Shown here: piece after piece, positions 1 to 64,000 of the stretch
Position numbering within the stretch: position 1 is the first letter of the stretch
How the letters are laid out: each line of letters starts with the position of its first letter
Source: an uncultured Desulfospira sp.
GTDB taxonomy: Bacteria; Desulfobacterota; Desulfobacteria; Desulfobacterales; Desulfobacteraceae
Length of the DNA stretch: 64,000 nt
Assembly: GCA_963663165.1 (NCBI GenBank)
Contig: OY760175.1
Coordinates: 4,096,001-4,160,000 of the forward strand
Reading direction: 5' to 3'
Made by a program: the position numbers and the translations under genes
The notes under the pieces: model-generated
Seen by the model: the letters and a program-made list of their open reading frames with translations, nothing else
What the model was told of the DNA's origin: nothing
Database searches by the model: none

Positions 1-1317
1 CTTTGCCTGGCTGGCACAGCAATGGCGGCAACAAATGCAGCGGATGTAACCACCATTGCCAAAGAGGCTTTTATTTACGCCTATCCCATGCTGTACAACT
101 ACAAAACCATGGCCGAACAGACCCAGGAATCGTTTTCATCAGCCTATATCGGGGGCTTTGGCCGTTTCAGGCATTATTCCAAAACCTATACCCCCGATGA
201 TACGGATATTGTGACCCCCAACAATGACACCCCCTATTCATGGGCCTGGCTTGATTTAAGAAGGGAGCCGTGGGTTTTAAAAGTTCCCGCACTGCCCAAA
301 GACCGGTACAATGTGTTCCAGTGGTTTGATCTGTATACCCACAACTTTGCCTATGTGGGGGTCCGCGCCACCGGTTATGAGGCCGGCACCTACCTTTTTG
401 CAGGACCCCACTGGGAAGGAACGGTGCCGGAAGGGATCACCAAAGTCTTCCGGTCTGAGAGCGATATCATCGGCACCCTGACCCGGACCGGCACCAACGG
501 GCCGGTCAGAGAACTGCAACAGCAGTACGGGCTTTTGCCCTTGAGCGAGTTTGCCGGCGGACGCCCGCCAATGCCTGCGCCGGCTGTCCACTGGCCGGTC
601 TGGAATGAAAAAACGGCCTTGTCCGCCAATTTTATTTCCTATCTTAACTTTCTGCTGGGGTTTACCAGGCCCCATGAATCGGAAAAAGTGCTGCTTTCCC
701 GCTTTGGGGCCATCGGCATCGGCCCGAACCGCCCCTTTAACCCGGCCGCCCTGTCCGAAGACACCCGCAACGCCATTGAAGAGGGGGTAAAACTAGGCTT
801 AAAAAAGCTTGAGGAAGAGGCTGCCAAACTCAAAGGGTCTTCCGGGCTTTTCGGAACCAGGGAATTTTTAAAAAATGATTACACCAAAAGGGCTTTGGGG
901 GCCATGGTCGGCATTTACGGCAATTCCCTGGAAGAGGCCTACTATGCCTCGCCAACCAGAGACAACAACGGCAATCCACTGGACGGCAACCACCAATATG
1001 AACTTCGGTTTGAAAAGGGGAACCTGCCCCCGGTCAAGCTTTTCTGGTCTTTTACCATGTACCGGCTTCCCGAACGGCTCCTGGCGGCCAATGAAATCAA
1101 CCGGTACTCCATCGGAGACCGAACCGATGGCCTTATAACAGCCAAAGACGGCTCATTGACCATCTATATTCAATCCACCCCGCCGGATGGCGACAAAAAG
1201 GCCAACTGGCTTCCTTCGCCAAAGGGGCCCTTTTCTATCATCGGCCGGTTTTACGGCCCGGACCCGTCCCTCATCGACGGCACGTATAAGATGCCGGTAC
1301 CCCGGCTTATCAAATAA
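1..1317 (+). CDS. DUF1254/DUF1214 domain protein, probably exported (5' end outside window)
   Basis: Motifs 'AYIYAYP'-like, 'VTPNNDTPYSWAWLDL' and 'FWSFTMY...NRYSIG...NWLP'; the frame is open from base 1 (LCLAGTAMA resembles the end of a signal peptide). Confidence 0.85.
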   Translation, partial: LCLAGTAMAATNAADVTTIAKEAFIYAYPMLYNYKTMAEQTQESFSSAYIGGFGRFRHYSKTYTPDDTDIVTPNNDTPYSWAWLDLRREPWVLKVPALPKDRYNVFQWFDLYTHNFAYVGVRATGYEAGTYLFAGPHWEGTVPEGITKVFRSESDIIGTLTRTGTNGPVRELQQQYGLLPLSEFAGGRPPMPAPAVHWPVWNEKTALSANFISYLNFLLGFTRPHESEKVLLSRFGAIGIGPNRPFNPAALSEDTRNAIEEGVKLGLKKLEEEAAKLKGSSGLFGTREFLKNDYTKRALGAMVGIYGNSLEEAYYASPTRDNNGNPLDGNHQYELRFEKGNLPPVKLFWSFTMYRLPERLLAANEINRYSIGDRTDGLITAKDGSLTIYIQSTPPDGDKKANWLPSPKGPFSIIGRFYGPDPSLIDGTYKMPVPRLIK

Positions 1318-1425
1318 CGGTCATACCCTTAATGAAACTGAAGATGCCGGCAACGGCAGGCTATAAATTGGGCACCACAGGTGCTTCGCCCTCTTGTCTC
1401 TTGTTTCTTGTCTCCAGTTTCTTAT

Positions 1426-1460
1426 AAAAAACGCCCCGGACAGCCGCAGCCGCCCGGGGC
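1426..1460 (-). terminator. Probable intrinsic terminator of the flagellin gene
   Basis: GCCCCGG (1433-1439)/CCGGGGC (1454-1460) stem followed by a T6 run on the minus strand, just after the stop at 1483. Confidence 0.6.
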
Positions 1461-1482
1461 TCTTAGTTATGTCACGGCCTGA

Positions 1483-3870
1483 TTACTGAAGCAGGGTTGT
1501 GATGTTTTCAGTGGATGCATTGGCCTGGGCAAGGGCATAGGAACTGGTCTGCGCCAGGAGTGACAGTTTAGCATAAGTGGCCGTTTCCTCGGCAAAGTCC
1601 ACATCTCTCAAAGTCGATTCAGAGGCCTGGACATTGGTCTTGGTTACGGTCATGTTTGAAATGGAAGAGGAAAGCTGGTTCTGTACCGACCCCAGAGAAC
1701 TCCGGGTGGCGTCCAGATCTGCCAGGGCAGCCTCTGCAATCTCAATGGCAATGGTGGCATCCGCCTGGGTCAGAACGCTCAGGTCCGCCAGGGTCAGGCT
1801 CTCCTGGCCGGAAATGGTGACGCTTCCCTCGTCGGTATCAATGACCAGCTCCGAACCGGCGGCAATGACACTTTTAGCCTCCAGGGTCATATCATCGGAC
1901 AAGGTAACATTATTTGAGAGGGTAACATCCTCTGTAATTTCAGAACCGGCGGTGATGGTAAAGTCAGATCCGCCGTTGATGTTGACCACCATATCCTGCT
2001 GTACCGTGGTTCCGCTCTCCAGTACGGTTCCCTTTGCCAGGGTGGTCCCGGCGGCAAGGTCCATATCCTCAGACAGGGTGGTCTGGGTAACATTAACCGT
2101 GCCCTCAATGGCCGAATCCTCCGCCAGTGTCGAAGCCGACATGATGGTTGAGCCCACTGCCACGTCCATATCTTCCGTGGTAATGAGGTTGGCGTTGAGT
2201 GTGGTGGTGTCCCCAAGGGTGGAACCGGCTGTCAGGGTTGATCCGGTAAAAATGGTTGACCCGTCCTCAAGGGTCATCTCTTCAGCCATGGTAACGTCAT
2301 CACTGATGGTGAAGTCCGCCCCGAGTTCCGTACCGGCGGCCAGAATGGAACCGGTGGCAATGGTGGTGTCATCGGACAGGGTCATGTCCGAGGTGACAAT
2401 CAGATCATTGGACAAGGAGACATCGGCCGTCAGGGTGCTTCCGGCGTCATAGGACTGAGAACCGCTTGTAAAGCTGACCGTGAGTACGGTGCCGGCACCA
2501 AGGGTTGTTCCGGAATTAAGGGTTGAACCGGCCGTAACCGTCATCTCCTCATCCAGGGCTGTGGCGGCCTTGCCGACTTCAATGTCCCCTGTAATGGTCG
2601 TTCCTTCGGACAGTACGGAACCGCTTTTCAAAATAGAGCCGGCCGCAAGCTCATAATCGCCCTCTGTGTCGGTTATCTTATCAACCGTGGCCGTCCCCCC
2701 AAGAACCGTGTCCGCCGTTAGAACCGTATCCGTGACCAGGGTGGATTCGTCGGCCACTGTGGTGGTGTCGGCGGTGATCATCTTGGCATTCAAGACGATT
2801 TTGTCCTCTGTCCCCCCCGAGGTGGTGGTGCTGATGTTAAAGCTGCTGGAACCTTCCTGGGTCAGGGTGATATACCCGATGGTGGACAGATCTTCAGCTG
2901 ACTGGTCACCAAAAACGTCACCGGTGTCGCCGGTAACATAAATGGCCCGGCCGTCTTCCGAGGTGAGGGTCAGGGTGCCATTGTCTTCAATGGCGGCAGA
3001 CACGCCGGTTTCCGTGGTCTTGTCATTGATGGCCGTGACCAGGGCCGCATCGGAATCGTTGTCTTCCACGTTGATGGCGCCGATGACCACACCGTTAATG
3101 GAAAAGTCGGATCCGGTGCTCCCTTCCTGAATGGCTTCTTCGGTGGTGCTTTCCACCACGGCCGTGGCGCTGATGCCGGTCAGATAGGTCACGGAGTTGA
3201 TCTCGTCGGCCAGGGCGCCCATACCGTTTTCGGCATCGTTGTTTTGCAAAATTTCAATGGTTTCCAGTTCCACTTCCTCCCCGTCAATGGCCGAGGTAAT
3301 GGTCAGGGCCACGACACCACCTTCTTCGTCGTCCAGCTCCAGGGTAGCTGTTGAAATGTGGCCGGTCTGGGTGGACTCACAAGAGCCGACGCTGATGGTA
3401 GCGGTATCGTCGGAAGTGGAGCCGGTCTGAATGGTCTTATTGGTAAAGGCACCGTTCAGGAGCTGCTGCCCGTTGTAGGACGTGGTTTTGGCAATGGTAT
3501 CCAGTTCCTCCAGCAGCTTATCGATATCCTCCTGGATGGCAGAGCGGGTATCGGTTGTCTGGGTGTCGGAAGCCGCCTGGATGGCCTTTGTCTTAATGGT
3601 ATTCACAATGCTGATAGACTCTTCCAAGGCACCGTCGGCTGTCTGGACGATAGAAACGCCGTCATTGGCGTTCTGGATGCCCTGCCCGAGTCCCAGATAC
3701 TGGGACTTGAGAGAGTCGGCAATGGTCATACCGGATGCATCATCGGCTGCCCTGTTGATTCTCAGACCCGTGGACAGCCTTTCAAGAGATGAAGACATCG
3801 CGGTATCGTTGCTGAGCATGTTCCGATGGGCGGTCAGTGCGGCTACATTGGTGTTAATACTTAATGACAT
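1483..3870 (-). CDS. fliC: Flagellin (795 aa) with a large repetitive central insertion
   Basis: N-terminal SINTNVAAL...LERLSTGLRINRAADDASG and C-terminal RSSLGSVQNQL...RDVDFAEE...LAQAN; RBS AGGAGG before the ATG at 3870. Confidence 0.95.
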   Translation of the reverse strand: MSLSINTNVAALTAHRNMLSNDTAMSSSLERLSTGLRINRAADDASGMTIADSLKSQYLGLGQGIQNANDGVSIVQTADGALEESISIVNTIKTKAIQAASDTQTTDTRSAIQEDIDKLLEELDTIAKTTSYNGQQLLNGAFTNKTIQTGSTSDDTATISVGSCESTQTGHISTATLELDDEEGGVVALTITSAIDGEEVELETIEILQNNDAENGMGALADEINSVTYLTGISATAVVESTTEEAIQEGSTGSDFSINGVVIGAINVEDNDSDAALVTAINDKTTETGVSAAIEDNGTLTLTSEDGRAIYVTGDTGDVFGDQSAEDLSTIGYITLTQEGSSSFNISTTTSGGTEDKIVLNAKMITADTTTVADESTLVTDTVLTADTVLGGTATVDKITDTEGDYELAAGSILKSGSVLSEGTTITGDIEVGKAATALDEEMTVTAGSTLNSGTTLGAGTVLTVSFTSGSQSYDAGSTLTADVSLSNDLIVTSDMTLSDDTTIATGSILAAGTELGADFTISDDVTMAEEMTLEDGSTIFTGSTLTAGSTLGDTTTLNANLITTEDMDVAVGSTIMSASTLAEDSAIEGTVNVTQTTLSEDMDLAAGTTLAKGTVLESGTTVQQDMVVNINGGSDFTITAGSEITEDVTLSNNVTLSDDMTLEAKSVIAAGSELVIDTDEGSVTISGQESLTLADLSVLTQADATIAIEIAEAALADLDATRSSLGSVQNQLSSSISNMTVTKTNVQASESTLRDVDFAEETATYAKLSLLAQTSSYALAQANASTENITTLLQ

Positions 3871-4007
3871 GTGTTTCCTCCTTGATAAAGTTAAGGGTGG
3901 CGGCATCAGTGCCTGCTCACCTTGTGGCACACCGGGTATACATGGTGTGCGCCTGGGCTTGGTTTCGGCGGGGGCCAGCCGCCCGGATCAATCCGCTGTT
4001 AGCTTTC

Positions 4008-4036
4008 GTATCGCAAGAAAACTAGTGGACCTTTAG
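4008..4036 (-). promoter_or_regulatory. Putative sigma-28 (FliA) promoter for flagellin
   Basis: Minus strand reads CTAAAGG...TGCGATAC, similar to TAAA-N15/16-GCCGATAA, ~140 bp upstream of the start; GGA motifs in the leader could be CsrA sites. Confidence 0.55.
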
Positions 4037-4267
4037 GAGTTAAAACGCGCCGTTATCCCTCCCACAGAAAAAGTCTCAACAGATTGGTTTTTGAATGTTA
4101 TTTAACGAAACTGACGAGGGTTAAGTTTTTCTAGAAAACAATCAAGTGAGATTTATCGTCAAAATAATTTTTGGTTTTTTCAAGAAATCAACATAGGGCT
4201 TGGCCGGGAGCCGGTGTTTGGACGCAGACGGGTGGCTTTGTGAGCTGAGGCTCCTCTATCGAGCCGT

Positions 4268-5206
4268 TCAAACACCAAAACCAGCGGCACGGATTTGTGG
4301 CTTCTGCCTGAAACTGTTGGGAAAATGGGTATAATGGAGTTCCAAAGCCTCCCAGGGGGTTTTTTGCTTTAATGCCCCTAAAGGAAACCGGGTGTTGTAC
4401 CGGGAAATGTATTTTTTAAACTCGTCATTGGAAGACCAGGGCAGTTCCCATCCCGTTGTTTTTCCTTTGGCCCTAAGGCCGGCAAGAGACTGGGCAAGTT
4501 TGCTGACAGCCTTGGGATACGGGATGTCCATATGAAACGCAGAAAGCCTGAATGACCGGCACAGATGTTCAACGGCAAAGGTGTGTTGCTGAGCATCAGC
4601 ATTCTCCAATGTCAGGTCAATGGGGTCTGTGTAAATGATCCCCAATACCCTTAACGGAAGGGACTGAACCTGCTGTGACAAAAAATCGGTTACAGAGTCT
4701 GAAAAACCGGCATGAAAGGTTTTAAAGGTGCAGTCCAGAAGGGTATGAAAAAGAACAGGCTCTCCTTTTTCAAAAAAAGAGGGCAGTTGAAAGCAGTTAT
4801 AGCAAAGATAGGACCCGGCGTAATCAGACAGGTCTACCGGGACAGCATGCTTCAGGGAGGGCAGCCGGGAAATGGCATACCGTTTCAGGCACCGGTTCAG
4901 GCTGGCCCTTGAGCAGTTAATATCCAGAAAAGACTGGGCCATGCGGTGCAAATCATCAAGCCCTGCCCGTGTGGACAGGCGGCACAGGACAATCTTGATT
5001 TCTTCCATGGGGGCCAGGGCGGTGGTGACTTTTTTGGGGGCATGAGACCGGTCAAATACTTCGGTACGGTTCCGCCACCTTCTGATGGTGGTTTTGCTTA
5101 CCCCGGTCATTTCTGCCAGAGCGGCGGTACTCAGGTTGGGATTGCTCTGGATAAAAGCCCGCTGGGCCGGTGTGGTGGTCGCGTTTTTATGGAGATGTAT
5201 TTTCAT
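4268..5206 (-). CDS. IS481-family transposase-derived HTH protein with degenerate DDE core
   Basis: N-terminal LHKNATTTP...GVSKTTIRRWR...LDDL...SRASLNRCLKRYAISRLP and C-terminal YN...ALKQKTPWEAL match IS481 transposases; RBS AGGTG before the ATG at 5206. Confidence 0.7.
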   Translation of the reverse strand: MKIHLHKNATTTPAQRAFIQSNPNLSTAALAEMTGVSKTTIRRWRNRTEVFDRSHAPKKVTTALAPMEEIKIVLCRLSTRAGLDDLHRMAQSFLDINCSRASLNRCLKRYAISRLPSLKHAVPVDLSDYAGSYLCYNCFQLPSFFEKGEPVLFHTLLDCTFKTFHAGFSDSVTDFLSQQVQSLPLRVLGIIYTDPIDLTLENADAQQHTFAVEHLCRSFRLSAFHMDIPYPKAVSKLAQSLAGLRAKGKTTGWELPWSSNDEFKKYISRYNTRFPLGALKQKTPWEALELHYTHFPNSFRQKPQIRAAGFGV

Positions 5207-5355
5207 TGTGTCACCTGATGTCTCTTTTTGTTTCCCGGCCTTTGGCATTTCCTTCAAATAAAAAAATCACCAAAACACCGCTTTCCTGTCATTATCAGGG
5301 CACAAACCATACCTAAGATTAAAACATAATAATTTCAGTTTGTTACAATCCACAC

Positions 5356-5432
5356 TTTTGCTATGGAGTAATTTATATTATCCTATAGAGTAAGTTTTGG
5401 TTAAGTTACCCCATAGGGTAAAAATAGGGTAA
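5356..5432. promoter_or_regulatory. Cluster of ATRGRGTAA half-sites / 16-bp palindromic operators
   Basis: ATRGRGTAA at 5363, 5385, 5413 and 5424; palindromes TTATCCTATAGAGTAA (5378-5393) and TTACCCCATAGGGTAA (5406-5421). Confidence 0.55.
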
Positions 5433-5611
5433 AATTACAGCGGTAAACAAATTAGCGCGGGTTTTTGCAACGTTGTCCGTTATTCTATATTGAGGGGAAT
5501 CCAGAACGGCCACGGACCGTCCGAATTCCCGCGCAATGATCTGCTTAAAACAACTATTATGTTTTAATACAGACGGTTAGTTGAGTGCTTTATGCAAACA
5601 AGGAGGTAAAA

Positions 5612-6028
5612 ATGGAATGCAAGGACGCATTAAAGGCCATGGGGGCCTGGATGGACAACGAACTTTCCAAAGAAGAATCCACTGTTCTAAAACAGCATAT
5701 TTCCCAATGCGCGGAATGTGCTGCTGAAGCAGAAAATTTACAGGAACTGATAGCCGCCTTAAACCGGATTTGCCCTGAAGATCCTCCCCATGGGCTGATG
5801 GAAAAAACCCTTTACCGGTATGAGCAGGCCATAACACCCCGGGCAAAAGAGACATGGCAGGGACAAACCGGATGGATCAGAAAAATAGGGCTTGCGGCCG
5901 GAAGCATGGCCGGCTTGTGGGCCGGGTCTATGCTGGGAATGCGGCTGGTGTCTGCCCAGACGTTCTCTCCCCTGGACCTTATGGCAGCCCTTTGTTTTTC
6001 AGGAGGTCTGGCATCATTATGGGCATAG
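5612..6028 (+). CDS. Zinc-finger (zf-HC2) anti-sigma factor, membrane anchored
   Basis: MEC...WMDNEL...HISQCAEC (HxxxCxxC) followed by a TM helix; RBS AGGAGG. Confidence 0.85.
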   Translation: MECKDALKAMGAWMDNELSKEESTVLKQHISQCAECAAEAENLQELIAALNRICPEDPPHGLMEKTLYRYEQAITPRAKETWQGQTGWIRKIGLAAGSMAGLWAGSMLGMRLVSAQTFSPLDLMAALCFSGGLASLWA

Positions 6029-6507
6029 CACCGTTGAAAAAAGGACTCTGGTTCCTGCTGGCCTTCTCCGTTGCCCTGAATATCGGGTTCATTATCACGG
6101 TAACGACCCACAAAAGCCCCGGTCCCATGGGATTTCCGAAAAAAGCCCCGCTGCCGCCGTTCTTGCCCGGGATCCCGGCTTTAGAACAGATGGGCCTGCC
6201 CCATGATGTCAGAACAAAAGCAACTGAGGCCATCCACCGGCTGGTAGACGCCCATGGCCAAATGATGTCCCAGATCTGGCTTAAAGAGGATAAACTGCTG
6301 GAGTTAATTGGCCGGCCAGGCCCCCTGGATAAAAACAGCCTTGAAACAAACAGCCGTGAAATCGTTCAGATTCTGGATCGGAACATCCGTGATAAAGCGG
6401 AATATTTTATCGAAATCAGAAACCTGATCGGGCCTGAAAAAAGTGAATATTTTTTTTCCAAAGTGCGTGAACAGTTTAAACAGGGCATGATGAGAGAAAG
6501 GCATTAA
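6019..6507 (+). CDS. Periplasmic heavy-metal sensor / Spy-CpxP-like helical protein
   Basis: N-terminal TM with 'SVALNIG' motif and a helical body; lies between anti-sigma and ECF sigma genes. Confidence 0.65.
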   Translation: MGIAPLKKGLWFLLAFSVALNIGFIITVTTHKSPGPMGFPKKAPLPPFLPGIPALEQMGLPHDVRTKATEAIHRLVDAHGQMMSQIWLKEDKLLELIGRPGPLDKNSLETNSREIVQILDRNIRDKAEYFIEIRNLIGPEKSEYFFSKVREQFKQGMMRERH

Positions 6508-6509
6508 GC

Positions 6510-7055
6510 TTGGATCTTTCCCGCTCCTATAAACAAAAAACCGACGTTGACCTGATCAGCCGCATCCATAAGGGGGATAAAAAGGCCTTTAAAGAAATTC
6601 TGGTCCGGTACCAGAGCGGGGTATACGGATTTGCCTTTTCCCTTTTAAGCGACCCCCATGAAGCCGAGGACATTTCCCAGGAAGTTTTTTTAAGGCTTTA
6701 CCGAAAGGCCCGGTCCTACCGGGCCTACACCTCCCTGCGCACCTATCTGTTCCATATCACCCGAAACCTGTGCATTGACCATTTGCGCAAAAAACGCCCG
6801 GAAACCATGCCTGACCCGCCTGAGCCAATCTGTGCCCGGACCCCTTACAGCCATCTGTGTGACTCGGAACTCAGAAGAAAGATTGACGGGTTGATCTCAA
6901 GCCTGCCCGAAAACCAGGGAACGGCCATCTACCTTCGCCATGTCCAGGGAATGAACTACCAGGAAATTGCCCAGACCTTAGGAGTGACCGTCCGGGCTGT
7001 TGAATCCCTTCTCAGCCGGGCCAGGCGAACTTTTCGCAGTCGGTTCAGGTCTTAG
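6510..7055 (+). CDS. ECF-type RNA polymerase sigma factor
   Basis: Region 2 'AEDISQEVFLRLY...YLFHITRNLCIDHLRK', region 4 'YQEIAQTLG...VESLLSRAR'; TTG start. Confidence 0.92.
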   Translation: MDLSRSYKQKTDVDLISRIHKGDKKAFKEILVRYQSGVYGFAFSLLSDPHEAEDISQEVFLRLYRKARSYRAYTSLRTYLFHITRNLCIDHLRKKRPETMPDPPEPICARTPYSHLCDSELRRKIDGLISSLPENQGTAIYLRHVQGMNYQEIAQTLGVTVRAVESLLSRARRTFRSRFRS

Positions 7056-7229
7056 AAGCACAACCCTTTCTAACATACTGTTTTCGAAACATATATTAAT
7101 CAAATTTTCTTTCCCGGCGCAAATGAATTTCGCTAAATGTGAACTAAATGACATCATTTTTATAGAAGGTTTTTCCCAATTTAACCGTTATTTTATATAG
7201 AAAAGCCGGATGCGATAGCGGTTTTGTTT

Positions 7230-7279
7230 TTTTTGCAAGGACACTCATGGCTGATTTTTGCAAGGACACTCATGGCTGA
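7230..7279 (+). repeat. Perfect 25-bp tandem duplication covering RBS and start codon
   Basis: TTTTTGCAAGGACACTCATGGCTGA at 7230-7254 and 7255-7279. Confidence 0.95.
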
Positions 7280-8345
7280 CAGGAAATTAGAAGACATAGC
7301 GGTAATCGGGGCCAACCACGGGCTTTCAACGGTGTTGAAACAGGTGGGGCAGGTCGCCCGGCTGGACACCTCTGTTCTGCTGTTAGGGGAAACCGGCGTC
7401 GGCAAAGGCCTGATAGCCGCCCTGATTCACAACATGTCTTTGAGGATCCAAGGCCCTTTTATCACCGTTAACTGCGGCGCCATCCCGGATACCCTCCTGG
7501 ACAGTGAGCTTTTCGGCCATGAAAAAGGCGCCTTTACCGGTGCCGTTTTAAAAAAACAGGGCCGGTTTGAACGGGCCAATAATGGAACCCTGTTCCTGGA
7601 TGAAATCGCGGAACTGCCCCTTTCCGCCCAGGTCCGGCTGCTCAATGTCCTTCAAAACCGGGAAATTGAACGTGTGGGCGGCAGTTCTTTTGTTTCCCTG
7701 AATATACGGGTCATTTCCGCCACCAACAAAGACCTGGAATCCATGGTGGGTTCGGGCAGGTTTAGAAAAGATCTCTGGTTTCGCCTCAATGTGTTTCCCA
7801 TTCAAATTCCGCCCTTGCGCCACCGAAAAGAGGATATCCCGGATCTGACCAGCCATTTTATCCGGAAGACCGCAGAAAAACTGAAACTGGACCCCATCCC
7901 CCGGATCGGCCAGAATGCCCTTGAACAGCTAATGGCTTACCACTGGCCGGGAAATGTCCGGGAACTTGAAAACATGGTGGAACGGGCCATGATCTGCTGC
8001 AAATGGGGCCAGCTGGACTTTACCGGCATCCTGCCCCAGTTCGTCCCAATTCCGGGGACCCCGGTGGATGACGAGTCTATGGCCTTTTACAACCGGATTG
8101 CCGCCGTGCATGACATTTCCCAGGTGGTGGCTGTCGGCGCCGGACCTGAAAAATCCTTTCTGAGCCTGAACCAGGTAAACCGGATCCATATTTCCAATGC
8201 CCTTGCCTCAGCCAAAGGAAAAATAAACGGACCGGGAGGCGCGGCCCAGCTTCTGCAAATCCACCCCAACACCCTTCGAAAACGGATGGACCGGCTCGGC
8301 ATTCAGTACGGAAAAAAACGGGCCCGGTCCATGAGCCGGTCCTGA
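7272..8345 (+). CDS. Sigma-54-dependent transcriptional activator (AAA+ and Fis-type HTH, no N-terminal sensor)
   Basis: Walker [37 protein letters not shown] and C-terminal GAAQLL.IHPNTLR. Confidence 0.92.
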
Positions 8346-8410
8346 TAATCCCCCCTTTTACAAGGTCTTCCAAAAAAAATCAGGTGTGGGATTAAAGTTA
8401 ATCAATAAAA

Positions 8411-8801
8411 TGGGCTTGGGATATGGGACTTGGGGATTGCAGCGTCCGTGGCCTCCCCAAGTCCCAAGCCGGTAGTTAGCATGGCCCCGTTTGATTTACC
8501 CCTCACAAACAACATGTTATATGGACAATGGTGGGCAACGCTTTAAAAAAATTCTCGCAAAGGCGCAACGGCGCAAAGCTTAACTTCCCTTGGGCAAATA
8601 GTATTCTTTGCGCCTTAGCGCCTTTGCGTGAGAATATAAAAAAAGAGGGCGAAGCCCTCAATTTTAGGATGACAGAGTAAGGAGAAAAGCATTCCATACA
8701 TTGAGAACCTCTTGCTACCCCACATCCCAAGTCTCAACAATATACATTATATTCCCTACCATCAAAATCAACATCGCCTGCCGGCAGGTTACATGCCCCT
8801 G
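8411..8801 (+). mobile_element. Degenerate, interrupted copy of the heptamer-containing ISAs1-type MITE
   Basis: 8411-8468 and ~8719-8801 match the internal and right parts of the 12533-12755 element; right end TTACATGC-CCCTG; ~250 bp insert in the middle; left TIR not recognisable. Confidence 0.65.
8552..8634. repeat. Octamer-repeat (CGCAAAGG) inverted repeat / REP-like hairpin
   Basis: TTCTCGCAAAGGCGCAACGGCGCAAAG ... CTTTGCGCCTTAGCGCCTTTGCGTGAGAA. Confidence 0.8.
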
Positions 8802-8807
8802 TCGTCC

Positions 8808-10358
8808 TTAGGCCGGTACCTTGACCGACGGAAATCGTGACCGGTCCGTGTGGGGATAAAACTTGGCCCCGGAAAACATGTTCATGAATTCCTGGTTCAC
8901 ATTCAGCTCAATATAGGTGATGGACTGCCGGATCTCCATGATCCGGTCAAAGGCTTCGGCCTCTTTCAGCAGACGGATTGCCCCGCCTAAAGATGAATTG
9001 CCCAGGACTTCAAAGGCGGACCGGTCAATATCGGGCAGCATGCCGATGCCGATGGCTGATTCCGGATCGATAAAAGAGCCGAATGTTCCGGCCACGTAGA
9101 ATTTTGCCAGATCTTCGAATTCCAGGCCGGCCGTGTTCCGGACGATCACCTCAAGAATGGTGTACATGGCGGCCTTGGAGGATGTCAGGGAATTTAAGTC
9201 CACCTGGCTTAGGGCAATGGGGCTGCCCGTGCCGGAATCTTCGGCATCCACCAAAATATAAGAGGCAATCCCGTCGATCTCCTTGAGCCGGTCTTTGCAG
9301 CCTGTTGGATCAAATTTCCCCCGGATATCAATCATCCCCCCCGTGAAAAAAGCCGCAGCCAGATCAATCATGCCCGAACCGCAGATGCCCACCGGGGGTT
9401 TTTCTTCAATGGTATGGATTTTAAGGCCGCCGCTCTCCGGATCAAAGGCTACCCGGTCAATGACGCCGGGCCCGGCAGTCATGCCCATCCGGGACACCCC
9501 GCCCTCCAGGGCCGGGCCGGCCGCGCCGGCACAAGCCATGAGCCAGTCTTTGCTGCCCACCACAATTTCCGCGTTGGTGCCCACATCCACCATAATACAG
9601 GGGGCGTCCTTTTTATCCAGGTCAGCATATAAAATCCCGGCCAGCAGATCCCCGCCAAAATAAGAGCCGATATTGGGAAACAAAAAGGCCAGGCCGTCCG
9701 GGTGGATATCCAGGCCCAGATTTGCGGCCCGGAAGGTATCCGGGATATTGACACAGGGGATATACGGCTCCCGGATGATTTCAAAGGCCTCAATGCCCAA
9801 AAACAGATGGGTCATGGCCGTGTTTCCGGCACCGGCCACCAGGAAAATATCGGTCTGCTCCACGCCGTGATCCTTGCACAGGGCACAAAGATGGAAATTG
9901 ACCGCCTGGATCACCAGATTCCGGAGATCGGCCAGCCCCCCTTCCCGGTGGGAGTGGTGAATTCTGGCCAGGACATCCGGCCCGATGGCGGCCTGGGGAT
10001 TGTCAAGCCCCACCTGGCCCAGTTCCTGTCCGGTTTCCAGGTCCAGCAGGGAGATCACGATCCGGGTGGTGCCGATATCAATGGCCGCCCCTAACACAGG
10101 GGTTTGCTTTTCGGGATCCAGCAGGTCCACCAGGCGCCAGGAGCGGCGGTCCCGGAACAGTACGGCCCTGGCCTTAAATCCCCATGCCCGCAGCCTTGAG
10201 GGCAGATTGGTCAGCACATGCCACGGGATTTTGACCTGGGAGGCCCCCAGTTCCTTTTTCAAGGCCTGTTCCAGCCTTAAATCATCGGCAACATTATTGC
10301 CCAGCACGGGTTTTTCTATTTCAATATGACGGATATATCCGTTTGATAGCGCTGTCAT
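8808..10358 (-). CDS. ASKHA/DUF4445 (RACo-like) corrinoid reductive activator homolog lacking the N-terminal 2Fe-2S domain
   Basis: AIDIGTT, DVGTNAEI, AAGPALEG, GICGSG and AGTFG motifs. Confidence 0.85.
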   Translation of the reverse strand: MTALSNGYIRHIEIEKPVLGNNVADDLRLEQALKKELGASQVKIPWHVLTNLPSRLRAWGFKARAVLFRDRRSWRLVDLLDPEKQTPVLGAAIDIGTTRIVISLLDLETGQELGQVGLDNPQAAIGPDVLARIHHSHREGGLADLRNLVIQAVNFHLCALCKDHGVEQTDIFLVAGAGNTAMTHLFLGIEAFEIIREPYIPCVNIPDTFRAANLGLDIHPDGLAFLFPNIGSYFGGDLLAGILYADLDKKDAPCIMVDVGTNAEIVVGSKDWLMACAGAAGPALEGGVSRMGMTAGPGVIDRVAFDPESGGLKIHTIEEKPPVGICGSGMIDLAAAFFTGGMIDIRGKFDPTGCKDRLKEIDGIASYILVDAEDSGTGSPIALSQVDLNSLTSSKAAMYTILEVIVRNTAGLEFEDLAKFYVAGTFGSFIDPESAIGIGMLPDIDRSAFEVLGNSSLGGAIRLLKEAEAFDRIMEIRQSITYIELNVNQEFMNMFSGAKFYPHTDRSRFPSVKVPA

Positions 10359-10359
10359 T

Positions 10360-12312
10360 TTAGCTTCCTGCATCCTGTTTTTTGAGCCGTTCCAGTCTGG
10401 CCTTTACCTTGGGGAAATAATTGAGTTCTGTATGGGGAAGGAACAAGGCCCCCATGTAATGGTCCATGTACGAGGAAATGGTGGCCAGTTCGAAATTGGT
10501 CATCATGCCCACCACATCCAGCACATCTTGGCGCAGGGAGTTGGTCAGGGCATTGATCTTACAGCCTAAAAGCGACCCGTTGCCCAGATAGGTGACCTTT
10601 TCAGCTTCAAGCTCCGGCAGCAGCCCGATGGTAATGGCGCTTTCAAGGTCCACATAAGAGCCGAACCCGCCGGCCAGGATGATCCGTTCCACATCCTTTA
10701 TGGTCAGCCCGATTTCCTCGAGCAGGGTCAGGGCTGCTGAATACATGGCCCCCTTGGCCCGGATCAGGTTGTCCAGATCCGGCTCGGTAATGGTGATATC
10801 CTTGTCGATCTGGGTGTTTTCCCTGTACACCAGGACATACTCCCAGATATCATCGGTCTTCCGGATCCGGCCGGTTTTGGCCTTCTGGTTGAATTTTCCC
10901 CTGGAATCAATCAGTCCGGTTTCTAAAAGTTTTGCCGCAAGGGTGATCAGGCCGGACCCGCAGATGCCCTTTGCTTTTTTGCCCCCAATGGTGATGAGCA
11001 TGGGCTCAAAGGTGTCCGGGTTGATGGCCACATCTTCAATGGCCCCTTTGACGGCCCGCATGCCATGGGTAATTCCCCCTCCCTCAAAGGCCGGGCCCGC
11101 GGATGCTGCCGTACAGACCAGCCAGTCTTTATGGCCGATAACGATCTCTGCATTGGTCCCGATGTCCATATAAAGGGTTAGCTCTTCGGACCGGTATACC
11201 CCTGCGGCCATGACCCCGGCAATGATGTCGCCGCCCACATAGGAGGAGACCCCCGGGTAGACCAGGGCAATGGTATGCTCTTCAAGCTCCATGCCCACCT
11301 GGGCCGCATTAAAAGGCGGATAGACAATGGATGCCGGTACATAGGGGTCCTTACGGATATAGGTGGGATTGATCTTGAGCAGCAACTGGGTCATGGTGGA
11401 GTTGCCGGCAAGGGTGATGGTGGACACTTCCCCCCGGTCAATGCCTGCGGTTTCAATGATCCGGTTGATGATGATGTTGATGGTCTCTATGACCTTTTTA
11501 TGCAGGATTTCCAGGCCGTCCCCTTTTTCTGTAAAAATAATCCGGGTAATCACGTCTTCGCCATAGGAAATCTGGCTGTTAAACTCCCCGTGCCGGGCCA
11601 GGACCTCTCCGGTGTGGACATTGAGCAGTTCGCCATAAACCGTTGTGGTGCCGATATCCACGGCAATGGCAAAATTCCGGTCGGTGGTATCAAAAGGTTC
11701 AATGTTGACGATCCGGTTTTTCCCGTCTTTCCTCACCGGCCGGACAATGGTGGCCGTAATCTTGAAATCCCCCTGCCGGATCACATCGGGCACTTTCCGG
11801 ATCAGGTTGATGTTCATGGTCAGCCGGTGCTCGTCATGGTTCAGGCGCAGGTCATTGATGATCCTTGCCACATCGGCCTGGTTGTCACCGGCCGCCGCGG
11901 GTGAAAGCGCCAGATAAATTTTCTCCACGGGCGGGATAAACAGGCCATGGTCCTTAAGTTCGTTCAGGTCCACGTGCATGGCCCGGGCCGTATGCCGTTT
12001 GACCGGTTCCAGGTTCAGGCGGCTGGTTTCTATCTGGGATTCCACCGGAATTCGTACCGTGAGATCCGAGGTCACCTTGGACAGGCAGGCCAAACGGTAC
12101 CCTTTTTCCTGATCTTCTGCTGAAAGGTGTTCGGAAATACCGCCTGCCACTGATCCCTGCTCAATAAGAACCCTACACTTGCCGCAAACACCGGACCCCC
12201 CGCAAGAGGCATTGATATGAACACCGGCCTCCATGGCGGCCCGGATCAGGCTATCGTTTTCTTCAACCTGGACCGACGTATTCTGTGGCAAAAAATTTAC
12301 CGTATATGTCAT
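10360..12312 (-). CDS. 2Fe-2S + ASKHA corrinoid activation/regeneration protein (RACo/AcsV-like)
   Basis: CGGSGVCGKC...RLAC ferredoxin; DIGTT, DIGTNAE, SAGPAFEG, GICGSG. Confidence 0.9.
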   Translation of the reverse strand: MTYTVNFLPQNTSVQVEENDSLIRAAMEAGVHINASCGGSGVCGKCRVLIEQGSVAGGISEHLSAEDQEKGYRLACLSKVTSDLTVRIPVESQIETSRLNLEPVKRHTARAMHVDLNELKDHGLFIPPVEKIYLALSPAAAGDNQADVARIINDLRLNHDEHRLTMNINLIRKVPDVIRQGDFKITATIVRPVRKDGKNRIVNIEPFDTTDRNFAIAVDIGTTTVYGELLNVHTGEVLARHGEFNSQISYGEDVITRIIFTEKGDGLEILHKKVIETINIIINRIIETAGIDRGEVSTITLAGNSTMTQLLLKINPTYIRKDPYVPASIVYPPFNAAQVGMELEEHTIALVYPGVSSYVGGDIIAGVMAAGVYRSEELTLYMDIGTNAEIVIGHKDWLVCTAASAGPAFEGGGITHGMRAVKGAIEDVAINPDTFEPMLITIGGKKAKGICGSGLITLAAKLLETGLIDSRGKFNQKAKTGRIRKTDDIWEYVLVYRENTQIDKDITITEPDLDNLIRAKGAMYSAALTLLEEIGLTIKDVERIILAGGFGSYVDLESAITIGLLPELEAEKVTYLGNGSLLGCKINALTNSLRQDVLDVVGMMTNFELATISSYMDHYMGALFLPHTELNYFPKVKARLERLKKQDAGS

Positions 12313-12532
12313 AAGATCATCCTTTCCGGATAAACCGCTGTATTGATAAAGCCGCAGCCCCTGCGACTTTGTTCGGATATAAAAGTCGTGGAATTATAAA
12401 CGCTGTGCCGGTGTTTGCCAAGTGTTGTTTTTTTTAGCAAATTTTTCACATTTCACAGCAAATTTTTCACATCTTGAATCATTGAACCGGTCTTTTGTTT
12501 CCGGCCCCTATTCTCCGGGTTCCATTTTTTAA

Positions 12533-12755
12533 CAGGGTCATCGCATGTAAAAAACAGCAATTTATACCGGAATTGAAAATAAGGATAATCTCCAAAAAAT
12601 TGGACTTGGGACTTGGGATATGGGACCTGGGGATTGCGGCATCCACGGCCTCCCCAAGTCCCATATCCCATATCCCAAGTCTCAACAATATACATTATAA
12701 TCCTTATCACCCAAATTGGCATCACCGGCGGGCAAGCTTACATGCGATCACCCTG
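12533..12755 (+). mobile_element. 223-bp MITE with ISAs1-type ends, 18-bp TIRs and 10-bp TSD
   Basis: CAGGGTCATCGCATGTAA ... TTACATGCGATCACCCTG (17/18 complementary); flanked by CATTTTTTAA at 12523-12532 and 12756-12765; internal TGGGA(C/T)(T/A) heptamer hairpin. Confidence 0.9.
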
Positions 12756-12975
12756 CATTTTTTAATTTCCAGCATTGAATTTTTAACGAATTTGTGAATA
12801 TTATTGCGGGTTAACATTAAAACTTGCCGATTGAACGACAGGATTTAATTAATAGCGCCATACGCTAAGGGGCGGAAGACCGGGTTGCGCTGATGATCCG
12901 GCTGTCCACTGCCCATAACAAATATTGAAAGTAGATACAGGATGTTAATTAAACTTTCATTTAAAAGGAGCCAGG

Positions 12976-14409
12976 ATGAAATCGCTTGATCAATCCAAAT
13001 TAACAGAAATCGTCGGGGAAAAGAACATCAAGACAGACCCTTCGGATTTGTACATATACGGGTCCGATGCCTCTGTCCACCATGGTGCCCCATGGGTGAT
13101 CGTCCGGCCTGAAAACACCTCCCAGGTCCAGAAAATCATGGCATACGCCAATGAAAACAAAATTCCTGTCATTGCCCGGGGCGGCGGCTCAGGCATGTGC
13201 GGCCAGACCGTGCCGGTCCAGGGGGGAATCACCCTGGACATGAAGGGGATGAACCGGATTCTTGAAATCAATATGCCCGATGTATACTGCCGGGTGGAGC
13301 CGGGGGTCGTGGATGATGACCTGAACCTTGCCTTAAAACCCTACGGGGTGTTTTACCCGCCCACGCCGGCATCCTCCCGGATTGCCACCATTGGCGGCGA
13401 AATCGGAAACAATGCCAGCGGGGTGAGATCCGTCAAATACGGGGCCACCCGGGACGCGGTCCTGGGGATGAAAGTGGTCCTGCCCACAGGCAAACTGGTC
13501 ACGTTGGGGGCCCACACAAGGGTGGAGGCTTCCGGATACCAGCTTCACAAACTCATGGTGGGTGCGGAAGGCACCTTAGGGGTTGTGGTGGAAGCCACCT
13601 TAAGCTTTGTTCCCATCCCGGAATTCCGGTGCATGGGGGTGGCCAACTTTGACAGCCTGACCCATGCCGGGCAAGCCGTGGGCGGGATCATGTCTTCAGG
13701 GGCCAATCCCTCCATGCTGGAACTGGTGGATTCCGTGGCCATCAAGGCCGTCAACAAAACCATGGACTTAGGCTTAAAGGAAGTGGCCGCATCCCTGATT
13801 TTTGAGGCCGACGGCATGGTCAGGGAAGCCGTGGACTATGAAATCCAAAAAATTAAAAAGGTCTGCGAACAGCACCAGGGCAAAGACATCTGGTCCAGCT
13901 ACGATGCCAAAGAACGGGCCAAAATCTTCCTGGGCCGCAAAAAACTGTTCCCGGCCCTGTCCAAATATGACGATGCCCTGTCTTCCACCTCCCTTGCCGA
14001 CGACATGGCCGTGCCCTATTCCAGAATGGCGGATATGGCCGCTAAAATCCATGAGGTGGCCAAAAAGAATAACATTATCATGACCGCATACGGCCATTGC
14101 GGCTCAGGCTGCATGCACACCAAAATCCTGATGGATACCAAACGAAAAGACCAGTGGGCATCGGCCCGCAAGGCCATCACGGAAATCTATGATTTTGTCC
14201 GCTCGGTTAACGGGACCACTTCCGCGGAACACGGCATCGGCCTGTCCAAGGCAGAATCTTTCAAGGTTGAGAAAGCCGATTCCATTGAGATGCTGTCCGC
14301 CATCAAGGCTGCCCTGGACCCCAACAACATCCTCAACCCGGGCAAACTCATGCAGGCCCCGGACAACTGGGTGACTGCCGCCAACCTCAGATACGCTGTG
14401 AACAGTTAG
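12976..14409 (+). CDS. FAD-binding oxidoreductase, GlcD / D-lactate dehydrogenase family
   Basis: ARGGGSG, VEPGV, ATIGG...NNASG...VKYG, GAEGTLG, GH..G..H, SAEHGIG, DPNNILNPGK. Confidence 0.9.
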   Translation: MKSLDQSKLTEIVGEKNIKTDPSDLYIYGSDASVHHGAPWVIVRPENTSQVQKIMAYANENKIPVIARGGGSGMCGQTVPVQGGITLDMKGMNRILEINMPDVYCRVEPGVVDDDLNLALKPYGVFYPPTPASSRIATIGGEIGNNASGVRSVKYGATRDAVLGMKVVLPTGKLVTLGAHTRVEASGYQLHKLMVGAEGTLGVVVEATLSFVPIPEFRCMGVANFDSLTHAGQAVGGIMSSGANPSMLELVDSVAIKAVNKTMDLGLKEVAASLIFEADGMVREAVDYEIQKIKKVCEQHQGKDIWSSYDAKERAKIFLGRKKLFPALSKYDDALSSTSLADDMAVPYSRMADMAAKIHEVAKKNNIIMTAYGHCGSGCMHTKILMDTKRKDQWASARKAITEIYDFVRSVNGTTSAEHGIGLSKAESFKVEKADSIEMLSAIKAALDPNNILNPGKLMQAPDNWVTAANLRYAVNS

Positions 14410-14441
14410 CGCCTAGCCGCGCTATAATAAAGGGATACACT

Positions 14442-15383
14442 ATGGAAACAAAAAATTTTGAGCATTTAGCAAAATGGGAAAGCACTCTGGCCAGCTGCAT
14501 CAGATGCGGATACTGCTATGAACACTGCCCCATGTTTAAATATACCCGATGGGAATCCGATGCCCCGAGGGCCAAAATCATCACGGCTTTCGGCCTGCTG
14601 TCAGGCAACCTTGAACTGACCCCGGCATCAGCACAGAAGCTGTTTAACTGTTTTTACTGCAAGCGGTGTGAAGCGGCCTGCTCCTCCGGGGTAAAGCTGA
14701 CGGAAATCTTCACCGATGCCAGAAAAGACCTCTGCGCCATGGGCATGACAGGGCCGGGCACCACGTCCGTGACCCAGATGAACTGTGCCCAGTGCCTGCT
14801 CTGTGTCAGGGCCTGTCCCCATGAAGCCCGGACCCATACGGAAACAGGGATTGTCGTGGACCCGGTCAAATGCCAGTCCTGCGGCATCTGTGTGGAAGTC
14901 TGTCCGGCAGAGGCCGCGGTTATTGAAAATACCTTCGGCACTTCCCGTGATGAACTTTCCGACAAGGCCTGCGAATTCTTAAATTCCAGTGAAGCCGCCA
15001 GAACTATTGTATATGCCTGCAACTGGTCTTATTACCCTGATCTTCAGTCCTCACAGCTGCCGGAATCCGAAACAAAGGATAAAACCTATGAAATCCTGGT
15101 GAACATGTGCGGGGGCCGGCTGTATGCCAAATCACTTATTGAGCCCTTCCTTAACGGGGCATGGGGGATTTTGGTGGCCTGCTGTCCGGACGGGGAATGT
15201 GCCCATGACGGGAACGTCAAGGCCAAAAAATTGGTGGAAAAAACCAAAAAGACCCTGGAACTTATAGACATTAATCCCGAACGGATTCACCTGGTCCAGA
15301 TACCGGCAGGGGACAAGGACCTGTTCCAGGCGGAGATTGATACGTTCACCAATACCATAAACCAGATGGGCCCCATTCGTTAA
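14442..15383 (+). CDS. Multi-4Fe-4S protein fused to an MvhD/FlpD-type 2Fe-2S domain
   Basis: Four CxxCxxCxxxC motifs, then ACNWS...MCGGR...GILVACCPDGECAHDGN...INPERI. Confidence 0.8.
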   Translation: METKNFEHLAKWESTLASCIRCGYCYEHCPMFKYTRWESDAPRAKIITAFGLLSGNLELTPASAQKLFNCFYCKRCEAACSSGVKLTEIFTDARKDLCAMGMTGPGTTSVTQMNCAQCLLCVRACPHEARTHTETGIVVDPVKCQSCGICVEVCPAEAAVIENTFGTSRDELSDKACEFLNSSEAARTIVYACNWSYYPDLQSSQLPESETKDKTYEILVNMCGGRLYAKSLIEPFLNGAWGILVACCPDGECAHDGNVKAKKLVEKTKKTLELIDINPERIHLVQIPAGDKDLFQAEIDTFTNTINQMGPIR

Positions 15384-15500
15384 AAGGATGAGGGATGAAG
15401 GCTGAAGGATGAAAATGCGGAACCCTTCAGCCTCAACGCCCAGCAGCGGTAGTAAACAATAACTCTTATGAAAAGAGCGGTAAACCGCGAAGGATTAACC

Positions 15501-16751
15501 ATGAAAGTAGACGTCCCTTATGGAAAAGACGGCGCCATGAGCGCTGTTCTTTCCGATGAAATATCCGTCCAGTTTCTTGAAGCCAATGACGTTCAGATCA
15601 AGGATGAAGACGAAACCATTAAGCATTCCATTCTCAACCCGGTCAATTCCAAGGGATTTGATGAATTTCTAAAAGATGCCGGAAAAGTGCTGATCATTGT
15701 CAATGACGCCACCCGGCCCACCCCCACGGCCAGGGTCTTAGATGTCATTTTTGAAGATTTAAGCCGGACCGATTACAACTTTATCATTGCCACCGGGGCC
15801 CATCGCGGCCCCAGTGAAGAAGAGTATGTTCAGATCTTCGGCAAATATTATGACAGGGTAAAGGACCGTATCATTGTCCATGACGCCAAGGTGGACGAGG
15901 ACATGGTTTTCCTGGGCAACTCCTCCAACGGAACCCCCATGCACGTGAACAAGGCCGGGGTTGAGGCAGACAAGATCATTATCATCTCATCCGTGGAGCC
16001 CCACTACTTTGCCGGGTACACCGGCGGCCGGAAATCCTTTTTGCCGGGCATTGCCGGCTACAAAACCATTGAAACCAACCATAAGCTGGCCCTGGTGCCC
16101 GAAGCCTGCGCCTTGGCCCTTGAGGGGAACCCGGTCCACGAAGACATGGTGGACGCCATTAAAACCGTCAAACAGGAAATCTTCTCCATTATGACGGTGC
16201 TGGACAAACACCACAAAATCTATGCCACCTGCTCAGGCCATATCAACGATTCGTTTTACGCCGCCATTGACCGGGCCAACGAAGTCTTCTGCGCGCCGTT
16301 AAAGGAAAAGACCGACATCGTGGTGTCCGTGGTTAAATTCCCCCAGGATATTGATCTGTACCAGGCCCAGAAAGGGATTGACAACGCCAAGCTGGCCCTC
16401 AAGGAAGACGGCATCATGATCCTGGTGGCCAAGTGCCGCTGCGGCATCGGCGGCAAAGCCTTTGCCGATCTTCTGGGTTCCTGTGATACGCCTAAGGCCG
16501 CCTTGGATAAAATTGAGCAGGGATATGTCCTGGGGTATCACAAGGCCGCCAAAATGGCTGAAATCGGCCTGTGGGCCCAGATGTGGGGTGTCACGGATGT
16601 GGAACCCGATGTCATTTCAAAGCTGTTTATCACCCCGTTTAAAGACCTTCAGACCGCCATTGACAAGGCCCTGGAAGAAAAGGGGAACCAGGCATCGGTT
16701 CTCTTTCTTATGGACGGGGGCCTGACGGTTCCCATGGTGCAGCAAGGATAA
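15501..16751 (+). CDS. larA: Nickel-pincer lactate racemase family protein
   Basis: VNDATRPTP, ATGAHR, VHD, EPHYFAGYTGGRKSFLPG, NH, DLYQAQK. Confidence 0.9.
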   Translation: MKVDVPYGKDGAMSAVLSDEISVQFLEANDVQIKDEDETIKHSILNPVNSKGFDEFLKDAGKVLIIVNDATRPTPTARVLDVIFEDLSRTDYNFIIATGAHRGPSEEEYVQIFGKYYDRVKDRIIVHDAKVDEDMVFLGNSSNGTPMHVNKAGVEADKIIIISSVEPHYFAGYTGGRKSFLPGIAGYKTIETNHKLALVPEACALALEGNPVHEDMVDAIKTVKQEIFSIMTVLDKHHKIYATCSGHINDSFYAAIDRANEVFCAPLKEKTDIVVSVVKFPQDIDLYQAQKGIDNAKLALKEDGIMILVAKCRCGIGGKAFADLLGSCDTPKAALDKIEQGYVLGYHKAAKMAEIGLWAQMWGVTDVEPDVISKLFITPFKDLQTAIDKALEEKGNQASVLFLMDGGLTVPMVQQG

Positions 16752-17050
16752 CACACCAACAACGCATCACCTTAGGCAGCAAGTTGGATAAGTGGTGCCA
16801 CCTGCTGCCTTTAAGTTGGTAATTTCCGGCTGCGGCCGTCGGCAAAAGCCTTAACCGCTTTCCCGCAGCCGGTATTCCAACGGGTTTTTTTAAAAGATTT
16901 CCGTGCGGATCACCCGGCCGTTCCATCCGGTTCACCCCTTGGTTCTTTTTCACCAGATCCAGCCTTATTGAAAATCCAATCCGCTTATGTTCAGCCCGCG
17001 CTGAGACAGGAAAAGCCCCAGCGCCCAGACATCAGGAGCATGGATTTAAA

Positions 17051-20000
17051 ATGGCGCATTCCCCCCTTAAGGCCCCTGTTTTCCCGGTAAAACTCACCCG
17101 CCCGGAATTACAGGCTGTTTATCCCAGAACCCGGCTGTTCGACCTCATGTCCGCCACCATCGGCCAGTCCGCTATCTGGATCTGCGGGCCGGCCGGCAGC
17201 GGGAAAACAACCCTGGCCAACAGTTTTATCGACTCTCTTGACCTGCCCTGCCTGTGGTACAACGTAAATGAACAGGATAAAGACATCGCTTCATTTTTTT
17301 ATCATATGGGCAAATTTGCAGAACAGATCAACCCGGAAAAGCAGCACACACTTCCCTTCCTGACCCAGGAATTTTTTCCCGGCATTGCATCCTTTACAAC
17401 CCGTTTTTTTGAATTATTTTCCGCTATCCTGCCGTCCCGGCATGTCATTGTTCTGGATAATTATCAGGATGTGGGAGAAGAGACCCAGCTCCATGACGTG
17501 GTGTGCGGCGCCATCAGCTGTCTTCAAAAAAAGATCTCGTTTTTTATTTTAAGCCGCAAGGAGCCCCCCGGTGTGCTGGCCAGGGAGCGGGCCAGGTGCA
17601 GCATACAGGTCTTGGGCTGGCATCACCTTCAGCTTGACCGGCAGGAAACCTTCGGGGTTATCCAGTGCATTTCAGACCAGGCCTTTGATGAGCAAACCGT
17701 TACCGATATCCATGCCAAGACCGGCGGGTGGGTCTCGGGCCTGCTGCTCTTACTGAAGAGTGGGGAGTTTGACCATATCGAGCCGGGCATGCTGACCCAA
17801 AAAACGCCTGAAGTGATTTTCGATTATCTTAAAAATATCGTGTTCCAACGCCTTGATAAAGCCCACCAGGCCCTTCTTCTGACATTGTGCCACCTTCCGG
17901 TGGTTTCCCTGGATGCCGCCGTGGTGCTTTGCGGTAAAAATAGCCCTAAGGCACTGGAGATGCTGAACAGGGAGAACCGCTTTGTTTACCGGGTATCCGG
18001 AACCGGTGTGGGGTATGACTTTCATCCCCTGTTTCGCGAGTTCCTCCAGAAGCGCGCCGCACAGTTCTTTTCCCGGTCGGATCTTTCCGCCATCCTGTCG
18101 AAAAGTGCGGATATTATAAACCAGGAAGGACACCCCACCGCGGCGGTGGGGTTATATATCCAGGCCCATAATTTTGCCCGGGCCATTGAGTTGATTTTGA
18201 ACAATGCCCTGATACTTTCCATCCAGGGACGGGTGGCAACCCTGCTCTACTGGATCCATTCCCTGCCCTCCCATATAGTTGAGTCCACCCCCTGGCTGCT
18301 TTTCTGGAAAGGAATCTGCATCATCCCCGAGTCCCCTGAAAGGGCCAAGCCCCTGTTTCAGAAGGCTTTGAGCCTGTTTGAACGGGCCGATGACCAGGCT
18401 GGATGTCTCATGGCCCTGGCCGGCATCATGGATTCCATCAGCCTCCAGTTCAGCCGGTTCCAGGAACTTGACCCTTGCATTGACCTGTGCGCCGAGTTTG
18501 AAAAAAAATTCGGCGACATGGGCATACCGGAAATCCACCTGAAACTGACCAGTTCTGTTCTCAATGCCCTGGTATTGCGCCGGCCCGATTCCCAGGAACT
18601 TAAAAAATGGGAAACCAGAGGATGGGATATCCTGCAAACCGTAAAAAATGTAAACCAGACCGTGTCTATCTTTTCCCCCCTGATCATTCTGAACATCCTC
18701 AAAGGTGAGCTTCAAACCTCGGGCCATCTCCTGGAAATGTTCAGCGAGGTTTCTCATAAAAAAACCGCGCCCTTTTCCTACCTGATTCTTCAGAATCTGA
18801 AAATCTTCCATTCATGGCTGAACAGTGACTTTGAAGCCGGGAAAAAGGCGGCCCAAACAGGCATGGCCGTGGAAAAAGAGACCGGTATTCCCCTTGTATT
18901 CTTAGGCCTCAGGGTCCATGGTGCCGCATCCGCCATGGGGTCTGGCAATCTTGCCAAAGCCCGGCAGCTCCTGGATGAAATCCCCCGGTTTCTGGGTCAC
19001 CAGGGCATATGGATGCAGGGCCTGTACCACATCATATCCTCTTGGTATCACTCCCTGACAGGGGATACGGCCGCATTTGGATTTCATGCATCCCAGGGGT
19101 TTAAAAAATCGTTTTTGTCCGGAAATCCCGTTGCCCGGTCAGCCGCCCATTTAATGATAGCCCGCTTTTTTTCTCTGACCGGAAAATTCAAGGCTGCCGA
19201 TATTCACCTGGAAAAATGTATTCAGATTGCTGAAAAGCTGGGCCTTTCCCAGGACAAGTTCATGGCCCTGCTGACCCGGGCAAGCCTATATCTATGCCAG
19301 AACCGGATGGACCAGGCCCATAAGGTTTTGGCCGAGGCCCTTAAGCTTGGCCGGCAGAAAAACTTTCGATACGGCTTTTTCTGGGATCCAAAGGAAATCG
19401 CCGGCCTTTGCGCACAGGCCCTTAAGCAGAACATGGAAACCCCGTATGTCCGGGACCTGATCGTCTTTCATCACCTCATGCCGGAAAGCCTGCCCCTGGA
19501 CGTCCCGGAATGGCCGTGGCCCGTAACCCTCTCGTCCTTGGGCGGATTTGCCATGAAGATCAATGGAGATAAGGCTGCCCTGAAAGGCAAGGCCAAAAAA
19601 CAGCCCCTGCTGCTGATCAAATACCTGATGGCAAAGGGCGGCCAAAAGGTCCCGGAATATGATATCCAGGATGCGCTCTGGCCGGACAGCGACGGGGACG
19701 CGGCCCAGAATGCCTACACCACAACCCTTCACCGGGCCCGGAAACTTCTGCAACACAAGGCCGCCCTCATTCATACCCATGGCCGGCTTTCCTTTAATAA
19801 ACAAATGGTCTGGACGGATACAGAGCTTTTTGAGCGCTGCTGCCATGAGATTGAAAATGATTTAAAAAATCTGGCCCCCCTCCCCAAAGGAGACGCTTCC
19901 AATTTGCTGCATTCACTGGACCGGTTGTTTTCCCTTTACCAGGGCTCTTTCCTGGCGGGCGATCAGAACCTCTGGGCCCTTTCAACGGCCCAACAGCTGA

Positions 20001-20260
20001 AATTCAGATATGTTCACATCCTGGAAAGGGCCGGCCAGGAATACTATGAGGGGGCCATCCACTGCTTTCGCCGGGGGCTTTATGCGGAACCCCTGGCAGA
20101 AGCCTTTTACCGGAACCTGATCCATCTTTATTTGAAAATGGACCGGCCGGTGGATGCCTCAAGAATCTACAAACAGTACGAGGAACGGTTTAGAATTGAG
20201 TTGGGGGAGGTTTCGTCCAAGGCCATGATGTCCCTGAAAAACGCCATTGCTAAAAAATAA
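17051..20260 (+). CDS. MalT-like STAND ATPase/TPR regulator with C-terminal OmpR-wHTH and BTAD (SARP) domains
   Basis: GPAGSGKTT, VLDNYQ, TGGW, FHPLFREFL; C-terminal LGGF...DALWPD...LYQGSFL...EPLAEAFY. Confidence 0.85.
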   Translation: MAHSPLKAPVFPVKLTRPELQAVYPRTRLFDLMSATIGQSAIWICGPAGSGKTTLANSFIDSLDLPCLWYNVNEQDKDIASFFYHMGKFAEQINPEKQHTLPFLTQEFFPGIASFTTRFFELFSAILPSRHVIVLDNYQDVGEETQLHDVVCGAISCLQKKISFFILSRKEPPGVLARERARCSIQVLGWHHLQLDRQETFGVIQCISDQAFDEQTVTDIHAKTGGWVSGLLLLLKSGEFDHIEPGMLTQKTPEVIFDYLKNIVFQRLDKAHQALLLTLCHLPVVSLDAAVVLCGKNSPKALEMLNRENRFVYRVSGTGVGYDFHPLFREFLQKRAAQFFSRSDLSAILSKSADIINQEGHPTAAVGLYIQAHNFARAIELILNNALILSIQGRVATLLYWIHSLPSHIVESTPWLLFWKGICIIPESPERAKPLFQKALSLFERADDQAGCLMALAGIMDSISLQFSRFQELDPCIDLCAEFEKKFGDMGIPEIHLKLTSSVLNALVLRRPDSQELKKWETRGWDILQTVKNVNQTVSIFSPLIILNILKGELQTSGHLLEMFSEVSHKKTAPFSYLILQNLKIFHSWLNSDFEAGKKAAQTGMAVEKETGIPLVFLGLRVHGAASAMGSGNLAKARQLLDEIPRFLGHQGIWMQGLYHIISSWYHSLTGDTAAFGFHASQGFKKSFLSGNPVARSAAHLMIARFFSLTGKFKAADIHLEKCIQIAEKLGLSQDKFMALLTRASLYLCQNRMDQAHKVLAEALKLGRQKNFRYGFFWDPKEIAGLCAQALKQNMETPYVRDLIVFHHLMPESLPLDVPEWPWPVTLSSLGGFAMKINGDKAALKGKAKKQPLLLIKYLMAKGGQKVPEYDIQDALWPDSDGDAAQNAYTTTLHRARKLLQHKAALIHTHGRLSFNKQMVWTDTELFERCCHEIENDLKNLAPLPKGDASNLLHSLDRLFSLYQGSFLAGDQNLWALSTAQQLKFRYVHILERAGQEYYEGAIHCFRRGLYAEPLAEAFYRNLIHLYLKMDRPVDASRIYKQYEERFRIELGEVSSKAMMSLKNAIAKK

Positions 20261-20288
20261 GCAGGGTGTGGGGAGACACACCCTGCTT
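20259..20288. terminator. Hairpin between convergent genes
   Basis: AAGCAGGGTGTG/CACACCCTGCTT stem. Confidence 0.6.
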
Positions 20289-20396
20289 GTAAATACCGGC
20301 CATTTCATTTTGGAGGTGCCCTGGGAAAACCAAAAGCAATGATCCTGCCGGCATCAACCAACCAATTTAAGGGCCTGGCCTGTTAACCCCAAGCCA

Positions 20397-20780
20397 TCAG
20401 GGCACTAAGGCCAGCACATCCTTGGCCAGCCACCCCCCGGGGTGGTTCTGATCAGCCGGGAGTACTTTCTGGATATGATTTCCGGCTTCATATCTTTCAT
20501 AAAGCAGAAAACAGCCGTCGGCCAGGGGCCGGATATATTTCCCGGAAACCAGCAACGGCATGGTATTGGGAAGGTTGTTTTTGAGCAGATCGCCCTTTTT
20601 AGAAAATTCCATATAGGTACCATCACTGTTCTGAATGTACTTGTGCCCGGTGGCAATATCAAAATAGAAGCAAGCGGTGGCCTGTTTGACCGTTTCCCGG
20701 CACTCCTCCTGGCCTGCCCATGAACTGAACACCGGCATAAAAATCAATAACGCAATGATAATCCTGAATGCGTTTGCCAT
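20397..20780 (-). CDS. Hypothetical secreted protein (127 aa)
   Basis: Signal peptide ending SWA; RBS AGGAG. Confidence 0.65.
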   Translation of the reverse strand: MANAFRIIIALLIFMPVFSSWAGQEECRETVKQATACFYFDIATGHKYIQNSDGTYMEFSKKGDLLKNNLPNTMPLLVSGKYIRPLADGCFLLYERYEAGNHIQKVLPADQNHPGGWLAKDVLALVP

Positions 20781-21244
20781 GATTCATCTCCTTTTTTTTG
20801 CGGCTGTCCGATTTCCATTGGGAGCCTGTCTCTCGCAATGCCGGAAAGCCTTTGGTGATAATGCTTTTTAAATTTCAAATAGCCTTGGCTATGAATTTAA
20901 TGATCAGCCTTTTTTGATCCGCTTTCCGGTGGCCGATCATGTGATGAATAGGTGATGAAATGAATCCGTACCTGTGATTTATTTTTTTGGCTGCACGTCC
21001 CTTATTAAAACAGACAACCTTACAGATAGGTTACAAAATTAAAAAAAATAAGCCGGGGGGGCGGCCAGGTACAAAACGATCGGGCCATAAAGCTTGTGCC
21101 TACAGCAGGATGGGGGGAATTTGTCTTGATGCTGGCAGAAGAAATCTGCCAAGCCGTGTTAAAAAAATAATGAGGGGGGCTTAAGATAGCAGCAGTATTT
21201 TAGAGAGGCAGAAATTGCCCCCCCCGCATCAGGGTAAACAAATA

Positions 21245-22219
21245 TTAGGAGCTGGCCGGGGCCATTTCCTGAAATCCAACGTTAAAAGCAGCGGCTTCCT
21301 GTCCGTCAGCGCTCTTTCCACGAATGGGTACCGGTGGTGCAGACAGATCGCCATCAGCCGCAACCTCGCCGATTTCGGTGATAATATGGTCGATATGGGA
21401 GAGGCTCACCAGATCGTGGGAGTGCGTGGTCATGGCAAAGTCCGTGGCACCGATCTGGGCCTCTTTTTTTGCCTGAAAAATTTTCTGCTCAGCAGCACTT
21501 CTAATGGAATAATTCAGGGTATTGGCAAAAAGGTGAACCTTTACATTGTGATGCCGGCAAAGGCTGACGGTGCCAGCGGTCCCCACGGGGGCCACTATTT
21601 TCCCGTCTTTGGTAATGGTCATTGCCCCGAGAAACATTTTGGTGGCGCCTTCAATGTGGTGGCTGAGGTTGTGGGCCGGGGTGACAATGTAGTCAATGCC
21701 GGCATCGCTGAGGGCCTGAACCGACTGCCGGGTCCGTTCTGACAGATCCAGAATAATGACCTTGAAATTCCGGTTCAGCTTTTCCTTGGCCTGGATCAGG
21801 GTGTTGATTACTACCGTACTGGCTGAGTGGACAATGATGACGTCCCTGTTTTTCACGTAGGCCAGCCCGTTTTCTGTTACCTGCCCGGTGTTTCTCTTAA
21901 TCTGGGCTACCCGGTCTTTGAGGAGCCGGATGGTGACCTGTTTAACCGTTGCCATATCCATTTCCGGTTTGATTTCACGCTCCATATCCTCCTCGAAATA
22001 TTTCAGAAGGCGCATTAGCGGAATAATGGAAGGCTGGCACTCTGTAATGGTTTTTGCCAGATCTTTATACAATGCATCAAATTGGTCCCGGCGGCATTTG
22101 AGCAGCCGGATGGATTCAATAAAGGAGTCCAGACACAGGACAGTCATTCTGGCAATGCCCAGGACATCACCCAGTTCACGGATCAGTTTATACATGTTGG
22201 CTTGACTTTTGGTATTCAT
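21245..22219 (-). CDS. eIF-2B/IF-2B family (R15P isomerase/MtnA fold) protein with divergent active site
   Basis: 'DVIIVHSASTVV', 'MFLGAMTITKDGKIVAPVGT' and 'IDHIITEIG'; ATGA overlap with the upstream transporter. Confidence 0.75.
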   Translation of the reverse strand: MNTKSQANMYKLIRELGDVLGIARMTVLCLDSFIESIRLLKCRRDQFDALYKDLAKTITECQPSIIPLMRLLKYFEEDMEREIKPEMDMATVKQVTIRLLKDRVAQIKRNTGQVTENGLAYVKNRDVIIVHSASTVVINTLIQAKEKLNRNFKVIILDLSERTRQSVQALSDAGIDYIVTPAHNLSHHIEGATKMFLGAMTITKDGKIVAPVGTAGTVSLCRHHNVKVHLFANTLNYSIRSAAEQKIFQAKKEAQIGATDFAMTTHSHDLVSLSHIDHIITEIGEVAADGDLSAPPVPIRGKSADGQEAAAFNVGFQEMAPASS

Positions 22220-23520
22220 AAGCACATCCATAAAAATAAAGTTAACAGTAAAGAGCTAATAACAAGACTAATAAACGTAACGGCCACGCCGACCTTCATG
22301 AACTCTAAAAAACTGATGTTCACGTTGGCCTGCTTGGCAATTCCGACAGAGACAATATTGGCAGACGCCCCGATCATGGTCAGGTTTCCGCCGAAACAGG
22401 CCCCGAGACTCAGTGCCCACCACAGAATATTGTGGGGGATCGGGGTTGTTTCAAGCATCAGCTTCACTATGGGGATCATGGTGATGGTAAAGGGGATATT
22501 GTCCAGAAAACCGGACACAATACCCGATACCCATAATACGGTCAGCACCATGACATAAGGGTTGTCGCCGATGCGTAAAAAGACTTTGTGGGCCACCCAT
22601 TCAATCACGCCTTTATGTTCCAGTACACCGACCAGGATAAACAGTCCGGCAAAGAACAGCAGCGTGGACCATTCCACCTCCTCGAGCATCTGTTCCACAT
22701 CTGCGCCGGAAAGCACAAACAGGACCATGGCCATGAATACGGCCACAACGCCCGGGGACATCTTGGTAATGGTCTGGGTCACAAAGAGCAGAATGGCAAT
22801 GCCCAGGCAGGCAAGGCCTTTGATCATCATTTTTTTGTCAATCTTGGTGTTGACAAATTCGGTTCTGATTTTTTCCAGCAGCAGCTGGATGTTGAACAAT
22901 TTAACCAGGCTGGTATCAATGGGTTTGAATTTTTCCCGGTTGGTAAACCACAGGTAGAATAACGCCGCCACAAAGGTCACCACAACCGGTCCGGTCAGGT
23001 AGATCATGAACTGGTTGAAGGTGAGCCCCACCTTTGACCCGATAATAATGTTGGGAGGGTCCCCGATCAGGGTGGCGGTCCCCCCGATATTAGAAATCAC
23101 CGCCTGGCTGATCACATAAATTTTGGGGTCCAGCCCCATGCCTTTTGCCAGCTCAATAATGATGGGGATGATGATGAGTACCGTGGTGACGTTATCCAGA
23201 AAGGCTGATAAAACAGCCGTCACAATGGAAAACAGCACGAGAATTTTTAAGGGATTTCCCCCGGTAAGCCCAGCGATTTTCACGGAGAGCAATGAAAATA
23301 CACCCGACCGTCTGAGAATCGCCACAATAGACATCATGCCCAGCAACAGCATAATGGTTTCAAAATCAATCATGGCGGTTGCCTCATGTTCTCCCACAAC
23401 GTGGAGAATCAGCAGAACCATGACACCTAGCAGCGCCGCTACGGCCTTATTGACCAGTTCAAAGGTGATGGCGGCATATACTGCCAGAAACACAAGAATT
23501 GGAATTAAAGCGCCTTCCAT
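22216..23520 (-). CDS. ArsB/NhaD (CitMHS/SLC13, P-protein-like) ion transporter
   Basis: SAFLDNVTT, SNIGGTATLIGDPPNIIIG, GGNLTMIGASAN; ~12 TM helices. Confidence 0.9.
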   Translation of the reverse strand: MEGALIPILVFLAVYAAITFELVNKAVAALLGVMVLLILHVVGEHEATAMIDFETIMLLLGMMSIVAILRRSGVFSLLSVKIAGLTGGNPLKILVLFSIVTAVLSAFLDNVTTVLIIIPIIIELAKGMGLDPKIYVISQAVISNIGGTATLIGDPPNIIIGSKVGLTFNQFMIYLTGPVVVTFVAALFYLWFTNREKFKPIDTSLVKLFNIQLLLEKIRTEFVNTKIDKKMMIKGLACLGIAILLFVTQTITKMSPGVVAVFMAMVLFVLSGADVEQMLEEVEWSTLLFFAGLFILVGVLEHKGVIEWVAHKVFLRIGDNPYVMVLTVLWVSGIVSGFLDNIPFTITMIPIVKLMLETTPIPHNILWWALSLGACFGGNLTMIGASANIVSVGIAKQANVNISFLEFMKVGVAVTFISLVISSLLLTLFLWMCL

Positions 23521-24001
23521 AATTTAAATTACATCCTTTTCCAAATGTCCGGATGGTCTTGCGCTTTAAGCCCGTACGTGTTGCGTTCCTTAAACCCAGT
23601 GGAATTTAAGGAGACGTAATGCTTCTGCTTCGAGTAATTTTCAGGGATGGCCCCGATTGCTCAAAGAGAACCCGTGATACAGCAATTAATGAGATAAGCT
23701 AAACAGCTATCGCTCTAATTAACAAGCACACAAATCCAGGACAAGTTCCTCATTTAATGCCTTCTCGGTCCTTTTACAATCGGCGTAGGTCGGTTGATCC
23801 GGGAGGGAGAGACTTCCAAATATTTCAAATATTTCCAAACTTTCTTACCGAGTGCGATTATTAGCACTGGTTAAAAAAAAAAACAATATTTTATTTGATT
23901 TTCAACCGTAAAAAATCATATTTCGTATGGGTAATGTGTTGTTTTCATGATTAATCGCCGCATTTTCCAGGGAATTGAATAACCGCAATTTTTTTGTATT
24001 T

Positions 24002-24655
24002 TTACGAAAAAATCTGTTCAAGGGCGGCTTTGAGCCCCCGGCAGTCCGGCAGAACCCGGGTTCCCTTTGGAAAATCCACTTCTCCCTGGATCCCGATAAA
24101 ATAGAGCCCGGTCCGGCTGGCCGCATCTTGATCCGTAAGGGCGTCTCCAATAAACAGGCATTGTGCCGGTGCCAGGCGGTATTCAGCCAGAAGCCTCTGG
24201 ATATGGGCCGGTTTCCTGACCGGGGAGCCCAGGATTTCCGTAAAACAGGCACTCATTTTTCTTTGTTCAAGGACATATTTCAGCTCCGGTTCCGGGGTGC
24301 CTGAAATCAGAAAAACCGGAACTTTGCCTGAGTATTCGGCTAAGAATGGCCTGGCCCCTTTTATCCAGGGGGCGTCGATGACTTTTTGGACCACCAGATC
24401 GGAATACCGGGCCGCCCATTGCTTAACCTGGCTTTCGGTCAGGGGGGTGCCGATAATGGTTTCATGGGCGTACCGGATTTTATCCACCCGGCTGATTCCG
24501 CCGTGGAGCTGGTGATGCTGCACCACCTGATCGATAATTTCATCAGGAAAATCTTTGAACAGGATCTCAAATGCCCGGGTTTTGATCCGGGTAGAATCTG
24601 CCAGGACCCCGTCAAAATCAAAGAAAAGGGCTTTAAGGCGTTGAGGTGAGTTCAT
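24002..24655 (-). CDS. HAD-family hydrolase
   Basis: FFDFDGVLADS; K motif; FIGDALTD. Confidence 0.88.
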   Translation of the reverse strand: MNSPQRLKALFFDFDGVLADSTRIKTRAFEILFKDFPDEIIDQVVQHHQLHGGISRVDKIRYAHETIIGTPLTESQVKQWAARYSDLVVQKVIDAPWIKGARPFLAEYSGKVPVFLISGTPEPELKYVLEQRKMSACFTEILGSPVRKPAHIQRLLAEYRLAPAQCLFIGDALTDQDAASRTGLYFIGIQGEVDFPKGTRVLPDCRGLKAALEQIFS

Positions 24656-24818
24656 AATGGCCTTTTTATGGAAATAAAGCGTTGGATTGGTATATGTCAC
24701 GCCCTATTGAACCCTTTATCAAAAAATAATGCAAACAATTCAAATATTTTTCATTGTTCTTCCGGTCTTGTGTGTTATATTTTCAATTTAAATTAAAAAA
24801 TACAAATAGGACTTTCCA

Positions 24819-25061
24819 ATGTGTTTGGCCGTACCCTCAAAAATAATCGAAATTAACGACAAAGTGGCCAAGGTAGACGTGGACGGCGTGATTCGGGAGA
24901 CCAGTCTCATGCTTTTGGACGACGCCAAGATCGGGGACTATGTGATCGTTCATGCCGGATTTGCCATATCCAAGGTGGATGAACAGGCCGCCCTTCAGAC
25001 CCTGGAAGACATGCGAAACATCCTGGCCTGGGAGGATTCCGCAGGTTCCAGGGAAAACTGA
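24819..25061 (+). CDS. hypC: Hydrogenase assembly chaperone
   Basis: MCLAVP...GDYVIVHAGFAI. Confidence 0.96.
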   Translation: MCLAVPSKIIEINDKVAKVDVDGVIRETSLMLLDDAKIGDYVIVHAGFAISKVDEQAALQTLEDMRNILAWEDSAGSREN

Positions 25062-25089
25062 TCCGTATCCGGGGGCCAAAGCCGCTGCC

Positions 25090-27432
25090 ATGGACATAGC
25101 CGCTGAAAAAATACAGATCAGCGGCGTGGTCCAGGGGGTGGGATTCCGTCCCTTTTTATACGGCCTTGCCCAAACCCATGGCCTTGCCGGCCAGGTGACC
25201 AACACGGGCCAGGGGGTGGAAACCCTGGTGGAAGGCCCTTTGCCGGCCATTGAAAACTTCATCCGGGACATTACTGAAAAAAAACCCCTCCTGGCCCGGA
25301 TTGACCAGATCTCCCATGAGACGGCCCGCCCTGCCGGGTTTGACAGATACACCATTATCAAAAGTAAGGATGGCCAGACCCGAACCACACTGATTTCCCC
25401 GGATGTCTGTACCTGTGCCGACTGTCTTGCCGAGATGAAAGACCCCGCAGACCGGCGGTTTGAATATCCTTTCATCAACTGTACCAACTGCGGCCCGCGC
25501 TTTACCATTATCCGGGACATCCCTTATGACCGACCCATGACCTCCATGCACCGGTTTGTCCTGTGCGATGACTGCCGAAAAGAGTATGAAAACCCCATGG
25601 ACAGAAGGTTCCATGCCCAGCCCAATGCCTGTCCGGTCTGCGGCCCCCGGGTGTTTTTAACGGACCATCAGGGGCGGGAAATTCCGGTTTCAACGAATGT
25701 GGACCAGACCACCCCTTCCGGGGCCATCATTGCCAGGGCAGGGGAACTCCTTGGCCAGGGCCATATTTTGGGGATCAAGGGGCTGGGCGGATTTCACCTG
25801 GCCGTGGATGCCGCCAACCACCGGGCCGTCAACGCCTTGCGGGAAAAAAAGAACCGCCCCCATAAACCCTTTGCCCTGATGGCCCGGTCTGTGGCGGATC
25901 TGTCCGCCCATGTCCACATCTCTGCAAAAGAAAAATCGCTCATAGAATCGTTTCACCGGCCCATTGTGCTGCTGGACAAAAAAGACCGCCTGGAAAAAGA
26001 GGGTCTGTCCTCTGCCCTGGCGCCCCTTAACACCTGCCTTGGGGTCATGCTGGCCTATACCCCGCTACATTTCCTGCTCCTGGACAAAGGGCCTGCCATC
26101 CTGGTCATGACCTCGGGGAACCGGTCCGGGGAGCCTTTGTCCATTGACAATGACGATGCCCTGGACGCTTTTTCCCATATAGCCGATTATTTTCTGCTCC
26201 ATGACCGGGACATCTATTTCAGGGCTGATGATTCCATTGTCCGGGTTCAGGCCGGACAGCCAAGGTTCCTTAGGCGATCCAGGGGATATGCCCCTTTGCC
26301 GGTGGCATTTGGCAGCCCTGAAGACGCTGAGCGAAAGCTGCCTTCAATTATGGGGTGCGGGGCGGGACTGAAAAATACGGTCTGCCTGACCCGGGGAACA
26401 TCGGCCTTTTTAAGCCAGCACATCGGGGACCTGGAAAACCAGAAGGTCACCGATTATTATTGTCAAACCATTGATCATTTAAAAAAGATTATGGATATTG
26501 AACCGGTTCTCATGGCCCATGACATGCACCCGGGGTATTTTTCCACCGAGTATGCCAGGCAGGCCGCCGCGCAGGGGGTAAGGCTTGAGCCGGTTCAGCA
26601 CCACCACGCCCATGCCGTTTCCTGCATGGCTGAAAACCATTTGAACGGCGAGGTTATTGCCCTTACCCTGGACGGAACCGGGTACGGCAGTGACGGTCAT
26701 ATCTGGGGCGGGGAAATCCTGGTCTGCACCCGGAAAGAATTTTGCCGGAAGGCCCACCTGTCCTATATTCAAATGCCCGGCGGGGATGCCGCGGTGCGTC
26801 AGCCCTGGCGCATGGCCGCTTCGGTCCTGTTTCAGGCCTTTGGGCGGCCGTTTCTGGACCTGGACCTTGAGGTTATTAAGGACACGGACCCCAAAAATCT
26901 GGAGTTCATCTGCCGGATGATGGAAAAACAGGTGAATTCCCCGTTGACCTCCAGCGCCGGCCGGCTGTTTGATGCGGTCTCCTCCCTGATGGGGATCCGC
27001 CACGCCGTCACCCATGAGGGCCAGGCCGCCATGGAGCTGGAAGCGGTGGCGTCCGGGGCCAAGGAGACCATCTCTTACGAATATGCCCTGGAGCCGGCCG
27101 GCAATGGCATTGAAATCAACCTGCTGTCCTGTATCCGGCAGATTGTCCAAGACCTGGTCCAGGGCAGGCCCAAAGCCGATATCAGTGCCGGATTCCATGA
27201 AACCCTGGTTCAGGCCTTTACGGCAGCCGCCTGCAGGATCAGCCGTGACACCGGTCTTGACCGGGTGGTGCTGTCCGGCGGGGTGTTCAACAACACCCTG
27301 ATCCTGACCCGGACCCAAAGACTTCTTGAAGAAAACGGACTGACGGTTTATACCCATACCAGGGTGCCCTGCGGGGACGGGGGAATCTGCCTGGGCCAGG
27401 TGGCAGCGGCGATGGAAAGGATAAAAGGATGA
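25090..27432 (+). CDS. hypF: Carbamoyltransferase HypF
   Basis: GVVQGVGFRPF, zinc fingers, KGLGGFHL, QHHHAH, DGGICLGQ. Confidence 0.96.
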   Translation: MDIAAEKIQISGVVQGVGFRPFLYGLAQTHGLAGQVTNTGQGVETLVEGPLPAIENFIRDITEKKPLLARIDQISHETARPAGFDRYTIIKSKDGQTRTTLISPDVCTCADCLAEMKDPADRRFEYPFINCTNCGPRFTIIRDIPYDRPMTSMHRFVLCDDCRKEYENPMDRRFHAQPNACPVCGPRVFLTDHQGREIPVSTNVDQTTPSGAIIARAGELLGQGHILGIKGLGGFHLAVDAANHRAVNALREKKNRPHKPFALMARSVADLSAHVHISAKEKSLIESFHRPIVLLDKKDRLEKEGLSSALAPLNTCLGVMLAYTPLHFLLLDKGPAILVMTSGNRSGEPLSIDNDDALDAFSHIADYFLLHDRDIYFRADDSIVRVQAGQPRFLRRSRGYAPLPVAFGSPEDAERKLPSIMGCGAGLKNTVCLTRGTSAFLSQHIGDLENQKVTDYYCQTIDHLKKIMDIEPVLMAHDMHPGYFSTEYARQAAAQGVRLEPVQHHHAHAVSCMAENHLNGEVIALTLDGTGYGSDGHIWGGEILVCTRKEFCRKAHLSYIQMPGGDAAVRQPWRMAASVLFQAFGRPFLDLDLEVIKDTDPKNLEFICRMMEKQVNSPLTSSAGRLFDAVSSLMGIRHAVTHEGQAAMELEAVASGAKETISYEYALEPAGNGIEINLLSCIRQIVQDLVQGRPKADISAGFHETLVQAFTAAACRISRDTGLDRVVLSGGVFNNTLILTRTQRLLEENGLTVYTHTRVPCGDGGICLGQVAAAMERIKG

Positions 27433-27461
27433 AAAGGGCCAAATAGCTTAAGGAGCTTGCG

Positions 27462-28547
27462 TTGGGATTAAAGTATATTGAAGAGTACCGGGACGGGGAA
27501 CTGGCCAGGGGGTTGATCCGGGCCATCAATGAGGAAAGCACCAGAAGTTTGCGGCTCATGGAGGTGTGCGGCACCCATACCATGTCCATTTTCCGGCATG
27601 GCATCCGAAGTGTCCTGCCAACCGGCATTACCCTCTTGTCCGGCCCGGGATGCCCGGTCTGTGTGACCGCCCAGAAAGACATTGACGCCTTTGTGGCCTT
27701 TTCAAGAAAAGAAAACCTGATTGTAACCACTTTCGGGGATCTGATGCGGGTGCCGGGCTCCGGGTCCACCCTGGCCAAGGAAAACGCATCCGGGGCGGAC
27801 GTCAGGATGGTCTATTCCATATTTGACGCGGTTGCGATTGCCAAAACCAATCCGGATAAAGAGGTGGTGTTCTGTGCGGTTGGGTTTGAAACCACCATCC
27901 CCACCATTGCCGCCGGCATCCTCGGGGCCATGGATCAGGGGGTAAAGAACTTTTCCATCTATTCGGCCAATAAGCTGACCCCGCCGGCCCTGGCCGCGCT
28001 CATGGAAACCGACGGGGTGAACATTGACGGGTTTATTCTGCCCGGCCATGTTTCGGTGATCACCGGGACAACCGCCTATCGGCCTGTATTTGAAAAATAC
28101 AACATCCCCTCGGTCATTGCCGGATTTGAGCCCGTGGATATCTTAAAGGCTGTCCACATGCTGGTCCGCCAGAATGAAACCGGCACGCCGGCCCTGGAAA
28201 ATGCCTATGCCCGGGCCGTGGCCGAAGACGGGAATGCCAAGGCCAGAACCATCATGAACCAGGTGTTTGAGGTCTGTGACGCCTCCTGGCGGGGAATCGG
28301 CCATATCCCCCAAAGCGGCATGACACTCAAACCGGAATTTAACGCCTTTAATGCCGCCCTGAAATTTGATATGGACCTGCCCGACGTTCCCGAACCCAAA
28401 GGGTGTGCCTGCGGTGACATCCTCATGGGATTGAAAACGCCTGAGGCCTGCGCCCTGTACAAAAAAGCGTGTACGCCCATGCATCCGGTGGGGCCGTGTA
28501 TGGTGTCCAGTGAGGGGGCATGTGCGGCATATTACAAATACAGCTAG
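27462..28547 (+). CDS. hypD: Hydrogenase formation protein HypD
   Basis: MEVCGTHT, GPGCPVC, GFETT, PGHVS, CMVSSEGACAA. Confidence 0.96.
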   Translation: MGLKYIEEYRDGELARGLIRAINEESTRSLRLMEVCGTHTMSIFRHGIRSVLPTGITLLSGPGCPVCVTAQKDIDAFVAFSRKENLIVTTFGDLMRVPGSGSTLAKENASGADVRMVYSIFDAVAIAKTNPDKEVVFCAVGFETTIPTIAAGILGAMDQGVKNFSIYSANKLTPPALAALMETDGVNIDGFILPGHVSVITGTTAYRPVFEKYNIPSVIAGFEPVDILKAVHMLVRQNETGTPALENAYARAVAEDGNAKARTIMNQVFEVCDASWRGIGHIPQSGMTLKPEFNAFNAALKFDMDLPDVPEPKGCACGDILMGLKTPEACALYKKACTPMHPVGPCMVSSEGACAAYYKYS

Positions 28548-28692
28548 TGTTTGAACGAAAAGTCACCCATCTGCTGCGTTGCAGAAAAAATGGCAATCCT
28601 CACAACCTTAGAGGTTGCTCCGGTTGCCATTTTTTCTGCGCCTTGCATCTGGGCAACTTTTCGCCCAAACACTGGGCTTCACTAAAACACTA
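28545..28692. repeat. Palindromic REP/MITE-like element between hypD and hypE
   Basis: TAGTGTTTGAACGAAAAGT pairs with ACTTTTCGCCCAAACACTG; nested stem GCAGAAAAAATGGCAA/TTGCCATTTTTTCTGC; begins in the hypD TAG; related shorter copy at ~58237-58303. Confidence 0.75.
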
Positions 28693-28758
28693 ACCATTAA
28701 CGTTCAGCTGTGAGGAAGGGGGCTAACGGCTAATGGCTAATAGCTTTAAGGAAATAAA

Positions 28759-29781
28759 ATGACTGATGATAAAATATTGCTGGACCATGGGTCCGGGGGA
28801 AAGGTGTCCCATGCCATGTTTTCGGATTTGATCCTGCCGTTGTTTGACAACCCGGAACTGGCAAAGCAGGATGACGGGGCTGTCCTGGATGTCATCAAAG
28901 ACTTTGGCCCGGGGCGGCTGGCCTTTTCCACGGACACCTATGTGGTGGACCCCATTTTCTTTCCCGGCGGGGACATCGGGGACCTGGCCGTTAACGGAAC
29001 CGTCAATGACGTGGCCATGTGCGGGGCAGTCCCCCTTTACATCAGTACCGGCCTTATCATTGAAGAAGGGTTTTCCCGGAAAGACCTGGCCGCGGTTCTT
29101 AAAAGCATGGCCCGGGCCGCCCAAAAGGCCGGTGTTAAAATTGTGACCGGGGACACCAAGGTGGTTCCCCGGGGCAAGGCCGATAAAATTTTTATCAATA
29201 CCGCCGGAATCGGGGTGATCCCGGACGGTGTGGATGTGTCCGGGGATCAGGCCCGGCCCGGAGACCGGGTCATTGTTTCCGGGACCATTGCCGATCACGG
29301 CATCACCATATTGTCCACCCGGGAAGGGCTGGCCTTTGATTCGGATATCACATCCGATTCCGCACCGTTGAACAAAATGGCCCAGGCCCTGATCCAGTCA
29401 GAGTGTGACGTCCATGTCCTGCGGGACCCTACCCGGGGCGGCTTGGGGACCACCCTTAATGAAATTGCCGCACAATCCGGCGTGGGAATCCTGCTCAAGG
29501 AATCTGCCCTGCCGGTCAAGGGCGCGGTCCGGGGAATCTGCGAACTTTTGGGGTTTGATCCCCTTTATATTGCCAATGAAGGCAAGCTCATCGCCATTGT
29601 GCCGGAAAAAGACGCCCAGACCGCCCTTAAGATTATCCAAAAGGACGAATTCGGGGCGGATGCCGCCATTGTCGGCGAAGTGACGGACCAGGATCCGGGC
29701 CGGGTTATTCTGGAAACCGGGATCGGGGGCCGGCGGGTGGTGGACATGCTCACCGGAGAGCAGCTGCCCCGGATCTGCTGA
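28759..29781 (+). CDS. hypE: Hydrogenase expression/formation protein HypE
   Basis: HGSGG, GDTKVV, RDPTRGG, ANEG, C-terminal QLPRIC. Confidence 0.96.
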   Translation: MTDDKILLDHGSGGKVSHAMFSDLILPLFDNPELAKQDDGAVLDVIKDFGPGRLAFSTDTYVVDPIFFPGGDIGDLAVNGTVNDVAMCGAVPLYISTGLIIEEGFSRKDLAAVLKSMARAAQKAGVKIVTGDTKVVPRGKADKIFINTAGIGVIPDGVDVSGDQARPGDRVIVSGTIADHGITILSTREGLAFDSDITSDSAPLNKMAQALIQSECDVHVLRDPTRGGLGTTLNEIAAQSGVGILLKESALPVKGAVRGICELLGFDPLYIANEGKLIAIVPEKDAQTALKIIQKDEFGADAAIVGEVTDQDPGRVILETGIGGRRVVDMLTGEQLPRIC

Positions 29782-29801
29782 TAAAAGGAGAACCCTGTAA
29801 T

Positions 29802-30149
29802 ATGAAAATTGAATCCTACGCCTTTGGCTCCATGGCCATTGACGGCCGGGTTTACCGGTCCGATCTGATGATCATGCCCGATGGCCGGGTTATGGACAAC
29901 TGGTGGCGAAAGACCAGCCATCTGCTGATCAGGGACGATATTGCCTCCCTGATTCAGGCCGCCCCCAAAGTGATCATTGCCGGAACCGGGGCCAACGGCC
30001 TCATGGCCATTGACCCGGCCTTATCCAGAGACCTGGCCAAAAGCCGGATTGAACTTGCGGCCCTGCCCTCTGAAAAAGCCGCAGCCCTGTTCAATGAGAC
30101 CTGGCAGCCCGACGGCTCTGTAGGGGCCTGCTTTCATCTGACGTGCTGA
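29802..30149 (+). CDS. Mth938-like domain protein
   Basis: IESYAFG, WWRK.SH, IAGTG..G, C-terminal FHLTC. Confidence 0.88.
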   Translation: MKIESYAFGSMAIDGRVYRSDLMIMPDGRVMDNWWRKTSHLLIRDDIASLIQAAPKVIIAGTGANGLMAIDPALSRDLAKSRIELAALPSEKAAALFNETWQPDGSVGACFHLTC

Positions 30150-30229
30150 ATAATTGGATATGGGGCCTGGGGACTTGGGATATTCGGAAAGGGTAACCGA
30201 AAAGCAACCCAGTGCCACACGCCGGAAAG

Positions 30230-30919
30230 TTATTTTTTTATTCTACTTATTCCGAATAAACCTAGCAACCCTGAGGACAGAAGCAAAAGCGCTGACGGCA
30301 CCGGGACCGGATAATATTCAAAGGATGAAATGTTTGCCGAAATCGATATATACCAAATCATATCAGACATGGAAGGATCATAAAATGTTAATCCCATATA
30401 TCCCGAAAAATTGGAGTAATCAAGGGTGTCGGGGATAATGCCGTCATCTGAAAACGCGTTTCCACCGGCATCGCCAAAAGATAGTAACGCACTTTGTCTG
30501 TAAAGATAACATCCGTTTACATCATCGCCCGTCATTGATTCGGCAGGGAGGCTTATTCTATACCAGTCGGCATATGTGCTGTGGTTATCATAAAGGGTAA
30601 TAAGGCTTTCCCCGGTGCCGGCAGCAGAGTAATAATCCCCGATTGTAATTGTGAGTGAAGTTATGGCATCAACATAGCTCGCTTTGCCCGGATCATCCGG
30701 ATACCAATCTACTGATGTTGATTCAACTGTATACTCAAGATGGTACAGGTCTCTTGTAGAAAAGGTTCCTGACAATTCAGTAGGAACATAATCAAGGTAC
30801 CCTTCAATAATAAATTTAACTGGGGTAGCTTCAACATAAACAGTCGTATTGCAAATAAGAATTGCTGAACAGATGAATAAAAATTTCAGTTTGTTTTTTA
30901 ATAAAGCAATGAATATCAT
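30230..30919 (-). CDS. PEP-CTERM/VPLPA-CTERM-type sorted surface protein
   Basis: Signal peptide (VEA-TP) and C-terminal PVPVPSALLLLSSGLLGLFGISRIKK. Confidence 0.85.
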   Translation of the reverse strand: MIFIALLKNKLKFLFICSAILICNTTVYVEATPVKFIIEGYLDYVPTELSGTFSTRDLYHLEYTVESTSVDWYPDDPGKASYVDAITSLTITIGDYYSAAGTGESLITLYDNHSTYADWYRISLPAESMTGDDVNGCYLYRQSALLSFGDAGGNAFSDDGIIPDTLDYSNFSGYMGLTFYDPSMSDMIWYISISANISSFEYYPVPVPSALLLLSSGLLGLFGISRIKK

Positions 30920-31268
30920 TTGCTCACCTCATTATATTTATTGGGGTCTCATTGGATATGAATTCTCTTATCTAAGAAATAATATTTTTTATTGACAAAT
31001 AGAAAATCCTTATTTTATTAAGTTTTTATTATAACATCCTAAAAAATATTTCAAATAGAAAGTCAGTGCTGACGCATGAATAAAAAAAGGTTGGCTTTAG
31101 TCGATCTAACCACTCCCTTTGGGGGGAGATCCAGCCTTTTTTAATTCAAAAAGGCAGTCCTTCAGACACTGACTATGGCCGAAACGAAAGACGGTCCTTC
31201 GGTCCGAACATAGCGTTCCCACCTCTCTGCTTGGGAGAGTGTTTTCGATTACCCGTCCGTCGTTGCCG

Positions 31269-32795
31269 TCATACTAATCGGAGTTGAAAGGGAGTGGACA
31301 GACGATCTTCCAGCCACATGTAATCCAGCCACGGGCCGGACATGGTATCCCGGACTAAACGAATCAGGCCCCGTGCGCCGGTATCTTCAATAATCCTGGC
31401 AAGCCGCTGCGAGTATCTGGCCAAAACGTTAAACATATGGCCCAGGCGCATCAAGGCATGATACCCTTTCATGACGTTCCAATCATACGAAAAACAGTGC
31501 TCGTACTCATATCCATGATGTTTCTCAACGAGAATACCGGTTTCAATACACCAACGGGAACGGGCGGCTATGTTGCATCGTTCGTGAAGATTAAATCTGT
31601 CCAAAGGTTCGCTGGACAACCACACATGACGACTATTTTTCTTTTCCGGTTGACCGCTTTCCCGGCTAACCTCTTTCCAGCTCTCTTTGCATTCAACAAC
31701 GTGCAGGATTTGACTTTTCTTGCCGTTCGGACCAAACCGGTAGTCAATGGCGTTGATCCACCGAAAAACCTGTTTCCTATTGCCCCATGTGTGTTGGTGG
31801 CAGTTTTCTGTATCGAGTGCGGCAAGCGTTTCAAATTCATTCATTACGCTGGGTAGAGCGTCATCTTTCAGTACAATCATGAACTGCCATTTGTTTGTTC
31901 GGCAAATTTCTGCCACGGGGCCATTGGCATAAAGCCCATCCAAAAGCACCATAATTTTTAGGGCGGGAAATGCCGCCTTCAGGCAAGAGGCTAACCGGTA
32001 AAACGCCTTGAGTTCGCAGTCCTGCTTATCATTAGCGGTATCTCCTTCGGTGTAGCTCAGGATTTCGCTTATCAGCGGAATGCTCATGCCATCGGAAAAC
32101 GCAAGATTAGCTTCCAGAACATAGACATGATACTGTTTCCTGGTGCCATCCTCTTTCTTGATGTTACGTTCCAGGCACTCTTCATCCCAAAGCCAGTCGC
32201 GTTTGAATTTACCTGTACCATCTATGGCAATCGGATAACAGCCATTGACCAGGTACCGTCGAAATTTCTTTTTCCGGATCAGATCTCTGACCAGATCGAG
32301 ATGAAGCTTCTTGATTTGATTGATATCAATCTTAGACAATAGGCGTTTTAACGTATCATGATGGGGAAGCGTTTCAAGCTCCGGGAAAAAATATTGAAGA
32401 TTCTTCCAGAACATCGGCCGGCTCATTTCTTTGTTGGCCTCACGGCAAGAAGCCATCTGAAACACAAAGGTCAGTATCCCATAGATCATGAGTGTGGATA
32501 TTTGGTGTTTTATCTTCTTAGGGTTTCGAGGGTCTTCAATCTTGGCCATACGTTTGAGCAGAATGGGCAGCTTAGCGCGAAAAATACTCATTTTCTCAGC
32601 CACGGCCTCATTGCGGATGCGCCCCTCCTGTTCTACACTTTCATATCGGCATTTGCAGTTAGAAATTGTGCCATGAGAGGGCGGCTGAAATCCCCTGGCC
32701 TCTTCATCCCGACGTAATTTTCTCTGCTCCTTTTTAAACTGCTTTCTTTTGGCCTTTATCTCCTCACGATTGGGGCGTCGGATAGGCTTGCTCAT
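31269..32795 (-). CDS. DDE transposase (DDE_Tnp_1-associated N-terminus; ISAs1/IS4-clan-like)
   Basis: EDPR...KH, PHHDT, AIDGT, LLDGLY, RSRWCIE. Confidence 0.88.
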   Translation of the reverse strand: MSKPIRRPNREEIKAKRKQFKKEQRKLRRDEEARGFQPPSHGTISNCKCRYESVEQEGRIRNEAVAEKMSIFRAKLPILLKRMAKIEDPRNPKKIKHQISTLMIYGILTFVFQMASCREANKEMSRPMFWKNLQYFFPELETLPHHDTLKRLLSKIDINQIKKLHLDLVRDLIRKKKFRRYLVNGCYPIAIDGTGKFKRDWLWDEECLERNIKKEDGTRKQYHVYVLEANLAFSDGMSIPLISEILSYTEGDTANDKQDCELKAFYRLASCLKAAFPALKIMVLLDGLYANGPVAEICRTNKWQFMIVLKDDALPSVMNEFETLAALDTENCHQHTWGNRKQVFRWINAIDYRFGPNGKKSQILHVVECKESWKEVSRESGQPEKKNSRHVWLSSEPLDRFNLHERCNIAARSRWCIETGILVEKHHGYEYEHCFSYDWNVMKGYHALMRLGHMFNVLARYSQRLARIIEDTGARGLIRLVRDTMSGPWLDYMWLEDRLSTPFQLRLV

Positions 32796-33667
32796 CCGAT
32801 CTGCCTCAAAACCTGACGGAAATTATTCACCAGCGGATAAACGAAGATTTTTTTGGGACTGGTCCTGTAACTTCTACCCTGCCGGACAAGCCCCTTTCCG
32901 CTGGTCATGCCAAGGTGTCTAAAATTGGCCGCCCGATAGCACGTCCCATCGAAGTGTTGTGGGTCGACAAAGGTCTCCAGCAAAGCCGGCCGATACCCCC
33001 AGCTCCGCTCCCAGTCTTGCACCAGATCTCTGACAATTTTACCCAATACGTGACTTGCCAGATACCGGACCTTGACCCACGGAAAAATCAGGAAGCGTCC
33101 ATTGTTTACAACAAATCCCAAGTTTCTTAAGCGTTCGTTGGTGCTCCAGCCGATCCATCGATCCCTCGGGGTCAGCGCCTTGGCCGCCCCTGAGAACAGC
33201 ATACATCCCAATATGCGCTCTTGAGCTTGTATCAAATAACGCAGATGACATCCGAACGGCCGCTTGTAGCCAAGATAATGGTAACGGTGCAGGTATTCAT
33301 TAACCAGTGAGCGTTCTTCCGTGTCTTGTGCGACCCTGACAACGATCGGCCCGATATCCGAAAGCGTGCCCGCTACCTTATCTTGGGGCTGGGTCCTGTC
33401 GTCCGCTACCGGCAGTTTCTGTTGAGAGCCCTTTATGGGACCGAGTTTCTCTTTTTCAGGCAACCGTATGAGACCTTGGGACTCCAGTCGCAGAAGCAAT
33501 TTCCGGCAGGCATCCACCTTGTTCCTACCAGAAGCGGTATACCAGCCCAAATGTTCGCATATTGTATGAGCCAGTTCAGTCTGACTCAAATTCGAAAAGG
33601 TCTCTACTGTCTCGCAAATCTGTATAAGCTCTTCGTCTTTAATTTTCCGGCCACATTGGACAATCAC
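32792..33667 (-). CDS. DUF4338 / Druantia DruA-like protein
   Basis: YHYLGY, RDRWIGW, VNNGRFLIFPW, LASHVL, LLETFVD, GTCYRAANF. Confidence 0.85.
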   Translation of the reverse strand: MIVQCGRKIKDEELIQICETVETFSNLSQTELAHTICEHLGWYTASGRNKVDACRKLLLRLESQGLIRLPEKEKLGPIKGSQQKLPVADDRTQPQDKVAGTLSDIGPIVVRVAQDTEERSLVNEYLHRYHYLGYKRPFGCHLRYLIQAQERILGCMLFSGAAKALTPRDRWIGWSTNERLRNLGFVVNNGRFLIFPWVKVRYLASHVLGKIVRDLVQDWERSWGYRPALLETFVDPQHFDGTCYRAANFRHLGMTSGKGLVRQGRSYRTSPKKIFVYPLVNNFRQVLRQIG

Positions 33668-35004
33668 GACATCCTCCTCTTCAAATGTAGTGTCTCGATT
33701 GGGGGGGCGCTCATTCGTACCCTATGCTACATTATCAAAAGGCCGAAATTTTGTCTATTTAAATTTTGCGACAAAATAATTTTGGATATCGAGCTGCGTC
33801 ATTGATATCATTGACTATAAATTTTCATGCGTCAGCACTGATAGAAAGTTTAACATGCAAAAGGAGATACTATGGAATCTGTTTTTATGTCATGTGCTGA
33901 TCAAAATCGTTCTACTGGTCATTATCGTATTCTTTTTATTGGAACCTTTTTTATAACAATACTGTTTGCAATAACTCCCCAAACGATGGCGGCAATATGG
34001 TTGAAAGGCAAAACGGCTCCTGTCGTTTCCGGCAATTCTTATTATGGCTATTCGATTGATATAGACGGTAACTATGCAATTGTTGGAGCTTATTTACACG
34101 ATGTGGACTATGGCGGTCCCTCATTGTCAGATGTTGGCAGAGTATGGATTTTAGAAAAGACAAATGGGGCATGGACTGACTCAAATTACCTTGAACTTGA
34201 AAGAGATGATCCCGGCAATGAGTACGATGAGTTCGGAAGATCCGTTGCAATTAGCGGCAATTATGCCGTTGTCGGTGCTCCGGGTCAAAGAAGTGGTTCT
34301 ATCCAAGGTACAGGGGCTATTTATGTATTTTATAAAAATGGAGATTCATGGGATGAAATGCAACAAATTAGAGCATTCACTACTAAGGAAGATGCACAAT
34401 TTGGCCATACTGTTGATATCTATGAAAACTATCTAATTGTCGGAACTCCCCACAAACATACGGTCCACTTTTATGAATTAGTAGGAGACTCTTGGACACT
34501 TAAAGATGCAAGAACTGTATCTGGTATTTTTGGTACCTCCGTTGCTATAAGTAACGGCTACGCAATTGTTGGCGACCCCAGCGATGATACTCATGGAGAC
34601 TATGCCGGAGCCGCCTACATATTTAAGAGAAATGATTCAACCGGACGATGGGCCCAACAAACACCTCTTTTATACCCCAATGGTGATTGGAGTCCACAGA
34701 CATATGATCGATTTGGCATATCTGTTTCAATAGACGGGGATTATGCCATTATAGGTGCTAATCCACCGGATAAAATTGGTGATGAATACTTGTTGCTTCA
34801 GGGCAGCGCATATATTTTCAAAAGAGATGACAATGAAACATGGACACAGCACAGTACATACCTTTATGACGAAGAGGATAGTGATCCGGGGGGAAATAAT
34901 TTTGGCGGTTCCGTATCTATCAACGGTCGTTATGCCGTGGTCGGGGCTTCAGGAGACAATGAGCAGGGAACAAATGCCGGAGCCGCTTTTTTTTTTATAT
35001 GAAA

Positions 35005-36731
35005 CACTACCCCGTAAAAAGGGAATAGAATTCCGTTGGTTTATGGGTTTGCCCCAAAACATTTTGATTAGCGTTACAATTTTTTAATATCCAATCGATA
35101 ATATTTCCCGTTTGGTTAATATCTCAAGCACAGAAGATAGTTTCTTAAATCATCAGTAGTGGTCAGTTTACTTAAATAAGTTTTATATACGTAGTTCCCC
35201 TGGTGGGGACTAACAGTTCGTTGTGCAAAAAACCGACCAGTCATGTTATATTCGCGCTCTAAGGCTTCATTTCAACATCCGACTTTTTATTACTGAGTCA
35301 ATAATCAATTTATCTGTTGTACGCCTCTAAACAATATCGGTACAAAACATGTTGCTAAGTTATTCAGCTTTCACACGGTACAAGTTTCATTCCTAATTCA
35401 TCCGCCTTTCTTGCCAAATTCTTCAACATTCTTTGCTTATTGGGTTTGCTTAAATAGTCCTCGCCAAGGTCTTTATAAATGTCCCCGTTTTTGATGATGC
35501 TGTAAATAGCTTTTGCTATCCTGTGGGCTATGGCAACAATCGCTTTTCTGGCACCCCGCCTTGACTTCAGCTTATAATATTTGGCCTTGTAGTACGAGCC
35601 CTTCTTTTTAATTGCAGCCCATGCAGCCTGCACTAAAATCGTTTTGAATGGATGATTTCGAACCGCGTTCCGGCCGCTTTTCCTTTTACCCGCGCTTTCA
35701 TTGTTTCCCGGGCACAATCCGGCCCATGCAACAAAAGCAGACATGCTTTCAAACTCATTCAATGTGACCCCGACTTCTCCAAGAATGGATTGCGCTGACT
35801 TTTTATCGATCCCGGGAACTTCATCTAACCTTTTCAGTAAATTTTCATAGTCGAGGGTAAGTAATTCCAATCTATCATCAATTTGTTCAATCTGTTTTTG
35901 AAACATCTCAATGGCCTCCATCATGCCAATCAGTTGGAATCGATGATGATCTTTAAAATATCCATGGAGGCTTAAATATAATTCAGGAATTTTCTTTTTA
36001 AGCCCTCCTTTTGTGCATTCCTGGACCTTTTCCAAAGTCACTTCACCGTTTTTGCATAACAAATCAATGAGATTCAAACCGGTAAGCCCGAACAAATCAG
36101 AAACAACAGAATCAATTTTAATATTTGCCGTGATAAATAATTTATGAACACGTCGCTTATAATCAGCCAGAGATTCTGTATATGTTTTTCGTAATCGGCT
36201 TAACTCACGCCATTCACGAACATGTTCAGGGGGAATAAAACTACCTTTTACCAACCCATGACGAAGCAGTCCTGCAAGCCATTTACTGTCACAGATGTCT
36301 GTTTTTCTGCCTGGAACATTTTTAATATGCCTGGCATTCACCAAAACAACCTCCATCGTACCTTCAATGGTGTTATAAACCGGATGCCAATATACCCCGG
36401 TACTTTCCATTGCCACTACAGGACAGCTGTTTTCAATCAACCACATTTTCATTTTTTGCAAATCTTGAGTAAATGATGAAAATTCTCGAATCTTATGCTG
36501 TTCTTTCCCATTACCATCAACAGTGATTAAACAGGCTGAAATTTTGTCTTTGTGAACATCCAAACCACAACAAATTGGGTGAACAATTTGGATTAATGTG
36601 CTATTTTTTGATCCCTTGGTCATAGCTATCTCCTTATATTTTTCTTGGTCGAAAAAAAAATTGATAGCTATGACCTTTTTTCAAAATTTGCAAGTGTTTC
36701 ATGCTTCGTTGTGTCCGCTAGGACATGGGGG
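35005..36731 (-). mobile_element. IS110-family element (boundaries approximate)
   Basis: Flanked by TTATATGAAA at 34995-35004 and 36732-36741; 10-bp IR ATGAAACACT (34999-35008)/AGTGTTTCAT (36693-36702); ~360-bp non-coding end. Confidence 0.75.
35364..36623 (-). CDS. IS110-family DEDD recombinase/transposase
   Basis: GLDVHK, MESTGVYW, KTDICD, VPGI, AGLCPGNNESAGK. Confidence 0.95.
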   Translation of the reverse strand: MTKGSKNSTLIQIVHPICCGLDVHKDKISACLITVDGNGKEQHKIREFSSFTQDLQKMKMWLIENSCPVVAMESTGVYWHPVYNTIEGTMEVVLVNARHIKNVPGRKTDICDSKWLAGLLRHGLVKGSFIPPEHVREWRELSRLRKTYTESLADYKRRVHKLFITANIKIDSVVSDLFGLTGLNLIDLLCKNGEVTLEKVQECTKGGLKKKIPELYLSLHGYFKDHHRFQLIGMMEAIEMFQKQIEQIDDRLELLTLDYENLLKRLDEVPGIDKKSAQSILGEVGVTLNEFESMSAFVAWAGLCPGNNESAGKRKSGRNAVRNHPFKTILVQAAWAAIKKKGSYYKAKYYKLKSRRGARKAIVAIAHRIAKAIYSIIKNGDIYKDLGEDYLSKPNKQRMLKNLARKADELGMKLVPCES

Positions 36732-37765
36732 TTATATGAAATAACCGAAAATGGGTGGCAATTCAAAGAAAAATTTGTGCTTTCAAACGACGCCCCACAA
36801 AGTTTTATGGGGATTTCAGTTGCAACGGATAAAGGCAATGTTTTAATAGGGGCACCTGACTATGGTGACAAAGTCGGAGCCGTTGTATCCTTTTCATTTG
36901 ACTTTGATGATGATTTTGATGTTGATGGATTGGACTTAAATGCGTTCATTACAAAATCACCCACCATTAAGCCGTTACCGGATGGATATATTACCCATCT
37001 TCAGCTTTTACCGGAGTTTTTCGGGCATAACCTGGAAACGATTGAACAGACGGCATCCGTTCTTCAAGCAAGTGAAAGTATAAGTTTGGCAGCCAGTATA
37101 ATGAGCGATAATATTGCTGCCTCAATCACCCAGGAATCCCAGGACGACGAAATTTTGATTGAAGATTTTAGTATCAAAGAGGTAAGCTGGGCTTCCTCCA
37201 ATGGTCAAGCCGGATTCGCAACCGGTGAATGGGAATGGCAAATTGACGAGATTCACCTTGATTCCGGCACGAATGTTATAAATTTATTTGTTACGGATGC
37301 TTTTGGCAACACTGCAGAAAAAGAAATTCAAGTGGTTTATAATGAAATTTTAACGGAAGACGGAACAAGACTACAGGAACAATGGGCCCGCAGATTAACC
37401 TACGAATTCAACTTTGATGAGACGGATACTGAGAACACACTAAGAACGGCGGCAGATATAACCATCTGGCTCTGGCCGGATAAGATCATTATGACTGATG
37501 ATTATTTAAACCCTGTTAATGTTGATAGTGACCGGATCACCATAGAGGAAGGGGTTCAATATCACTGGGGCATGGAGTGTGATGATTCCAATAAAAATAT
37601 TCTTTACCTGGATCTTCCTTCTGATGAACGGTAATGATATGACAATTTTTAGAATTGCCATCCGTTATACAATGTGTATAGATTAAAAGTCCGAATGTAA
37701 TTTTATAGAAACCTGATTTTTATGGATTCAGGATATACATTCATGATTGAAACAGAAAAATATTT

Positions 37766-37882
37766 GCCCAACAAAACGCTCCAACCGATCCGGGGGCCTT
37801 TCGACTTTTCGAAAGTCCTTGATTTGCAGATGGGGTTGGCTTTTACAACGTACTCGGCAAATTTTCCCCCGGTCGACTGAAC
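37766..37882 (+). other. Truncated integron attC-like site
   Basis: GCCCAAC-AAAACG-CTCCAACCGA...CCGGGGG...CCCCCGG-TCGACTGAAC resembles the R''/L''/L' boxes; no R' GTTRRRY follows. Confidence 0.5.
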
Positions 37883-37892
37883 ACCCCAATAT

Positions 37893-38444
37893 ATGGAAAA
37901 CCCCAACTCCAAAACCTTTGTTTTCTGCCCCTCATGCGGCCACAAAGCGCTTTTTCCCCGGTCCCTGAAATCTTTTCAATGCCGGGAATGCGGATTTTTA
38001 TTCTACATAAACTGCGCTGCGGCCGCCATGGCCCTGATTTTTGATGACCAGGGCAGGCTGTTGATTACTTACAGAAAAAGAGAGCCTGCCAAGGGAAAGG
38101 GGGATCTTCCCGGCGGGTTCATTGAGCCTGGTGAAACCGTTGAGCAGGGGCTTGCCCGGGAAATCAAAGAAGAGCTGAACCTGGATGTCCTGTCTCTTGA
38201 ATACCTGTGTTCCGCCGCCAATTTCTATCCTTACGCTTCCGTGACATATCCCATCACCGACATGGCGTTTATCTGTAAGACCAACGGGTTTGACCATATG
38301 TCGGCCAATGACGACATCACCGGATATGAATTTGTGGATCTGCCCAGCTTTGACCTGAACACCTTTGGCATGGCATCCCCTAAACGGGTGGTGGAATTCT
38401 ACTGCCGAAAGTTCCTGAAACCGGATTCGGATCTTAGCGGCTAA
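37893..38444 (+). CDS. NUDIX hydrolase with N-terminal zinc ribbon
   Basis: FCPSCG...CRECG; Nudix box GGFIEPGETVEQGLAREIKEELN. Confidence 0.9.
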   Translation: MENPNSKTFVFCPSCGHKALFPRSLKSFQCRECGFLFYINCAAAAMALIFDDQGRLLITYRKREPAKGKGDLPGGFIEPGETVEQGLAREIKEELNLDVLSLEYLCSAANFYPYASVTYPITDMAFICKTNGFDHMSANDDITGYEFVDLPSFDLNTFGMASPKRVVEFYCRKFLKPDSDLSG

Positions 38445-38491
38445 CAGCTAAAAGCTAATGGCTAACGGCTATTATAAAACAGGACATTATA

Positions 38492-39871
38492 ATGACAACA
38501 CACCCCATCATTCAGACCGTTCTCAATCAGCAAACGTACTTTAATTCTCTGGCCACCCGGTCTTATGATTTCAGGGTCAGGCAGCTTCAGACGCTTAAGC
38601 AGGGAATTTTAAAATTTGAAGCTGAATTTACCCGGGCGTTGAAACAGGATCTGGGCAAGCCTGAGTTTGAGTCCTATGCCTCGGAGATCGGGTTCAGCCT
38701 TCATGAGATCGGCTTTACCATCAAACATTTGAAGAAGTGGATGCGGCCCAGACGGGTGAAAACCCCCTTGCTCTGCCAGCCGGCATCCAGCCGGATCCAC
38801 TACACCCCCTTAGGGGTCAACCTGATCATTGCCCCGTTCAATTATCCGGTGGGCCTGACCCTCGGGCCTTTGACCGCCGCCATTGCCGCCGGCAATACAG
38901 CGGTCCTGAAAACCTCCGAGTTGACCCCTCATTGCAGTGCCGTGATCCGGAAGATGATTGAAGACGGCTTTGATCCGGCATATATCGCCTATATCCCGGG
39001 GGAAATTCCTGAAACCACCCTGTTGCTGGAACAAAAATTCGATCATATCTTTTTTACGGGCAGTCCCAGGGTCGGGGCCATTGTCATGCAGGCCGCCGCA
39101 AAAACCCTGACCCCGGTCACCCTGGAGCTTGGGGGAAAGAGCCCGTGCATTGTCCATTCAGACGCCCGGCTGAATATCGCTGCCAACCGGATCGTATACG
39201 GCAAATTTTTTAACACGGGCCAGACCTGCATTGCCCCGGATTATGTGCTGGTCCATGAAACCGTGGCCAAGGATTTCCTTAAGGCCTTAACCCACCGGAT
39301 TACCCGTCTTTACGGCAAAGATCCCCTGTCCTGCCCCGACTACGGCCGGATCGTCAATCAAGGCCATTTTAAACGGATCATGGCCCTTATTAACCCCGAC
39401 AAAATCGTTGTCGGGGGGCAGCATGACGAAAAAGAGCGGTTTATCGCCCCGACGGTGATGGCCAATGTCACCCTGGATGACAAGGTCATGGCAGAAGAAA
39501 TTTTCGGTCCGGTGCTGCCGGTGTTAACCTATACCCGGTTTGACGACATTTATAATATCATTGGAAAACTTCCCAGCCATCCATTGGCCTGTTATCTGTT
39601 CAGTGAAAGCAAAAAGGTGCAGGAAGAAGTGATGTCCCGTATCCCGTTCGGCGGCGGATCCATCAACCACTGCCTTCAGCATTTTATCAACCCGCACCTG
39701 CCGTTCGGCGGTATCGGGGAAAGCGGCATGGGCAGTTATCATGGGGTTGAGGGGTTTGAACGGTTTTCGCATAAAAAGAGCATTCTTAAAGCAGGCTCAA
39801 TAATCGACCTGCCCCTTGGGTATCCCCCGTACAAGAAAAAGCTGGGGCTTTTAAAACGGTTCATGAGATGA
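38492..39871 (+). CDS. Aldehyde dehydrogenase (class 3 / coniferyl-ALDH-like)
   Basis: PFNYP, FTGS, LELGGKSP, GQTCIAPDY, EEIFGP, PFGGIGESG. Confidence 0.93.
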   Translation: MTTHPIIQTVLNQQTYFNSLATRSYDFRVRQLQTLKQGILKFEAEFTRALKQDLGKPEFESYASEIGFSLHEIGFTIKHLKKWMRPRRVKTPLLCQPASSRIHYTPLGVNLIIAPFNYPVGLTLGPLTAAIAAGNTAVLKTSELTPHCSAVIRKMIEDGFDPAYIAYIPGEIPETTLLLEQKFDHIFFTGSPRVGAIVMQAAAKTLTPVTLELGGKSPCIVHSDARLNIAANRIVYGKFFNTGQTCIAPDYVLVHETVAKDFLKALTHRITRLYGKDPLSCPDYGRIVNQGHFKRIMALINPDKIVVGGQHDEKERFIAPTVMANVTLDDKVMAEEIFGPVLPVLTYTRFDDIYNIIGKLPSHPLACYLFSESKKVQEEVMSRIPFGGGSINHCLQHFINPHLPFGGIGESGMGSYHGVEGFERFSHKKSILKAGSIIDLPLGYPPYKKKLGLLKRFMR

Positions 39872-39874
39872 GAC

Positions 39875-40095
39875 CATGCTGATCGCATACAACTTGGCTA
39901 TAGGTGGGGTCAATATTGATAATGAGGATAATAATGTATAAAATGGGGACTTGGGATATGGGATATGGGACTTGGGTAGGCCGTGGATACTGCAATCCCC
40001 AGGTCCCATATCCCAAGTCCCAAGTCCAATTTTTTGGAGATGATCCTTATTTCCCATTCCGGAATGGATTGCTTTTTTACATAACGATTGCCCTG
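39875..40095 (-). mobile_element. Inverted copy of the ISAs1-type MITE (221 bp)
   Basis: Ends CATGCTGATCGCATACAA and TTACATAACGATTGCCCTG; TSD GAGATGAGAC (39865-39874)/GAGATGAGGC (40096-40105); body is the reverse complement of 12533-12755. Confidence 0.85.
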
Positions 40096-40106
40096 GAGAT
40101 GAGGCG

Positions 40107-40145
40107 AAAAAAACGGCGGCAAAGAAAGGCTTCTTTGCCGCCGTG
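40107..40145 (-). terminator. Intrinsic terminator
   Basis: ACGGCGGCAAAGAA/TTCTTTGCCGCCGT stem with a T-run on the minus strand, downstream of the lipoprotein gene. Confidence 0.75.
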
Positions 40146-40173
40146 AAATGACAACAGGGGTTACAAGAATTGT

Positions 40174-41247
40174 TTATTGCCAGTATTTTTGAAGGTACTT
40201 TCTTTCCAGAAGAATAATGGACTGTTCATCCACCTGCCCGCTGTTGACCTTGAATTTGATCAGGTCGTCCCGGTAAGGAATTTTTCTCGGGCTTGAAAAC
40301 TGGAAGGTCTGGCTCCTGTCCTTGGTAATGATGACGTAGTTATAGGTTTGATTGCCGCTGTCGTAAACCCGCTGGGTCATTACCCCCTCAAAGGACCCCT
40401 GGCCGGCCATGGCGGCCTGGCCGCCCTGGACTCCGAGCTGTCCGCCGGTCCCGAGCCCGCCCTGTACCGTCTGGGCCTTGTATGATTTAACCGCCCGGAT
40501 CAGATTGTTCATGGAGTCGGTGAAGGCCGCTACAATAACCTTGCCTTCCGGGGTTCTTGAATAAGCCCCCACCGCACCGCCGGCACTGTGGCCGAACATG
40601 CCGCCCAAAAGGTTAAAGTCAGTGTTCCGGGCGCTGCCTTCAGCTGCGGCCAGCTGAACACCGGAACGGTTTTCGATCAGGGTGATCATGGTGCTGGCAT
40701 CGCTGGTCTTGAATCCGCCGGCAACGGCGCCGGCAACGGAGCCAAGCAGCCCCCCCACCACGGCACCGGCCCCGCCGGTATCGTTTGAGCTGAAGGTAAT
40801 GCTGGGGGTGGCCGTATAATCGGCGGCAACGATCTGTCCTTTACCGAAGTTAGACCCGCTGCGCATTTCCCCTGACTGCATCAGCTGACGTTCCTGCATC
40901 ATCTGGTTCATGGCCTTTCCACGCTCGACCACCACAAAACAGTTGGACTGCTGGGCCAGAAGCCGGATAACCGGAATCGTTGACGGCAGTCTTAAGTCGC
41001 TGGTCAAATGCTGATACCAGGATTCCGACTGATCCTCATAAATGGCCAGGGTCCCCAGTGAGGCATCGCAATGCTCCAAGCCGGCATTGGCATTCTGGGC
41101 ATTGGCCCCCCCGGCAGAACCGGTGGCCGTGGTCTTTGCCGACTGTGACCCGGTCTGCATGGAGGACATACACCCGGAAACGAACAACAGGGTTAAAACA
41201 CAACATAGCGCTATTCCGTATCCAGATATTTTTCTAGTCATTTTCAT
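40174..41247 (-). CDS. CsgG/HfaB-family outer-membrane lipoprotein
   Basis: Lipobox VSG-C; 'QQSNCFVVVERG', 'GQIVAADY', glycine-zipper segments. Confidence 0.8.
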   Translation of the reverse strand: MKMTRKISGYGIALCCVLTLLFVSGCMSSMQTGSQSAKTTATGSAGGANAQNANAGLEHCDASLGTLAIYEDQSESWYQHLTSDLRLPSTIPVIRLLAQQSNCFVVVERGKAMNQMMQERQLMQSGEMRSGSNFGKGQIVAADYTATPSITFSSNDTGGAGAVVGGLLGSVAGAVAGGFKTSDASTMITLIENRSGVQLAAAEGSARNTDFNLLGGMFGHSAGGAVGAYSRTPEGKVIVAAFTDSMNNLIRAVKSYKAQTVQGGLGTGGQLGVQGGQAAMAGQGSFEGVMTQRVYDSGNQTYNYVIITKDRSQTFQFSSPRKIPYRDDLIKFKVNSGQVDEQSIILLERKYLQKYWQ

Positions 41248-41579
41248 CTCCTTTTTTCTCCCTTTATTGAAAATGCCGTTAAATTTTATATGAAAGCCTC
41301 ACTAACATATTGAAAAGACCTCCATTACTCGTTGTGGGCGGTGCCTGGTTGGATAACCAAGGCGGCCCGTGGCCGTTTTATGAAACTTGGGGCCAAATTC
41401 GGGGCGAAAGTTTCGATACTTTGTTATGGACAAAGCGGGTTCTAAAATCCAGTCCGTCCGGGACGGGTATTCATAATCATTAAGCGAACAAATTATTTTA
41501 GGATAGAGATTTCCTTTTTGTCAAGCAGATGATCAAAATTGTCAAAATCCTTTATTCTGCGCGGCAGCAGAAAGGGGGG

Positions 41580-42713
41580 CTATTGAGTTCCCGGCCCAAG
41601 GCGAAGGCCGGTGTTTTTTCCTTTATTATGGATTCCTTTTCTGATTTGTGTGTGTTTCCCTTCTTTAAACCCCTGGTTATAAGCGGCGCTTGAATGGCGG
41701 TAAGAGGTCCTGCGCCGGGAGATGCGGGGAAACACCCGGTTCATTTCGGCCTGGATCTTTCTGGTCATGGATAAAGACAGGGATTGAGATACTTCCATAA
41801 TCGCCCTGGTCTCCCCGGGATCAACCCGCACAGGGGCTTCACAGGAGGGGGTTAATGTTTTTTTGATGCCTTGTGTAAAGCCGACATAAAAGGAGACCTC
41901 ATCTTTTCTGGTATACCCCCAAAGGGACCGGTTTTCCTGCCACAGCCGGGTGCCGGTTTCCAACAGGTAATGGTAGACATATTCAGCTATTTTTAAGTTT
42001 TCCGGCAGGCCGAACAGCACCATTGCCTGGTAAGACTGCTGATCCCTGGCATCATATTGTTTGGAAAGAACGGGATGGACGTAGTAAAACTGGCTGAGAA
42101 TATGAAGGATCCCTTTTTGCAGCCGGGTAACCTGTTTTTTCTTATGGGTAATGACCCGGTATCCGGCGCGGCTTTGTTCAAACCGGGCTTCATCCATAAA
42201 CAGGTCCAGGTTGTGTTTGTGAATCAGTTCATTGGCTTTCCTGGAGGCCGCCCTTGCCTCGTTTTCGTTATCAGACTGTGCCAAAGAGAGCAATTTTTGA
42301 ACCGTTTGGATCATTTTATCGGCCTGGAATGAAACCCCCTTTTCTGGCTCAAGCATGTCCCGGGGTATTTTTCCTGAGGAGCGGATAAAATCCGGGTGGA
42401 CCCCGAGGATCTGACAGGCCTTTTTAAACCGGGGGCCGTGGCCGCCGTCTTCATTCATAACCTGAGAAACATACTGGTGGGCCATTTCATGCTTTAACAC
42501 CTCAACCACCACATGCCAGGGATAGGTTTTAATTAAATGCCTTGATATGGAAAGGGTCTTTGAAGCCGGCGCCCACTGGCCGAAACAGGTTTTTGAATCC
42601 GATATCCGGAAAAGGGGCGGCGCCATGCCAACATGGTGATTCCAGCAGATTTCCTTAAATTCCTCCAAAAGCCTGCCGGCCCATGCCGTTTCCCGGGAAA
42701 AAACCGCTGTCAT
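41580..42713 (-). CDS. SprT-like zinc metalloprotease with DUF2786 domain
   Basis: VLKHEMAHQ...HGPRFKKAC; 'KLLSLAQSDNENEARAA'. Confidence 0.8.
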   Translation of the reverse strand: MTAVFSRETAWAGRLLEEFKEICWNHHVGMAPPLFRISDSKTCFGQWAPASKTLSISRHLIKTYPWHVVVEVLKHEMAHQYVSQVMNEDGGHGPRFKKACQILGVHPDFIRSSGKIPRDMLEPEKGVSFQADKMIQTVQKLLSLAQSDNENEARAASRKANELIHKHNLDLFMDEARFEQSRAGYRVITHKKKQVTRLQKGILHILSQFYYVHPVLSKQYDARDQQSYQAMVLFGLPENLKIAEYVYHYLLETGTRLWQENRSLWGYTRKDEVSFYVGFTQGIKKTLTPSCEAPVRVDPGETRAIMEVSQSLSLSMTRKIQAEMNRVFPRISRRRTSYRHSSAAYNQGFKEGKHTQIRKGIHNKGKNTGLRLGPGTQ

Positions 42714-43028
42714 AAATTATACCCCCCTTGACCCTTAGGATGATGGTGTTCAGTGCCCGTTTTATCGCTATACCTGTCAGGGGTCAATACATCGGGGCAT
42801 AACCTGAAGATTCGCAGCATCGGGTCTCCTGCGGTTAAATTATTAAATTTATACATAAAAACATATGGTTAAATATTGGATCGGTTAGATGAATGGGGCC
42901 CGGCGAGCCAAAATTTCAAAACTTGACCAGACGCCGCCATTTCTGTATATACAGTGTTTTTTTAGGCTCTTGCATGAAATGGGAAAAGGTCTTGTTTTCA
43001 TCCCGAACCTAAACAGACAGGAGGGGTG

Positions 43029-43937
43029 ATGGGTTTTCAAGTGTTTTCCATTTTTTTTAATGTGGTCTGTCCGGTATTTTCCCTGGTGCTTATCGGTTAT
43101 TTGTTAGGGCCCCGACTGGGCATCCAGTACCAGTCCTTGTCCCGGACCGCATATTATATTCTGGTTCCTGCGTTTATCTTTAATTTACTGGGCCACATCC
43201 ATATTGACCCGACCACCATTGGCCGGATGGTCATCTGTATTGGATCGGTTTATATTATTACCGGACTGATCGGCTATTTTCTTGCAAAACTGATTGGATA
43301 CGACCGGAAAATGGCCGTGGCGTTTCTGATGAGCTGCATATTTGGGAATGTGGGCAATTACGGGCTTGCCCTGACCGGCTTCCGGCTTGGGGATGCGGCC
43401 ATGGAAAGTGCCACGGTTTATATGATAGCCGTGAACACCATATCTTTTTCTTTGTGTGTTCTTGCGGCCAGCTGGCTGAGCAAGGGGGAGGCCGGGGCCT
43501 TGAAAAGCCTTGTAAAGACACCGGGCATTGCCGTGGTGCCCATCGCCCTGATGTTCCCTTTTACCGGGACCCAGCCGCCGGTTATGGTTGAGCGCATCAC
43601 ATCCCTTCTTGGGGATGCCATGATCCCGGTCATGCTGCTGGTCCTGGGGCTCCAGCTCAGGGAATCCGGAAAGCTGTCTTTTGGAAAGCCGGTCCTGGCC
43701 GCCTGCGGCATCCGCCTGGTTGCGGGGCCGGCCCTGGCCTTTGCCCTTTTCCCCATCATGGGCCTTACCGGCCTTCATGCCTCCGCCGGTATCCTCCAGG
43801 CATCCATGCCGACGGCCGTCCTTACCGCCATCATTGCCGTGGAGCATGATGTGCTGCCTTCCTTTGTGACATCGGTTGTCTTTGCCAGTACTCTGCTGAG
43901 CCTGGTCAGTCTGACGGTTGTTATGCTTTTGTTGTAG
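43029..43937 (+). CDS. AEC (auxin efflux carrier) family transporter
   Basis: FGNVGNYGL, IPVMLLVLG, QASMPTAV; ~10 TM helices. Confidence 0.88.
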   Translation: MGFQVFSIFFNVVCPVFSLVLIGYLLGPRLGIQYQSLSRTAYYILVPAFIFNLLGHIHIDPTTIGRMVICIGSVYIITGLIGYFLAKLIGYDRKMAVAFLMSCIFGNVGNYGLALTGFRLGDAAMESATVYMIAVNTISFSLCVLAASWLSKGEAGALKSLVKTPGIAVVPIALMFPFTGTQPPVMVERITSLLGDAMIPVMLLVLGLQLRESGKLSFGKPVLAACGIRLVAGPALAFALFPIMGLTGLHASAGILQASMPTAVLTAIIAVEHDVLPSFVTSVVFASTLLSLVSLTVVMLLL

Positions 43938-43942
43938 GCCGT

Positions 43943-44869
43943 TTACCCCTGTCCGAGAAAAATGGCCTGGTCCCATACCCTTTGGGCCATACGGATGGTG
44001 GCCAGGTCCACCATGCGGCCGTCCACGGCGACGGCGCCCCTGGATTGGGCTTGTACGGCATCCAGAATCTGCCTGGCCCGCTGAATCTCATCTTTTGAAG
44101 GGGTAAACATCTGGTTGACCGTGTTGATCTGGTCAGGGTGAATCACCCATTTGCCGTCACACCCGATGGCCCTGGCCAGGCCGGCTGACTTTTTCAGGCC
44201 CCGGGGGTCTTTAAAATTGCCATAGGGGGCATCCAGGGCCAAAAGCCCCCGGGCCTTGGCGGCCATGACCATGCGGCTGATGGGAAAATGCCACCGGTGG
44301 CCCGGGTAGACCTGTTCCTCATTTTCCCCGTGGCCGGACAAGGAGATGAGCCCGGCACCGATACTGGCCTGGTAATCGGCAATGCCAAATGCCAGGGAAG
44401 ACAGCCTTGAACAGGCGCCGGCAATTTCCCGGACCCGCTCAAGCCCCCGGGCCGTCTCGATACAGGCCTGGATTTGAATTTTTCTTTGTTGCCCCAATGC
44501 CATTTCAATCCCGTCCAGGAGCCGGCTCACAAAATGGATATCTCCCTCATGGTTTACCTTGGGCACCACAATGGTATCCAGCCGGTTGCAAGCCCCCTGG
44601 ACCACCTGGATTAAATCCTGATAGGCAAAGGGCGTCTCCACGCTGTTGATGCGAAGATGTACGGTTTTGCCGTTAAAGTCCAGCGAGGCAATCGACGCCG
44701 TAACGATGTTGCGGGCCGCCCCTTTCTGGTCAACGGGCACACTGTCCTCCAAGTCCAGCATAACCGCGTCGGCATTGGAGGCCGCTGCCTTGGCATGCAT
44801 CTGTTCCCTGTGTCCGGGAACGGAAAGTGTGGTCCGGCAAGGCCGGTTCATAATTTTGTTATCTTCCAT
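43943..44869 (-). CDS. CitE/malyl-CoA lyase-like CoA ester lyase (HpcH/HpaI)
   Basis: LDLEDSV, VPKV, IETARG, FGIADY, GKWVIHP, GRMVD. Confidence 0.88.
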   Translation of the reverse strand: MEDNKIMNRPCRTTLSVPGHREQMHAKAAASNADAVMLDLEDSVPVDQKGAARNIVTASIASLDFNGKTVHLRINSVETPFAYQDLIQVVQGACNRLDTIVVPKVNHEGDIHFVSRLLDGIEMALGQQRKIQIQACIETARGLERVREIAGACSRLSSLAFGIADYQASIGAGLISLSGHGENEEQVYPGHRWHFPISRMVMAAKARGLLALDAPYGNFKDPRGLKKSAGLARAIGCDGKWVIHPDQINTVNQMFTPSKDEIQRARQILDAVQAQSRGAVAVDGRMVDLATIRMAQRVWDQAIFLGQG

Positions 44870-44878
44870 CGGGGCACC

Positions 44879-45349
44879 TTATCGCGTATCTGAAGAATCA
44901 AAAAGAATTGCCGGCATCTGCTCCACAAAGGCACGGATTTCATCCCTGACTTTCCGGTAACAGTCCAGCTGGGCCTGCCGGTCTCCGCCTTTTCCGGCGA
45001 CTTCTTTGGCCATCTGGGGCGGGTCATCAAAACCGGCATGGATTTTTCGGCACGTTGCCGGAAAATAGGGGCAGGACTCCTTTGCATGATTACAGACCGT
45101 GACCACCACATCCAGAGGGGACTTTCTAAATTCATCCACGTGTTTGGACCTATGGCGGGCCATGTCAATGCCGGCTTCGGCCATGACCGCAACCGCATCC
45201 GGGTTCAGCCCGTGAATTTCAACCCCGGCTGAAAACGCCTCTATTTTGTCCGGTTTCAAGGCGTTGCCCCAGGCTTCGGCCATCTGGCTGCGGCAGGAAT
45301 TTCCCGTGCATAAAAATAAAATTTTAATTTTACCATTTTTAGAGGTCAT
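44879..45349 (-). CDS. arsC: Arsenate reductase, LMW-PTPase type
   Basis: LFLCTGNSCRSQMAE; TVC...CP; FDDP; VRDEI. Confidence 0.85.
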   Translation of the reverse strand: MTSKNGKIKILFLCTGNSCRSQMAEAWGNALKPDKIEAFSAGVEIHGLNPDAVAVMAEAGIDMARHRSKHVDEFRKSPLDVVVTVCNHAKESCPYFPATCRKIHAGFDDPPQMAKEVAGKGGDRQAQLDCYRKVRDEIRAFVEQMPAILFDSSDTR

Positions 45350-45522
45350 TTTACCCCCTTGAAGTCTAATTCTGGTTGGAAAACGCTCATGGGTTGACAT
45401 ATCCACAATCCGGTTCCCAATGTCAATCTCAAATTCGACCACGCCCGGCTTGACTTCACGCCGGGGTTTGCATAAAACGGACAGGATCATCAATAAAAAT
45501 TTTTTTTGAAGGGAGGGGAAAA

Positions 45523-46494
45523 ATGAAAAAATGGCTGCTTTTTGCCGTGATGCTGCTAATTGCCGCTGCCCCGGCAGCCCCGGCGAAAACCATTAAACTC
45601 GGGGTGGTCACCAAACCGGGGTCTGCCCAAAACATTGTTGCCGATAAATTTAAAGAACTTTTAGAGGAACGCTCCAGCCAGGCGTTTACCGTTAAAATTT
45701 TTCACTCCGCCGCCTTAGGCAATGAAACGGAAATCCTCCAGCAGCTCCAAATGGGGACCATTGAGCTTGGCATCATCACCGGCGGCCCGTTTGATACATT
45801 TGACCCCATTGTCCGGGTCATCAACTATCCCTTCCTGTTCAAAGATTATGCCCAGGCCGATGAAATTCTGGACGGCCCCCTGGGGCAGGAAATATTGAAA
45901 AGTCTGGAAACCTCCGGCTTTAAAGGGCTCTGTTTTTCTGAAAACGGGTTCCGGAACCTGACCAACAACAAGCGGCCCGTAACCGGCCCCGACGATGTCA
46001 AAGGGTTGAAAATCCGGGTTATGTCTTCGGCCCTGCACAAGTCCATCTGGCAGGCGTTGGGGGCCAATCCAACGCCCATGCCCTGGCCCATTTACACGGA
46101 ACTGGAACAAGGGGTCATTGACGGCCAGGAAAACCCCCTCTGGGTTATGGAAGTGTATAAATTTTATGAAATTCAAAAGTACATTACCCTGACCCGCCAT
46201 GTCTATTCCCCCCATATTGATGTGGCCTGCCTGTCCTGGTTCAACAGCCTTTCTTCCAAAGAAAAGGAATGGATAACCAGGGCCATGAAAGAGGCGGCCG
46301 CATTCCAGCGCAAGGCCAACCGGGAAAAGAATGCCGGCCGTCTGGCCCTGCTCAGGGAAAAGGGGATGGCCATAGTGGAAACGCCGGATATTCAGGCCTT
46401 CAGAAGCCGGGTGGCCGGCTTGAAAGATATGGAATTGTACCGGGAAGCCAGGGTGAAGGATCTGCTGGAAAGAATACTCCAAACCACTAAATAA
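45523..46494 (+). CDS. dctP: TRAP transporter substrate-binding protein
   Basis: Signal peptide; ENGFR, GLKIRV, GVIDGQEN. Confidence 0.92.
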   Translation: MKKWLLFAVMLLIAAAPAAPAKTIKLGVVTKPGSAQNIVADKFKELLEERSSQAFTVKIFHSAALGNETEILQQLQMGTIELGIITGGPFDTFDPIVRVINYPFLFKDYAQADEILDGPLGQEILKSLETSGFKGLCFSENGFRNLTNNKRPVTGPDDVKGLKIRVMSSALHKSIWQALGANPTPMPWPIYTELEQGVIDGQENPLWVMEVYKFYEIQKYITLTRHVYSPHIDVACLSWFNSLSSKEKEWITRAMKEAAAFQRKANREKNAGRLALLREKGMAIVETPDIQAFRSRVAGLKDMELYREARVKDLLERILQTTK

Positions 46495-46501
46495 TCAGTT
46501 G

Positions 46502-46996
46502 ATGGAATTTTTAAAAAAACTCAGCCGCCGAACAAACCAGGCTGTTGAAATCCTGGTCAGCGCCATGGGGATGGCCATGGCCACCATCGTGGGGGCCCAG
46601 GTGTTTTCCCGGTATGTCCTGAACCATTCGCTTTTCTGGTCTGAAGAACTGGCCCGGGTCCTTCTGATCGGGCTGACCTTTTTCGGTGCCACCGTGGCCT
46701 ATTACCGGAAGGCCCACCCCGGGGTGGACGGGGTTTACCGGCGGCTGCCGCCCCTTGGCCGGAAATGGGCAGACATTCTGGTCACGGTTTCAGGCATTGG
46801 CCTTTTCTGGATCATGATCACCAGGGGCATTGCGTTTTCCTGGTTTGTCCGGCTTCAGATCACCCCGGCGCTTGGGCTTCCCAAATGGGTGGTCATGACC
46901 ATTGTCCCGGTCTCAGGCCTGGTGTTCATGATCCACGGCCTTTCCTTTCTATTCCAGGATATCATCGGCCCCAAAACAAACGGAAACCGGCCATGA
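46502..46996 (+). CDS. dctQ: TRAP transporter small permease
   Basis: QVFSRY...WSEELAR; 4 TM helices. Confidence 0.9.
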   Translation: MEFLKKLSRRTNQAVEILVSAMGMAMATIVGAQVFSRYVLNHSLFWSEELARVLLIGLTFFGATVAYYRKAHPGVDGVYRRLPPLGRKWADILVTVSGIGLFWIMITRGIAFSWFVRLQITPALGLPKWVVMTIVPVSGLVFMIHGLSFLFQDIIGPKTNGNRP

Positions 46997-48273
46997 CCAC
47001 GGAGCTGCTGATCCTGTCCCTTTTTTTTCTCTTCGTCATTAATACGCCCATCGCCATTGCCATCGGCAGTGCCTCGGCCCTGGCCATCGCCATCCAGGGG
47101 GACTTTTCCCTGATGATGATCGTCCAGCGCATGGTTTCAGGCACAGACTCCTTTCATCTCATGGCGGTCCCCCTGTTCATGTACGCCGGGGTGATCATGG
47201 AAAAGGGCGGGATTTCTAAAAGGCTCATTGATTTTGCCAATGCCCTGACCGGATGGCTGCCCGGCGGGCTCGCCGCGGTCTCCATTGTATCGGCGATGTT
47301 TTTTGCCGGGATTTCCGGGTCTGCCGCCGCTGACGCCGCCGCCGTGGGCGCAATTTTGATTCCGGCCATGAAAAAATCCGGATACCCGTCGGATTTTGCC
47401 GCCGCAGTTCAGGCATCGGGCGGTTCCCTTGGGGTGGTGATTCCTCCGTCCATTCCCATGATCATCTTCGGGTTTCTGACCGGGGCGTCCATCAGCCGGC
47501 TCTTTGCCGCCGGGATCCTGCCCGGGCTGCTCATCGGCACCTCCCTGATCGGGGTCTCCACCTTTATGGCCTGGAAAAACAAATATTCCCCGGATACCGC
47601 TTTTTCCTTAGCCCGTATCGGGCGGACCTTTCAAAGGGCTATTCCGGCGTTAGGCGCCCCCATTATTATTCTCGGGGGGATATTGTTCGGCGTGTTTACG
47701 GCCACGGAATCCGCTGCTGTGGCCGTGTTTTACGCCTTGTTTGTTTCCATGGCCGTATACCGGAAAATAACCGTCAAAGACATTTTTCCCATTTTCAAAC
47801 AGGCCTCGATAACCGCATCTGTAGTCATGTTCATCATTGCCACGGCCTCGGTTTTTTCCTGGGTCGCGGCCATTGAAGAAATCCCTGAGAGCCTGGCCGG
47901 CGGTCTTTTAGGAATATCAAACCAGCCCGAAGTTCTCCTTGTTTTGATCAATCTGGTGTTGCTGGCGGCCGGAATTTTCGTTGAAACCACGGCGGCCCTG
48001 ATCCTGCTGGTTCCCATGATCACGGCCATGCTGCCCTCTTTGGGGATTGACCTGATTCAGCTGGGCGTAATCGTGGTTACCAACCTGGCCATTGGCATGC
48101 TCACCCCGCCCATGGGAATCTGCCTGATTGTTTCCAGTTCCATTTCAAAGGATTCCATCGGGCGGGTCGGGGTCCGGGTTTTGCCCTTTCTTGGTGTGCT
48201 TCTGATGGATCTTTTGATCATCACCTTTTACCCGCCCATGACCATGTGGCTTGCCGGATTGATCGGCAATTGA
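46993..48273 (+). CDS. dctM: TRAP transporter large permease
   Basis: AVPLF, ISGSAAAD, IPPSIP, TATESAA, TPPMG. Confidence 0.92.
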   Translation: MTTELLILSLFFLFVINTPIAIAIGSASALAIAIQGDFSLMMIVQRMVSGTDSFHLMAVPLFMYAGVIMEKGGISKRLIDFANALTGWLPGGLAAVSIVSAMFFAGISGSAAADAAAVGAILIPAMKKSGYPSDFAAAVQASGGSLGVVIPPSIPMIIFGFLTGASISRLFAAGILPGLLIGTSLIGVSTFMAWKNKYSPDTAFSLARIGRTFQRAIPALGAPIIILGGILFGVFTATESAAVAVFYALFVSMAVYRKITVKDIFPIFKQASITASVVMFIIATASVFSWVAAIEEIPESLAGGLLGISNQPEVLLVLINLVLLAAGIFVETTAALILLVPMITAMLPSLGIDLIQLGVIVVTNLAIGMLTPPMGICLIVSSSISKDSIGRVGVRVLPFLGVLLMDLLIITFYPPMTMWLAGLIGN

Positions 48274-48444
48274 CCTTTTGTCCGGTCAGGGGCATCGCAA
48301 TACGGGTAAAAAACGGAGACCGGAACAAGGGAGACCGGAGACCGGATGCCGCGCATTTTTAAGGGGGGGGCATTCCGGGCTCCTTAAGCTTTATTTATGA
48401 TAAATTACGGGTCATCAGAATGAATGACCCAACAGGAGACATCT

Positions 48445-48645
48445 ATGCCATACGTGAATATCAAGATAACCGATGAAAAGGTAACCAAAGAGCAGAAACT
48501 TAAACTGATCCAGGGCGCGACCCGGTTGCTGGTGGATGTGCTGGGAAAGAACCCGGCCACAACCGTGGTGGTGATTGATGAAGTCAACACCGACAACTGG
48601 GGGATTGGTGGGGAGTGTGTTACCGAACTGCGGAAAAAAAGATGA
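48445..48645 (+). CDS. 4-oxalocrotonate tautomerase family protein
   Basis: N-terminal Pro (MPYVNIK), EQK, NWGIGG. Confidence 0.9.
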   Translation: MPYVNIKITDEKVTKEQKLKLIQGATRLLVDVLGKNPATTVVVIDEVNTDNWGIGGECVTELRKKR

Positions 48646-49352
48646 GACTGGCCCTGATCCAATGCGTTACGCTGCCGCCCCGTCTCACGGCCCCAAGCGG
48701 TGATATTCCCCAAATGTTTGACGATTTTTTCAATACCGCACCCCGAAAGGTTCACCTGGATATTTATGATGCCCGGAAAGGGGATTTGCCAGACCCGGAT
48801 GCACCGGTGGACGGATTTATTTTCCCGGGCTCCACAGCCTCTGTTTACGACGGCAGCCCCTGGATTGGGGCCACCCTGGCGTTCATCCGTACCCTGTTTC
48901 GTAAAAAAAAGAAAATTCTGGGGGTCTGTTTCGGCCACCAGCTTATTGCCCAGGCCCTGGGCGGTTCAGTGGCCAAGTCTCCCAAAGGATGGGGGATTGG
49001 TGTTCAGGCCGTTTCAATCCACCGGGCGGCGGCCTGGATGGACCCGTTGGTCAATACCGCCCATTTGATGGTCAGTTATCAGGACCAGGTCCAAAAACTT
49101 CCCCCGGGGGCAACCCTCCTGGCAGGCAATGCCCATTGTGATGTTTTCATGTTTTCCATACAGGATCAGGTCTGGGGCATACAGGGCCACCCGGAATTTA
49201 CCAGGCCCTTTGCCCGCGCCCTCTATCAATCGCGGGAAAAGAGCCTTGGCAAAGCGGCGGTTGCCCATGCAGTGGAAAGTCTTGATCAGATTGTTGACCA
49301 GGCCTTATGGGCAAGGTGGATCTGCCAGTTTTTTGATCCGGCACCGGCTTGA
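48642..49352 (+). CDS. Class I glutamine amidotransferase-like protein
   Basis: GVCFGHQL...QGHPEF catalytic triad. Confidence 0.88.
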   Translation: MRLALIQCVTLPPRLTAPSGDIPQMFDDFFNTAPRKVHLDIYDARKGDLPDPDAPVDGFIFPGSTASVYDGSPWIGATLAFIRTLFRKKKKILGVCFGHQLIAQALGGSVAKSPKGWGIGVQAVSIHRAAAWMDPLVNTAHLMVSYQDQVQKLPPGATLLAGNAHCDVFMFSIQDQVWGIQGHPEFTRPFARALYQSREKSLGKAAVAHAVESLDQIVDQALWARWICQFFDPAPA

Positions 49353-49380
49353 TAGTTTAATCCCCAAAGGCCGGGGAGCA

Positions 49381-49686
49381 TTATAGTGACAGGACTGAAT
49401 TTTCCTCACCCGGAAAAGGTGACGGCAAATGGGCATCCGCTGTATCGTCGTTGACCCACCGGCCATTATCAACCAGATACCGAAACTGATAGGATTTGTC
49501 TTTTTTCAGATCCTTCACCAGTGAGAAATCCCCGTTTTTTAATTTTTTCATGGGCTCGGCTTTTTCGTCCCAGTTATTGAATTCGCCGACAATATAAACC
49601 TTATCGGCTGTTCCGATCTGCTTTTTTTCCAGCTTGAAGCTGACCCGGCAGACATCTTTGGTTTTAAAATACTGCTTCTTTATCAT
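49381..49686 (-). CDS. Isoamylase early-set / glycogen-binding (CBM48-like) protein
   Basis: VGEFNNW, YQFRYLVD, W.ND, ENSV. Confidence 0.85.
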   Translation of the reverse strand: MIKKQYFKTKDVCRVSFKLEKKQIGTADKVYIVGEFNNWDEKAEPMKKLKNGDFSLVKDLKKDKSYQFRYLVDNGRWVNDDTADAHLPSPFPGEENSVLSL

Positions 49687-49944
49687 GATAGCCTCCCTCG
49701 TGAATCTTTTTCTTGAACTCGTTTCGTAGATTTTTAACAGGGTCCGGATATGCCCTGCCAGAATTCCTCCTGTGTTCCTCAGGTGTTTGCAGGCCCGGCC
49801 CCGACAGGATATGGAATGGGACAGGCCAGCCTTATGGTTTAACCCTGTTGGAACTTACTTTATTGCAAAGACAGGTGAAATGTCAATATTTTCTGTGATT
49901 CTAACAATCCTAACCGTTTTTTATTAAAGGATTTTTGGGGACGG

Positions 49945-50967
49945 TCAGGCCCTGAAATCAAGCCCCATCTCAATTCGTTCCAGGACTTTGGGTTTGTCTT
50001 CGGGGAACTGGTATCCTTCGTAATCGTGGCTAAAGACCAGGCTGCCGTCCGGGGTCCGCCAGTGGTTTCCGGCATGGTCAAAGCAGACCCGGGAGGTGAC
50101 ATCAAGGGCGGTGACCATTTCTTTGATTTCTAAAAGCTGCTCCCGGTTGGAAAGAAGTTTAAGCTGCCCTTTTTTGACGGTTTCCTGAACCGGGGTGCCG
50201 GCAATGACCCGGAAAGGCCGGGACCTGATGTAATGGGGGTTGATCTGGTTTAACACCGCTGCCGTGTTCCGGGCATGGCCGTGGGTTTTCTCTTTTCCCC
50301 CAAGGCCCGGCATCCAGTATTCCGAGATCTGGAATCCCGCCGCCATAGCCTTTTGGCCTCCCTCAATGAGCCCCCGGGGGGTTACCCCCTTTTTGACTTG
50401 CTTGAGCAGGTCCGGGTCTCCGGTTTCAAGCCCTAAATGGAGCCGGTCAAGGCCGGCCTTCCGGATCTGGATCAGGTGGTCAAGACTGCGTTGAACCAGG
50501 GTCCTGGACCGGGCATAGGAGGTGATCCGCGTAATGGAGCCAAAGGTGGTTTTTAAATATGACAAGGCCCCGGCCAGGTCATCGGGCTTCATGATCAAAG
50601 AGTTGGCATCCTGGATAAAGGCCGTGGTTCCGCCGGCCATAAGCCAGTGAACCAGCATGGCAAATCCATGGTGGTATTCCAGTTCCGGCGCCTGTCTCAT
50701 GAGGCTGATGATCCCCTCCCGGCAAAGGGTGCCGGGGCTGCCCGCCGTTTCTGATGCGGCAAAAAGGTCTTTGGCAAGCCGTGCCATGGCATCAATATCG
50801 GCCTGGATTTCGCCCAGTGTCCGGACCTCAAATTTAACGGTTTTGTACATGGCGCAGAAGGTGCAGTGGTTCCAGGGGCAGTTCCGGGTAAACCGGACCA
50901 GAAGAGAATCGCTTCCCCCTTCGCTGGGGGGCCGGTATATGCCGGTTTCAAACGGGTATGGATTCAT
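49945..50967 (-). CDS. Radical SAM protein
   Basis: YRPPSE; CPWNHCTFC; GLETG. Confidence 0.88.
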   Translation of the reverse strand: MNPYPFETGIYRPPSEGGSDSLLVRFTRNCPWNHCTFCAMYKTVKFEVRTLGEIQADIDAMARLAKDLFAASETAGSPGTLCREGIISLMRQAPELEYHHGFAMLVHWLMAGGTTAFIQDANSLIMKPDDLAGALSYLKTTFGSITRITSYARSRTLVQRSLDHLIQIRKAGLDRLHLGLETGDPDLLKQVKKGVTPRGLIEGGQKAMAAGFQISEYWMPGLGGKEKTHGHARNTAAVLNQINPHYIRSRPFRVIAGTPVQETVKKGQLKLLSNREQLLEIKEMVTALDVTSRVCFDHAGNHWRTPDGSLVFSHDYEGYQFPEDKPKVLERIEMGLDFRA

Positions 50968-52013
50968 GGTTTTTTTCCTAACTGGCCGCATCCGGCCGAT
51001 ACGGACCGGCCCTTGCTCCATCGTTTAATGACAAAAATTTTAAGGTCCGTAAGCTGTTGCGCAAAATCGTGCATGCCGGCGTCACAGGGCGGGGCCCCAT
51101 CAAATCCAGCCACCGGGTTAAAGGGGATCAGGTTGAGCCGGACCGGCAGCGGATGAATAAACTCGGCCAGCTGTTGGGCATGTTCCCGGGAGTCGTTCAC
51201 CCCCCGGATCAGGATGTATTCAAATAAAAAGGTTCCCCGCTCGGGCAAAGGGAATTTCAACAGGGATGATTTCAAAACACTTAAAGGGTATTTCAGATTT
51301 ACGGGCATCAGTTGGGACCGGACATCATCCGTGGCCCCGTTAATGGACACGGCAAGCCTTAAGTTTTTCATGTCCATCCGGGAAAGCTTTTCGATGCCCG
51401 GGACAAGGCCTGCGGTGGACACCGTGATATGGCGTCGGGCAATATCAAACCCGCGCTGTTCGCTCATGACGCCAATGGCGTCCATGACGGCATCAAAATT
51501 GTCCAGGGGCTCTCCCATGCCCATGAACACGATGTTTTTAATCTCTTTGTTTAACACATGCCGGGCATTATAAAGCTGTCCTGTGATTTCGGAAACCGAA
51601 AGATTGCGTTTAAGGCCCATCTTCCCGGTCTGGCAGAACCGGCACCCCATGCGGCAGCCCACCTGGCTGGACACGCAAAGGGTATGGTACCGGGTCATGG
51701 GAATGATAACCGACTCAATCTTAAGGCCGTCAGACAGTTCCGTGATAAATTTGGTGAGGCTGTCTTCCTTAAAGGTATCCGTCACCTTTCCCGGATCAAA
51801 ACAGATGTTTTCTTTAAGGGCCGCGCTGAATTTGGGTGAGGCCTTAAATTCCGGGGCATTCAAAAAATCGGGGTTCCCGTACCGGAAAACTTCCCTGAAC
51901 AGGGCATGGGCATGATACGCCCCTTTGCCGAATTCAGACTCAAAGTATTGAATCAGCCGGTCTAAGGGGGTGCCCAGGACATCTACGGGCGCTTTTCTTA
52001 ATGCATCATTCAT
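50964..52013 (-). CDS. rlmN: 23S rRNA (A2503-C2)/tRNA methyltransferase RlmN family
   Basis: CVSSQVGCRMGCRFC, MGMGEP, LIPFN, GCGQL. Confidence 0.88.
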   Translation of the reverse strand: MNDALRKAPVDVLGTPLDRLIQYFESEFGKGAYHAHALFREVFRYGNPDFLNAPEFKASPKFSAALKENICFDPGKVTDTFKEDSLTKFITELSDGLKIESVIIPMTRYHTLCVSSQVGCRMGCRFCQTGKMGLKRNLSVSEITGQLYNARHVLNKEIKNIVFMGMGEPLDNFDAVMDAIGVMSEQRGFDIARRHITVSTAGLVPGIEKLSRMDMKNLRLAVSINGATDDVRSQLMPVNLKYPLSVLKSSLLKFPLPERGTFLFEYILIRGVNDSREHAQQLAEFIHPLPVRLNLIPFNPVAGFDGAPPCDAGMHDFAQQLTDLKIFVIKRWSKGRSVSAGCGQLGKKP

Positions 52014-54801
52014 TGTCCAGAATCTTACGGATAATGACGGCAAAGTCCTTTAGTTTGACCGGTTTCATGACAAAGGCCCTGACGGCCTGGTCTTTATCCC
52101 TGTCAAGGCCGGCCCCCTCACTGTATCCCGTACACAGGATCACCGGGATATCCGGCCTGATCCGGACCAGCTCCCTGGCCAGAACATCGCCGGTCATACC
52201 GGGCATGCTGTAATCGGTCACCACCATGTCAAATCGTTTGGGCGACCCTTTAAAGGTTTCAATGGCTTCCCCGGCAGAGGCCCTGGCCGTGACCTGGTAT
52301 CCCAAAAGCTCAAGGATCTGCCGTTCCACAAAAAGCACATTGGGCTGGTCATCCACCAGAAGGATCTGTTCATTTCCCTTCTTGATTTTAATGGGCCGGG
52401 TGGTGGGGGCTTCCCCGGGACTTGGCTTGACCACCGGGAAATATACCTTAAAGGTTGTCCCGATTTCCGGCCGGCTTTCCACCCGGATATCCCCGCCGTG
52501 GTGCTGGACAATACCCTTGATGACCGCCAGGCCAAGGCCGGTATTTTTTCCCCGGGTCTTGGTGGTGAAGTAAGGGTCAAATATTTTTTCCATGACATGG
52601 CCGTCCATGCCCACCCCGGTATCAGATACAGAATAACACAGATAGGTGCCCGGTTTAAGGTCCTTGTTTTCCGGCCCGGGGTCTTCCGTAATATTCACCT
52701 GTTTAAGGCTGATCCCTAAGGTGCCGCCGGTCTCTTCCATGGCCTGGAAGGCATTGGTCATCAGGTTTAAGGCCACCTGGTGAATCTGGGTGGCGTCGGC
52801 CAGGATCGGACCGCATGCCATATCAATATCCTGCCGGATCACAATGGACGGGGGCAGGGAGACTTTTATGAGATGGCAGGCCTCAAGGACAATATCCTGG
52901 ATCTTTAACGGCTTGAACTGCCCGGATTCCTGGAAGCTGAAGGTTAAAATCTGGCGGACCAGGTCACTGGCCCGGTCCCCTGCGGCGGTAATGGATTCCA
53001 GATATTTCAGCCCTTCTTTGTTCAGGCCGCCGGATTCCCTGAGCAGATCGGTATAGCCCACCATGCTGGATAAAATATTGTTAAAATCATGGGCGATCCC
53101 CCCGGCCAGGGTCCCGATGGATTCCATTTTCTGGGCATGCTGCAGCTGTTCCAGAATGTCCATTTTTTCCTGCTCCAGGGCTTTTCTGGCCGAAATGTCC
53201 CGGATAACCGAGATCAGATAGGGTTTGTCCTCAACCTGAATGTCGACCATGGACAGTTCTGCGGCAATGGTCTCTCCGTCCTTGCGGATAATGTTCAATT
53301 CAATATTTTCGCCCGGTATTTCCCGTTTTTTAAAGAGGGCATACAAGCTGGAATGATCCGAGTCCTGGTGTTTCCGGAACGGGACAAGGTCAAAAATATT
53401 CTTCTGGGCCACTTCACGGGCATCATATCCAAAAAGCTGCTGGGCCGCCGCATTCCAATAATAAACCTTTTCATCATCCCCCACCATGACAATGGCTTCT
53501 CTGGCCGTGTCGGTAATGGCTCTGTTGAACCGTTCTTTTTGTTCCAGCTCCTGTTTAAATGCGATGATGGACTGCTTCATCTCATAAAAGGTGTCTGCCG
53601 TTCTCTGGATCTGGTGAAAGGCGGACCGGATCCGTGGCAGGGAAGCATAATCATGGTTTTTAATCTTTTCAGCTTCCTCGTGAAGTTGGGAAATGGGCCG
53701 GATAAATTTTCCGGCCATGAACAGCCCTAAGATTGTGGCCAGGATGGAAAAGGACAGGGTCAGAAAAAGGGTCAGGTGCTGGTTGGCAATAATTTCACTG
53801 AAATAGTCCTTTTTGGGGATATAAACCCCGATGAGCCAGGAGATTCTTTTCTCGTGAACCGGGGCAAACATGGTGAAATAGGTCTGATTTTCAAACTCAA
53901 AGCTTGCAAAGACCACCTGCCCTTTACCATGGCCGCCCGTTTGCTGCAGCTCCGATTTCACGGCCTCATAGGCCATGGAACATAATTTGTTGTCCAGTTC
54001 CGTTACTTTGGGCAGCCGGATTTTTTCATCCGGCTTTTCATACTTGAGCTGTTCAAGGTCGGGATAGGCAATGACATCCCGGTTCTGGTTGACCATAAAG
54101 GCAAGGCCGGTTTTTCCCACCCGGAGCTTTCCGATAAAGTTGGAAAGGGCATCCAGCTCAATATCAACCCCCACCACACCGGCAAGGCTGCCGTCTGGTG
54201 CGGTGATGGGCCCGGCCGCCGTAATCCCCGGCTTATGGGAGGTAAAAAAAACATAGGGATCTGTCCAGATGATCTCGTTCTGCCGGACCGCTTTGATATA
54301 CCAGGGCCGGACCCGGGGATCGTAGGCATCTTCAGGGGTCGTCCACTGTTTTAAAAGGGTCATGTCCCTGTCCCGCCGGGTCAGGTTTACGGTTCTTTTA
54401 GGGCCGGTGCAGTCTATGATTTTGGTTTTGTAACCATCCCCGTCACGGTGGACAAAATAAAAACTGCCGTCGGGCCTGGCAAAATAGATCCCGGAAAACT
54501 GGGGATAAATTTCAAGCTGTTCAATAAAATAACGCTCCAGGCTTTCCCGGCCCTGGGTCTCTATATTGATGACCGAAGAGGAAATCAGCCGTTTGGTCAG
54601 GTTGGCGGCTCCGCCGGCAATGGACAGAAAGTTAAGGGTCTCTTCCAGGGTCAGGTCACAGATGTTCTCCATGATATCCCGGGTATGCCGGAGCATGACT
54701 TTCCGGTTGGAGAAATAAGATATGGGCGTCACCAGGAGCTGGGTGGCCCATACCAGCCCAAGACAACTCAAGATCACCGCCCAGCGTATGGATATTTTCA
54801 A
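52006..54801 (-). CDS. Hybrid sensor histidine kinase (Cache, HAMP-like, PAS, HisKA, HATPase, REC)
   Basis: YDPRVRPWY, AHDFNNIL, DTGVGM, TGLGL, LLVDD...TDYSMP. Confidence 0.92.
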   Translation of the reverse strand: MKISIRWAVILSCLGLVWATQLLVTPISYFSNRKVMLRHTRDIMENICDLTLEETLNFLSIAGGAANLTKRLISSSVINIETQGRESLERYFIEQLEIYPQFSGIYFARPDGSFYFVHRDGDGYKTKIIDCTGPKRTVNLTRRDRDMTLLKQWTTPEDAYDPRVRPWYIKAVRQNEIIWTDPYVFFTSHKPGITAAGPITAPDGSLAGVVGVDIELDALSNFIGKLRVGKTGLAFMVNQNRDVIAYPDLEQLKYEKPDEKIRLPKVTELDNKLCSMAYEAVKSELQQTGGHGKGQVVFASFEFENQTYFTMFAPVHEKRISWLIGVYIPKKDYFSEIIANQHLTLFLTLSFSILATILGLFMAGKFIRPISQLHEEAEKIKNHDYASLPRIRSAFHQIQRTADTFYEMKQSIIAFKQELEQKERFNRAITDTAREAIVMVGDDEKVYYWNAAAQQLFGYDAREVAQKNIFDLVPFRKHQDSDHSSLYALFKKREIPGENIELNIIRKDGETIAAELSMVDIQVEDKPYLISVIRDISARKALEQEKMDILEQLQHAQKMESIGTLAGGIAHDFNNILSSMVGYTDLLRESGGLNKEGLKYLESITAAGDRASDLVRQILTFSFQESGQFKPLKIQDIVLEACHLIKVSLPPSIVIRQDIDMACGPILADATQIHQVALNLMTNAFQAMEETGGTLGISLKQVNITEDPGPENKDLKPGTYLCYSVSDTGVGMDGHVMEKIFDPYFTTKTRGKNTGLGLAVIKGIVQHHGGDIRVESRPEIGTTFKVYFPVVKPSPGEAPTTRPIKIKKGNEQILLVDDQPNVLFVERQILELLGYQVTARASAGEAIETFKGSPKRFDMVVTDYSMPGMTGDVLARELVRIRPDIPVILCTGYSEGAGLDRDKDQAVRAFVMKPVKLKDFAVIIRKILDNE

Positions 54802-54859
54802 AACACCTCCGGTTCATTGGCAATTGAGCCCAATCTATAGCGGTCCTGAAGGGCTATTG

Positions 54860-56419
54860 TCAAGGATCAGGAAATGCTAAATTTTCAATGAACCGTTCCT
54901 GAAAGGCAAGGTTGGTTTCAAGACTGACGATTTCGAGCTGGTCCGCCATTTTCCGGGCATCATCAACATAGGCGTTGTCACACAGGACCATCACGGCACC
55001 GGAGCCTGCGGCATTGCCCAGGGTAATGATTTTTTCTTCATCCATATCCGGTAAAAGCCCTAAGCGGATCAGGTCCTTTTTGTTCAGGTGGGTCCCAAAG
55101 GCACCGGCAATTAAAATGGATTCAGGGGTCTTGAATCCGGCTTTTTCACAGAGGAACTCTATGCCCGAAATCAGGGCGGATTTGCCCAACTGGACAGACC
55201 GGATGTCTTTCTGGCTGATGATAACGCCCGGCCGGCCCGCTGCCGGGTCTTTGGGCACAAGGGTGTATTCTGTTTCCTCATCGGCAAACCGGCCGCTGGG
55301 ATCAATGATTCCGTGGTCGCACATCTGGGCAATGGCATTGAGGACGCCTGAGCCGCAGATTCCGGCCGGCGGGACAGCCGGGCCGGATTCGGCCTGGATC
55401 AGGGTCAGGTTTTCGATCTGGCTGTTTTGGCCCAGGGTCACCGAGTTGATGGCGCCCGGAATAGCCTGCATGCCGCAGTCAAGGGTGGCCCCCTCAAATG
55501 CCGGTCCTGTGGCGCATGAGGTGGCAAAAAACCGGTCTTTTCCTTTAATTATCAGCTCGCCGTTGGTGCCAAGGTCCACCAGCAGGGTGCCGGCCGGCAG
55601 GGTTTCAAGGTCTGCGGCAATGGCCGCAGCCAGGATATCCCCGCCGATAAATCCCGACACCTGGGGCAGGGTCTGAACCGGGCAGAGAATGGATTTGAAC
55701 CCAAGGTCCTTGGCGTCAAATTCCATGGCCTGGTGAAAGGCGGGCTGGTACGGGGCCACCCCGATGGGTTGCGGATCAACCCCGGCCAGGATGTGGATCA
55801 TGGTCGGATTGCCCACAACCGCCATCCGGTCAATGGAAACCGATGCATCGTTCATGGCGGCTGTCAGCTGGGCTACGCCCCATTCAATGCTTTTAACCAC
55901 CAGGGCCTGAAGGTTTTCAAGGTTTTTGGGGTCCTGGCCGATGACGCCGATCCGGTTCATGACATCATCCCCGTAAATGGCCTGGGGATTTTTCACGGCC
56001 AGAGATCCAATGACCTCGCCTTTTAAGGTATTGCAAAGGTACACCGCGATGGTGGTGGTGCCCAGGTCCACCGCCACCCCATAGGTGTCCGGGCCATGGG
56101 CATCGACAAACCGGCCGGTAAATCCTTTGGGGAAAAAAATGGGGGCCTTGCTCATGATGTGGGAGGAGAGCATGGACGTCTCGGGAATGCGGATACTGAT
56201 GTCGCCTTCCACCCGGAAAGTGCAGGAATGAACGCTTTCAAATTGGTCCCCGGACGTGGAAAGGTCGACCCGGCACTTGCCGCACCGCCCCTTTGCCCCG
56301 CAGTCGGTTCTCAAAAAAATGCTGTGGTGAATCAACGCCTCTAAAAGGGTCTGGCCCTTTTCTGCGTGAAGTTGTCTTTTGTGGGGAAGAATGGTGATAA
56401 CTGCCTGGTTGCTGCCCAT
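54860..56419 (-). CDS. 2Fe-2S + ASKHA/DUF4445 (RACo-like) protein
   Basis: CGAKGRCGKC; DLGTT; DLGTNGE; TGPAFEG; GICGSG. Confidence 0.88.
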   Translation of the reverse strand: MGSNQAVITILPHKRQLHAEKGQTLLEALIHHSIFLRTDCGAKGRCGKCRVDLSTSGDQFESVHSCTFRVEGDISIRIPETSMLSSHIMSKAPIFFPKGFTGRFVDAHGPDTYGVAVDLGTTTIAVYLCNTLKGEVIGSLAVKNPQAIYGDDVMNRIGVIGQDPKNLENLQALVVKSIEWGVAQLTAAMNDASVSIDRMAVVGNPTMIHILAGVDPQPIGVAPYQPAFHQAMEFDAKDLGFKSILCPVQTLPQVSGFIGGDILAAAIAADLETLPAGTLLVDLGTNGELIIKGKDRFFATSCATGPAFEGATLDCGMQAIPGAINSVTLGQNSQIENLTLIQAESGPAVPPAGICGSGVLNAIAQMCDHGIIDPSGRFADEETEYTLVPKDPAAGRPGVIISQKDIRSVQLGKSALISGIEFLCEKAGFKTPESILIAGAFGTHLNKKDLIRLGLLPDMDEEKIITLGNAAGSGAVMVLCDNAYVDDARKMADQLEIVSLETNLAFQERFIENLAFPDP

Positions 56420-56533
56420 AATCGTTTCCTTAAGTCAAATCTGGTGGATTATAGGGACTTATCAACTGATCCGCAACAATTAACCAAATTATATGAGGTA
56501 TTCTTCCTTTAAGTCCGGAAAGAAAACGAGTAC

Positions 56534-56596
56534 GGGGTCAAACCTTGATTATAGCATTTTGAAACAATCAAAATGCTATAATCAAGGTTTGACCCC
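56534..56596. repeat. Perfect 29-bp inverted repeat with 5-nt loop (REP-like)
   Basis: GGGGTCAAACCTTGATTATAGCATTTTGA-AACAA-TCAAAATGCTATAATCAAGGTTTGACCCC. Confidence 0.95.
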
Positions 56597-56618
56597 CAAG
56601 GTTGTGGAAAAAAAGTGC

Positions 56619-56649
56619 TTGACCCGTCTACCGGTTTATACCTTAGAAC
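56619..56649 (+). promoter_or_regulatory. Putative MerR-type promoter (19-bp spacer with dyad)
   Basis: TTGACC-N19-TAGAAC with imperfect dyad GTCTA-CCGGTT-TATAC in the spacer. Confidence 0.45.
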
Positions 56650-56703
56650 GGTTCTTGTCATGGCCGTGGCGCAAAATTAAACCTGATAATAAAGGAGCAA
56701 ACC

Positions 56704-56889
56704 ATGCCCCATCAATTGACCAAAGAAAACTGGATTGATATGTTCAGGCAGATTGGCCTGACCGAGGATCAAATGAAGAAATGGCACCAGATTTTTGAAA
56801 AAAACCACCCTGAGGGACATGAGGCTTTTCTCTCATGGCTGAAGATTTCTCCCGAAGAGATCACCAGGATCCGGGATAACAGCAAATAA
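56704..56889 (+). CDS. 61-aa protein homologous to the C-terminal domain of the adjacent MerR
   Basis: RBS AAGGAG; KENW..M....G..E..M.KWH..FE...P..H..FL..L.I aligns with the MerR C-terminus. Confidence 0.8.
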   Translation: MPHQLTKENWIDMFRQIGLTEDQMKKWHQIFEKNHPEGHEAFLSWLKISPEEITRIRDNSK

Positions 56890-56892
56890 ACC

Positions 56893-56929
56893 AAAAAGTG
56901 GCGGCGGCCCCGGCGGCCGCCGTTTTTTT
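56893..56929 (+). terminator. Intrinsic terminator between the small gene and merR
   Basis: GGCGGCGGCC/GGCCGCCG stem followed by T7. Confidence 0.7.
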
Positions 56930-56934
56930 AAAAA

Positions 56935-57513
56935 ATGAAAACCTATTCCATTTCCCGGCTGGCCGGGTTGTTCGGCCTTTCACGAAGTACCCTGCTTTAC
57001 TATGACCGCATTGGCCTTTTAAGCCCCTCGGACAGGTCGGCAGCGGGTTACCGCATTTATACGCAGGAAGACCATGACAGGCTTGAGCGAATCTGCACCT
57101 TTCGCCATACAGGGGTGGCCCTGGCGGATATAAAAAAACTGCTGGCCTCAGGTAAGCCCCCAAGCGTAACGATACTTGAGAACCGGCTGCGGGAAATCGG
57201 GCAGCAGGTCTCAGACTTACGAAATCAGCAGCAGGCCATAATCCGTTTGCTCCAAGAAATGATCAGCAACGTTTACGGGCCTGTTATTGACAAGGAGATG
57301 TGGGTGAAAATGTTGGCGGCCGCAGGCATGGACGAGCCGGCCATGATGAAATGGCATGCGGAATTTGAATCCCGGTCTCCGGCGGCCCACCATGACTTTT
57401 TGCTGTCCCTGGGGATACCAAAGACTGAGGCACTGGAGATTCAAAACTGGTCGCGGCAGCTCATGGAAAAGGGCTTATCAACTGATCTGCAACAAATTAA
57501 CCCAGGTATATGA
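56935..57513 (+). CDS. MerR-family transcriptional regulator
   Basis: YSISRLA...SRSTLLYYDRIGLL.P..R...GYRIY. Confidence 0.92.
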   Translation: MKTYSISRLAGLFGLSRSTLLYYDRIGLLSPSDRSAAGYRIYTQEDHDRLERICTFRHTGVALADIKKLLASGKPPSVTILENRLREIGQQVSDLRNQQQAIIRLLQEMISNVYGPVIDKEMWVKMLAAAGMDEPAMMKWHAEFESRSPAAHHDFLLSLGIPKTEALEIQNWSRQLMEKGLSTDLQQINPGI

Positions 57514-57593
57514 GGTATTCTTCCTTTAAATCCGGAAAGAAAACGTGGTAATTTTATCCATAGGTTTCTAACCCTGTTTAACCCGCATATAAA

Positions 57594-57656
57594 CCTTAAA
57601 GACCTTAAGGTCATTAGCGTCCTTAACGCCCTTAAGGTCTTTAACGTCTTTAAGGA
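57594..57656 (+). repeat. Seven tandem 9-mers (C(C/T/A)TTA...) with a complementary block at 58218-58237
   Basis: CCTTAAAGA CCTTAAGGT CATTAGCGT CCTTAACGC CCTTAAGGT CTTTAACGT CTTTAAGGA. Confidence 0.9.
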
Positions 57657-57665
57657 GAGCCTCTC

Positions 57666-58223
57666 ATGAAGGAAGAACTCATCCCCAGAAAAGGCAACTA
57701 TAAAAAACTGATCAGCTATCAAAAAGCCGAGACAATTTATGATATAACCTTTTACTTTTGTAAAAAGTTTCTTCGGAGGGGGGATCGCACCATTGATCAG
57801 ATGGTACAGGCAGCCCGTTCGGGTAAACAAAATATTGCGGAGGGTTCTGCTGCTTCTGCCACATCCAGTGAGATGGAGATCAAACTTGTAAGTGTTGCCA
57901 AAGCCAGTCTGCAGGAACTGCTTATTGATTATGAAGACTACCTGCGGACACGTGAACACCGGCAGTGGGAGGCGGATTCCAGGGAATTGAACGTCATGCG
58001 GAAGCTGGGGCGTGAACACAACGATACGGCCTTTTTCATGGAGATGGTCAAAACCCGCCCACCGGAGACGATTGCCAATATGGCGATTGTACTGATTAAG
58101 CAAACGGATTACCTGCTTTTTAAGCAACTCAAGGCACTGGAAGAGGCTTTTCTGAAAGACGGTGGTATGCGGGAGAAAATGACCCGCATGAGAATAGCGG
58201 CTCGGAAAAGGAACCGGCCTTAA
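57666..58223 (+). CDS. Four-helix-bundle protein (23S rRNA IVP/Avd-like) with four-helix-bundle suffix domain
   Basis: L.SYQKA...DQMVQAARSGKQNIAEG...ASLQELL.DYED.L; C-terminal F..DGG.RE.M.R.R. Confidence 0.85.
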   Translation: MKEELIPRKGNYKKLISYQKAETIYDITFYFCKKFLRRGDRTIDQMVQAARSGKQNIAEGSAASATSSEMEIKLVSVAKASLQELLIDYEDYLRTREHRQWEADSRELNVMRKLGREHNDTAFFMEMVKTRPPETIANMAIVLIKQTDYLLFKQLKALEEAFLKDGGMREKMTRMRIAARKRNRP

Positions 58224-58236
58224 GGGCGTTAATGAC

Positions 58237-58303
58237 GTCTGCTGTGTTGCCGGAAAATTTGCATCTGGGCAGATTTTCGCCCAACCACGGGTTTTCGTTC
58301 AGA
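58237..58303. repeat. Internally deleted relative of the 28545-28692 element
   Basis: Shares TCTGCTG.GTTGC..GAAAA and TTGCATCTGGGCA..TTTTCGCCCAA.CAC.GG. Confidence 0.6.
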
Positions 58304-58386
58304 CTTTGGGTAAAGAAAAAACAACCTCCCGCCATTGAGCCGGCGATCAAAAAAGCCGGGGTAATCCTTTTTATCAAAAAAAACAT

Positions 58387-58448
58387 TTGACAAAATTATT
58401 TCATTAAATATAGATTGGTGAAAAAGTAGACTGAGCGCTCGATCGGTT
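58387..58448 (+). promoter_or_regulatory. Sigma-70-like promoter followed by a dyad operator
   Basis: TTGACA at 58387 with TATAGA/TAGATT 16-18 bp downstream; imperfect palindrome ACTGAGCGCTCGATCGGT (TetR-like) after it. Confidence 0.5.
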
Positions 58449-58525
58449 TTTCATTTTGACGGGCATTCACCGTTGAACCCTTGACTGGAAAATATCTTTA
58501 ACCATTTAAAAACAAGGAGGCCAGG

Positions 58526-59674
58526 GTGGATTTTGACCTAACCAAAGAGCAGGAAATGATTCGTAAGGAAGTCAGGAAGTTTGCCCAAAAGGAGATTGCT
58601 CCCATCGCGGCAGAGCTTGACGAAAAAGAAGAATTTTCCGTGGAACTGACCAAGAAAATGGGCGAAATCGGCCTTTTCGGCATGTTTGTCTCAGACAAAT
58701 ACGAGGGCCAGGCAATGGACTATACGTCCTATATCATTGCCGTGGAGGAAATTGCCCGCATTGACGGATCCCAGGCAGCCACCGTTGCGGCGGGAAACTC
58801 CCTGGGGATCGGTCCGCTGTATTATTTTGGTACAGAAGAACAGAAACAAAAGTACCTGCCCAAACTTTGCGCCGGCGAAGGGTTGTGGGGATTCGGCCTG
58901 ACCGAGCCCACAGCCGGTTCCGATGCCGGCGGTTCCAAAACCACGGCCGTGCTGGACGGGAACGAATGGGTGATTAACGGGTCCAAGATTTTTATCACCA
59001 ATGCGGCCTGTGAAATGACCATGGGGGTTACGGTTCAGTGCGTTACCGGCACCCGGGACAACGGCAAGCCCGAGTATACCTGCATTATTGTTGAACCCGG
59101 CACTCCGGGATTCAAGGCGGTTCCCATGCACAAAAAAATGATGTGGCGGGCCTCCAACACCGCAGAGCTCTACTTTGACAATGTCCGGGTTCCCAAGGAA
59201 AACATGCTGGGCAAAAAAGGGGACGGATTTCATCAGATGCTGGCCACCTTGGACGGGGGACGACTTTCCATCGGCGCCATGGGGCTTGGCGGAGCCCAGG
59301 GGGCCTACGACATCGCCTTAAAATATGCCAAGGAAAGACATCAGTTCAACCAGCCCATATCCAAGTTTCAAGCCATTGCCTTTAAGTTAGCCGATTGCGC
59401 CATGGAAATTGAATGTGCCCGGAACCTGCTTTACAAGGCCTGCTGGCTGAGAACCAACAAGCGGCCTTTCCAGAAAGAAGCGGCCATGGGCAAGCTGTAC
59501 TGCTCCGAACTTATGGGCCGGGTCGCCAACCACGCGGTTCAGATTCACGGCGGGTACGGACTCATGAAAGAGTATGCGGCAGAACGGTTCTACCGGGATC
59601 AGAAACTGCTGGATATCGGGGAAGGCACCTCAGAGGTCCAGAGACTGGTCATTTCAAGATACATTGGATGCTAA
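58526..59674 (+). CDS. Acyl-CoA dehydrogenase (probably branched-chain/isovaleryl-CoA)
   Basis: FGLTEPTAGSD, NGSKIFITN, QIHGGYG, IGEGTSEVQ; GTG start with RBS AGGAGG. Confidence 0.92.
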   Translation: MDFDLTKEQEMIRKEVRKFAQKEIAPIAAELDEKEEFSVELTKKMGEIGLFGMFVSDKYEGQAMDYTSYIIAVEEIARIDGSQAATVAAGNSLGIGPLYYFGTEEQKQKYLPKLCAGEGLWGFGLTEPTAGSDAGGSKTTAVLDGNEWVINGSKIFITNAACEMTMGVTVQCVTGTRDNGKPEYTCIIVEPGTPGFKAVPMHKKMMWRASNTAELYFDNVRVPKENMLGKKGDGFHQMLATLDGGRLSIGAMGLGGAQGAYDIALKYAKERHQFNQPISKFQAIAFKLADCAMEIECARNLLYKACWLRTNKRPFQKEAAMGKLYCSELMGRVANHAVQIHGGYGLMKEYAAERFYRDQKLLDIGEGTSEVQRLVISRYIGC

Positions 59675-59690
59675 CGGGAGAGCGTAAACC

Positions 59691-60476
59691 ATGAGTACCG
59701 AAGATCTGCTGTTAAAGGATGAACAAAACCAGGCCCTGATCCTGACCCTGAACCGGCCAACGGTCATGAACTGCCTTAACTTTGACCTGCTTTACGCCAT
59801 CCGGGACGAAATTGACGCCATCCAGTACCGTTCGGATATCCGTTGCGTCATCCTTACCGGGGCCGGGGAAAAGGCATTTTGTGCGGGGGCGGACTTAAAG
59901 GAAAGGGCCGGGCTTACGCCCAATGAGGTTAAAAAATTTATCCTGACTATCCGGAACCTTTTAACCTCTATTCAGAACCTGCCCATGCCGGTAATCTCAG
60001 CCGTTAACGGGATTGCGCTGGGGGGCGGCACTGAAGTGGCCCTGGCCTCTGACATCCGAATCGCCTCGGAAAATGCCACCATGGGGCTGACCGAAACAAG
60101 ACTGGCCATTATCCCGGGCGGGGGCGGCACCCAGCGGCTTCCCCGTGTGGTGGGCGTGGCCAAGGCCAAGGAACTGATCTTTACCGGCAGACGGGTGGGG
60201 GCGGCAGAGGCCTTAGACATCGGCTTGGTCAATCAGGTGGCATCTTCAGAAGGGCTCATGGATGCCTGCCTGGACATGGCCGCCATGATCGCCGAAACCG
60301 GTCCCATTGCCGTTGAAATGGCCAAATACGCCATTGACCGGGGAGTTGAAACCGATCTGGCCACCGGCCTTGCCATTGAATCCAATGCCTACCGGGTAAC
60401 CATCCCCACCGAGGACAGAACCGAGGGGCTGACCGCGTTCAGGGAAAAAAGAAAGCCCGTATACAAGGGGAGATAA
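59691..60476 (+). CDS. Enoyl-CoA hydratase (methylglutaconyl-CoA hydratase-like)
   Basis: AFCAGADLKER, ALGGGTE, ETRLAIIPGGGGTQRL. Confidence 0.92.
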   Translation: MSTEDLLLKDEQNQALILTLNRPTVMNCLNFDLLYAIRDEIDAIQYRSDIRCVILTGAGEKAFCAGADLKERAGLTPNEVKKFILTIRNLLTSIQNLPMPVISAVNGIALGGGTEVALASDIRIASENATMGLTETRLAIIPGGGGTQRLPRVVGVAKAKELIFTGRRVGAAEALDIGLVNQVASSEGLMDACLDMAAMIAETGPIAVEMAKYAIDRGVETDLATGLAIESNAYRVTIPTEDRTEGLTAFREKRKPVYKGR

Positions 60477-60484
60477 ATGTGAAC

Positions 60485-62074
60485 ATGAGTGAAAACAGCT
60501 TATTCTGGACAAAAGAAGAGATCGGCCTGGAGGAGCGGCGGAACCAGGCCGTCTGGCCGGGTGGGGAAAAGGCGGTGGAACGGCTGGCCCAAAAAGGGAA
60601 AAAACCGGCCAGGGAACTGATTTCCCTGCTCGTTGATCCGGGCACCCCGTTTTATGAACTGTCCATGCTCGCCGGATTCGGTGTGGGATATCCCGGGGTG
60701 GAGGATGTGCCCTGTGCCGGGATCGTTACCGGCATCGGCAAGGTTCACGGCAATTGGACCATGATCATGGCCAATGACAGCCGGGTCAAGGCCGGAACCT
60801 ATTTCCCCATTACCCTGAAAAAGCACATGAGGGCCCAGGCCATCGCAGAAAAATGCGGCCTGAACTGCATTTATATAGCCGATTCCGGGGGGGCCTTTCT
60901 GCCCATGCAGGCCGAGGTGTTTCCGGATGACCAGCATTTCGGGTCTATCTTTTACAATATGGCCAGAATGTCGGCCATGGGCCTTCGCCAGGTGACCTTA
61001 AGCACCGGGGGAAACACGGCCGGCGGGGCATATATCGTGTTCATGGCCTGTGAGTCCATCATGATTGACCGGCAGTCTTTTTCCTTTTTAGGGGGACCGC
61101 CCCTGGTAAGGATGGCCACCGGCGAACAGATCAGCACCGAGGACTTGGGCGGTGCAAGGGTCCACACCCAGATTTCCGGCGGTGCCGACCACATGTGCCC
61201 GGACCAGACCACGGCCATTGCCAAGGTCCGGGAGCTGTTGTCCTTGACCGCGCCCCAGTCTGTCCACCTTCACCGGTACCCTCAAGAAGAGTCCAAGACC
61301 GGGCTGGATACCCTTTACGATATCCTGCCGCCGTCTCCCCATCAGGGAATCAATGCCCATGAAGTGCTCAAGGCCATTGCTGACGGGTCTGAATTTATCG
61401 AGGTCAAAAAGGATTTTGCACCGGGACGGGGCACCAATATCCTGACCGGGAAAATCCGGATCAAGGGATATCCGGTGGGGATCATCTGCTCCAACAACGC
61501 CGGCATCATCTTCCATGAAGCCGCCAGAAAAGTGACGGAATGGGTGGTCCGCTGTTCCTATGAAAAAATTCCCATCCTGTTTATTCAAAGTTCCCCGGGT
61601 TACATGGTGGGATCAGAGTCTGAACATGCCGGCATTGGAAAATACGGGGCCGATATGGTCCGGGCGGTCTCCTGTGCCCAGGTTCCCCGGATTCAGCTGG
61701 TGATCGGTCCGGACAACGGGGCCGCCAACTACGGCATGTGCGGCAGGGCTTACCGGCCCCACTTTCTGTTTTCCACCATGCGGTCCAGAACCAGCGTCAT
61801 GAGCGGGAAAAGCGCCGGCGGTGTACTGCTCTCCATTGAACAGGCCAAGAAAAAAGCCAAGGGCGAACAGATGAGCGTCGAAGAAATGGATGCTTTCAGG
61901 GAAAAGATGATCGCCAAGTATGACGGTGAGGCCCATCCCTTCTTCTGTGCGTCCCGGCTGCTCAATGACCGGGTATTGAAATTTTCAGAAATCAGGGACT
62001 GGCTTGCCATGGCCGTGGAGGTCAGCATGCTCAAGCCCGTGGAAGAGCCCCAGTTTGGTAACTTCAGATTTTAA
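60485..62074 (+). CDS. Acyl-CoA carboxylase/decarboxylase carboxyltransferase subunit (MccB/LiuB-like)
   Basis: NDSRVKAGT, DSGGAFLP.Q, TAGGAY, GAANYGMCGR. Confidence 0.88.
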   Translation: MSENSLFWTKEEIGLEERRNQAVWPGGEKAVERLAQKGKKPARELISLLVDPGTPFYELSMLAGFGVGYPGVEDVPCAGIVTGIGKVHGNWTMIMANDSRVKAGTYFPITLKKHMRAQAIAEKCGLNCIYIADSGGAFLPMQAEVFPDDQHFGSIFYNMARMSAMGLRQVTLSTGGNTAGGAYIVFMACESIMIDRQSFSFLGGPPLVRMATGEQISTEDLGGARVHTQISGGADHMCPDQTTAIAKVRELLSLTAPQSVHLHRYPQEESKTGLDTLYDILPPSPHQGINAHEVLKAIADGSEFIEVKKDFAPGRGTNILTGKIRIKGYPVGIICSNNAGIIFHEAARKVTEWVVRCSYEKIPILFIQSSPGYMVGSESEHAGIGKYGADMVRAVSCAQVPRIQLVIGPDNGAANYGMCGRAYRPHFLFSTMRSRTSVMSGKSAGGVLLSIEQAKKKAKGEQMSVEEMDAFREKMIAKYDGEAHPFFCASRLLNDRVLKFSEIRDWLAMAVEVSMLKPVEEPQFGNFRF

Positions 62075-62190
62075 GTAGAGGTGTTTAGGTAGATAGACTG
62101 AAGGCTGAAGGGTTATAAGGATAAAGCTTATTTTAGCCCAAACCCCTTCAGCCGAAAGACCTTCAGCCTAAACCCCTTCAGTCTAAACAG
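62075..62190. repeat. AGACTGAAGGCTGAAGG / CCTTCAG(C/T)C repeat hairpin spacer
   Basis: Two CTGAAGG units followed by three CCTTCAG units; GTTTAG/CTAAAC closing; the same family occurs at 15385-15433. Confidence 0.75.
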
Positions 62191-62210
62191 CTATTTTAAG
62201 GAGACATTGA

Positions 62211-63335
62211 ATGACCGAGTATGATTATTGGAAAATTTTTCCCAGAATGCCGAAAAAAGTGACGATTGGAGACATCACCATCAGAGACGGTTTCCAGCAC
62301 CTGGAAAAGTTTATTTCCACTCAGGCCAAAATCACCTATCTTGAAGAGCTGATCTTTGCCGGCTGCCGAAATATTGAGGTGACCAATCTGGGCAATCCCC
62401 GGAACATGCCCCAGTTCTCCGATGCAGAAGAACTGCTGGCCCATTTACGGTCGGATAATTTTGTATCCAGGGCTGCCAAAAAGGGCATAGACATGAAAGA
62501 CGTGGTCTTAACGGCCATCACCATCCGGGAGCCTTCCGTGGACCGGGCCATTAGGCTAAAGGAACGGGGCGTGGGCCCGGACCGGGTTCTCATGATGGTT
62601 TCCACAGAGGAACAGCACCATTTTGCCAACTCCGGCACTACCCTGCCCAACTACTGGGCCGAGGCTGAGCGGTGCATTAAAAAATGCACGGATGCGGGCA
62701 TTAAAATGTGCGGCACCGTATCCACCATCTGGGGCAGCCCCATTGGCGGCGCCACCGACCTTAAGGATGCGGTTGAATTCACCAAATACTGGCTGTCCAT
62801 CGGGGCGTCGGACATTGAGCATGCCGACCATGACGGGTCTGCATCCGCGGCCCAGGTATACCGGTACTTTTCCATGATTCTGGACGAGATTCCGGATACC
62901 AGCCTTCACATTGCCCACTTTCATGAAACCAAACGGGTGGCCTCCGCATCGGTACTGGCCGCACTCCAGGCCGGGATCTGCCACTTTGAAGCCACCCTGG
63001 GCGGCCTGGGCGGGCAGCCGGCCAATTTTATTGATGACCGGCCCATCAAGGGCACCGGGGACTACTACTATGACGATGAACGTTACGTGGGCCTGGTTTG
63101 CCTGGAAGACACCCTTGTACAAATTGATGAAATGGGTATAGAACATGGATACGATGTCGACCGGATCCTCTGGATAGGCAAGCAATTGGAAAAAACCGTG
63201 GGCGCCCGCCTGAGAAGTGAAGCCGTGATTAACGGCAGAACCCTTAAGGAAGGGCATATGGAATATGCCAGGCCCGGGCTTGCCAAGCTCAAGGAAAAGC
63301 TTGGAGAAGAACCAAACCAGAGTTTTCCCAAATAA
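62211..63335 (+). CDS. HMG-CoA lyase-like (DRE-TIM metallolyase) protein
   Basis: DITIRDGFQ, AHFHET, TLGGLGG; operon context. Confidence 0.8.
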   Translation: MTEYDYWKIFPRMPKKVTIGDITIRDGFQHLEKFISTQAKITYLEELIFAGCRNIEVTNLGNPRNMPQFSDAEELLAHLRSDNFVSRAAKKGIDMKDVVLTAITIREPSVDRAIRLKERGVGPDRVLMMVSTEEQHHFANSGTTLPNYWAEAERCIKKCTDAGIKMCGTVSTIWGSPIGGATDLKDAVEFTKYWLSIGASDIEHADHDGSASAAQVYRYFSMILDEIPDTSLHIAHFHETKRVASASVLAALQAGICHFEATLGGLGGQPANFIDDRPIKGTGDYYYDDERYVGLVCLEDTLVQIDEMGIEHGYDVDRILWIGKQLEKTVGARLRSEAVINGRTLKEGHMEYARPGLAKLKEKLGEEPNQSFPK

Positions 63336-63411
63336 CTGCCAGCCCCGGTAAGGCAGAAATCGGGCCGGCCTGTTCTCTTTAATCCTGGGCCGGCCCACGA
63401 CAAATATTGAA

Positions 63412-63467
63412 AGCTAACAGCCAACACCTAATGGCTAACGGCTAACAGCTAATAGCTAACAGCCAAA
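63412..63467 (+). repeat. Eight tandem (A/G)GCTAA(C/T) heptamers; also at 28721-28748 and 38439-38473
   Basis: AGCTAAC AGCCAAC ACCTAAT GGCTAAC GGCTAAC AGCTAAT AGCTAAC AGCCAAA. Confidence 0.85.
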
Positions 63468-63479
63468 TAAGGAGATACC

Positions 63480-64000
63480 ATGGAAAAAGAGGAAAAAATC
63501 CCCCATATCAATGTGGATTATTTTGAAGATCTTACCGGAGATATCCAGAAAGGGGAAGCCGGCCCGGTGGAGGAAGTCGGGACCCGGATCAAACTGCTCA
63601 GAGAAGAGAGGGGGTTTACCCTGGAAGATCTTTCCGATTTAACCGGATTTGAGGTGTCCCAGCTTGAGGCCATCGAAAACGGGGACCTCAAGCCCCAGCT
63701 CGGAACGGTGATGAAATTGTCCAAGGCCCTGGATCTGGCCGTGGGCCGGCTGGTGTCGGGCATGGGAACCAAGCTTTATGCCATTACCCGGAAAAACGAA
63801 CGAAAGCCCATTGCCAGGTCCGCCTCCAAGACCAGCAAGAAAAACGTATATTCTTACATGAGCCTGGCCCCGGAAGTCCAGGGCCGGAACATGGAAGCCC
63901 TGATTGTTCAACTGGAAAAAAGCGAAGAACAGGAGATTTCCGTTCACAATGGCGAAGAATTTGTTTTTGTCCTGGACGGCACAGTGAGCCTGACCATTGC
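63480..64000 (+). CDS. XRE-family HTH + cupin regulator (3' truncated; absent from the ORF track)
   Basis: RBS AAGGAG; reads MEKEEKIPH...VGTRIKLLREERGFTLEDLSDLTG...IENG...P.LGT...HNGEEFVFVLDG. Confidence 0.88.
   Translation, partial: MEKEEKIPHINVDYFEDLTGDIQKGEAGPVEEVGTRIKLLREERGFTLEDLSDLTGFEVSQLEAIENGDLKPQLGTVMKLSKALDLAVGRLVSGMGTKLYAITRKNERKPIARSASKTSKKNVYSYMSLAPEVQGRNMEALIVQLEKSEEQEISVHNGEEFVFVLDGTVSLTI

Follow-up and report, generated by a model that had tools for sequence, protein, structure and literature searches.

Conversion of a transposase into a transcription factor with TIR-derived sites is a textbook route in eukaryotes, and FHY3/FAR1 is a whole transposase of the plant Mutator family turned transcriptional activator. 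A title cited in PMC2910039 names FHY3/FAR1 as transposase-derived transcription factors. PMC9062482 presents SETMAR/Metnase as a domesticated DDE-type transposase that kept its ancestral TIR binding and affects host expression via TIR-derived sites; it is eukaryotic, fused to a SET domain, and has thousands of scattered sites. TldR proteins are described in a preprint as nuclease-dead TnpB repressors that are RNA-guided, RuvC-derived, and block promoters (10.1101/2023.11.30.569447). The flagellar regulator FliZ, according to one passage of PMC3814329, has a DNA-binding region like that of a class of mobile-element enzymes, the phage integrases.

The window analyzed here, a 64,000-nucleotide stretch of the 6.74-Mb genome of an uncultured Desulfospira sp. 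(G000), contains a gene for a DDE-dead IS481-derived protein of 312 aa (4268..5206, minus strand). IS481 transposases (NF033577; ISKpn27, ISGlo3, and ISRme14-like) are about 28-31% identical to this protein over the full length and share with it the fold, an N-terminal LHKNAxTTP, two HTH regions, and the TIR inner box, whereas the dead protein has no triad, no TGT...ACA ends, and no target duplication, and is found as one copy per clade per genome in a fixed host context. FHY3/FAR1 would be alike in principle, with unrelated sequence and targets. The dead transposase resembles SETMAR in being immobile, intact, under purifying selection, and accompanied by TIR-derived sites at host genes; unlike SETMAR, it is bacterial, has no fusion partner, and has a small number of sites, which stand at set distances from promoters. 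It likewise resembles TldR in being transposon-derived, catalytically dead, located beside flagellin, and tied to an alternative flagellar surface. Unlike TldR, it derives from a DDE transposase and is predicted to recognize DNA directly via TIR boxes upstream of promoters, its inferred targets extend to hook and cap genes, and no record in the phage collection searched matched it. A sequence scan of window positions 1300-8800 gave no Rfam family at its curated score. FliZ resembles phage integrases, not DDE transposases, and the PMC3814329 passage does not state an element-end origin for its sites. By comparison, the dead transposase would work like SETMAR or FHY3/FAR1 in principle and be TldR-like in its target, and belongs to neither. 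The parallel with TldR had been drawn in an initial annotation of this DNA. It holds in outline only, and IS481/integrase homology upholds the assignment to a transposase family other than TnpB; however, the box here would be read by the protein, the predicted regulon includes fliD and flgDEKL, and the promoter geometry favors activation over repression.

The dead transposase, its family, and its neighbors

The reading frame at 4268-5206 is uninterrupted, has the same orientation as the gene for a 795-aa flagellin (1483..3870, minus strand; Pfam Flagellin_N/C), and ends 231 bp ahead of the sigma-28-like -35 box, in agreement with the earlier description of an intact, co-oriented 312-aa frame about 230 bp from the promoter. 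The resemblance to IS481 transposases seen at that stage was also borne out: the protein matched the NCBIfam IS481 model (NF033577) with an E-value of 1.8e-18 and showed an integrase/RNase H core. Its score of 67 bits lay below the model's cut-off of 224, as did those of three further members of the dead family (52-84 bits), whereas all three active relatives tested exceeded the cut-off. No named family in NCBIfam or Pfam covered the protein, which gave only weak IS481, other transposase, and HTH matches, and a sequence search of solved structures returned nothing beyond short HTH matches. The AlphaFold model (pLDDT 88.9) combined N-terminal helical domains with an RNase H core of the integrase type, corresponding to two helix-turn-helix domains (residues ~1-115) and an inactive RNase H fold (~126-300). 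The RNase H/integrase fold was supported by a Foldseek match to IstA (E 7e-9), and VIA gave a Z of 10.7 and an rmsd of 3.0 across 130 residues against a retroviral integrase.

In an alignment of 105 distinct dead-family sequences and 25 IS481 relatives, the positions of the DDE triad were occupied in the 312-aa protein by N137 (D1), T193 (D2), and A238 (E). None of the 105 dead-family sequences kept D1 or D2, 14 kept E, and none had the complete triad, which was present in 24 of the 25 active relatives. Profile-profile alignment left the register of D1 and D2 unchanged (probability 100) and placed gaps near E, where the alignment is least certain; no conserved acidic column was present in the 9 residues preceding or the 5 following the E column. 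The initial annotation had proposed that the first Asp and the Glu were lost and that only 'YTDP' keeps an acid. The two losses were confirmed, but the acid of 'YTDP', D194, is not at a catalytic position: it aligns with the N of 'TDNG', one column after D2, and is retained in 79/105 dead-family sequences. When positions shared by at least 80% of active transposases were examined, the dead family kept 34 of 47 within residues 1-111 and 12 of 64 in the rest of the protein, and the DNA-binding region was the most constrained portion. This pattern shows that the DNA-binding part is retained and the active site is not. Of five features of IS481 transposases, the 312-aa protein showed only the fold; it failed on the model cut-off, triad, TIR/TSD, and multicopy state.

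A protein search returned 94 matches, mostly full length and 35-88% identical, with Desulfobacter, Desulfospira, Desulfobacula, and Desulforapulum among the sources. Cultured carriers include Desulfospira joergensenii (L012) and Desulfobacter vibrioformis (L010). The gene was present in 29/161 genomes of the family to which the window belongs and in none of 24 genomes sampled from the order's other families. A quick tree (81 rows, including 18 of 67 clade A rows) placed the dead family on one side of a branch against active IS481 with support 100, and clade A was nested inside a basal group B. The clade A gene lay directly upstream of flagellin in 21/22 genomes. The exception, G022, had neither an adjacent flagellin nor an accessory fliD and kept a 24.8-bit box ahead of flgD; its accessory-type flgDEKL and box (L328:12512-20000) seemingly lie within the main flagellar cluster, which suggests module replacement. 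Most group B genes were followed by an EF-hand protein gene, and the group B-type copies in G082 and G137 faced flgL, in a hook module without flagellin. A conserved leader, GAAAGNAGGTGATGYCTATG, was observed 3' of group B genes (L018:9008-9180, L019, L020, L006, L106, L107, L116, and L117); it starts a mini-ORF of 2-4 codons ahead of the EF-hand gene and may represent a regulatory RNA or a leader peptide. One basal group B copy (L200:4614-5900, G072) had both boxes 3' of the gene in the same orientation, unlike other members.

The 795-aa flagellin of the accessory set shared 56% and 51% identity with the two long flagellins of the main cluster, and its central domain consists of a long low-complexity repeat with weak matches to left-handed beta-helices. 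Its leader (window 3870-4000) contains conserved hairpins and ACGGA/GGA motifs that resemble CsrA sites. A short, high-copy, REP-like repeat with inverted arms lies 3' of the flagellin (1330-1430) and had very deep coverage in all four sequencing runs. On the other side of the transposase-derived gene, genes for an anti-sigma factor, a small membrane protein, an ECF sigma factor, and a sensor-less sigma-54 activator (5612..8345, plus strand; Pfam) travel with part of clade A, the ECF and activator genes recurring beside it in L011-L014, L016, and L022; these neighbors are at most candidate parts of the system.

A TIR-derived box and its inferred regulon

Comparison of intergenic regions yielded a conserved 13-bp motif, RTCTCA-N3-GATT, which was recorded before transposon ends were examined. 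The ends of active IS481 relatives read TGT-N3-GTCCCG-N3-GATT, so that the family box and the TIR consensus differ at two positions (GTCTCA versus GTCCCG). The window contains two copies upstream of the flagellin. The distal box ATCTCACTTGATT (4140..4152, minus strand) has the left-end orientation and stands 116 bp ahead of the sigma-28 -35 box, at a conserved position (-112 to -116). The proximal box GTCTCAACAGATT (4073..4085, plus strand) is in right-end orientation and ends about 36 bp before the -35 box, at a position (-48/-49) conserved in 8 genomes. They ranked first and second genome-wide, respectively, with a matrix built from other species (23 promoter sites from 19 other genomes; the pattern used to pick sites was written after the TIRs were known, and the matrix counts came from promoters only). 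The initial annotation had reported neither TIRs nor a TSD. Complete TIRs and a TSD were indeed not found around the gene, but the inner TIR box occurs at both positions given above.

The promoter-derived matrix placed the TIR box among the top 3 of ~2,100 positions in 37 of 38 active IS481 elements, always at nucleotide 7; of the 54 active loci, 16 were set aside because their TIR pair could not be delimited. None of 2,000 column-permuted matrices reached the score of the promoter matrix on the TIRs. In group B, 9/12 loci carried both end boxes, the left one 32-47 bp before the start codon and the right one over the last codons, at the same codon as the right TIR in active elements. TGT was found outside none of the group B boxes and outside 2/28 clade A boxes, and none of the 22 clade A loci had end boxes flanking the gene. 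The recovery of active TIRs by the promoter matrix, together with the group B end boxes, shows that RTCTCA-N3-GATT is the inner part of the parent transposon's TIR. A matrix from the GC-rich active TIRs gave only modest scores to family sites (2.4 and 5.5 bits for those of the window) and did not discriminate across the genome. An IHF site was also considered; the consensus WATCAA-N4-TTR does not fit the box by eye.

We propose that an IS481 element would have lost its TGT termini and catalytic residues and kept both end boxes, as in group B, where the left box would lie over the gene's own promoter region and the right box 33-34 bp before the sigma-54-like promoter of the next gene. At the clade A stage, the self-flanking boxes would have been lost and boxes would have appeared in flagellar promoters.

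Boxes occurred well beyond the window. The top three matrix sites in G000 were the two window boxes and a box 142 bp before a main-cluster flagellin about 1 Mb away (C1:5139527). The only other inverted box pair precedes fliD (C1:5678258-5678345) and matches the window pair in spacing (66-67 bp) and in its distance from a sigma-28-like promoter; two more boxes face flgD. The boxes before fliD, flgD, and the second flagellin lie 1 to 1.6 Mb from the window gene. This genome carries two sets of flgD, flgE, flgK, flgL, and fliD, and in G002, G089, G096, and G155 the accessory set is contiguous with the dead-transposase gene. The accessory FliD type (at least 53% identity) was present in 19/20 clade A genomes and in none of 25 others, and it was the sole FliD found in 11 of the 20. 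A box of at least 10 bits preceded accessory fliD at all 18 clade A loci, main fliD of the same genomes in 0/5 cases, and fliD of other genomes in 1/13 (G082, which has a group B copy), against a background rate of 1.8%. The combined box-plus-promoter pattern matched in 19/161 genomes, all clade A; the clade A targets form one inherited module, so that genome counts are not independent and correspond to about four promoter types. Boxes have also decayed: the proximal fliC box is degenerate in most genus g3 genomes, the exact pattern being present in 8/22 clade A genomes, and in G001 the intergenic region is partly lost and the distal box survives inside the end of the transposase-derived ORF. 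The sequencing contigs of four runs listed no joint in the promoter region; contigs drop rare forms.

Direction of control and alternative readings

Promoter geometry bears on what binding would do. The sigma-28-like flagellin promoter CTAAAG...TGCGATAC (4008..4036, minus strand) has a spacer extended by one base and a -10 that departs from the consensus. The long spacer was found in 37/38 target sigma-28 promoters compared with 11/49 other flagellin promoters, and C before CGAT in 0/37 compared with 21/49; the comparison set comprised the 49 flagellin promoters with a recognizable box, 45 of 94 having none. All 19 flgD-side sigma-54-like boxes had a non-consensus -12 (TTGG, TTGA, or TTGT instead of TTGC), whereas main-cluster boxes were mostly TTGC. 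The TIR-derived boxes are paired and face inward, the right-end-like member lying closer to the promoter, and at accessory promoters no box overlapped a -35/-24 or -10/-12 element. The proximal box stands ~36 bp from the sigma-28 -35. At flgD the gap to the sigma-54-like box was 43-45 bp in 17/18 cases and 33 in one (44 in G022), and at nine group B loci the right box lay 33-34 bp from the sigma-54-like promoter of the next gene, so that the two classes of gap are one helical turn apart. By general promoter logic, sub-consensus promoters fit activator control, and their combination with upstream, helically phased boxes favors an activator over a TldR-like repressor.

We therefore lean toward a reading in which the IS481-derived dead protein likely binds the 13-bp TIR box and probably activates accessory fliC, fliD, and flgDEKL. 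It would bridge each inward-facing box pair as a transposase pairs two ends, forming a loop of 50-120 bp. The subunit closer to the promoter would assist the sigma-28 or sigma-54 polymerase where promoters are weak, via contact or bending. Opening of sigma-54 promoters requires an AAA+ ATPase, and because the 312-aa protein has no AAA+ domain, it would need a partner there. The main-cluster flagellin has a consensus sigma-54 promoter with a box gap of 31 (G000, G001, and G089); at this different phase the effect may differ, and the box may couple or oppose the two flagellar sets.

The gene itself carries a putative sigma-54-like -24/-12 box (GG-N10-GC; 5300..5313, minus strand), which was present in 9/22 clade A upstream regions and 0/10 other loci. 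The same 9 genomes have copies of the palindrome TTACCCCATRGGGTAA, present three times at 5356..5421, its best match in the genome, and a candidate upstream site for a sigma-54 activator. Together these elements suggest that the gene is a step in a cascade. The palindrome TTACCCCATGGGGTAA of 5356-5421 recurs at G000:C1:5743431, 91 bp before a short 278-aa flagellin-like gene.

The strongest competitor keeps the binding and reverses its sign, with a paired-end loop silencing the accessory hook-filament genes, perhaps by keeping upstream activators out, until a signal lifts it. Transposases often repress by binding their own ends, the evidence on box identity, positions, and group B applies equally here, and the group B left box lies close before the start codon. 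SETMAR-bound loci are reported as repressed (PMC8327481). We nevertheless judge repression unlikely, since the accessory boxes stay off the promoter elements at phase-locked gaps of 33-45 bp, the sub-consensus target promoters need help more than silencing, and the gene is apparently under a sigma-54 promoter, as expected of a cascade step.

Activation and repression both assume that the dead transposase reads the boxes. Alternatively, an unrelated host regulator might do so, with the transposase riding along with the flagellar module; gene and boxes do share one inherited module, so their co-occurrence proves little. However, the box is the TIR of the protein's own ancestors and flanks the group B gene at its old ends, and the DNA-binding region is the best conserved part of the protein. 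Boxes of at least 12 bits were absent from all 63 flagellin promoters taken from the 54 genomes that lack the gene and from 10 flagellin promoters of genomes with group B only, and occurred at 4/20 non-adjacent flagellin promoters of clade A genomes (in one of the four the box overlaps the -10 box and may be due to chance); a boxed main-cluster flagellin was seen only where the gene is present. Upstream of flgD, none of 29 regions from genomes without clade A carried a box, a result of little weight because those flgD genes may sit inside operons. A separate host regulator is thus improbable, and the dead transposase very probably regulates the box-bearing promoters.

A decaying transposon relic, or a non-autonomous element moved by an active IS481, could account for the frameshifted copies in G137 and G101 and for the patchy spread through the family. 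Yet frames were intact across 34-88% identity, and dN/dS was below 0.5 in all 83 usable pairs (median 0.22, maximum 0.47; dS 0.05-1.5; 378 pairs from 28 coding sequences). There was at most one copy per clade per genome; in G000, tblastn with the 312-aa ORF gave a single match at E <1, and no active IS481 relative was found. The near absence of TGT outside the boxes also stands against mobilization, and in G101 the frameshifts hit adjoining flagellar genes as well. Selection and copy-number data largely refute the relic reading, which we rate as very improbable. The domestication proposed at the outset is instead supported by single copy, purifying selection, and flagellin linkage: the gene is neither strain-specific nor neutrally evolving, and its triad is not intact. 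Least credible is inversion or excision of DNA between the inverted boxes (flagellar phase variation) by an altered active site of D158 and D194. D158, although invariant in the dead family, is invariant in active transposases too and lies outside the triad, and D194 aligns with the N of 'TDNG'. The boxes are also missing the terminal bases at which cutting occurs, and the segment between them has no promoter to flip.

Other derivatives and biological meaning

Related derivatives may exist elsewhere. A motif screen of 142 more distant matches picked out 48 long proteins that retain no more than one DDE motif; about ten belong to the dead family, several are plain frameshift products, and the remainder include named clusters from Shewanella, Vibrio, and Avibacterium. 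Nine proteins (P0146, P0135, P0151, P0180, P0172, P0127, P0147, P0115, and P0212) are full-length IS481 derivatives in which the DDE motifs are missing. They come from Shewanella, Psychromonas, Dongshaea, Vibrio, Avibacterium, and Halomonas and carry annotations as regulators or HTH proteins; one has a MarR-like domain fused to it. They are possible independent domestications, and taming of the same IS481 subgroup may recur, judging from the Shewanella, Vibrio, Psychromonas, Halomonas, and Avibacterium derivatives. When 401 genomes were searched at E 1e-28 for the dead derivative of the Vibrio type, without a positive control, no match was obtained. In the literature searched, which covers subscription papers thinly so that a prior mention is possible, no case was found of a bacterial DDE transposase that became a regulator acting through TIR-derived operators.

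Taken from the sequence comparisons, a conserved dead transposase with a TIR-derived regulon appears to be real. We advance more tentatively, as somewhat short of probable, the full picture of a whole bacterial DDE transposase turned activator, in which end-pairing would serve as a promoter-looping switch, the regulon would be seeded by TIRs, and the outer flagellum would be exchanged while the main flagellin is also acted on. The predicted system is a simple switch of one protein and a 13-bp box. Alongside TldR, the dead transposase would provide an independent example of a transposon protein co-opted to remodel the flagellar surface. Intermediate stages survive, namely the active element, the dead element with both end boxes, and the host regulon, and the birth of a regulator and its regulon is therefore directly testable.
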